Notes under the pieces: model-generated | What the model was told of the DNA's origin: nothing | Seen by the model: only the letters and a program-made list of their open reading frames with translations | Database searches by the model: none | Position numbers and translations under genes: made by a program | Part shown: positions 1 through 31,522 of the stretch, piece after piece | Position numbering within the stretch: the first letter of the stretch is position 1 | Layout: each line of letters begins with the position of its first letter | IMG/VR virus record: IMGVR_UViG_3300029318_000057 | Location: 1-31,522 of that record | From: a virus | Lineage: Duplodnaviria; Caudoviricetes | Strand: one strand, 5' to 3' | DNA: 31,522 bases

Positions 1-11
1 ATAACAAACCA

Positions 12-36
12 CCGCCCCTTCGGGGGCGGCTTTTTT
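12..36 (+). terminator. Rho-independent terminator
   Basis: Perfect stem CCGCCCC(12-18)/GGGGCGG(23-29), TTCG tetraloop, T6 tract at 31-36. Confidence 0.9.
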
Positions 37-194
37 GTATAAAAAATTACACCCTATTTTTGTAGCATTTGATGCTGTAGCATTTTATACTGTATTATTT
101 TATACAGTATATTTTGATGCGTCTATGTGTATATGAATATACAGTGATATATGCTACCTAGAAAAGTTACATTTAATTTTGTATAAAAAATTAC
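37..194. promoter_or_regulatory. Array of NtcA-like boxes (GTA-N8-TAC) in AT-rich DNA
   Basis: Perfect GTA-N8-TAC starting at 37, 77, 92, 129 and 181. One-mismatch copies start at 62, 107 (GTA-N8-TGC) and 144 (GTG-N8-TAC). Confidence 0.6.
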
Positions 195-221
195 ATTGAC
201 TCGGCTGAAAATTGAAACCCC

Positions 222-398
222 CTCGAGATCCTAGGGGTCGCTCGAGATCCTAGGGGTCGCTCGAGATCCTAGGGGTCGCTCGAGATCCTAGGGGTCGCTC
301 GAGATCCTAGGGGGTGCTCAAGATCCTAGGGGTAAAAACCCCTCAAGATCCCAGGGTCGCTCAAGATCCCAGCAGAAAAAACCCCTCAAGATCCTAGG
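222..398 (+). repeat. 19-bp tandem repeat CTCGAGATCCTAGGGGTCG
   Basis: Four exact copies at 222, 241, 260, 279. Degenerate copies with core CTCRAGATCCYAG at 298, 317, 342, 360, 385. Confidence 0.95.
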
Positions 399-574
399 TA
401 TCAAAGGGGGTTTGAGAATGAGTAACGCGGACCCGTATCCTTCACGACCGGAATAGGTCGTTTTGTATCGGCCATTACGGAAGAAAACTGGTTTAGGTGA
501 CAAAGCACCCTTGAATGAACTAGGTTAGGCAAGATTTCGCGCTAGCGGACTCAAAACACTCCTCACGACTCGCT

Positions 575-1180
575 ATGACCTACTTCAAAGACCGCAGCGA
601 GACCGACCTACGCAGGGGTTACGGCTATGGCCACCTCAATATCTTGTACTTCGAGCTGACTCCCCTCCGGTATAAGCCACTAGAGACGCAAGGTTGGCAG
701 CGTCCGTTTGAGATCATTCACTACAAGTCAAGCTCCTCACAAGATTGTGAGTGCCAGGGCTGCATGATGAGCGAATCAGAAATCGCGTTCTTTAATTCGG
801 GTGCTAGAGGTGGATTCAAATATATCGCTCAAAGACACGGCCTCAGCCCTTCAGAAATGTGGGAGCTTGTCGAATCGGGAATGCGGAAACTCGGCATTCA
901 TTTGGATGACTTGGAAGATCTACAAAATTATTGCTTCGGTTGGTTGGAGTTGACACCAGAAGCAATGCACCGCTGGTGTTTGCGTTATCCGCAGCGTTGC
1001 CCGTTGCTGGATGTCCTCTGCAGCCTTGATTCAACCTGTGAACAGCTCAACGCCGTGCAGGACTGGTTGCTGTCCAGCAAAGGGGTCTATGGCCGCACAA
1101 GAAATGACGTGCTCCCTGCCCTTCCAGAACCTGACGGGATTCGTCCAGACATTTCACTTCCAATTCCCTGCAACACATGA
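575..1180 (+). CDS. Hypothetical protein, paralog of 1177..1593 (true start may be near 764)
   Basis: C-terminal ~135 aa align with the next ORF (GARxGFKxIAxxHGL, RYPxRCPLLDVLC, VQDW, LPALP). Stop overlaps the next start (ATGA). Confidence 0.75.
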   Translation: MTYFKDRSETDLRRGYGYGHLNILYFELTPLRYKPLETQGWQRPFEIIHYKSSSSQDCECQGCMMSESEIAFFNSGARGGFKYIAQRHGLSPSEMWELVESGMRKLGIHLDDLEDLQNYCFGWLELTPEAMHRWCLRYPQRCPLLDVLCSLDSTCEQLNAVQDWLLSSKGVYGRTRNDVLPALPEPDGIRPDISLPIPCNT

Positions 1181-1593
1181 TCACTACAACCAAACTGACG
1201 AAAAAAGAATGTGACTTTTTTCTCAAAGGTGCTCGCCATGGCTTTAAAACCATCGCGTTGTCCCATGGTTTAAATCCATTGCAAATGTGGGACAAGACCA
1301 GTCAGGGGCTTCTCAAGGTGGGGATGCACCGTGATGACTTGGATGATGTTGAGTTGATGCTCTTTGGATGGAAGGATCTAACGGCTGAAATGCTGGAACG
1401 CTATAGGTGGCGTTATCCCGACCGCTGTCCATTACTGGACGTGCTCTGCACGTTTGATGATTCGTGCGAAGAATTAAACGAAGTCCAAGATTGGATGTTG
1501 GAACTCAAGGGCGCAAAAAACCGTCGTCGTCTGGACTTGCTGCCTGCGTTGCCAAAATACGACGGCTCAAGAAAATCTAATCAACAGTCATAA
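1177..1593 (+). CDS. Hypothetical protein, paralog of 575..1180
   Basis: 138 aa ORF translationally coupled to the upstream ORF; same shared motifs. Confidence 0.8.
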   Translation: MITTTKLTKKECDFFLKGARHGFKTIALSHGLNPLQMWDKTSQGLLKVGMHRDDLDDVELMLFGWKDLTAEMLERYRWRYPDRCPLLDVLCTFDDSCEELNEVQDWMLELKGAKNRRRLDLLPALPKYDGSRKSNQQS

Positions 1594-2075
1594 ATTTTGC
1601 ACTCCGGCTCACTGGGATATAAATCGCAGTAAGACTCAAAAAAGTTTGTTTTTTGCTTCTTAGGTTCCTTAAGTTCCCTAAGAGCTTCCTCGTTGAGTGT
1701 GCCTTCGCGCAGTGAGTTTTCCAAAGCAATCATTGCGTCCATATTGGAATTGTGCCTCATCCAACTGAAGAGGATTTCTTCACGACATTCGTCCCAGATC
1801 CTTAGTGGTCTCCACCACGGAAGAACGTCTCTGTTTGATTTAGAGCCGTTGCAATGTGTGCAGCATCGAGCCAGGTTCCACCTTCTAGTGGGACCGCCTT
1901 TACTCTTAGGGATTATGTGGTCGAGCGTCCAGGACGTAGCGGGTCTACCGCAGTACGCGCATCGATCACCGGGATAATCCTCGATAATCGCTTTTCTAAA
2001 CTTCTTTACTGCATATTTTGGCCTTATTTCTGAGAGGTTGAATAGCAAATCGTTGGGCGATTGTGCGATTCTCAT
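1581..2075 (-). CDS. HNH endonuclease
   Basis: CAYCG...TLDHIIPKSKGG...NLARCCTHCNGSK is the canonical zinc-binding HNH signature. Confidence 0.92.
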   Translation of the reverse strand: MRIAQSPNDLLFNLSEIRPKYAVKKFRKAIIEDYPGDRCAYCGRPATSWTLDHIIPKSKGGPTRRWNLARCCTHCNGSKSNRDVLPWWRPLRIWDECREEILFSWMRHNSNMDAMIALENSLREGTLNEEALRELKEPKKQKTNFFESYCDLYPSEPECKIYDC

Positions 2076-2106
2076 CTCATATTTAGTTGGCTTATTCCCA
2101 GGTTAC

Positions 2107-2478
2107 CTATAGATGAATTTTGATTTTTATCCAGGGTTTTTCATCCTCAACCTTAAGAAAACTCAGGTTTAGCGAGTCCAGCACTGCAAGGTTGTCGTTT
2201 CTGATGACCTTTGCATAGACCAATCCATCAAGAATACTTTTGGCGTGATTATCAAGATCCCCGCGTCGAGTTGTACCGTTGATGGTTATATCCATGTGCG
2301 AGATCCTTTGCAGGACATCGTTATCCCATTGTTCACGCACTAAATCTGCAAAATCTTTCAACCAAGCCTTATATGACGGATCGTTATACACCCGACCTTT
2401 ACTACTAAATCTCGGGCGAGCTGCAGGTTTAGGTGTTATGTCAACCTGAATCGTATAGGTTAATCCTGTGGAGTCCAT
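2107..2478 (-). CDS. rusA: RusA-like Holliday junction resolvase
   Basis: PKPAARPRF N-terminus and GDLDNHAKSILDGL...NDN catalytic motif; 123 aa. Confidence 0.85.
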   Translation of the reverse strand: MDSTGLTYTIQVDITPKPAARPRFSSKGRVYNDPSYKAWLKDFADLVREQWDNDVLQRISHMDITINGTTRRGDLDNHAKSILDGLVYAKVIRNDNLAVLDSLNLSFLKVEDEKPWIKIKIHL

Positions 2479-3152
2479 TCGAGTGCCTTCGCTGTAATTG
2501 GAAACTTCCAGATCAAAATTTTCTTAATCTCTTCTGCAATCAATCTGTGCTCTAGTTGTGTACTTGGATCGGTTCTTACCTGGACAAAATGTATAAATGA
2601 CCGAAGTGAGCCTGATTGATAAACCGTGGTTGGTGAACACACAGGCAAAATTCGGCGGGCTGTTTCCAGGGCCACGCCTCGCTCCAGCATCCGCTCGTAC
2701 ACATTGAACGCTTGATCAATCAACGCTTGTGAGGTTTCCTGGCACGTCCCAAGAACCTCAGGGTGCAGATCATCGATCGAGTTCTGCCGGTTCTTTTTGT
2801 CCTGGCGACGAAACGCGGGGACTGATGGTTTCTGAGTCTTCGCGTAGCGATACGAAAATTGACTGAACGAGAACGAACGGTGTCTACAAATTTGGGCAGC
2901 GATGTCCAATTCCGTTTCAATTCTGACCGTTAAAAAAGCGTGCTCAAATACACTCCAGTGCTTCTTTCGTAAGCAATAGGCCAGCAGCTTCGGTCCAGTC
3001 TCCCAGTTGTTTTCGTTCGATTGATTACTCACGCGAGCAATCTTGACCATCATCCGCTCGGGATCTGGTGTGCATTGAACCAACGTCACAGGACGGTCAA
3101 GATCCACGTCCTCTGTTTCCTTGTTGATCTTCAGGCCGTTTGGAAGAGTCAT
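2460..3152 (-). CDS. thyX: Flavin-dependent thymidylate synthase
   Basis: ARVS, HWSVFEH, RHRSFSFSQFSYRY (RHRx7SxR), ETARRILP and TQLEHR motifs. Confidence 0.96.
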   Translation of the reverse strand: MTLPNGLKINKETEDVDLDRPVTLVQCTPDPERMMVKIARVSNQSNENNWETGPKLLAYCLRKKHWSVFEHAFLTVRIETELDIAAQICRHRSFSFSQFSYRYAKTQKPSVPAFRRQDKKNRQNSIDDLHPEVLGTCQETSQALIDQAFNVYERMLERGVALETARRILPVCSPTTVYQSGSLRSFIHFVQVRTDPSTQLEHRLIAEEIKKILIWKFPITAKALEWTPQD

Positions 3153-3346
3153 TTGTCGGTGGAGTGCAAGTCAAGAATCAATACGCCTAGGAGCCACTCA
3201 CGCGCTACTTTCAATCCCGCTTTTCCCTGTAGAACACTGAACATCCCCGTATAACTCTCTAAGTACGGAGTCCGCATCACGTCCGTCGTCGTCGCAGTCT
3301 GGGTCGCTGTAATTAATTGATCTAGGGTCTTCCTTGAACTTGTCAT
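3149..3346 (-). CDS. Small hypothetical protein (start uncertain, possibly 3277)
   Basis: Stop overlaps the thyX start (ATGA), but the ORF overlaps 3198..3476 in another frame. Confidence 0.35.
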   Translation of the reverse strand: MTSSRKTLDQLITATQTATTTDVMRTPYLESYTGMFSVLQGKAGLKVAREWLLGVLILDLHSTDK

Positions 3347-3476
3347 TGGCCTTCGCTAATGCACTTATGACCTCCTCTTTTGTCGTCTGATAAAACCCGG
3401 CGATTTGTTCAATCGTCCAGATATGTTGCTCTTCGATCAGATCTTCCCAGAAAAAGTCGGAGATTCGTTGACTCAT
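3198..3476 (-). CDS. Hypothetical acidic protein
   Basis: 92 aa; starts 2 nt after the exonuclease stop, so it is in operon context. Confidence 0.6.
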   Translation of the reverse strand: MSQRISDFFWEDLIEEQHIWTIEQIAGFYQTTKEEVISALAKANDKFKEDPRSINYSDPDCDDDGRDADSVLRELYGDVQCSTGKSGIESSA

Positions 3477-3478
3477 GA

Positions 3479-4207
3479 TTAGTCTGACACATCGATGGGT
3501 AATTCTTTAGGAGTAAAGTGTTTTGCGTGCCAATCTTCGAGCTTCTCAAGAAAATGAGCGTAGAGCTGGTTCACATCATCACGGTCAATGTGAAACAGTT
3601 GAATCTTGTGATCAGGCACCGCGCAGGCAATTAAACCGCGTTTGATGACCAATCCTTCGTCTCTATAGACGTAGTTGGCGCTTTTAATGTAGGCGCTTAC
3701 CTGTAACTCGTAGTTGTAAAGTTTCGAGCCTTCAATCGGCTTATTAGCCGTCTTGAAATCGATCAATACAGGCTCGTTAGGGTCTGCATCTGGGAACATC
3801 TCGCAGTTCTTGAGATACCCAATACAGTCGCAAGCACCGGCATAACGATCAGCGTTCCACAGACAACCTTCAGTCATCAACGTGTGATCAATGCAGTCTA
3901 AAAAAGGCTTCATTGAATTCCACCACGGCTGATAAATGTAGTGGTAGTCAGGGATTGCGCCTGTTAGCAGGTACTGCTCGGAGCAGTCATGAGTCCAGGT
4001 GCCACGCGCTGAGGCTTGCTGCAGAATCGTGTTTGCTTTCTTCTCCCCGACGTATTTACGCCAAGGTTCAAACTTTTTATCGTCCCGAAGAATCGTGGTG
4101 ACACTGGGCATGAATCCCAGAGGTGTTTTGTAGAACCTGTTCCCCTCCAGGCTTCCACGAACACTGTCATATTTAGGGATCGTTTCGATCCGCCTTCGCA
4201 AAATCAT
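3479..4207 (-). CDS. PD-(D/E)XK phage exonuclease
   Basis: PSVTTIL, RGTWTH, YAGACDCIG, LIDFKT and LQVSAY motifs. ATG at 4207 preferred over the upstream start at 4252. Confidence 0.88.
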   Translation of the reverse strand: MILRRRIETIPKYDSVRGSLEGNRFYKTPLGFMPSVTTILRDDKKFEPWRKYVGEKKANTILQQASARGTWTHDCSEQYLLTGAIPDYHYIYQPWWNSMKPFLDCIDHTLMTEGCLWNADRYAGACDCIGYLKNCEMFPDADPNEPVLIDFKTANKPIEGSKLYNYELQVSAYIKSANYVYRDEGLVIKRGLIACAVPDHKIQLFHIDRDDVNQLYAHFLEKLEDWHAKHFTPKELPIDVSD

Positions 4208-4260
4208 CGGGCTACAGCAAGAAAAAACGCGGGGGAGTTGTTGCTCCCCCAAGAACTCAA

Positions 4261-4995
4261 TCAGTCCTCTCGTTTTTCAATGTCGCCCCAGACCTCATCC
4301 AGAGGCGCTCCAGCAGCGTGTGCCTTCAAATTGACATCTAGGGCCTCGAAGGCGTTCAAAATGTCTTCAGGCAGCTCGTAGGGTGGTTGTGGCTGCAATG
4401 TGTGTTTGGTCTCCTGCATCTGACCGCTGCGAGTCCAAATGAAGTCGTAGCCAGTCGGATAACCAAAGTTTGGAGAGCCGCAAGCACTCGCAAATTGCTC
4501 CATCATTGTGGACTTATCCAGATCCCAGATCTGAAAGACGTGTTTGTCCGCTTTGGAGCTTTCAGTGATGTTGTAAACCAACATCGACAAGACCTTTGAG
4601 ATCTTAGGTTGCTTGCTCTTGGGGAATCGCTCGCACTTCTCAGGGATCTGATCGTCAGGAATCTTCCCCCCTTCGATCCCTTGGGCAATCAAATCCTCCG
4701 AGAGCCATCGCTTACATGCACGACCACCTTCCGCTGTTTCGTACCACAGCGAGAACCCAAACTCTGCTTCGCTTAGGATTCTGAACTCGACAGATCCAGG
4801 GCCAATGACTTTACCCTTGTCGTTTGTTTGCTCTTTTGGTGCTCGCAAGTAGCGACCAGGGCCGTCAGAAAGCTTCTTACGTTGTTCTGCCTCTTGAGCC
4901 TCTTTTTCGAGCTGTAGCTTGAAACTTGCAGGAAGAAAATCCTTGACCGGACCTTTTGTTTTGGTCGCAGAAGAAATAGGCATGAAAATCAACAC
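4261..4995 (-). CDS. Putative ssDNA-binding/recombination protein
   Basis: 244 aa next to the exonuclease; FRIL...W and YDFIWTRSG...TKHTLQPQP resemble phage OB-fold SSBs; acidic C-terminus. Function is inferred. Confidence 0.5.
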   Translation of the reverse strand: MLIFMPISSATKTKGPVKDFLPASFKLQLEKEAQEAEQRKKLSDGPGRYLRAPKEQTNDKGKVIGPGSVEFRILSEAEFGFSLWYETAEGGRACKRWLSEDLIAQGIEGGKIPDDQIPEKCERFPKSKQPKISKVLSMLVYNITESSKADKHVFQIWDLDKSTMMEQFASACGSPNFGYPTGYDFIWTRSGQMQETKHTLQPQPPYELPEDILNAFEALDVNLKAHAAGAPLDEVWGDIEKRED

Positions 4996-5060
4996 CTCAA
5001 CAATGAGGTTCTATCCACACCAAAACTCAACGCAATGGCCCGATTCTATTATGACCCAGT

Positions 5061-5795
5061 TTAGCTGAGTTGTTTTATCAATTCTTCCACTTTTCTAGAC
5101 TGATTGAAAACAACCTTTAAGACCGAAGTCATATTTTGCATATTGTCCATGATTTCATCAGCACTCCAGTAGTCCTGCCCCATCATCACGTCAGCAAACT
5201 TTGCTTGCATCGCCTTGTCAGAAGAAAAAGCTTTCTTCAGGCTGTCCATATCATCAATCAGGTCCATACGGTCAGCAGCCATCAAATGTCTGACGTACTT
5301 ACCAGCTGACTTGCTAAGTACCTCTGCATCGGAATTGGAGAACTTGTGATGAGCAACAGGTCCAGGCGGCATTCGCCAGCCACAAAAAACCTCGAAGTGG
5401 TAGCCGATGCTGGCTGGATTGCCGTCGTCATCCCTCATGATCGTGGCGTCCTGGATCAGATCTTCTAGTCCTGTCCAGTCGGGGGAGTCTTCTCGTTCAA
5501 CCCCATTCTGAAAATCCTCGATCGCGTGCATCAGGTACACAATCACAGCAATGCTTCTAGGACCAGGGCTTTTAAGGCCACCGATCCTGAGCTGAGAAAG
5601 CTGGGAACTGTGAACGTAGCTTTTGTCCTGAGAGATAACTCGCTTGCACAAGCTGATGATCTTCGGCTGCGACCATCTATTCGCATCAATGGTGCGACCT
5701 AACCAGCGGCCGTACACAACAGCTCCTTTGTCAAGCCGTGGGTCGAACTCCGACGACCCTATGTAGCTGCCACCTACGTCCATCGTTCTGATCAA
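5061..5795 (-). CDS. Putative XRE/HTH-like transcriptional regulator
   Basis: N-terminal WSQPKI...VHSSQLSQLRIGGLKSPGP resembles an XRE helix-turn-helix; divergent from the replication operon. Confidence 0.5.
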   Translation of the reverse strand: MIRTMDVGGSYIGSSEFDPRLDKGAVVYGRWLGRTIDANRWSQPKIISLCKRVISQDKSYVHSSQLSQLRIGGLKSPGPRSIAVIVYLMHAIEDFQNGVEREDSPDWTGLEDLIQDATIMRDDDGNPASIGYHFEVFCGWRMPPGPVAHHKFSNSDAEVLSKSAGKYVRHLMAADRMDLIDDMDSLKKAFSSDKAMQAKFADVMMGQDYWSADEIMDNMQNMTSVLKVVFNQSRKVEELIKQLS

Positions 5796-5939
5796 ATGAA
5801 GCAGCGCGAAGTGCGCCCAAAAGCAAAATAAAGCGTTCAGGACATAAACGCAACCTAAAAAGTTTGTGACGTTACAGGTGGCGGCTAGCAGGGTGTCATA
5901 GCGCCGGTAGCGTTGGAAAGAATTAGGTTATGGGCAGGG

Positions 5940-8426
5940 ATGAAGACGCCATCAGCGATCGAGCAACTGACGGACGGGACTTTTCCAGCGACTTGGGTCT
6001 ACAACATTGTCGAGGATAAAAGGGCATTCAGCGGTCCCAAGACCCCTGCCCAGCACTTCAATGGCGACTGCAATAAGGGGCTAACACCCAGCGAAGTCCT
6101 TCAACGGTGGCATGAAACTAGCCGAACCAAGGACAAGACCACAGGCAAATACCGCACTGTCAGGAAAAATGGACTCGGTGTCCTGACTGGTCCAGCAAGT
6201 GGATGTCTAATCGCGGTTGACATCGACGGGGCAGATGCTGAAGACGTATTTGCGGAGTGGATGGGGGATGACTATCCCACCGTCGAAAACCCCGGAACAA
6301 TGTCGTGGAGAGGACGGCCAACCAATCGTCAGCTGCTGTATCGGATGCCCACATGGGCTCAAGAATTCTTCGAGACCTTCACTAAGGCGCAGCTCGACAA
6401 GAACCTCAGAGATGGAAGCCGCAACAGTGAGATCTGCCTCCGCTACGGGGGCTGCTACACGGTTCTGCCTGGCTCCTACCACCCAGTGACAGAAGAAAAA
6501 TATCAGTGGCTTTCCTACAACGATGGCCAGGTCGCTGATCTGCCCGGTCGGCTCCTTGACTGGTTGATGACCAATCACAGCAAGCAGAACGAAACCTATA
6601 TCCCCAATGAGCTGTCAGAGCTGCTGACCGTCGAGACGGGGCCTATCACCGGCAAGAACGTTCCGGCTTTGGCGCGGGACTTCCGAATGGAGATCCTGCA
6701 GCACCTCGCGACAACAGACTCAGAAGGTGGAGCGACAGACCCAGACGATCCTTATGCACTGGTGTGGCAGCTTTACGATGCCGCCGTCTGGGCTCAAGAT
6801 CGGCAACCGCTACATAGGGAACACGGCAACCCAGACAAGCCCTTGGTGGGTGGGTGCCCGTTCCATGAATCGCAAAGCGGCACAAGCTTTGTGCTGTTCC
6901 CCGACGTAAAAAACGAGAAGGCTTCCGGTTTGTTCGGCTGGAAGTGTCTTGCTGAGGAAGTGGGGGGCAACTGCATCACCCTCTTGCACGCACTCCGCAC
7001 AGGGGACATTGATGCTGGATGGCCTGACGCCAAGACCCTTGAGGAATACTGCATTGAGGGTGCTCGCCTATTGGGGAAGCGTTATCCCGAGGACTTCTCT
7101 GCAGCGGTCACCTGGCGGCAAGAACTGAAATATGACCACTCGAAATCGACTTTGCAGTGGGCTCGCCAGATCGAGGCTGATTATGAGAATCCGGCAGAAG
7201 CTGACATCGAGCTAGCCAGGCTCGCAGCTGATCACGGTCTGCGCTGGGGAGTGGAGCAGATCCGGCGTGCCCTGCAGGATGACCATGACTTCAAAACAGC
7301 AGCTAACCCCCAGGGCTCGCAAGAACGCAAGGACAGCGCACAAGGTCTGCAATTCTGCATCCCAGATGTTCTGTTGCGTCCTTCAACTGTCCTGTTCCAT
7401 GGCCGCGGTGGCTGCGGAAAATCACAGGCTGCAATGGCCCTGGCCCGTCACATTGCAAAGGGAGAACCCTTCAAAGTTCGCGGGACATTGATGCCTGTCA
7501 CGCAGGGAAAGGTGCTCTGGTGCAACGGCGATCAGAACAAAGAAATTTTTGAAACGCAGTTGGAAAGCAACGGGCTGGCTGATAATCCCAACTTCCTTTC
7601 ATGGCCGAAATTTCGGCTTAGGTGGCAGGCCCGGCTCGCTGCAAAAATCCGCGAATTGAAGCCCGCTCTGGTGGTAATTGATTCGCTTTCGGGATGTATG
7701 CCTGGCGTTGATAACAACAAACAGGAAATTACGAAGCCGCTTTATGACTTGGAAGTCGCCAATGGGACTGACTTCCCCTCTACCACGATCATCATCATTC
7801 ACCACAACTCCAAAGCAGGGCAAGGCGCTGACGCATTTAGAGGGCACTCAGGTATCGCCGATGCGGTTACTGAGACGTGGGGCCTCAAAAAGCCCACTGA
7901 TGAGGAGATGAGAGACCAGGCGTACGGACCAAAAACTGAAATGACCCGCGTGATTCGGATTGGCAAAAGTCGCCTGGATCGGGAGGGCGACGAGTTTTTA
8001 ACCGTTATGGGTGAGGACTTTTCTATGTCCATTGAGGACTTTACGAAGATCGCTTCCCCCAGGAAACATTCAGGTCAAATCCCGGTCATCCAGCAAGTGC
8101 ATGAGCAGATCAGAACGATGACCTCAATAGGTCGTGGGATTACACGGAAGGAGATTGAGGTTGCAGTGGGCTCCAAAAGCGGCTGCAACGCCGTCAGAAG
8201 CTCTTTAAGGCGTCTCAAGCTAAAAGGGCTCATAGACAACTGCACAAAGGCCTTAGAGGGGCACAGAGGACGCGCTGAGGAGGAATGGTACGAATGTACC
8301 GACAAAGGAATAGCTCTGATGGCTGCCAATTCTTATGAGGAAAGTGACCCCGAAAAGGTGATCGCGAAGCTAAAAAATTCGCGTTCCCACGGGGAGACAG
8401 AGAGTAATTCTTTCTTTGATTGCTGA
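5940..8426 (+). CDS. Bifunctional primase-polymerase / SF4-like (AAA_25) helicase
   Basis: Prim-pol motif GLGVLTG...IAVDIDG and VLPGSYHP; Zn-finger-like CPFH...WKC; Walker A GRGGCGKS, Walker B VVIDS, IIIHH, FRGHS; C-terminal winged-helix-like region. The track start 5913 is a TTG alternative. Confidence 0.92.
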   Translation: MKTPSAIEQLTDGTFPATWVYNIVEDKRAFSGPKTPAQHFNGDCNKGLTPSEVLQRWHETSRTKDKTTGKYRTVRKNGLGVLTGPASGCLIAVDIDGADAEDVFAEWMGDDYPTVENPGTMSWRGRPTNRQLLYRMPTWAQEFFETFTKAQLDKNLRDGSRNSEICLRYGGCYTVLPGSYHPVTEEKYQWLSYNDGQVADLPGRLLDWLMTNHSKQNETYIPNELSELLTVETGPITGKNVPALARDFRMEILQHLATTDSEGGATDPDDPYALVWQLYDAAVWAQDRQPLHREHGNPDKPLVGGCPFHESQSGTSFVLFPDVKNEKASGLFGWKCLAEEVGGNCITLLHALRTGDIDAGWPDAKTLEEYCIEGARLLGKRYPEDFSAAVTWRQELKYDHSKSTLQWARQIEADYENPAEADIELARLAADHGLRWGVEQIRRALQDDHDFKTAANPQGSQERKDSAQGLQFCIPDVLLRPSTVLFHGRGGCGKSQAAMALARHIAKGEPFKVRGTLMPVTQGKVLWCNGDQNKEIFETQLESNGLADNPNFLSWPKFRLRWQARLAAKIRELKPALVVIDSLSGCMPGVDNNKQEITKPLYDLEVANGTDFPSTTIIIIHHNSKAGQGADAFRGHSGIADAVTETWGLKKPTDEEMRDQAYGPKTEMTRVIRIGKSRLDREGDEFLTVMGEDFSMSIEDFTKIASPRKHSGQIPVIQQVHEQIRTMTSIGRGITRKEIEVAVGSKSGCNAVRSSLRRLKLKGLIDNCTKALEGHRGRAEEEWYECTDKGIALMAANSYEESDPEKVIAKLKNSRSHGETESNSFFDC

Positions 8427-8649
8427 AATGTACTGCGTTGCAATGGGTCTGAGGGTGTTCATCTTTTTGCGCCACGTTTTTGAAAATCCTTTAGATCCAT
8501 TGCGCTGCAGGGGATTTGATTTTTGCGTCATCTTTTTGCGTCAAGGGGGTGTGACGCAAATAACAAAACGGGCTGAAATCTTTTTGCGTCATCACTGCGT
8601 TGGCGCAATTTAAATCCATTGCGGCGCAGTGGATTTGCTTTTTGCGCCA
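8426..8649. other. Putative replication origin (iterons plus 25-bp quasi-palindromes)
   Basis: TTTTTGCGYCA at 8464, 8520, 8533, 8581, 8639; inverted partial copies at 8552 and 8601; quasi-palindromes at 8426, 8493, 8612; directly after the primase-helicase. Confidence 0.7.
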
Positions 8650-8871
8650 ACTTTCCGACACATAGGGAATTTCGCACTGCGTCTCCCCGAATCCGGTGCT
8701 GATGTCTTAAAGGGGGTAAGCTGCCATAACTATTTGATGTTTTTCCCTTTTTCGTTTCCGAGTCGCTGGAGGAGGAACTTCAGCTGATGCCAGGCTCGCG
8801 GACCACAAGCTGTAACTTTTGACGTTGCGGCAACCTAATTCCTCAGTAACCTGAAACCGTCGTCAAGACAT

Positions 8872-9168
8872 TTGGTGTCATACTCCCCTCCGCAAAAAAC
8901 TACGATCCTGGTCTCTGAACCGGGCAACCTCGCGTTGGAGGTCTCCCTACAGAGCGATGGGGATGTTGACAGGTCAATCCTGATCAACTCAATTCCTGGC
9001 ACTTCCGATGTGCAGATCACTTCGCTTGACGGCGCTGATGTGAATCTGAGGATGAGTGCAGATGACAGCCCCCGCCTGGAAGACGCCCTGGAGCTTGTGC
9101 AGGACTGGCAAAGAGCTGAACGAAGGTCTATCGAGGGTATTGCAGAATATCAACCTGATATGCCTTGA
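8872..9168 (+). CDS. Hypothetical acidic protein
   Basis: 98 aa ORF filling the gap before polA; overlaps the polA 5' end by about 107 nt. Confidence 0.45.
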   Translation: MVSYSPPQKTTILVSEPGNLALEVSLQSDGDVDRSILINSIPGTSDVQITSLDGADVNLRMSADDSPRLEDALELVQDWQRAERRSIEGIAEYQPDMP

Positions 9169-10966
9169 TATTGAAACCACAGGATTAGACCCCTGGAAAG
9201 ATGAGCTGCTGTTAATACAGATCGGAACCGAAAAAGAAGTTTTAGTCATTGACTGCCGTGAAATCCCTTTCGAGGCGATGGCAGTTTTGCTGTTCGTTCT
9301 GGCAAACCCTGAGATCGGAAAGCTGGGATTCAACCTGATGTTCGACATCGCCTTCCTGACGGTGAAGGGGTTCAAGATCCGGGGAGAAATCGTTGATCTG
9401 TTTGCAGCGTCGAAAGTCCTGACTGCTGGGCTGCCGGAAGTCAAAGGACTGAACAGTCTGGCCGGATGCGTGCAGAGGTATCTAGGTCATCGGATGCCGA
9501 AGAAAGACGAACTTCAGGCATCGTTCATCGGCCACACCGGCCCGTTCAACCCTGAACAGCTCGAATATGCAGCGGACGACGTAGGCAAGCTGCTCTTTCT
9601 TCTCTTCGCCGTGATGAAGGCAAAGCTAAAGGAAGCTCGCCTGCAATACGTCTGGAAGCTGGAGTGCAGAGCATTGATGCCTATCACGATGATGTATGTC
9701 AACGGGTTTAAGCTCAACGTCGGTTATTACAAAGATCTGCTGGTCAGCGAGAGGGAGTTCAGAGAAGAGAAAAAATTAGAAGTCATCAAATATCTGGATG
9801 AAAAAGGAGTCTTAGATGAGTACAAGTGTCCGCTAACTGGGGAACTACTCATTCATCCACGTTTCTCAGGTCGAGGCAAGACAAAAACAAAGGGTTTCAA
9901 CCTTGGCTCACCTGCACAGCTTGGGAACGTCCTAGCCGCAGCGGGTGTGCCGCTTGAGAAGAAAACAAACTCAGTCGGGAAAGTCTCGTACAGCTGCGAC
10001 AAAGGTATTCTTGCTTTTCACTTGGCCGACTTTGAAGTCCTTCGCCTATACAAGGAATACAAAGAGGCTGCGGTTGCCTGTCAATATGTTGAAAAATTAG
10101 TAACAATCGCGGAAACTTACCCCGGCAATCGTATTCATGCTCGATATAACGCCATGGTTAGATCCGGTCGCCTAAGTTGTTCTGAACCGAATTTACAACA
10201 AATTAAAAAAGGCAAGAAACATCGCCAGGGGTTTATTGCTGAAGCCGGTAAATTACTTGCGATTGCTGACTACTCGCAGCTGGAAATAAGATTGGTTGCG
10301 GAAGTATCAAGAGACAAGAATCTTCTTGACATTTATAGAAAAGAATTAGACGTACACACAGCGTCAGCTGCGCTGATGACTGGAAAATCGCTAGATGACA
10401 TAACTAAAGACGAACGTACTGCGGCGAAAGTTTTCAATTTTGCCTGCTTGTATGGTGCTGGTGCAAAAACGGTTCGTAAACAAGCCGTCTCAATGTTTGG
10501 TTTAATGTGGTCCTTGGATGAGGTAAAAGAGAAACTTGCACAGTGGAAGTTCGCTTATCCTGGCGTCATTGATTGGCAGCGTTCACAGGGTAATAACGAG
10601 GATCTCGAAGTTTTTACGTTGTTCGGCCGTCGTCGGATTCTGCAACCGCCTAGGCGTGACCCGGAAACAGGAGAAACCACCTCCAACTTCACGACAAACT
10701 TGAACACTCCAGTTCAAGGTCTGGGGGCTGATTGCTTGAAAGCTGCCCTGGCGATGCTCTGGGAGCAGTATCTAGCTGATGATCCAGATATAAAAATCGT
10801 GGCTTGCGTTCACGACGAAATAATTCTGGAAGCGCCTGAAGATCGCGCTGAAGAAGCAATGGCGATTCTCAAAGAGTGCATGGAAGGTGCCGCTCCAAAA
10901 GTCGGAATCACCCACGTCCCAATCGTGGCTGATCCAAGTTGCGGCCCTGACTGGTCGGACAAGTAA
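9062..10966 (+). CDS. polA: Family A DNA polymerase (3'-5' exonuclease plus polymerase domains)
   Basis: ExoI LDIETTG, ExoII FNLMFD, ExoIII YAADD, SGRLSCSEPNLQQ, motif A ADYSQLEIR, motif B RTAAKVFNFACLYG, motif C VHDEI. Confidence 0.97.
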   Translation: MTAPAWKTPWSLCRTGKELNEGLSRVLQNINLICLDIETTGLDPWKDELLLIQIGTEKEVLVIDCREIPFEAMAVLLFVLANPEIGKLGFNLMFDIAFLTVKGFKIRGEIVDLFAASKVLTAGLPEVKGLNSLAGCVQRYLGHRMPKKDELQASFIGHTGPFNPEQLEYAADDVGKLLFLLFAVMKAKLKEARLQYVWKLECRALMPITMMYVNGFKLNVGYYKDLLVSEREFREEKKLEVIKYLDEKGVLDEYKCPLTGELLIHPRFSGRGKTKTKGFNLGSPAQLGNVLAAAGVPLEKKTNSVGKVSYSCDKGILAFHLADFEVLRLYKEYKEAAVACQYVEKLVTIAETYPGNRIHARYNAMVRSGRLSCSEPNLQQIKKGKKHRQGFIAEAGKLLAIADYSQLEIRLVAEVSRDKNLLDIYRKELDVHTASAALMTGKSLDDITKDERTAAKVFNFACLYGAGAKTVRKQAVSMFGLMWSLDEVKEKLAQWKFAYPGVIDWQRSQGNNEDLEVFTLFGRRRILQPPRRDPETGETTSNFTTNLNTPVQGLGADCLKAALAMLWEQYLADDPDIKIVACVHDEIILEAPEDRAEEAMAILKECMEGAAPKVGITHVPIVADPSCGPDWSDK

Positions 10967-10989
10967 CCAAATTCATTCCAAGCAAACCA

Positions 10990-11214
10990 ATGAACCTCAA
11001 AAAACCACTCACCCTCGAAGAAGTCAAAGCCGCTTCAGATAAGTGGCTGCCTCTGTATAAGCACGTTCGGGGCAAGCTCCCAGACGTGACCACCGTCGAG
11101 GAAACACTGCTGGTAATGGATCGCATTGCCAAGCTCGCTACCCACATGCGAGCCATGAAAGAACGAGATGAAAGGGATTCTCGTTTTGGGTTCAACAAAA
11201 ACCAGGAAGAGTGA
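10990..11214 (+). CDS. Hypothetical phage protein
   Basis: 74 aa, ATG start just after polA on the same strand. Confidence 0.75.
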   Translation: MNLKKPLTLEEVKAASDKWLPLYKHVRGKLPDVTTVEETLLVMDRIAKLATHMRAMKERDERDSRFGFNKNQEE

Positions 11215-11266
11215 GGATGTCTAACTTTTTTAGGTCTAGTTTGGAGTGCCTCTGGAACCTTAGACC

Positions 11267-11530
11267 GTGGCCTCCTCTCCACGTTTCAAGCCGTCGTATC
11301 CGTCGAATCCTGAATCGGTTATTCAGGCCGCCAGACAACGGGCCAGAGCAGCCTTAAAGGAGACCAATCCAAAGCTGACCTCGCTTGAAAAGGCCTTCTA
11401 TGAAAAATTTAAGGCTGACGAGATCATCGGTATAAAAGTATTGAAAAAGGGCCGATACATTGTATCGACAAGAGCTTCTCAAAAGCTTGAACGAACTAGC
11501 CGAGCAGATGCCCGTAGGCCTGCTGCATAG
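11267..11530 (+). CDS. Hypothetical basic protein
   Basis: 87 aa ORF in operon orientation. Confidence 0.55.
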   Translation: MASSPRFKPSYPSNPESVIQAARQRARAALKETNPKLTSLEKAFYEKFKADEIIGIKVLKKGRYIVSTRASQKLERTSRADARRPAA

Positions 11531-11636
11531 GCTCGTTTTAGATGCCCAGGAATTTTTGAACTGGCACCACTCGAAGAAACAATCACGCCGTAAGTGGCGT
11601 GGCCAAAAACCAAGAGGGTACGGACGCTTTGATTGA
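11460..11636 (+). CDS. Small hypothetical protein not in the ORF track (58 aa)
   Basis: TTG start with AAAGGG upstream; MYRQELLKSLNELAEQMPVGLLHRLVLDAQEFLNWHHSKKQSRRKWRGQKPRGYGRFD; helical N-terminus, basic tail. Confidence 0.5.
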   Translation: MYRQELLKSLNELAEQMPVGLLHRLVLDAQEFLNWHHSKKQSRRKWRGQKPRGYGRFD

Positions 11637-12147
11637 CAGACGAATCCGCGAGCTATGCGAAACGGCAGGCCTTGTGACTCCCTACAACGAGAACTGCGTT
11701 CAACCCTGCTCCTACGATGTTCACCTTGGCTACAGAGCCCATCTCGACACCCCTACAGGGCTGAAAGAGTTTGATCTGGGACAGTTTTCAGTCGTCAACC
11801 CTTTCTTTATGGAGCCAGGTGACTTCATGTTGGGTGAGACTATCGAGAACATAAGGCTCCCGTTTAACGTTGAAGCCCACTTACACCTCGTAAGCTCCAG
11901 AGCCCGAGAAGGGCTGCAGCACGCGGTTTCTGGGCTGGTTGATTGTGGATGGGATGGAGTTCTGACGCTTGAACTGAAGAACAACCTTAGATACGGTCAA
12001 ATTGGGATTTACCCAGGACTGCGGATCGCACAGCTCACATTCTTTGAATACGACGAATGTGCTGAAAACCCCTATTTTGGCCGCTACTTTGGAGATACAG
12101 CCGTTAGCAAAGCTAAGGATGGGCAGGACTTTCTATACTTTTCATGA
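11599..12147 (+). CDS. dcd: dCTP deaminase
   Basis: VQPCSYDVHLG, LGETIE, SSRAREGL, GLVDCGWDGVLTLEL and PGLRIAQL motifs. Confidence 0.92.
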   Translation: MAKNQEGTDALIDRRIRELCETAGLVTPYNENCVQPCSYDVHLGYRAHLDTPTGLKEFDLGQFSVVNPFFMEPGDFMLGETIENIRLPFNVEAHLHLVSSRAREGLQHAVSGLVDCGWDGVLTLELKNNLRYGQIGIYPGLRIAQLTFFEYDECAENPYFGRYFGDTAVSKAKDGQDFLYFS

Positions 12148-12289
12148 TCATAAAATTTATGAAGTAGGTTTTCCTGTTGGCGAGGATGCTGCTTTTTATG
12201 TGTTCATCAATGGACAGCGTCATTATTTCAAGACTCTTCGTCAGGCTCAGATTTACATTGAGTCGGTTCTGCCTTCTTTAGAGAAATAA
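12119..12289 (+). CDS. Small hypothetical protein (56 aa from ATG 12119)
   Basis: MGRTFYTFHDHKIYEVG...FYVFINGQRHYFKTLRQAQIYIE; overlaps the dcd 3' end. Confidence 0.5.
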   Translation: MGRTFYTFHDHKIYEVGFPVGEDAAFYVFINGQRHYFKTLRQAQIYIESVLPSLEK

Positions 12290-12416
12290 CACCATCCTCT
12301 GACACATCCCATTTCAATAAAGTGTCTGGTTTCCATCCGGTGTGATCTAACAAGTCCTGAGGCAACTCGACTACACCCTTTTCATTAAAGGAAATGGACC
12401 ACTTTTTGTTTGTCAT
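12228..12416 (-). CDS. AbrB/MazE/SpoVT-like DNA-binding protein
   Basis: GVVELPQDLLDHTGWKPDTLLKWDVSEDGVISLKK fits the swapped-hairpin pattern. Confidence 0.75.
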   Translation of the reverse strand: MTNKKWSISFNEKGVVELPQDLLDHTGWKPDTLLKWDVSEDGVISLKKAEPTQCKSEPDEES

Positions 12417-12418
12417 TT

Positions 12419-12577
12419 ATGGAAAACGATAAAGATCTAGAACGAGAAAAACTATCTCTTGCTCTTGAAAATTACCTTAAGCTTACAAAACAACCGGGTT
12501 TAAGCGCAGGTGCCAGGACCGTGCTTCTTTTGCAGATCGAACATATACAAAACTTGATCCAGAAACGAGTTGATTAA
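12419..12577 (+). CDS. Small hypothetical helical protein not in the ORF track (52 aa)
   Basis: MENDKDLEREKLSLALENYLKLTKQPGLSAGARTVLLLQIEHIQNLIQKRVD. Confidence 0.5.
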   Translation: MENDKDLEREKLSLALENYLKLTKQPGLSAGARTVLLLQIEHIQNLIQKRVD

Positions 12578-12661
12578 CTCAAACTTAAATTCAACCGTTT
12601 AAGGTTGGCCGGTTCACCTGGAAAAGTCAAAATAAGCGCCGACGCGGTCGTGCTCCTTTTT

Positions 12662-14998
12662 ATGTCGTCAAATGATTCTTTCAGCAGCGGAGCTCCGGCC
12701 GCTGAGCCGGTGTTCTATCGCACCTATAGCCGGATGACTGACAACGGTCGGGAGACTTATGAGCAGGTCACTGACCGCACCGTTGCTGGCCTTTCAGAAC
12801 TCGGGAAGTTCAATCCTGACGAAACGGATCTAGTGCGCGAGATGCAAGAGCAGCGCAAGGTGCTCCCCTCTGGACGCTGGCTTTGGACAGGCGGCACGGA
12901 GTGGATCGCGGAACCTAAAAATTTCAGCGGCTCATACAACTGCACTTCGACGCGAGTAACCGACTGGCGGTCACTGGCTTTGATGATGGATCTGGCGATG
13001 ATGGGGTCCGGCACCGGAGCGGTGCTTGAAGACGCGCTGATCGTCAACCTCCCGACAATCAGGAACCGCATTGTCCTTAAGGAAGTGCTGGGAGTCGGCT
13101 CAACGTCTCCTGAAAATCGACGTGAGCACACGTATGTCGAGACAAGGGGCAACACGGTCACCATCGACGTGGGCGATTCACGGGCAGGGTGGGTGGAGTC
13201 CTACGAAGCATTCCTAGAGCTGGCTAGTGACAATATTTTTGATCACACTCGACCAGTCAGCGTCTACGTCGATTGCTCCCGTGTACGGCCTGCAGGAGAG
13301 CGTCTCAAGGGCTTTGGCGGCGTCTCCAATCCGATCAAGCTGCCAGACCTCTACCAGAAGCTTGCCAACGTTCTGAACGGCGCACACAAGCGTCAACTCT
13401 CCAGTGTTGAGATCTGTCTGCTGATCGACGAGGCAGCTCAGGTTGTGGTCGCTGGAAACATTCGCCGCAGTGCTGGGATGCGCCAGTTCAACAGCTACGA
13501 CGAAGAAGCAGAGATCGCTAAGGACAATCTTTGGCAGCAAGACGCTGATGGTAATTGGAGCATTGATCCAAAACGGGATGCGCTACGGATGGCGAATCAC
13601 ACCCGTGTGTTCCACGGAGCCCCTACATATGGTGTAGTCAAGGCGGCTGTCACCAAACAGTTCTATAGCGGTGAAGGGGCGATCCAGTACGCGCCAGAAG
13701 CCATCGCAAGGTCGAATGTCGATGTCTTGGAGACAGAGACCCAACGGCGCAACTTCCTATGTGCCTACGAACGTTTTGGCCGGGCTGATGCTCGCCGGTA
13801 CTTAGCCGAGCAAATCAAAGAGCCAATCACTACAGAGGAGTTGGATCACCGGATGGATCGCTACGGACTTAACCCTTGCGGGGAGATTCTTGGCGCTGAC
13901 TTCCATTGCAACCTCTCAGAGATCCATCTCAACCGATTGGATCCACATGACTGGGAAGAACTAGACCGTGCGTTCGAGGCGGGCGCTCTGATCGCAGCGG
14001 CACTGCTGCATCACCGTTTCCAAGAACCTCGCTATCAGCAATCTCGCGAGTGGGATCCCATCGTCGGGGTGAGCTTCACCGGATTTTTTGACTTCTGTGT
14101 TCATGCGTTCGGAGCTGAATGGCTGCAGTGGTGGGAAGCGGGTCGAGGTGACACCGTGCAAGGTCGGCAGTTCCGAAAGCTCGAAGCGGATTACCTCCGC
14201 CGCTGGAAAAAAGTCGTACAGAAAACAGTCTGGGATTACTGCGACAAGCACCACCTAAGACGCCCTAACCGATTCACCACCGTCCAACCTGCAGGAACTA
14301 AGTCTCTGCTTACTGGGGCCAGCAGCGGCTGGCATCCACCAAAAGCTGCCCGCTTTATTCGTCGGATCACCTTTGCGAAAAATGATCCGGTGGCCCTGGC
14401 TTGTAAGGACTTCGGCTACTCCGTCATCCCTGCACAGTCAGATAAGGATGAACAGGGGCGGCTCCTCGATGATCCATTTGACCCGCGATGCACTGAGTGG
14501 TTGGTTGAAATCCCCACAGAAGTCAGCTGGGCAAATATCCCAGGCGCTGATGAGGTGGACATCTCGAAGTTCAGTGCGGCTGCTCAGTTTGACTTCTATA
14601 TGAATGTTCAACGGCATTACACAACGCACAACACATCAGCCACCATCGAATTCCGAGAGGAAGAGATTGAGGATGTTTCTAGATTGATTTTTGAATCGAT
14701 CGATATGCAGCGGGGTTATATCTCCGCTGCATTACTCGCCCGGTTCGACAGCCTTGAGACATTCCCGCGGTTGCCGTTTGAGCCGATCGCGTCGAAACTT
14801 GAGTATTTCCAGCTCCAGGCCGAAGTCCATCAGCGCCGCAGATCTGATGACTTTAATGAACTACTCAAAAAATACGACGGCGACAGACTTGTCGAGGCTG
14901 GCCCTGCTGCCTGTGACTCTGATTATTGCCTGAAGCCATCCGCGTCTGCTGAAGCTAAACCCTTCTCAGAAGAATCAATGTTTGCACCAATATCATGA
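12662..14998 (+). CDS. nrdJ: Class II (B12-dependent) ribonucleotide reductase, cyanobacterial monomeric type
   Basis: PVFYRTYSR, LPSGRWLW, YNC, VVAGNIRRSA, NPCGEI, TVQPAGTKSLL and C-terminal CDSDYC redox pair; no beta-subunit gene nearby. ATG 12662 preferred over 12605. Confidence 0.95.
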   Translation: MSSNDSFSSGAPAAEPVFYRTYSRMTDNGRETYEQVTDRTVAGLSELGKFNPDETDLVREMQEQRKVLPSGRWLWTGGTEWIAEPKNFSGSYNCTSTRVTDWRSLALMMDLAMMGSGTGAVLEDALIVNLPTIRNRIVLKEVLGVGSTSPENRREHTYVETRGNTVTIDVGDSRAGWVESYEAFLELASDNIFDHTRPVSVYVDCSRVRPAGERLKGFGGVSNPIKLPDLYQKLANVLNGAHKRQLSSVEICLLIDEAAQVVVAGNIRRSAGMRQFNSYDEEAEIAKDNLWQQDADGNWSIDPKRDALRMANHTRVFHGAPTYGVVKAAVTKQFYSGEGAIQYAPEAIARSNVDVLETETQRRNFLCAYERFGRADARRYLAEQIKEPITTEELDHRMDRYGLNPCGEILGADFHCNLSEIHLNRLDPHDWEELDRAFEAGALIAAALLHHRFQEPRYQQSREWDPIVGVSFTGFFDFCVHAFGAEWLQWWEAGRGDTVQGRQFRKLEADYLRRWKKVVQKTVWDYCDKHHLRRPNRFTTVQPAGTKSLLTGASSGWHPPKAARFIRRITFAKNDPVALACKDFGYSVIPAQSDKDEQGRLLDDPFDPRCTEWLVEIPTEVSWANIPGADEVDISKFSAAAQFDFYMNVQRHYTTHNTSATIEFREEEIEDVSRLIFESIDMQRGYISAALLARFDSLETFPRLPFEPIASKLEYFQLQAEVHQRRRSDDFNELLKKYDGDRLVEAGPAACDSDYCLKPSASAEAKPFSEESMFAPIS

Positions 14999-15189
14999 GC
15001 ATTTTTAACAATAAAGATGACGAAATCTTGGAGCAGATTCAAGAACTTAAGGCCGGTATTATGGACCTTAAGTACAGATTGGTAGACATTGAATCGTGGA
15101 TGATACAACAAGAGAAAACTGGCAAAAAATCCGTGCCCATCTGGAAAAGGTGGGTGCAACGGAAAACTGGTTTTTCAAAAGAGCTGTAA
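14995..15189 (+). CDS. Hypothetical coiled-coil protein
   Basis: ATGA coupling to nrdJ; 64 aa. Confidence 0.7.
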   Translation: MSIFNNKDDEILEQIQELKAGIMDLKYRLVDIESWMIQQEKTGKKSVPIWKRWVQRKTGFSKEL

Positions 15190-15198
15190 GCATCTGCG

Positions 15199-15513
15199 GT
15201 GGGGGGCCTGATCCAATGGATCACCCTCCCATGGACGCCAGCGACACAAACGACTGACACTTGCTTTTCAAACGTGGCCTTAGACATTTCACAGCTCAAC
15301 GTTTTACGAACTGAGCTAACACATGCAGTCCTTGAAAAAATGAGTGAGCAGGATAAACGCTGCTACTTATATCAAGTCATCTACAATAAATACGCCAATT
15401 TAGGCGCATCTGAGTTGCGATCGGAGTGCAAAAAAGTTTTGGATGACGAAACTAATCTCGCGATAGATACAGCGTTCAGGTTCCAAGATTGGATGCGTCA
15501 AAAATATAGTTAA
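15199..15513 (+). CDS. Hypothetical protein (start uncertain)
   Basis: ORF in operon orientation. Confidence 0.6.
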   Translation: MGGLIQWITLPWTPATQTTDTCFSNVALDISQLNVLRTELTHAVLEKMSEQDKRCYLYQVIYNKYANLGASELRSECKKVLDDETNLAIDTAFRFQDWMRQKYS

Positions 15514-15515
15514 AA

Positions 15516-15815
15516 ATGCTTATTTTAATTAGCGCGTTACTGCTGTTTGCACAGCCTGCGACAGCCGCAACTGAATGCGGAATCGTTGATGCCACAAAAC
15601 ATTTCTGTGTCCAACCGACTGGCGATACAGGTGTTGAGCTGTGGGTTGTTGAGGCCTCTCTCGGCTCTCGGCTTCATATCAAGGTTGACTGCATGACAAA
15701 AGCCGTGCGGATCGTCAAAGCCTCTGAAGAGTGGAGCATTCCCATGATTCAACAGGGTGCCAAACTCGCCTGTAAGCACGTCTATTCGGACGCTTTAAAG
15801 GGGTCGGTGATATAG
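15516..15815 (+). CDS. Putative exported protein with signal peptide
   Basis: Hydrophobic N-terminus MLILISALLLFAQPATA with an AxA site; four Cys in the mature part. Confidence 0.65.
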   Translation: MLILISALLLFAQPATAATECGIVDATKHFCVQPTGDTGVELWVVEASLGSRLHIKVDCMTKAVRIVKASEEWSIPMIQQGAKLACKHVYSDALKGSVI

Positions 15816-16024
15816 CGGAAGTCGCTGGTTTTTTCTGGCTGTCTGACCCTATTTACATCGACAAACGAATAGACCGCGTCTTGCCGACCTTTGCGCTGCA
15901 ACTCGGCTAATCCCCTTTGAGCCAACTCCCAGGTCCATGCTGCTGCCACTGTCTTGACGGTGCGACGGCCGTTTTCTCTGGTGCGCCTTGTAATCCAGAT
16001 TGGGTGAGTCCGATGTTGCGGCAT
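15782..16024 (-). CDS. Hypothetical basic protein
   Basis: 80 aa, ATG start, divergent from the excisionase-like gene. Confidence 0.55.
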   Translation of the reverse strand: MPQHRTHPIWITRRTRENGRRTVKTVAAAWTWELAQRGLAELQRKGRQDAVYSFVDVNRVRQPEKTSDFRYITDPFKASE

Positions 16025-16107
16025 TCCGCTGCCTTTGTTAAATCCACGTTTTAACCTAGACCATTCCAGGTTAAATCGCGAGACTAGAAAGGTGAAAGTG
16101 GGGTCCG

Positions 16108-16386
16108 ATGACCAGGCAATACATCTCCAGTGCTCAGGCCTGCACCCTGTTAGGCGTCTCTGCTTCGACGCTAAAGCGGTGGCGGCACACGAACAAATTG
16201 ATGAAAGGGGTTCACTACACCCAGTACGGGCGGTGGACGATCCGTTACAACGTCAGCTGGCTTAAAAAGTTTCGAGAGTCAGGGGGCCGTGGTTCACACA
16301 AGATTGATGTCGCTAACTATTTGAACTCAATGAAGCGATCAGCTCCATGGCCAGCTTCTGCTTCTCGGCAGCAGATAGGTTCTTGA
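16108..16386 (+). CDS. Excisionase-like (MerR-type HTH) protein
   Basis: YISSAQACTLLGVSASTLKRWR...GVHY...IRYN; basic, 92 aa; convergent with the integrase. Confidence 0.8.
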   Translation: MTRQYISSAQACTLLGVSASTLKRWRHTNKLMKGVHYTQYGRWTIRYNVSWLKKFRESGGRGSHKIDVANYLNSMKRSAPWPASASRQQIGS

Positions 16387-17908
16387 CTAGATCTTGAACA
16401 CCGGTTACCTGCTTGACCTTGTCTTGTTGCGGAAAACTCAGAACACCTGAGTAGTGCTTACGCATTGTTGACTCGGTATCGCCAATCCAATAAGAAATCT
16501 GCCGTTGGCTGTACTCGCCAATCCGGCACATCATGCTCACATAGGTATGGCGCAGGTTGTACGGACGCCGGTAGCGGACACCTGCCTCAGCGCACGCTCG
16601 GATGAAGTAGCGGCGGAAGTTGTGCCAATCGAAAGGCAAGCGAAAATCATCTCCCGCACCAGGCCCTTGGAAAACAAGGCGCTTACGCCATTCCCAGTCC
16701 TTCATGCACTTTCTATGTGAAGGGAGAACTTGGAAGATCGCCTTTTCAAAAAGCTTCTCGAATCCAGGAACAAAGGTGTTTAGCTCTGGCTGATGCTCAC
16801 AACCGTTTTTTACCTTTTTGAATCTTTTTTCAGGATCGAGGTGGATTCGATTCGTCTTATCAACTGCCATTTCAAACAGAACTGGATCACCTGTCAGAAC
16901 AAAATCATCGGCGACTTCAACGTGATAGCCGAGCTGGTGTCCTTCCCAAAGTCCCAGCACATGATCCCAACGAAGAGCTAGCACCTCATTAGGTCTTGCA
17001 CCTGTGGCGAGCAAAATCGCAAACAACGGGAAGTAGGGCCTCAGATATTCGTTTCTAAGGAAAGCCTTGCATAAGGCTTCAGCCTCTGGTGGTGTGAATG
17101 GTTGAGGCCGAGCATTCTCATCACCGATCTTGCTTTCTTCAATAATTCGGTCGATCTCTTTTCTTTCGGTATTGATCGGGTTGCCTCGTCCCTTGGCATC
17201 AGTGACGCCCCAGTTGATTCCTCGCGTTACTCCAGAACTTTTGGGTTTCCTTGCACCACGACTAAGCGCCGTTGAAAGCAAAGCGTATGTCCCCCTAAGA
17301 GTGCTGTAAGCACGGTCAGCTGCAATCCAAGCAGCCGACATATTTTGAGCAACGTCTTCATCGAGATCCTCGCAAGCTATGTGACCAAAAGTCTCCCCAT
17401 TGGGGCCGGTCATTGCGAGCAGTTGGTAGGCGCTATCTCCGTAGTTGTCTTTCTGATTATCTGATCCAACTTTTTGCTGCATGTGCCATCGCAGCGCATG
17501 ACCAAGAGTGCCGAATGGATACGTCTTGGAAACTCTCGGACGATTGACGTGATCAGTCCGTAATTCTCCCATCCAATAGCCGTCACGCATCTCTTCGAGG
17601 ACGCCCTGGAAAAGCATGAACTTTTCGGGATATTGCTTCAAGAAAGACAGTGCATCCTCTTTGCTGGTGATGTCTCGCGGACAGTTGATTCCCAGACTGC
17701 GGGCGACAACCTTCCGATCGCGTGAGTAGTCCCGTGCGCGGATACGAAAGCCTCTGTTGTTGCTTTCAACCTCAATCGCTATCGAACGTTTGAAACCATT
17801 CCGAGTCGGTAGCTCGACCTTATGGATTGTGCCTGATGCAGGGGCCATTAGCTGTGTCCAGTTAGGTGCAATGACCTCCACTGATTTGACCTGATCCGAT
17901 AGCCCCAT
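16313..17908 (-). CDS. int: Tyrosine recombinase / integrase
   Basis: LLATGARPNEVLALRW (catalytic R), KKVKN (K), PYNLRHTYVS (R), MRKHY (catalytic Y); long N-terminal region. Confidence 0.93.
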   Translation of the reverse strand: MGLSDQVKSVEVIAPNWTQLMAPASGTIHKVELPTRNGFKRSIAIEVESNNRGFRIRARDYSRDRKVVARSLGINCPRDITSKEDALSFLKQYPEKFMLFQGVLEEMRDGYWMGELRTDHVNRPRVSKTYPFGTLGHALRWHMQQKVGSDNQKDNYGDSAYQLLAMTGPNGETFGHIACEDLDEDVAQNMSAAWIAADRAYSTLRGTYALLSTALSRGARKPKSSGVTRGINWGVTDAKGRGNPINTERKEIDRIIEESKIGDENARPQPFTPPEAEALCKAFLRNEYLRPYFPLFAILLATGARPNEVLALRWDHVLGLWEGHQLGYHVEVADDFVLTGDPVLFEMAVDKTNRIHLDPEKRFKKVKNGCEHQPELNTFVPGFEKLFEKAIFQVLPSHRKCMKDWEWRKRLVFQGPGAGDDFRLPFDWHNFRRYFIRACAEAGVRYRRPYNLRHTYVSMMCRIGEYSQRQISYWIGDTESTMRKHYSGVLSFPQQDKVKQVTGVQDLVKNLSAAEKQKLAMELIASLSSNS

Positions 17909-17986
17909 GACCCCGAAATCGAAGGAACGGGGGGCGGTAGTCAGCGGAGGAATTTGACTGGAGATGACCCGGTTTGACCGAATCTG

Positions 17987-18114
17987 TTCTACCAGTGAAA
18001 CCTTGAAAACCCTTGCAATGACTGGAATTTAGCGACTAGGCGCGTAAAATGCCATTAAACTGACAACCCAGTCAGGGCAACGGATCTCAGAGGCTTCTAC
18101 CAGTTTCTACCAGT
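17987..18114. mobile_element. Putative attP region with arm-type repeats
   Basis: TTCTACCAGT at 17987, 18095 and 18105 flanks an imperfect inverted 25-bp pair (18006-18030, 18063-18087); non-coding, upstream of int. Confidence 0.55.
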
Positions 18115-18207
18115 TGACACTTAAGGAGTCAAGTAACTGCAAACAACCCTGGCCCTGCTCCGGGGTGCCGTTGTATAGTCGCTCGGTGCTCACGGGCACA
18201 TCCATAT

Positions 18208-18280
18208 GGGGCCATAGCTCAGCTGGTAGAGCGCCTGCGTGGCACGCAGGAGGTCAGGAGTTCGAGCCTCCTTGGCTCCA
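18208..18280 (+). tRNA. tRNA-Ala(GGC)
   Basis: 73 nt; acceptor GGGGCCA/TGGCTCC with G3:U70; D arm GCTC/GAGC; anticodon stem CCTGC/GCAGG with GGC at 18241-18243; TTCGA T loop; CCA not encoded. TATAGT -10 candidate at 18174. Confidence 0.97.
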
Positions 18281-18283
18281 TTT

Positions 18284-18318
18284 GTATCGGTGCAAACAGT
18301 AGCGATTGCTACTAAACT
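18284..18318 (+). promoter_or_regulatory. NtcA box(es) abutting a -10 element
   Basis: Perfect GTAGCGATTGCTAC at 18299-18312; one-mismatch GTATCGGTGCAAAC at 18284-18297; TAAACT at 18313-18318. Confidence 0.7.
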
Positions 18319-18324
18319 GGGATT

Positions 18325-18378
18325 ACGTTGAGCCCCTCTAGGGCTGCACTGAATCCGACCAGGCAACGGGGGTCGGAC
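18325..18378 (+). ncRNA. Glutamine-II (Downstream-peptide) riboswitch
   Basis: P1 CGTTG(18326-30)/CAACG(18364-68); P2 AGCCC/GGGCT; pseudoknot TCCGACC(18354-60)/GGTCGGA(18371-77); precedes a YRGVxY peptide gene, as is typical for this class. Confidence 0.85.
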
Positions 18379-18392
18379 GCCATGGAGTCACC

Positions 18393-18521
18393 ATGAACGT
18401 GCTGGAAATCGTTCGGAACCGGACCAACAAGGAACAGGCCCTGAAAGCCGCTCAAAGGCAGCTCTGCTACCGCGGAGTGGTCTATGTCCAGAAGCCGTGT
18501 ACTTGCCGCCGTGAGAGCTGA
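18393..18521 (+). CDS. DUF4278-like small protein (42 aa, not in the ORF track)
   Basis: MNVLEIVRNRTNKEQALKAAQRQLCYRGVVYVQKPCTCRRES; LxYRGVxY motif; GGAG RBS at 18384. Confidence 0.85.
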   Translation: MNVLEIVRNRTNKEQALKAAQRQLCYRGVVYVQKPCTCRRES

Positions 18522-18580
18522 TTAAATCAGCACACGCTCACAGGAAAGACGGTTATATGGATTAGTCAAAAGTCGTTCAA

Positions 18581-18970
18581 ATGTTCAACACAGTTTCTGG
18601 GCGGGGTGATAACGCAGCTGTCGTAATCACCCCAAGCTCAGATCAACCAACAGTGTCGGCTACATATGACGCCACCTATGAATCTGAAGGCGGTGAACTA
18701 ACCCTTAATAAGGGAACAGTATCCGATCCAAGTCATTACAACAAAGGAGTAAGCCCATACGATGTTGCAAAAACAATGTATGGCGCTGAAGGTTTGCTTA
18801 AGTTTGTAACCGTAAACGCTGTAAAATATGTGAGTCGTTACCCCCACAAGTTCAGGGGAAATCCTAATAAGCAGCTTGATGATCTAGTAAAGGCCAAAAG
18901 AAGCCTTGAGACAGCGATTGAGCTACACAAAGAGATTTACGGCGATCAAAATACGCTGAGACATGGGTGA
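18581..18970 (+). CDS. DUF3310 (T7 gp1.7-like) domain protein
   Basis: VSDPSHY...F..VNAVKYVSRYPHK...DLVKA pattern. Confidence 0.75.
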   Translation: MFNTVSGRGDNAAVVITPSSDQPTVSATYDATYESEGGELTLNKGTVSDPSHYNKGVSPYDVAKTMYGAEGLLKFVTVNAVKYVSRYPHKFRGNPNKQLDDLVKAKRSLETAIELHKEIYGDQNTLRHG

Positions 18971-19160
18971 TTCAAAAGTAAAATATCTGCGCTTTCGTTA
19001 CACAGGAAGCTTGGATGATCTGAATTCGATTAAAGATCGAATCGAAGAAATCATGAAAGATGAAGGTTGGAAAAGGGGCTTTTCTGAAATGGCCCCTTTA
19101 GAATCCAATCAAAATATTTATGCTTGGGCGACCGGTTGGAAGAGGTATTTAGAGCCTTAA
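18963..19160 (+). CDS. Hypothetical protein
   Basis: 65 aa, overlaps the upstream stop. Confidence 0.7.
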   Translation: MGDSKVKYLRFRYTGSLDDLNSIKDRIEEIMKDEGWKRGFSEMAPLESNQNIYAWATGWKRYLEP

Positions 19161-19255
19161 TCGTCCAACATCAAGATCTCTACAACGATGATATAGGTCA
19201 CAAATATCATCAGAACCAAGATCATAAAAGCGATGTCATATGGAAAGCCATTCAT
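19157..19255 (-). CDS. Small single-pass membrane peptide (32 aa, not in the ORF track)
   Basis: MNGFPYDIAFMILVLMIFVTYIIVVEILMLDD; ATGA coupling with the upstream gene. Confidence 0.6.
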   Translation of the reverse strand: MNGFPYDIAFMILVLMIFVTYIIVVEILMLDD

Positions 19256-19389
19256 CGTTTGCCTTGTCCTCTATAGGGCTTTTTGTGTGGTGAACGTTTG
19301 GTTCTTCCGGTGGTTGTACGAACTCTTCGACCGTCACCAATCTTCGTTCGCTTAGGTTTTCCGGCAAATAAATTTGTTGAATAAAGCAT
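19252..19389 (-). CDS. Small very basic phage protein ending YRGQGKR (45 aa, not in the ORF track)
   Basis: MLYSTNLFAGKPKRTKIGDGRRVRTTTGRTKRSPHKKPYRGQGKR; starts 2 nt after the endolysin stop. Confidence 0.75.
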   Translation of the reverse strand: MLYSTNLFAGKPKRTKIGDGRRVRTTTGRTKRSPHKKPYRGQGKR

Positions 19390-19391
19390 AT

Positions 19392-20120
19392 TTAAACCAT
19401 GTATTTACGGCACTTGTCGTAAGCATCAAGGCGTTCGGCGTAATGATTCCATCCACCGTTGATGCGGTAACAACATGCGTCGATACCATCATTAAGACAC
19501 ACATTCAGCAAGTCGTTCTGCTGAATCCACGCGATTGCGCTTGAAAAAGGATACTTGACAGAAACGTAGTCAGCGCCCTCAGCAACAATCCGAGGGTCGT
19601 CAATGCCTTCGTTTTTCAACAACCACTGCTGAAAATTAATGTAATTATATTTACCTGTAAGTTGGATGACACCAGCCCCTTTCCACTTTTCTCCCTCGTT
19701 TGGGCCGTGGTTAAGGTCACTTCGACCGCGTAAATATAGTCCGTCGGACAACTCTTTTAACCAACGAAACCCCCCAGTTTCAATAATGAGGTTCGCCATC
19801 AACATTCGAGAAGGCTCAAGATGATCCGAAAAATTTGTCGCTTCAAACAGATAACTGCAGTCGTGACAGAACTCAACGCTAAATTTCCGCGCCGGACGGC
19901 CCGTAAGCTTCTCGAAAAGAAACGGGGTGAACTTCAACCCCACGTTTACATTCTTTTTTGACCTATACAAACGAGCCCATGCCGCGTAATCGCTCATGGT
20001 GTCAGGATCCAGCGACTCAACCTCCTCCTGCAAAAGATCTACGGCATCAACATGCAGGGGGTTTTCAGGGTCGTAATACTTGAAAAAATCTCGCAGCTTA
20101 TGCGGATCAAATCTACTCAT
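19392..20120 (-). CDS. Glycoside hydrolase family 19 endolysin
   Basis: ETGGF..LKE, KWKGAGVIQLTGKYNY, INGGWNHYAER. ATG 20120 (MSRFD) avoids a long overlap with 20113..20325. Confidence 0.88.
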   Translation of the reverse strand: MSRFDPHKLRDFFKYYDPENPLHVDAVDLLQEEVESLDPDTMSDYAAWARLYRSKKNVNVGLKFTPFLFEKLTGRPARKFSVEFCHDCSYLFEATNFSDHLEPSRMLMANLIIETGGFRWLKELSDGLYLRGRSDLNHGPNEGEKWKGAGVIQLTGKYNYINFQQWLLKNEGIDDPRIVAEGADYVSVKYPFSSAIAWIQQNDLLNVCLNDGIDACCYRINGGWNHYAERLDAYDKCRKYMV

Positions 20121-20325
20121 CTCTAGAAACAAATTTATAACGAACCTGGAGACTCCCGCCGAGCAGAGACTGCGCTTTAGATCCGTCAGGTTCATGTTCA
20201 ATAAATTCAGACTCAACCTCATCAACGGGTTGCGTCCGCAGAAACTCCTCTTCCGCTCTGTCTAATCGCAGAGGTAAGGACTTAAGAAATTTTTGATCGT
20301 TAATCCAACGACGTACTAGCGTCAA
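20113..20325 (-). CDS. Lysis-cluster hypothetical protein; possibly the -1 frameshift extension of 20370..20525
   Basis: Only a TTG start with no clear RBS; the frame stays open upstream to 20379. Confidence 0.65.
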   Translation of the reverse strand: MTLVRRWINDQKFLKSLPLRLDRAEEEFLRTQPVDEVESEFIEHEPDGSKAQSLLGGSLQVRYKFVSRDE

Positions 20326-20369
20326 GGTAGATCGAGAATAAAAGACAACTCGAATACCGGGACGCCAGC

Positions 20370-20525
20370 CTACTTTGATTTACGTCCTCTCAGAAGAGAA
20401 TCAAGGGCGGCAACCAGAAGCTGGAACATTCCATTTGCCTGAACCTTTTCGTTCGGAATAAGACTAAGGATTTCCGAAACAGCAGCAAGAACTACCCAAA
20501 AAATTGGAGACTCAATAATACCCAC
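20370..20525 (-). CDS. Holin-like small membrane protein (51 aa, not in the ORF track)
   Basis: MGIIESPIFWVVLAAVSEILSLIPNEKVQANGMFQLLVAALDSLLRGRKSK; two hydrophobic segments and a basic tail; upstream of the endolysin. Confidence 0.75.
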   Translation of the reverse strand: MGIIESPIFWVVLAAVSEILSLIPNEKVQANGMFQLLVAALDSLLRGRKSK

Positions 20526-20527
20526 GT

Positions 20528-20818
20528 TTATATTTGCGGTGGAGCTGTCTTATTGTAACCAATTAAAATTTGATCAAGTTTGTAATCCATTCGATCAATT
20601 CTTGCATCCAATCTTTCTAGGATGTTTTGCAAGTCGGTCTTATCAACATAATCCTGTGCGAGTCGCAATTCAATAGTATCCATACGTTTTTCGATTGACG
20701 CCACATGACCTTCTTGTTTTGACTCGATAGTCTCAAATTTACGGCCCAAGGTCACGGCAGCAGAAAGCGCACCACCCGCAATACCTAAAACAATGCTGAC
20801 AGGTAAAACAGGTTCCAA
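20528..20818 (-). CDS. Membrane-anchored coiled-coil protein (lysis cluster)
   Basis: N-terminal hydrophobic helix followed by heptads (LERLDARIDRMDYKLD). Confidence 0.75.
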   Translation of the reverse strand: MEPVLPVSIVLGIAGGALSAAVTLGRKFETIESKQEGHVASIEKRMDTIELRLAQDYVDKTDLQNILERLDARIDRMDYKLDQILIGYNKTAPPQI

Positions 20819-20883
20819 TTCACTAAACCCACTAACTTAATAATACCTTCGTTTACAATGAAATTAGTTACAGGACACTGTCC

Positions 20884-21225
20884 ATGGTTGAACCTGGGAT
20901 TTTAGACATAACAATTCATCAGGGCGCAACATTCAACCTGGACCTTCAGTATCTTGATTCAACAGGAGCTGGAGTTGATATGACAGGTTATTCAGTTGAA
21001 TCCAAGATTGCAGACATAACAGGCGCAAATACCCTTGCGACCTTTACAAGCACTTTTACAGACATAGCAGTCGGTAAGTTCAACCTGAAGCTGAGTTCCG
21101 CTGTAACTACTGGAATAACTCAGGAAGGATTATATGACGTTCTGGTGACAGAGCCTGCTGGAGAAAAATTCTTTTTAGTTCAGGGAAGAACAAAACTTGA
21201 TCCGGGTATCACAGGAGTTATCTAA
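20884..21225 (+). CDS. Virion beta-sandwich protein (baseplate/tail accessory-like)
   Basis: DITIHQGATF...DMTGYSV...YDVLVT...LVQG pattern common in phage tail modules. Confidence 0.7.
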   Translation: MVEPGILDITIHQGATFNLDLQYLDSTGAGVDMTGYSVESKIADITGANTLATFTSTFTDIAVGKFNLKLSSAVTTGITQEGLYDVLVTEPAGEKFFLVQGRTKLDPGITGVI

Positions 21226-21500
21226 TGGCTGATATAAAAGTCAACAAAGTATCAAATCTAATTCAAGTAACCAAGGTCGCGGCAGGCGTACAGGTTCAGA
21301 GTCAAGGACAAAAAGTAGTCGAAGTCTCAGCGGTAGGTCCGCAAGGGCCGCCATTTGTCGGTAGTAGTTTCTTTGATACAGGCGCAATAAATGCCCTTGG
21401 TTCGGGAGATATTGGCAAAGTGCTTAAATTTGACGGAACCCAGTTTATTCCGACAAACGAACTAGAAACAAACCTAACTATTAACGGCGGTGCATTCTGA
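21225..21500 (+). CDS. Tail-fibre-associated small protein
   Basis: Short collagen-like GPQGPP; GKVLKFDG; C-terminal INGGAF. Confidence 0.7.
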   Translation: MADIKVNKVSNLIQVTKVAAGVQVQSQGQKVVEVSAVGPQGPPFVGSSFFDTGAINALGSGDIGKVLKFDGTQFIPTNELETNLTINGGAF

Positions 21501-22396
21501 TGGCTGTAACACTAAAGATCAAGCGGCGAGCAAGCTCAGGTAATCCAGGCTCACCTGCAACGCTCAGCAGCGGAGAGTTGGCCTTTAATGAAAATACAAC
21601 CGACAAGCTGCTTTATTACGGTTACGGCGACGACGGCTCAGGTAACGCGACAAGCGTTATTGCCATCGGTGGTGAGTCAATCCCTAATTCAGGTCTTGAA
21701 AACAGCTCAGTCACAATCAACAGCAACGCCGTAGCACTGGGCGCTGCATTGACGTTGGATTCTGATGACTTGGGCGAAGGGTCAACAAATCTGTACTACA
21801 CAAATGCTCGATCTAGAGCTGCTCTTAGTGCATCAGGCGGCATCAGCTACAACAGCTCATCAGGTGCATTCACGCTGGGAAGTATTCCAAACGCTGCACT
21901 GGCAAACGGTTTTGTCACGGTTAATGGCGGCACCGTCAACCTGGGCGGAACCCTGACCATAGAAGGCACCTCGAATGAAGTCGATGTTGCTACGAGTGGC
22001 ACCACCGTCACAGTGGGCCTGCCAAACGATGTCACGATTGCCAATGATCTGACAGTTAGCGGGGATTTGACAGTCAATGGCACGTTGACAAGCATTTCCA
22101 CGTCTGAGGTTCGTGTTGAGGATCGCAATATCCTGCTGGGCGATACTTCTACACCAACAGACACAACAGCAAATCAGGGCGGTATCACCCTTGCTGGCGC
22201 AACAAATAAAACGATTCAGTGGTTGCAGACGACCGGTTCTTGGACCTTTAATCAACCAATCAATATCGTGAACAGCGGCACATTCCAGGTCGGTGGGACG
22301 CAGGTATTGAGTGCTTCCAGGGTGCTGTCGAATGTCGCTATCACTGGCTCCGGCAACACCATCGACAACGTGGTACTGGATGCGGGCACGTTCTGA
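21500..22396 (+). CDS. Tail fibre protein
   Basis: N-terminal IKRR...P.TLSSGELAFN; DDLGEGSTNLYYTNAR; G/T/S-rich beta repeats; C-terminal LDAGTF. Confidence 0.8.
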   Translation: MAVTLKIKRRASSGNPGSPATLSSGELAFNENTTDKLLYYGYGDDGSGNATSVIAIGGESIPNSGLENSSVTINSNAVALGAALTLDSDDLGEGSTNLYYTNARSRAALSASGGISYNSSSGAFTLGSIPNAALANGFVTVNGGTVNLGGTLTIEGTSNEVDVATSGTTVTVGLPNDVTIANDLTVSGDLTVNGTLTSISTSEVRVEDRNILLGDTSTPTDTTANQGGITLAGATNKTIQWLQTTGSWTFNQPINIVNSGTFQVGGTQVLSASRVLSNVAITGSGNTIDNVVLDAGTF

Positions 22397-22401
22397 GCAA
22401 T

Positions 22402-22430
22402 AAAAAAGGCTCGCCGGTTGTTGGCGAGCC
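22402..22430 (-). terminator. Rho-independent terminator between convergent genes
   Basis: Stem GGCTCGCC(22408-15)/GGCGAGCC(22423-30); A6 at 22402-07 gives a U tract on the minus strand. Confidence 0.85.
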
Positions 22431-22454
22431 AATGGAACTAAGACCCATAGGATC

Positions 22455-22964
22455 TTATGCGCCGGGTGCTTCGGGCCAGGTCACATCGTGGGGGAAGCCT
22501 GCAGATTCAGGAAGATCGCGCAACGACTGACGATACGCTGCCCATGCAGCTTGGTCGTCAGCAGAGAACGGTTGATCAGCAAGCTGCGTCCAGTCACATT
22601 CGGCAAGGCGGCTGTTACGAGCTGATCGAACAGTTTCTGCTGCACTGGCATCAATACCGGCTCTGTAGGCAGCCTCATTATCAGCAGCCGATGTAACGTT
22701 GCCGTCTGAATCAGTTGTGTCGGTAAAGGTCGGGCCTACGACATATTTGGTGAACCACTGACCATTGATTTGTTCCACGCCGTCACGAACGCTGATCTCA
22801 TACGGACCAGTAACGGTGGCTTGTGGTCCTTGAAGCAGTGGGTCGTAGCCGTATGAGTCGAGAACCTCAGCGGTAATCTGCTTAGGAAACGACGTATTTG
22901 GATAGGAAGCTTTGAATTGACTTACAGTTGTCAATTCTCCTGTAAGGCGTTGGCGAATTTCCAT
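22455..22964 (-). CDS. Tail fibre assembly chaperone-like protein
   Basis: C-terminal VRSARNSRLAECDWTQLAD...WAAYRQSLRDLP...WP motif. Confidence 0.85.
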   Translation of the reverse strand: MEIRQRLTGELTTVSQFKASYPNTSFPKQITAEVLDSYGYDPLLQGPQATVTGPYEISVRDGVEQINGQWFTKYVVGPTFTDTTDSDGNVTSAADNEAAYRAGIDASAAETVRSARNSRLAECDWTQLADQPFSADDQAAWAAYRQSLRDLPESAGFPHDVTWPEAPGA

Positions 22965-22984
22965 GATTAGTAAATAAAAATTAG

Positions 22985-24994
22985 TTAAGCGATTGCTAGG
23001 AATAAGAAAGTTTTACCAGATCCGTTTAGTAAATTAGATCCGGCAGTAGTCTTAACTGTGAAACCAGTGCTGTAAGGATCAACGTAATCAGTAGACCCTT
23101 GAGGGTCCGTGGTATTAAACCTCCTATAGTTGTCATTTCCCCCAGCTGAAATACCTTGAGCAGTATCAAAGAAGAACCAATCGCCATCGGCATCAATTCT
23201 TTTTATTAATATGAAACGTGCTCCAGAAGTGAAACCACAGTCAACGTTTACATCATAAGAAGAACCTGAAAATGTTCCAACCTTACTGATACCACTTAAG
23301 CTAGCAAACATGTATGCGAGGAATTTTTCACCCTGAGTATTAGTGTCCCCATTTGTCACGGTTGCGGTCTGGAAAGTAGTGGAAGTATGAGTTCCAAATA
23401 GCGTGTCAGAGTAGGCCGCATTGTTTGTATCTGGATTGAGTTTGATAACCATTCCAGATGCCCCATAATATACATACCAATCACCAGTATCGGAATACTT
23501 TTTAACAATTAAAAGCTCAGGATTTGCATTAAGTTTGTGCGGTATATTTCTATTTGCTAAACCATCACCAGTAAAAGTTACAATGTCGAAGAAGCCAGGT
23601 GCTCTTCTAAAATGAAGTGCTGAATAAGGCTGATTACTATAATTAGTGACTCCATAGCCATCATTCCCGTACGTTACACCGTTGGAGTTAAAAGCTCGAA
23701 ACAGGGCATCAGGAACGTTAGTTGCTTGAGATGCGCTGTTACCAGCGACTAGCCTTGAATCAGGCAGTCTAAGTTTGTCAAAGACGACTGTTCCGTTACC
23801 GCCAAAATTATTAATCTCAGTATTAATTAAAAGATCTGGCGCAAACGGAACATTGGTTGTTTTAAACACAGAACCTGTGCCAGTAAATGTCTTCGGTTCA
23901 AAAACCTCAGTACCGGCTGTGGGTGGTTTATGTGTTCTGGCAATCGCCATATAAATGTATTCACCGCCAGAAACGTTTCCAAAAACGCCATTAGTTCTTA
24001 GTTTGAATCCAGAGTGAGTAAAATTCAAACCAATATTATTGTCCCTAGTTTCACTATTAGTCTCGTCAAAAGCTAATGTTCTCGTATCATCAATAATATT
24101 GAAACCTGTTCCTCTAAGACTATCCATAACCATCCAACTTCCACCATATGCACCCCCAGAGCGAGTGGCACACCTCACCATCACAAATTGCGGCTCAAAC
24201 CCTAGATTAATTTCAGGACCATCAGAACTACCGTTACCTGTGTAGGAACCGCATTTGATAACGCCTTCATTTAATTGCTCGCCAAACCCCGAATCTCCGT
24301 GACCAAAAATATAGGCTACAAATCTATGGCCATTGTGGTTAGTTAAACTTCCAGACCCCACAGTAAAATGAGTGGCCGTAGGTTCAGTATCGTTCCAAGA
24401 CCCCGAATCTGTCTCGACAACATCAGTGCTTTGTAAGTGCAGGTGCTTGGTTGCGCCTGTAGATCGGTGGTAAACCGCCCACTCATGACCTGTACTGTCT
24501 AAACACTTAATCCATATCATCCCTGGCGAAATGCCAAGAGAATGAGCAATATTCCTGGCATTACCGTTACCTGTATATGTAACTACATCGAAAAATTTAG
24601 GGGCTTTTTTAAACGACCAAGTCATGTACTCATTTTGTGAGTAATTATTGGCATTTTCACCTGTATAGTTCAATCCCAGAGTAAAACCATCTGAGTTAAA
24701 CGAAGCAACTCCATAACCAGATGGAAATGATTGCTCTTGATTAGTCGTATTGAGACTTAGATATTTACTACTACCTCTCTCGGTATCAACAGCAATCCAT
24801 GGCAGGTTTCCATTTCTATGCTTAAAAATTACAAGCCCACCATCACCAGCAAAATCAATACCATTACTTACACCAGAAACAGCATCATTACCTGTACGGT
24901 CATAAAGTTTGAAAAGATCATCGATATAAACTGGATCTCCTAAAGCAGCGCCACCAGCAGCCGCTAGAACAAGCTTTGAAGTATTAATATCCAT
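22985..24994 (-). CDS. Large tail-fibre/virion protein, cassette copy 3 (669 aa)
   Basis: Paralog of 25576..27552 and 28130..30085; internal duplication (FFDVVTYTG / FFDIVTFTG; YMAI / FLAIA). ATG 24994 matches the paralogs' MD start. Confidence 0.8.
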   Translation of the reverse strand: MDINTSKLVLAAAGGAALGDPVYIDDLFKLYDRTGNDAVSGVSNGIDFAGDGGLVIFKHRNGNLPWIAVDTERGSSKYLSLNTTNQEQSFPSGYGVASFNSDGFTLGLNYTGENANNYSQNEYMTWSFKKAPKFFDVVTYTGNGNARNIAHSLGISPGMIWIKCLDSTGHEWAVYHRSTGATKHLHLQSTDVVETDSGSWNDTEPTATHFTVGSGSLTNHNGHRFVAYIFGHGDSGFGEQLNEGVIKCGSYTGNGSSDGPEINLGFEPQFVMVRCATRSGGAYGGSWMVMDSLRGTGFNIIDDTRTLAFDETNSETRDNNIGLNFTHSGFKLRTNGVFGNVSGGEYIYMAIARTHKPPTAGTEVFEPKTFTGTGSVFKTTNVPFAPDLLINTEINNFGGNGTVVFDKLRLPDSRLVAGNSASQATNVPDALFRAFNSNGVTYGNDGYGVTNYSNQPYSALHFRRAPGFFDIVTFTGDGLANRNIPHKLNANPELLIVKKYSDTGDWYVYYGASGMVIKLNPDTNNAAYSDTLFGTHTSTTFQTATVTNGDTNTQGEKFLAYMFASLSGISKVGTFSGSSYDVNVDCGFTSGARFILIKRIDADGDWFFFDTAQGISAGGNDNYRRFNTTDPQGSTDYVDPYSTGFTVKTTAGSNLLNGSGKTFLFLAIA

Positions 24995-25002
24995 TAGACG
25001 CC

Positions 25003-25488
25003 TCAGTTCACATAATCGACAAGCGCAGCACCGCGCCAACGAACGCCACCGTCATCAGTTACAAAAACAAAGACGTGAGTTCGACCAGATGTCAGTGTTG
25101 GCGGCGTATCAGCAGGCCACTTGATTGAAGCTGGCCATGTAAGAGTGCCGGATGTGTGGGTAATTTCCAAGGCGAATGTGAAGGCCACAGAAGCCGGTAC
25201 ATTTGAAATTGTGAACGTAGTATTCCCGTTGCACGTCTTGGTAAAGTAATTCCCATCACGGCAATCAATGTCATACCCGGAAAGGGCGATGGCATTAGAA
25301 ACAACATTGCCTAAGCAAGCCAAGCCATTGGCATTTACTTCGATAATGTTTGCGCCGCCAGACACAAAACGGCTGGAAGTCGAATCGAAATAAAGACCGC
25401 TAGTACCTTGAGTTCCCTTGATAGCCGGAGAAGTGGCGGAACCATCAATACCGGAAATACCTGTATCCCCGTCAAGACTTAGTGCCAT
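25003..25488 (-). CDS. Small tail-fibre protein, cassette copy 3
   Basis: GISGIDGSATSPA, DIDC..GNYFTKT and TWPASIKWP..T.PTLT motifs shared with the two paralogs. Confidence 0.8.
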   Translation of the reverse strand: MALSLDGDTGISGIDGSATSPAIKGTQGTSGLYFDSTSSRFVSGGANIIEVNANGLACLGNVVSNAIALSGYDIDCRDGNYFTKTCNGNTTFTISNVPASVAFTFALEITHTSGTLTWPASIKWPADTPPTLTSGRTHVFVFVTDDGGVRWRGAALVDYVN

Positions 25489-25566
25489 AATAAAAAATTA
25501 AAAAGGGTTAAAGGCGTTAGTTATATTGCCTTGAATGCAATACTTTCCTCAGAATAATTATACTGG
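25489..25566 (-). repeat. Conserved inter-cassette spacer, copy A (78 bp)
   Basis: Identical to 28042-28120 except for one missing base; TATAAT on the minus strand; TATTGC/GCAATA hairpin. Confidence 0.95.
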
Positions 25567-25575
25567 CTTCTGTGA

Positions 25576-27552
25576 TTAAGCGATTGCAAGGAAGATGTAC
25601 GAGTAACCTGAAGCGTTAAGAGCGGGAGGGCCGGATGAAGTCACTCTGAAGCCTGAGTTGATTGGGTCGATGTAATCATTGCTTGTAACCTCTCCAGTTG
25701 ATTCGTTGGTAAATATCCAAGGTTCATTACCGCTATTAATCCCTCTTGCGCTATCCCACACAAACCACCCCGTGGCAATCGAGGGGTTGAATATATACTC
25801 AACGCACTTGATTAAGACAAATCTGGCACCTGCGGTAAAACCACAATCAACATCAATATCGTAACCAGTGCCGTTGTAACTGCCTACTTTACTGATACCA
25901 GGCAAAGTGGCAAATAAATAGTTGATATAAGACCTGCCAGAAGCATTGGTGTCATCGTAATTGCCAACGGTGAAACCTGATGCTGTGGGTGCAGTATTGT
26001 TCCAAAAAAGGCTAGAAGTAATTGCTTCTGAAGTGGTATTTAGTGTAAAGGCTTTAGTTGGACCGGTTGGTGCCGCGTACACGGCCCAATCTTCATCGTT
26101 GGTCGTACACTTGACCAACATTAATTCAGGAACAACACCAAGTCCATGCTGATGAGGTGTGGTTGAACCTGTACCATCGTAGGGAACTATGTCGAAGAAA
26201 CCTGGAGCACGTTTAAAATTCCAACTAAAATAGTTTTTACCGTTTACACTTCTATAAGTTTGCATTTCCAGTCCAGTCGATAAATCAAACTGAACACCAG
26301 CAGCGCCGACATTAGTACTTTTGGTAATTCCTTTTCCATAAAACTCTTGACCGCTACCACGTACCCTGTCAGTTATGGCTAGATAATCACCAGGAATATC
26401 GCGTGCGTTAGAGAAACTTAAATCAACAGGAAATCCAGTTGATGTTGTTACCCTGCTACCTGTGCCTGCCCAAAGAGAAGTATTAAAGACTTCCGTCCCA
26501 TTTGTCGGTGGTTTATGCGGACGGCGGATAGCCATATACACAACAGTTTCTTGAGCGTTGTACCAATTAATTTCACCACCTATAGCAGTAAAACCGGTTG
26601 AGGTAAGATTTAAAAAATTACCATTACCTAGGCCAGCTTCATTATAATTATTATTTGAATACAGAGGTAGATCATTACCAGGAGTAATACCTCGCATCGT
26701 GTCAAAAAGGTGCCAGTCCCTATTTGCTGCAGTGCTTTTTATTAATAGGAATTGTGGCTCAAACCCTAGATCAACGGTTACTGGACTTCCATTGCCAGTT
26801 GTTGTATAACTTCCACATTTAATAATGCTTTCATCCTGATTAGTGCCGAACCTTGCGTCATCGTTAGCGAAAACATAAGCAACAAAAGACGTACCATTTG
26901 TATTTGCATCGCCTTGGACAGTAAATAAGCTGTCTGTAAAAAGTGATGATTGATTTAATGCATTACTAAAACGACCATAGTAATTGAAATCAGTGTCTGA
27001 ATTTAATAACCCGGCTTTATGTTCGATTCCATCGTAACCCCCACTTGTGTGCCAAACATTCCAGTGATCCGTGCTAAGACTCTTTACTATCACCATGCCC
27101 GGTGTAGAGCCAAGAGAGTGACTAATTTGCTGGCTATTATTTGAATCACCTGTATAAGTAACTACATCAAAAAATCCCGGCGCTTTACGGAATGTCCAGC
27201 TTACAATCTTTGTATTTGCAGCGTTTTCGCCAACCCAATTAGTGCCTAGCGTAAATCCACTAGAAGTGAAAGATTGCACGTGATTAGAAGAAGTATTGCG
27301 TTCCGCTCTCGTTGAATTGGAACCAATCTCTTTTCCCGCTCCTCTTTCGGTGTCTACCAAGGAATGATCACTTACATTGTCTCGATTTTTAAACCAAACT
27401 AGACCACCTTCACCGGCTAAATCAATTCCATTACTAATTGTTTGAGCTGAACCCGTGCCCTCATACAAATAATTACTAAAAACATCGTCAACGTACAGAG
27501 GATCGTCCTTTTTGGAACCTGAAAGCAAGACTTTTAGTGATGTAGGATCCAT
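25576..27552 (-). CDS. Large tail-fibre/virion protein, cassette copy 2
   Basis: 658 aa; YVDDVFS, GIDLAGEGGLVW, LGFEPQ, VDCGFT.GAR, FLAIA. Confidence 0.8.
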   Translation of the reverse strand: MDPTSLKVLLSGSKKDDPLYVDDVFSNYLYEGTGSAQTISNGIDLAGEGGLVWFKNRDNVSDHSLVDTERGAGKEIGSNSTRAERNTSSNHVQSFTSSGFTLGTNWVGENAANTKIVSWTFRKAPGFFDVVTYTGDSNNSQQISHSLGSTPGMVIVKSLSTDHWNVWHTSGGYDGIEHKAGLLNSDTDFNYYGRFSNALNQSSLFTDSLFTVQGDANTNGTSFVAYVFANDDARFGTNQDESIIKCGSYTTTGNGSPVTVDLGFEPQFLLIKSTAANRDWHLFDTMRGITPGNDLPLYSNNNYNEAGLGNGNFLNLTSTGFTAIGGEINWYNAQETVVYMAIRRPHKPPTNGTEVFNTSLWAGTGSRVTTSTGFPVDLSFSNARDIPGDYLAITDRVRGSGQEFYGKGITKSTNVGAAGVQFDLSTGLEMQTYRSVNGKNYFSWNFKRAPGFFDIVPYDGTGSTTPHQHGLGVVPELMLVKCTTNDEDWAVYAAPTGPTKAFTLNTTSEAITSSLFWNNTAPTASGFTVGNYDDTNASGRSYINYLFATLPGISKVGSYNGTGYDIDVDCGFTAGARFVLIKCVEYIFNPSIATGWFVWDSARGINSGNEPWIFTNESTGEVTSNDYIDPINSGFRVTSSGPPALNASGYSYIFLAIA

Positions 27553-27555
27553 TTT

Positions 27556-28041
27556 TCAATTATCAAAGTCAGCAACAGCGTTAGTTCTGAAGGTGGCCCC
27601 GTTGTCGTCAGAAACTAGAACGAACAGATGAGTTTTGCCCGCCGTTAAAGTAGGTGCAGTAGCGGCAGGGAACTTGACAGAAGCGGGCCAGGTAACAGTG
27701 CCGCTTGTGTGCGTTAATTCAAGTACAAAAGCAAAGGCACGCGATGAAGGAACGTTGGAGATAGTAAAGGTAGTATTTCCGTTAATCGTCTTTGTAAAAT
27801 AATTTCCGGCTGAACAATCAATGTCGTCGGCAGCCATCGCCACCACATTGGTGACAAAGTTGCCATTAAGATCTAGTCCGTTTGCACCAACAACAACTCG
27901 CTCATTACCGCCTGCAGCGATTGAAGCGGCATTATTGCCAAAGAAAATGCCCGTATCGGTGTCTGTTCCTTTAACAGCAGGAGCAGTGGCTGATCCATCA
28001 ACACCAGAAATGCCCGTAGACCCATGAATCCTTAGTGTCAT
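27556..28041 (-). CDS. Small tail-fibre protein, cassette copy 2
   Basis: 161 aa paralog of 25003..25488 and 30088..30624. Confidence 0.8.
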   Translation of the reverse strand: MTLRIHGSTGISGVDGSATAPAVKGTDTDTGIFFGNNAASIAAGGNERVVVGANGLDLNGNFVTNVVAMAADDIDCSAGNYFTKTINGNTTFTISNVPSSRAFAFVLELTHTSGTVTWPASVKFPAATAPTLTAGKTHLFVLVSDDNGATFRTNAVADFDN

Positions 28042-28120
28042 AATAAAAAATTAAAAGAGGGTTAAAGGCGTTAGTTATATTGCCTTGAATGCAATACTTT
28101 CCTCAGAATAATTATACTGG
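28042..28120 (-). repeat. Conserved inter-cassette spacer, copy B (79 bp)
   Basis: Matches 25489-25566 with one extra G. Confidence 0.95.
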
Positions 28121-28129
28121 TTTCAAGGA

Positions 28130-30085
28130 TTAAGCGATTGCAAGAAATAGGTAAGTATCGCCTGTCTGATTCAGTTGAGCAGGTGCTGATGAAGTGACTG
28201 TGAATCCTGAGCTAAGTGGATCAATATAATCATGATTTGTAAATGAATTAGACGTTGTATTTATAAGTAAATACGGATCATTGCCGGACGTAATGCCTCT
28301 AACAGTATCCCAGTTATACCAATCTCCTGAACCATCAAGACGTTTAATAAGGACATACCTTGCGCCAGATGTAAATCCACAATCAACGTTTACATCAGAA
28401 TAAGAACCGGTGTATGTACCTACTTTACTGATCCCAGGCAGGGTTGCGAATGAATATCCAATATAGTTTTTCTGATTTCGATTCACCTCCCATTCATTAC
28501 CTAGTTGAATAGTAGTAGCCGTAGGCGCTGATAGGAAATAATTAGAGCTTCCGTAACTTTGGGTACTGTGAGTACTTGATTGAAGCACTGTGCGGGAATG
28601 ATTTGAGTTAGTAAAATTAGAATATACTCCCCAACTACTACTACCATCTCTTTGCCGAATTATTAGTAGTTCAGGAGGCACTGTTAGATTATGAGCCAAG
28701 TTCTGACTGCTACCATTTCCCTGATAGGCAAACATATCAAAAAAACCTGGAGCACGTTTAAACATAGACAGAACATACTGTCTAGGGTAACTATAATTCT
28801 GCTGGTTAATGTTTTCGTAATCATCCATGTATAAGTAATTATTTCCCATTTCAAGAAGCCCATCGGACCTATTATCTTCATTAGAACTATCGGTCAATCT
28901 TAGACTCCTCTTAGGCCCTCGGAGCCTATCCATAACGTAATTATCGCGGCTACTCGTTAGTATTAGTGAAAATATAAGATCTACGGTAATGCTTGTAGAT
29001 CTGGTAGTAAGATTGCCATTACCCTGATAGGTTATGGTTTCAAATACATCCGTACCAGCTTCAGGCGGTTTATTAGGACGCCGGATTGCCATGTAGACGT
29101 AAGTTGCATTCCAGCTGTGCCCAGCATCAAGGATAAATCCACTAGAAGATGGTTTATTTCCATTATTTGCTGCTTCTGAAGAAGTAGAATTTGCAAATAG
29201 TTCTATGGCTCCACTTGTATTAACAGTCCAACCACGCATTACATCTAATATTTGCCAGCTTTCGCTACCGCCGTTAGATCGTTTATAAATCAACCATTGG
29301 GGTTCAAATCCAAGGTCTACAGATGCTTGACCAGATCCATTAGTCGTAAAACTGCCACATTTAACAATCGCTTCATCCCCATCAGTGCCAAACTGAGCGT
29401 CGTCGTGAGCAAATATGTAAGCGACGTAAGTATCACCGTTAGCGTTGGTTTTTCCTGATGTACCTACTGTAAACGCAGTAGATGTGGCTGCTGTGTTGTT
29501 CCATTCAGTTGCACTAACATCCTCAGGACTGTTGAGGTTGAGGTATAAACTTTTTGTTCCACCTAAGCTGCGATGTTGAACAGTCCAATTATCACTACCA
29601 TTCATCCTTTTGACAATCACCATACCCGGTGTACTACCAAGAGCATGAGGAATTTGTCTGCCATTCACACCATTTCCCGTATAAGTAACTACATCAAAAA
29701 ATCCACGAGCCTTTCTGAAGGACCAAGACACATATCTTCCAAAACCGTTTTGATTTAAATCACCATCACCAGCGGGGACAGTAAAACCATTACTGTTGAA
29801 AGTTAAGGTGCCGCTAGTCCCCATCGTTTGTTCTGCATCAGTGTAGGGCAGCCTAAGTCTCTTATTTAAATTTCGCTCACTATCATATAACGAATGTACT
29901 CGCCCATTGTCTCTATTTTTAATCCAAACCAAGCCACCGTCACCAGCCAGATCAATTCCATTAATTAATTGCTGCGTGTACTGAATGCCGTTATACAGAT
30001 AGGTGCTAAAAACATCGTCAACGTAAACAGGGTCACCTTGTAACGGCGACGACGTAAGGAATAAATTTCTAGTTGTTAGATCCAT
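28130..30085 (-). CDS. Large tail-fibre/virion protein, cassette copy 1
   Basis: 651 aa; same motifs as copies 2 and 3. Confidence 0.8.
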   Translation of the reverse strand: MDLTTRNLFLTSSPLQGDPVYVDDVFSTYLYNGIQYTQQLINGIDLAGDGGLVWIKNRDNGRVHSLYDSERNLNKRLRLPYTDAEQTMGTSGTLTFNSNGFTVPAGDGDLNQNGFGRYVSWSFRKARGFFDVVTYTGNGVNGRQIPHALGSTPGMVIVKRMNGSDNWTVQHRSLGGTKSLYLNLNSPEDVSATEWNNTAATSTAFTVGTSGKTNANGDTYVAYIFAHDDAQFGTDGDEAIVKCGSFTTNGSGQASVDLGFEPQWLIYKRSNGGSESWQILDVMRGWTVNTSGAIELFANSTSSEAANNGNKPSSSGFILDAGHSWNATYVYMAIRRPNKPPEAGTDVFETITYQGNGNLTTRSTSITVDLIFSLILTSSRDNYVMDRLRGPKRSLRLTDSSNEDNRSDGLLEMGNNYLYMDDYENINQQNYSYPRQYVLSMFKRAPGFFDMFAYQGNGSSQNLAHNLTVPPELLIIRQRDGSSSWGVYSNFTNSNHSRTVLQSSTHSTQSYGSSNYFLSAPTATTIQLGNEWEVNRNQKNYIGYSFATLPGISKVGTYTGSYSDVNVDCGFTSGARYVLIKRLDGSGDWYNWDTVRGITSGNDPYLLINTTSNSFTNHDYIDPLSSGFTVTSSAPAQLNQTGDTYLFLAIA

Positions 30086-30087
30086 CT

Positions 30088-30624
30088 TTAATTATCAAAA
30101 TCAACTACAGCATTAGCCCTAAAAGTGACACCGCCATCATCAGAAACTAGAGCAAAAATGTGTGTCTTGCCAGGAGTTAAGGTGGGCGCAGTAGCAGAGG
30201 GGAACTTGACAGAAGCAGGCCAAGTTAAAGTACCGCCTGAATGAGTTACCTCAAGTGTAAAAGAGTATGCTCTAGATGCGGGGACATTGGAGATCGTAAA
30301 TGTAGTATTAGCACTGACAGTACATGTAAAGTAATTGGCAGCACTGCAATCAATGTCAGCAATCAAAGTGTTTGAATCCACAGTGATAGCAGAGACATTT
30401 CCAGCGTAATTGCCGTTTACATCTAGATCTGTTGTGGGTGTATCGCCAATACCCACTTTGCCTGATGAATCTACGACAAGTCTGGCTGAACCCGCCGTCG
30501 AGATTGTTGCAGTATCCGTGCCAAAATGAATGCCGGTATCCGCATCAGCCCCTGTAAACGCGGGCGCAGCGGCTGTACCATCAACACCGCTAATACCGTT
30601 TGTGCCGCTAATAGAGATTGCCAT
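30088..30624 (-). CDS. Small tail-fibre protein, cassette copy 1
   Basis: 178 aa; includes RLVVDSSGKVGIG..P...LDVNG, a typical fibre repeat. Confidence 0.8.
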   Translation of the reverse strand: MAISISGTNGISGVDGTAAAPAFTGADADTGIHFGTDTATISTAGSARLVVDSSGKVGIGDTPTTDLDVNGNYAGNVSAITVDSNTLIADIDCSAANYFTCTVSANTTFTISNVPASRAYSFTLEVTHSGGTLTWPASVKFPSATAPTLTPGKTHIFALVSDDGGVTFRANAVVDFDN

Positions 30625-30641
30625 AATAGAAATATTTAAAA

Positions 30642-31121
30642 CTACAGAACGATTAGTTTGGAAGTATTGGGAACAGTCAGTGTGACTGAATTATTGACAG
30701 TCAGGTCGCCGACTGACAAAGCATTTTTCGAGCTTGAGATGGTGTAATCAGTAGTGACAACTTTATCAAATTCAATAACTACCTCGTCACTTCCTCCACC
30801 GGTAGCGCCGCCACCGGCACCTCCAGCCAAGACAAAGCTAGTGCCGTCAAAAATCTTGAAAGTCGGTGGTGTTGTACTGGTATCAAGCCAAGTTTCACCA
30901 ACAGAATTACCAGAAACTCCACCAGAAGCAGGAGATGCGTTCGGCGCAGTGCTGCCAACAAAAGTAGGAGAAACCTTGACTAGAGCACCAGCATTACCTT
31001 TAAAGTAAACAGCAGGATCGCCCTCGTTATAGTTGATGGCAATCTGACCGTTGGCCAAATTACTTGGATCAGGCCGCTTGTCTGCTGTGCCGCTTCTTAG
31101 ATTTTGAATTGGGACCGACAT
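30642..31121 (-). CDS. Tail-fibre-associated protein
   Basis: IQNLRS...KRP...LANGQIAIN; GETWLDT; GGGATGGGSD.V..E motif. Confidence 0.75.
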   Translation of the reverse strand: MSVPIQNLRSGTADKRPDPSNLANGQIAINYNEGDPAVYFKGNAGALVKVSPTFVGSTAPNASPASGGVSGNSVGETWLDTSTTPPTFKIFDGTSFVLAGGAGGGATGGGSDEVVIEFDKVVTTDYTISSSKNALSVGDLTVNNSVTLTVPNTSKLIVL

Positions 31122-31157
31122 GATTAAAATTTATCCACAAATTGTGGTGAAAAGAAC

Positions 31158-31522
31158 TTAGTAAGTACCGGAATCAATGGCAGCATTCGCTGTGTTGATA
31201 ATAGCTATTACTTGATTAGGAGTTAAATCTTCCGGGTCGCCAGTACCTCCAAGACCCTCTTGACGACCTTTAATGGTCGCCTGCGTCATATCGGCAAGTT
31301 TTGAATTGGTAACAACATTGTTGGGCAGGTTCGCCGTACTGAACGGCGTGAAAACAATATTGTCTACATCAAGAATTGGGTCTTGAGCAATCTGCACATA
31401 GGCAATACTCGCGTTACTGGTGCCCTCCTGGATGAACGTGAACGATCCACTCCGTATCTCTGTTGAGGCGTTGAAGTCGATTGCACGGGTCAGGATTGCG
31501 GGGCTAGAGCCACTGCCTGTAT
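31158..31522 (-). CDS. Tail fibre protein, C-terminal part (runs off the window end)
   Basis: Frame is open to the window edge: ...LTRAIDFNASTEIRSGSFTFIQEGTSN...; ends IDSGTY. The 79-aa track ORF is only its tail. Confidence 0.75.
   Translation of the reverse strand, partial: TGSGSSPAILTRAIDFNASTEIRSGSFTFIQEGTSNASIAYVQIAQDPILDVDNIVFTPFSTANLPNNVVTNSKLADMTQATIKGRQEGLGGTGDPEDLTPNQVIAIINTANAAIDSGTY

Follow-up and report, generated by a model that had tools for sequence, protein, structure and literature searches.

A phage-borne variant of a host NtcA box, glutamine riboswitch and DUF4278-like peptide unit, predicted to be nitrogen-gated, in an uncultured marine cyanophage

The host unit and its phage-borne variant

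A unit made of an NtcA box, a type-2 glutamine riboswitch and a DUF4278-like peptide has been published for the cyanobacterial host (Klähn 2018). According to the accessible text of PMC6212724, the unit of Prochlorococcus MED4 is overlapped by an NtcA site and ammonium induces its reporter, and glutamine turned translation on when its leader was assayed in a Synechocystis reporter; NtcA sites that overlap the polymerase footprint have been linked to repression (PMC6212724, PMC8092223). The available parts of two papers (PMC6212724, PMC6316151) further describe DUF4278 as the N-terminal part of IF17, a part that is dispensable for inhibition and promotes stability, and describe marine proteins that lack the binding C-terminus; in the text accessible to us, no function has been published for a stand-alone DUF4278 protein. 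On the phage side, NtcA boxes have been predicted in T4-like cyanophages (PMC3037559, as available), and the accessible part of a 2017 census counts no more than two glutamine aptamers among phage genomes and judges riboswitches to be rare in phages (PMC5473149). In the open-access literature, as far as its available text goes, we found no description of a phage version of the unit, nor a statement that glutamine riboswitches and DUF4278 genes are paired in phages.

The window analysed here, an entire virus record of 31,522 bases, carries genes for a family A polymerase, a primase-helicase, a class II ribonucleotide reductase, ThyX, an HNH-CP12 fusion, an excisionase-like protein, an integrase, an endolysin and tail proteins. 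Judged from these sequences, it is an uncultured marine cyanophage whose host is probably a Synechococcus or Cyanobium, because its ribonucleotide reductase has Synechococcus phage S-CBP2 as its top cultured match (60%), its polymerase and primase have no close cultured counterpart, and its tRNA-Ala(GGC) is close in sequence to a Synechococcus gene. In particular, no close cultured relative was found among 50,697 phage records (best identities: DNA polymerase 29%, ribonucleotide reductase 60%, primase 29%); against the same records, the cassette DNA had no match and the peptide had chance matches only (E ≥ 2). Elsewhere in the window, the HNH endonuclease (1581-2075, minus strand) has a CP12 domain fused at its C-terminus, both domains scoring above the Pfam cut-off, and the minus strand from 22985 to 30085 holds three tail-type paralogs of 650-680 aa, each with a 160-180-aa companion gene; the first of the three matches DUF7483.

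Next to the integration module lies a cassette of promoter boxes, riboswitch and peptide gene (Table 1), which is a phage variant of the known host unit, real and conserved, and not a new kind of system; what is new is its phage context, the unit itself being published for the host. We read the cassette as an AND gate through which the peptide would be made only in nitrogen-rich cells, where it would likely act on host nitrogen assimilation, and as the likely product of a single capture from Synechococcus or Cyanobium; we assign this combined reading a probability of about 0.5. The cassette is not an assembly artefact, because one assembly, possibly the window's own source, covers the stretch in one piece, and because positions 18252-19400 were found again in two other runs with 0-1 differences.

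Table 1. Coordinates of the cassette, its neighbours and the palindrome array in the window.
Feature	Position	Strand	Remarks
Palindrome array GTA-N8-TAC	37..194	.	five perfect boxes and three with one mismatch; real
Excisionase-like HTH gene	16108..16386	+	Pfam HTH_17 above cut-off; phrog_66 excisionase, E 5e-6
Tyrosine integrase, 531 aa	16313..17908	-	phrog_1 integrase, E 1.5e-21; transcribed away from the cassette
Three exact TTCTACCAGT repeats (17987, 18095, 18105)	17987..18114	.	possible arm-type integrase sites
tRNA-Ala(GGC), full-length	18208..18280	+	between integrase and cassette; missed by the first-pass annotation
Box A, GTA-N5-GCAAAC (GTA-N8-AAC)	18284..18297	+	imperfect; possible second NtcA site over the -35 region
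Box B, GTA-N8-TAC, GTAGCGATTGCTAC	18299..18312	+	perfect palindromic NtcA-type site in a repressing position
-10 element, TAAACT	18313..18318	+	directly 3′ of Box B
Glutamine-II (Downstream-peptide) aptamer	18323..18378	+	RF01704; covariation; ligand-contact bases
Candidate expression platform	18381..18400	+	CAUGG/CCAUG hairpin over GGAG and AUG, from predicted folds
Peptide gene, 42 aa, basic	18393..18521	+	one YRG-x-x-Y motif; like DUF4278 and the IF17 N-terminus; PHROG 545
DUF3310 gene (PHROG: nucleotide kinase)	18581..18970	+	59 nt past the peptide gene; possibly co-transcribed
First terminator-like site downstream of cassette	19261..19279	+	consensus scan only

Anatomy of the cassette

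The first-pass annotation had opened the unit at position 18284 with a perfect NtcA box abutting a TAAACT -10 element. The perfect box and its abutment are present, as Box B; position 18284 itself belongs to Box A, an imperfect second box. Box B is the best NtcA-type site in the window (22.5 bits versus 10.8 bits for the next; host median 22.3) on a matrix built from 45 distinct host boxes, a matrix biased toward riboswitch-linked boxes because all 45 source boxes are riboswitch-linked. A perfect box arises in the 50-base interval concerned in 2.6% of shuffles, a modest result; the stronger evidence is the matrix score together with the occurrence of the identical 14-mer ahead of a host paralog (locus L278). 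Transcription probably starts near 18325; relative to this putative start, Box B lies at about -20, and both boxes overlap the polymerase footprint rather than sitting at -41.5. A sigma-70 scan did not report the TAAACT promoter of the cassette. Box A, a possible second NtcA site, fits a relaxed NtcA rule, GT-N10-AC, but scores -5.1 bits on the host-box matrix; it occurs once in the window and once in each of the parts examined of two further genomes (G066 and G068), and its spacing is constant at 15 nt ahead of the -10 element.

Across 24 related loci, described below, a TAnnnT element stands 7-9 nt ahead of the aptamer in every case (24/24); a perfect box is found in 14, Box A in 17, at least one of the two in 19 and neither in 5. 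NtcA control is thus not essential to the cassette, because the perfect box is absent from 10 of the 24 loci and both boxes from 5. For comparison, a perfect box lies within 60 nt in 29 of the 30 top host riboswitch loci and, among the loci listed, in 4 of 82 distinct viral riboswitch loci outside the lineage.

The palindrome array near the start of the window, which the first-pass annotation had taken together with the cassette as a sign that the phage reads nitrogen at two levels, is real (five perfect boxes against a shuffle mean of 0.10; 0 of 5000 shuffles). Its role as NtcA sites fares poorly: the boxes score from -6 to 10.8 bits on the host-box matrix, and no such cluster was found in the relatives examined, namely over 58 of the 63 kb of G066 and, in G067, over the 2.6 kb that precede the homologous ORF. 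The array is no less likely to be a phage operator or an origin, and we do not count it as part of the cassette. It is AT-rich and partly in a 15-base register, about six 19-base tandem repeats follow it (222-396), and the two stretches together resemble an operator array or a replication origin.

Scanned with Rfam, the window contains two RNAs, the tRNA and the Glutamine-II aptamer. The latter, for which the first-pass annotation had proposed a search with the Downstream-peptide model, matches RF01704 over the full model length at 45.2 bits, above the gathering score of 33 (E 4e-8). Its stems are P1 (18332-18344) and P2 (18354-18360 with 18371-18377), both as previously claimed; the claimed 7-bp pseudoknot shrinks to five Watson-Crick pairs, between CGUUG at 18326-18330 and CAACG at 18364-18368, and the long-range C19:G41 pair; a seventh layer is reached only by including the A33:G42 pair seen in the crystal structure. 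With positions numbered after that structure in the available text of PMC6698751 (C1 = 18326), C1, G2, U3, U4, G18, C19, G35, A37, A38, C39, G40, G41 and A33:G42 are all intact. By the same mapping, the ligand contacts C1, G18, C39 and G40 fall at 18326, 18346, 18367 and 18368, and the triple-forming G2 and G35 at 18327 and 18363; the 5:36 pair, which is variable, is G:C in the window and C:G in the crystal.

The stems are supported by 18 lineage sequences, where 95% of cells are paired, compared with 32-55% in a control with the partners slid; both-sided changes occur in 6 of 17 pairs, with covariation in P1 and P2, and the shuffle counts of this test are not probabilities because the 18 sequences are related. 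The pseudoknot pairs and C19:G41 are invariant (18/18), invariance by itself being no proof of pairing. By minimum energy, shuffled sequences fold as well as the aptamer (z from -1.15 to 0.35), as expected for a pseudoknot, and this folding is not counted as evidence. The aptamer lies in the 5′ leader of a short ORF, whose ATG is 15 nt past P2 with GGAG in between. From this sequence evidence, the element is predicted to be a glutamine-responsive riboswitch.

Behind the GGAG (18384-18387), the 42-codon ORF with its YRGVVY motif, claimed in the first-pass annotation, evolves under purifying selection (pN/pS of 0-0.55 in 11 of 11 pairs of relatives, some sharing a member), and we take it to be a real gene because of this selection. 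The DUF4278 label given in the first-pass annotation is weak for this peptide: the match to PF14105 is 15.6 bits, below the cut-off of 25.3, with E 0.022 and coverage of profile positions 37-57 only, and 26 of 35 aligned relatives match DUF4278 at E ≤ 0.1, weakly, the best at 3.9e-6. By sequence the peptide is therefore best called DUF4278-like, and we do not file it as a family member. It matches PHROG 545 over residues 1-34 (E 2.9e-7), and M-N-x-L and YRG-x-x-Y are invariant and common to the lineage peptides and host paralogs. In Pfam and NCBIfam, DUF4278 is the sole family matched, with no sign of the C-terminal glutamine synthetase-binding region of IF17/IF7; the peptide is not an IF17, because it lacks the C-terminal region reported to be necessary for glutamine synthetase binding. 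The peptide profile had no match in the PDB, and the best ESM Atlas score, 0.84, is a lead only. The extra CTC pair near the peptide's end is present and is not family-wide: a CTC/CSC tail was rejected as a family feature, occurring in 3 of 24 lineage peptides. A four-codon upstream ORF (18382-18396), whose stop overlaps the peptide's start codon, is seemingly not conserved in relatives.

Lineage, integration module and wider occurrence

Relatives were found through the peptide alignment, the riboswitch pattern and the neighbouring DUF3310 gene, giving 24 distinct lineage loci including the window, several of them near-identical strains; duplicate contigs (L001/L116/L124/L323, L106, L078, L025, L034, L094, L134 and L329) are outside the 24. 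Where sequenced, the gene order is reductase, integration module, cassette, DUF3310, endolysin and tail genes. The DUF3310 search is independent of the cassette, and the peptide was present in 8/8 of the non-self loci it found, once as a 3′ end at a contig edge; the aptamer motif was present in 7/7 with enough sequence, five above the Rfam cut-off. An Rfam scan of 20 loci placed 17 above the cut-off and one motif below it and showed two to be unrelated; two tblastn matches (L137 and L138) proved to be longer, unrelated ORFs and were set aside, as was L077, a pattern match due to chance. Ahead of the DUF3310 start, the lineage shares a conserved motif of the form GGTTAYAT/GGTACAT ... TTCAAATG (18549-18583), and a hairpin comes after it within the DUF3310 5′ end; the motif is possibly a separate promoter or RNA element.

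The cassette stands ahead of DUF3310 in all 24 loci, and the adjacent integrase/tRNA module is swapped. In L002 and L003, an integrase 80% identical to that of the window is accompanied by tRNA-Ala and the TTCTACCAGT repeats, and the cassette is absent. These two observations indicate that the cassette travels with the phage backbone and not with the integrase. The window tRNA differs from a Synechococcus gene at 5 of 73 positions and shares with the host tRNA a longest exact run of 25 nt, at its 5′ end; it is possibly an attachment site or a replacement tRNA. Full diverged tRNA-Ala in the same orientation occurs at five loci including the window, four of which have the window-type long integrase, the fifth (L123) being cut short. 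In eight other relatives, 43-55 nt exactly identical to the 3′ part of host tRNA-Ala run the other way round, and such an identical stretch is what an attachment site usually looks like. Several of these relatives have the tRNA piece beside an ORF of about 390 aa, a putative recombinase judging only by catalytic-type motifs seen by eye and by its position. These ORFs match no integrase profile and gave no phmmer match to the long integrase. In the window (18171-18280) and in L002, L003, L123, L126, L130 and L324, the full, diverged tRNA-Ala(GGC) comes with a TTGTATA -10-like element of its own and with a leader hairpin that is conserved; the changes in the window tRNA include a compensatory anticodon-stem pair, and the short-recombinase relatives have the host-identical 3′ piece only, in opposite orientation.

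A search for an attachment site with positions 17880-18210 gave weak matches only, in five host genomes (best E 0.05), and a 20-nt palindrome near 18115 was rejected as the core, occurring in 1 of 151 genomes with two mismatches. Among 251 host genomes, a search at 1e-15 found neither a homolog of the 531-aa integrase nor a prophage of that type; the ~390-aa type has distant homologs only (27-40% identity), in 41 of the 251. No host-phage junction was seen in four runs. In L009, L010 and L070, the 455-aa ORF next to the riboswitch is a terminase and not an integrase.

An unrooted tree of 54 aptamer-plus-downstream sequences (188 columns) places 20 lineage rows on one side of a branch with support of 86/85, below the starred level, and joins the lineage at 97/95 to eight host G5-type MNVL/MNTL paralogs and five other viral rows. 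In all eight of these host paralogs, a perfect box lies 34-37 bases upstream. The sequences fit a single capture of the cassette from a host, a direction that can only be surmised because the tree is unrooted.

Beyond the lineage, a pattern scan of viral contigs lists at least 119 viral riboswitch loci, with about 150 estimated and some possibly host DNA. Most of those listed have a YRG peptide behind the riboswitch, which bears out the first-pass statement that these riboswitches precede DUF4278-type genes in phages; 11 of 92 distinct viral loci among those listed lie directly behind psbA. Of the 61 host genomes sampled, 40 have the riboswitch. RF01704 also scores above its cut-off, unannotated, in three cultured cyanophages, each time ahead of a YRG peptide: at 1202-1255 in P-SSP7 (L348), at 1203-1256 in S-TIP37 (L349) and at 1241-1297 in S-CBS4 (L350). 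The peptide of P-SSP7 is an unannotated 17-codon ORF, and those of S-TIP37 and S-CBS4 are gp32 and gp007. Six loci (L009, L024, L029, L031, L032 and L050) form an S-CBS4-like lineage in which the riboswitch lies 19-20 bases past a tRNA-Leu(TAA) near terminase, with no NtcA box, a second case of a tRNA followed by a Glutamine-II riboswitch. Two further loci of the viral collection (L086 and L119) have two perfect NtcA boxes and host-like multi-repeat peptides and are possibly host DNA. The scale of occurrence, with three cultured model cyanophages included, stands in contrast to the 2017 census.

Predicted regulation, function and comparison with known systems

By analogy with the host system, the cassette would work at two levels. 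Under low nitrogen, 2-oxoglutarate would rise and NtcA would be bound over the promoter spacer, blocking transcription; in nitrogen excess, NtcA would leave the promoter and glutamine would stabilise the pseudoknot, raising translation. That NtcA represses in limitation and glutamine switches the RNA on in excess is, on this analogy, highly probable, and nitrogen gating as such is likely. The two-level nitrogen sensing of the first-pass annotation is well supported by the anatomy, the conservation and the host counterpart in the accessible text of PMC6212724, and has the standing of a prediction.

As to how the RNA would act, AACGU of codons 2-3 is complementary to the aptamer's 5′ ACGUU, with a pairing probability of 0.92 in the predicted folds of the window. 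Without ligand, ACGUU would pair with AACGU and lengthen the hairpin over the ribosome-binding site; formation of the pseudoknot would take the ACGUU strand away. Codons 2 and 3 are AAC GTG in 18/18 members, with codon 4 using five synonyms, an invariance that is partly built in because 5 of the 18 start codons were located by the same motif. The predicted OFF pairing exceeds a probability of 0.5 in only 6 of 18 members, and locking the pseudoknot raises the mean predicted accessibility of the initiation region from 0.37 to 0.41, a small gain. We therefore put forward this model of an OFF pairing relieved by the pseudoknot tentatively, as somewhat less probable than its converse.

The peptide may act like the IF17-like peptides of the host and dampen a protein of nitrogen assimilation at times of nitrogen abundance. 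ATP and carbon would thereby be saved for making phage or, where the phage is integrated, for its host; we consider the chances of this action to be evenly balanced. Host nitrogen assimilation is favoured as the target on two grounds: gifA, gifB and pirA, which are under like control, work in that process, and the riboswitch-peptide core is met again in unrelated cyanophages, often behind psbA, a pattern that suits an auxiliary gene directed at the host. One candidate target is glutamine synthetase. The more specific proposal of the first-pass annotation, that the peptide modulates glutamine synthetase, is weak: its inhibition is doubtful because DUF4278 corresponds to the dispensable end of IF17, and the marine proteins are without the binding C-terminus.

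Among the alternatives, the peptide could be a stability or decoy module on the proteolysis machinery or on a basic-peptide-binding partner outside nitrogen assimilation, altering turnover in nitrogen-rich cells. The homologous IF17 region is reported, in the text available, to promote stability and not inhibition, and host members consist of tandem YRG repeats, of which P-SSP7 keeps a 17-aa single-repeat form; together, the repeats and the P-SSP7 form suggest a short linear docking motif. However, double nitrogen gating is common to gifA, gifB and pirA, and in the accessible reports each of these has its effect on nitrogen metabolism; we regard this alternative as doubtful.

Alternatively, the NtcA promoter could serve mainly the downstream genes, nucleotide-kinase-like DUF3310 and one of 65 aa, and so link the supply of nucleotides to nitrogen; the peptide would then be a leader with a role in translational coupling or in transcript protection. 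Peptide and DUF3310 genes are adjacent across the lineage, 59 nt apart in the window; the consensus scan found no plus-strand terminator-like site between the peptide gene and 19261; and PHROG labels the DUF3310 protein a nucleotide kinase. This arrangement is unlikely in view of the purifying selection on the peptide sequence, whose M-N-x-L and YRG-x-x-Y motifs are shared with host paralogs, the hairpin and U-tract just 3′ of the gene in several relatives, the separate conserved motif ahead of DUF3310, and the other phages that have riboswitch and peptide without an adjacent DUF3310.

A third alternative, in line with the lysis-lysogeny role suggested in the first-pass annotation, keeps the nitrogen gating and lets the peptide influence whether the phage itself integrates or lyses, for instance through binding to integrase, excisionase or a repressor. 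The cassette does adjoin the integration module in the lineage loci sequenced on that side, and at least one promoter box is found in 19 of 24 lineage loci, against no perfect box in 78 of 82 other viral loci listed. Yet the cassette faces and is transcribed away from the integrase, from which it would be separated if crossover falls between them; it persists on replacement of the integrase, beside two integrase types without a phmmer match to each other; it is absent from two phages (L002 and L003) that have the tRNA and an 80% identical integrase; and no prophage of the long-integrase type was found in the 251 host genomes. The core is also present in T7-like phages that have been called essentially lytic, including S-TIP37, for which the available text of PMC8776855 reports integration and not lysogeny, and no effect of nutrient depletion on progeny; according to the same text, an integrase is no proof of lysogeny in such hosts. 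Apart from its position, nothing found ties the peptide to integration; a role in lysis or lysogeny is unsupported, and we consider this alternative quite unlikely. Equally improbable is its broader form, in which the Glutamine-II riboswitch and YRG peptide are an overlooked pan-cyanophage module, shared by T7-like phages, S-CBS4-like phages and the window's lineage, that keeps the NtcA operator only with an integrase, because the peptide informs the choice to integrate or lyse or maintains integration; if true, a metabolite-sensing RNA would gate the choice of phage life cycle.

That the cassette is a functionless passenger from imprecise excision at host tRNA-Ala, as its start 4 nt past the tRNA 3′ end, just where similarity to L002 and L003 stops, might suggest, is highly improbable and largely refuted by conservation, since no riboswitch motif turned up within about 1.5 kb of four host tRNA-Ala(GGC) genes or in three host fragments, tRNA-Ala(GGC) is nearby in 1 of 154 pattern- or Rfam-derived genome loci (about 1.2 kb off, with a different subtype), and the cassette's position is kept despite an inverted tRNA piece, with covariation and selection.

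The occurrence of the element in cultured cyanophages makes two questions testable, namely the role of the marine picocyanobacterial DUF4278/IF17-like peptides and whether host nitrogen status is read by cyanophages during infection. The NtcA-gated form in the lineage and the box-less form elsewhere constitute a natural experiment, and S-TIP37 is open to genetic engineering according to the available text of PMC8776855.

Of the known systems, the closest in the accessible text (PMC6212724, PMC6316151) is Yfr6/WP_071812974 of Prochlorococcus MED4, which has like parts in like order and the same predicted ON-in-excess logic. In contrast to it, the cassette in the window is phage-borne and of the G5:C36 subtype, like the Synechococcus/Cyanobium MNVL/MNTL paralog; its peptide is cut to the N-terminal segment and one YRG repeat; and its box is ahead of the -10 element, not over the start site, with a second conserved box upstream. 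Synechocystis gifB (IF17), which is preceded by a type-1 glnA riboswitch (RF01739), combines NtcA repression with glutamine ON as predicted for the window; its aptamer class is different, and the window peptide is weakly like the N-terminal DUF4278 region of IF17. PirA (Ssr0692) of Synechocystis is likewise a small basic protein, with two NtcA boxes in repressing positions and expression in nitrogen excess; it binds PII and is reported, in the part of PMC8092223 available, to be absent from marine picocyanobacteria.

Among phages, glutamine riboswitches have been reported as two cyanophage aptamers (PMC5473149), in Melnitz, Mosig and AG-345-P14 (PMC9004378) and in T4-like cyanophages (PMC9964418); these are few, are glnA-like or of unstated class, and in the accessible text of these reports come without a linked NtcA box, DUF4278-like peptide or integration module. 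P-SSP7, S-TIP37 and S-CBS4 are like the window in having RF01704 directly ahead of a YRG peptide, and unlike it in their C5:G36 subtype, in having no GTA-N8-TAC box within 60 nt, and in the site of the riboswitch, which is behind psbA in S-TIP37, one gene past psbA in P-SSP7, and behind a tRNA near terL in S-CBS4.
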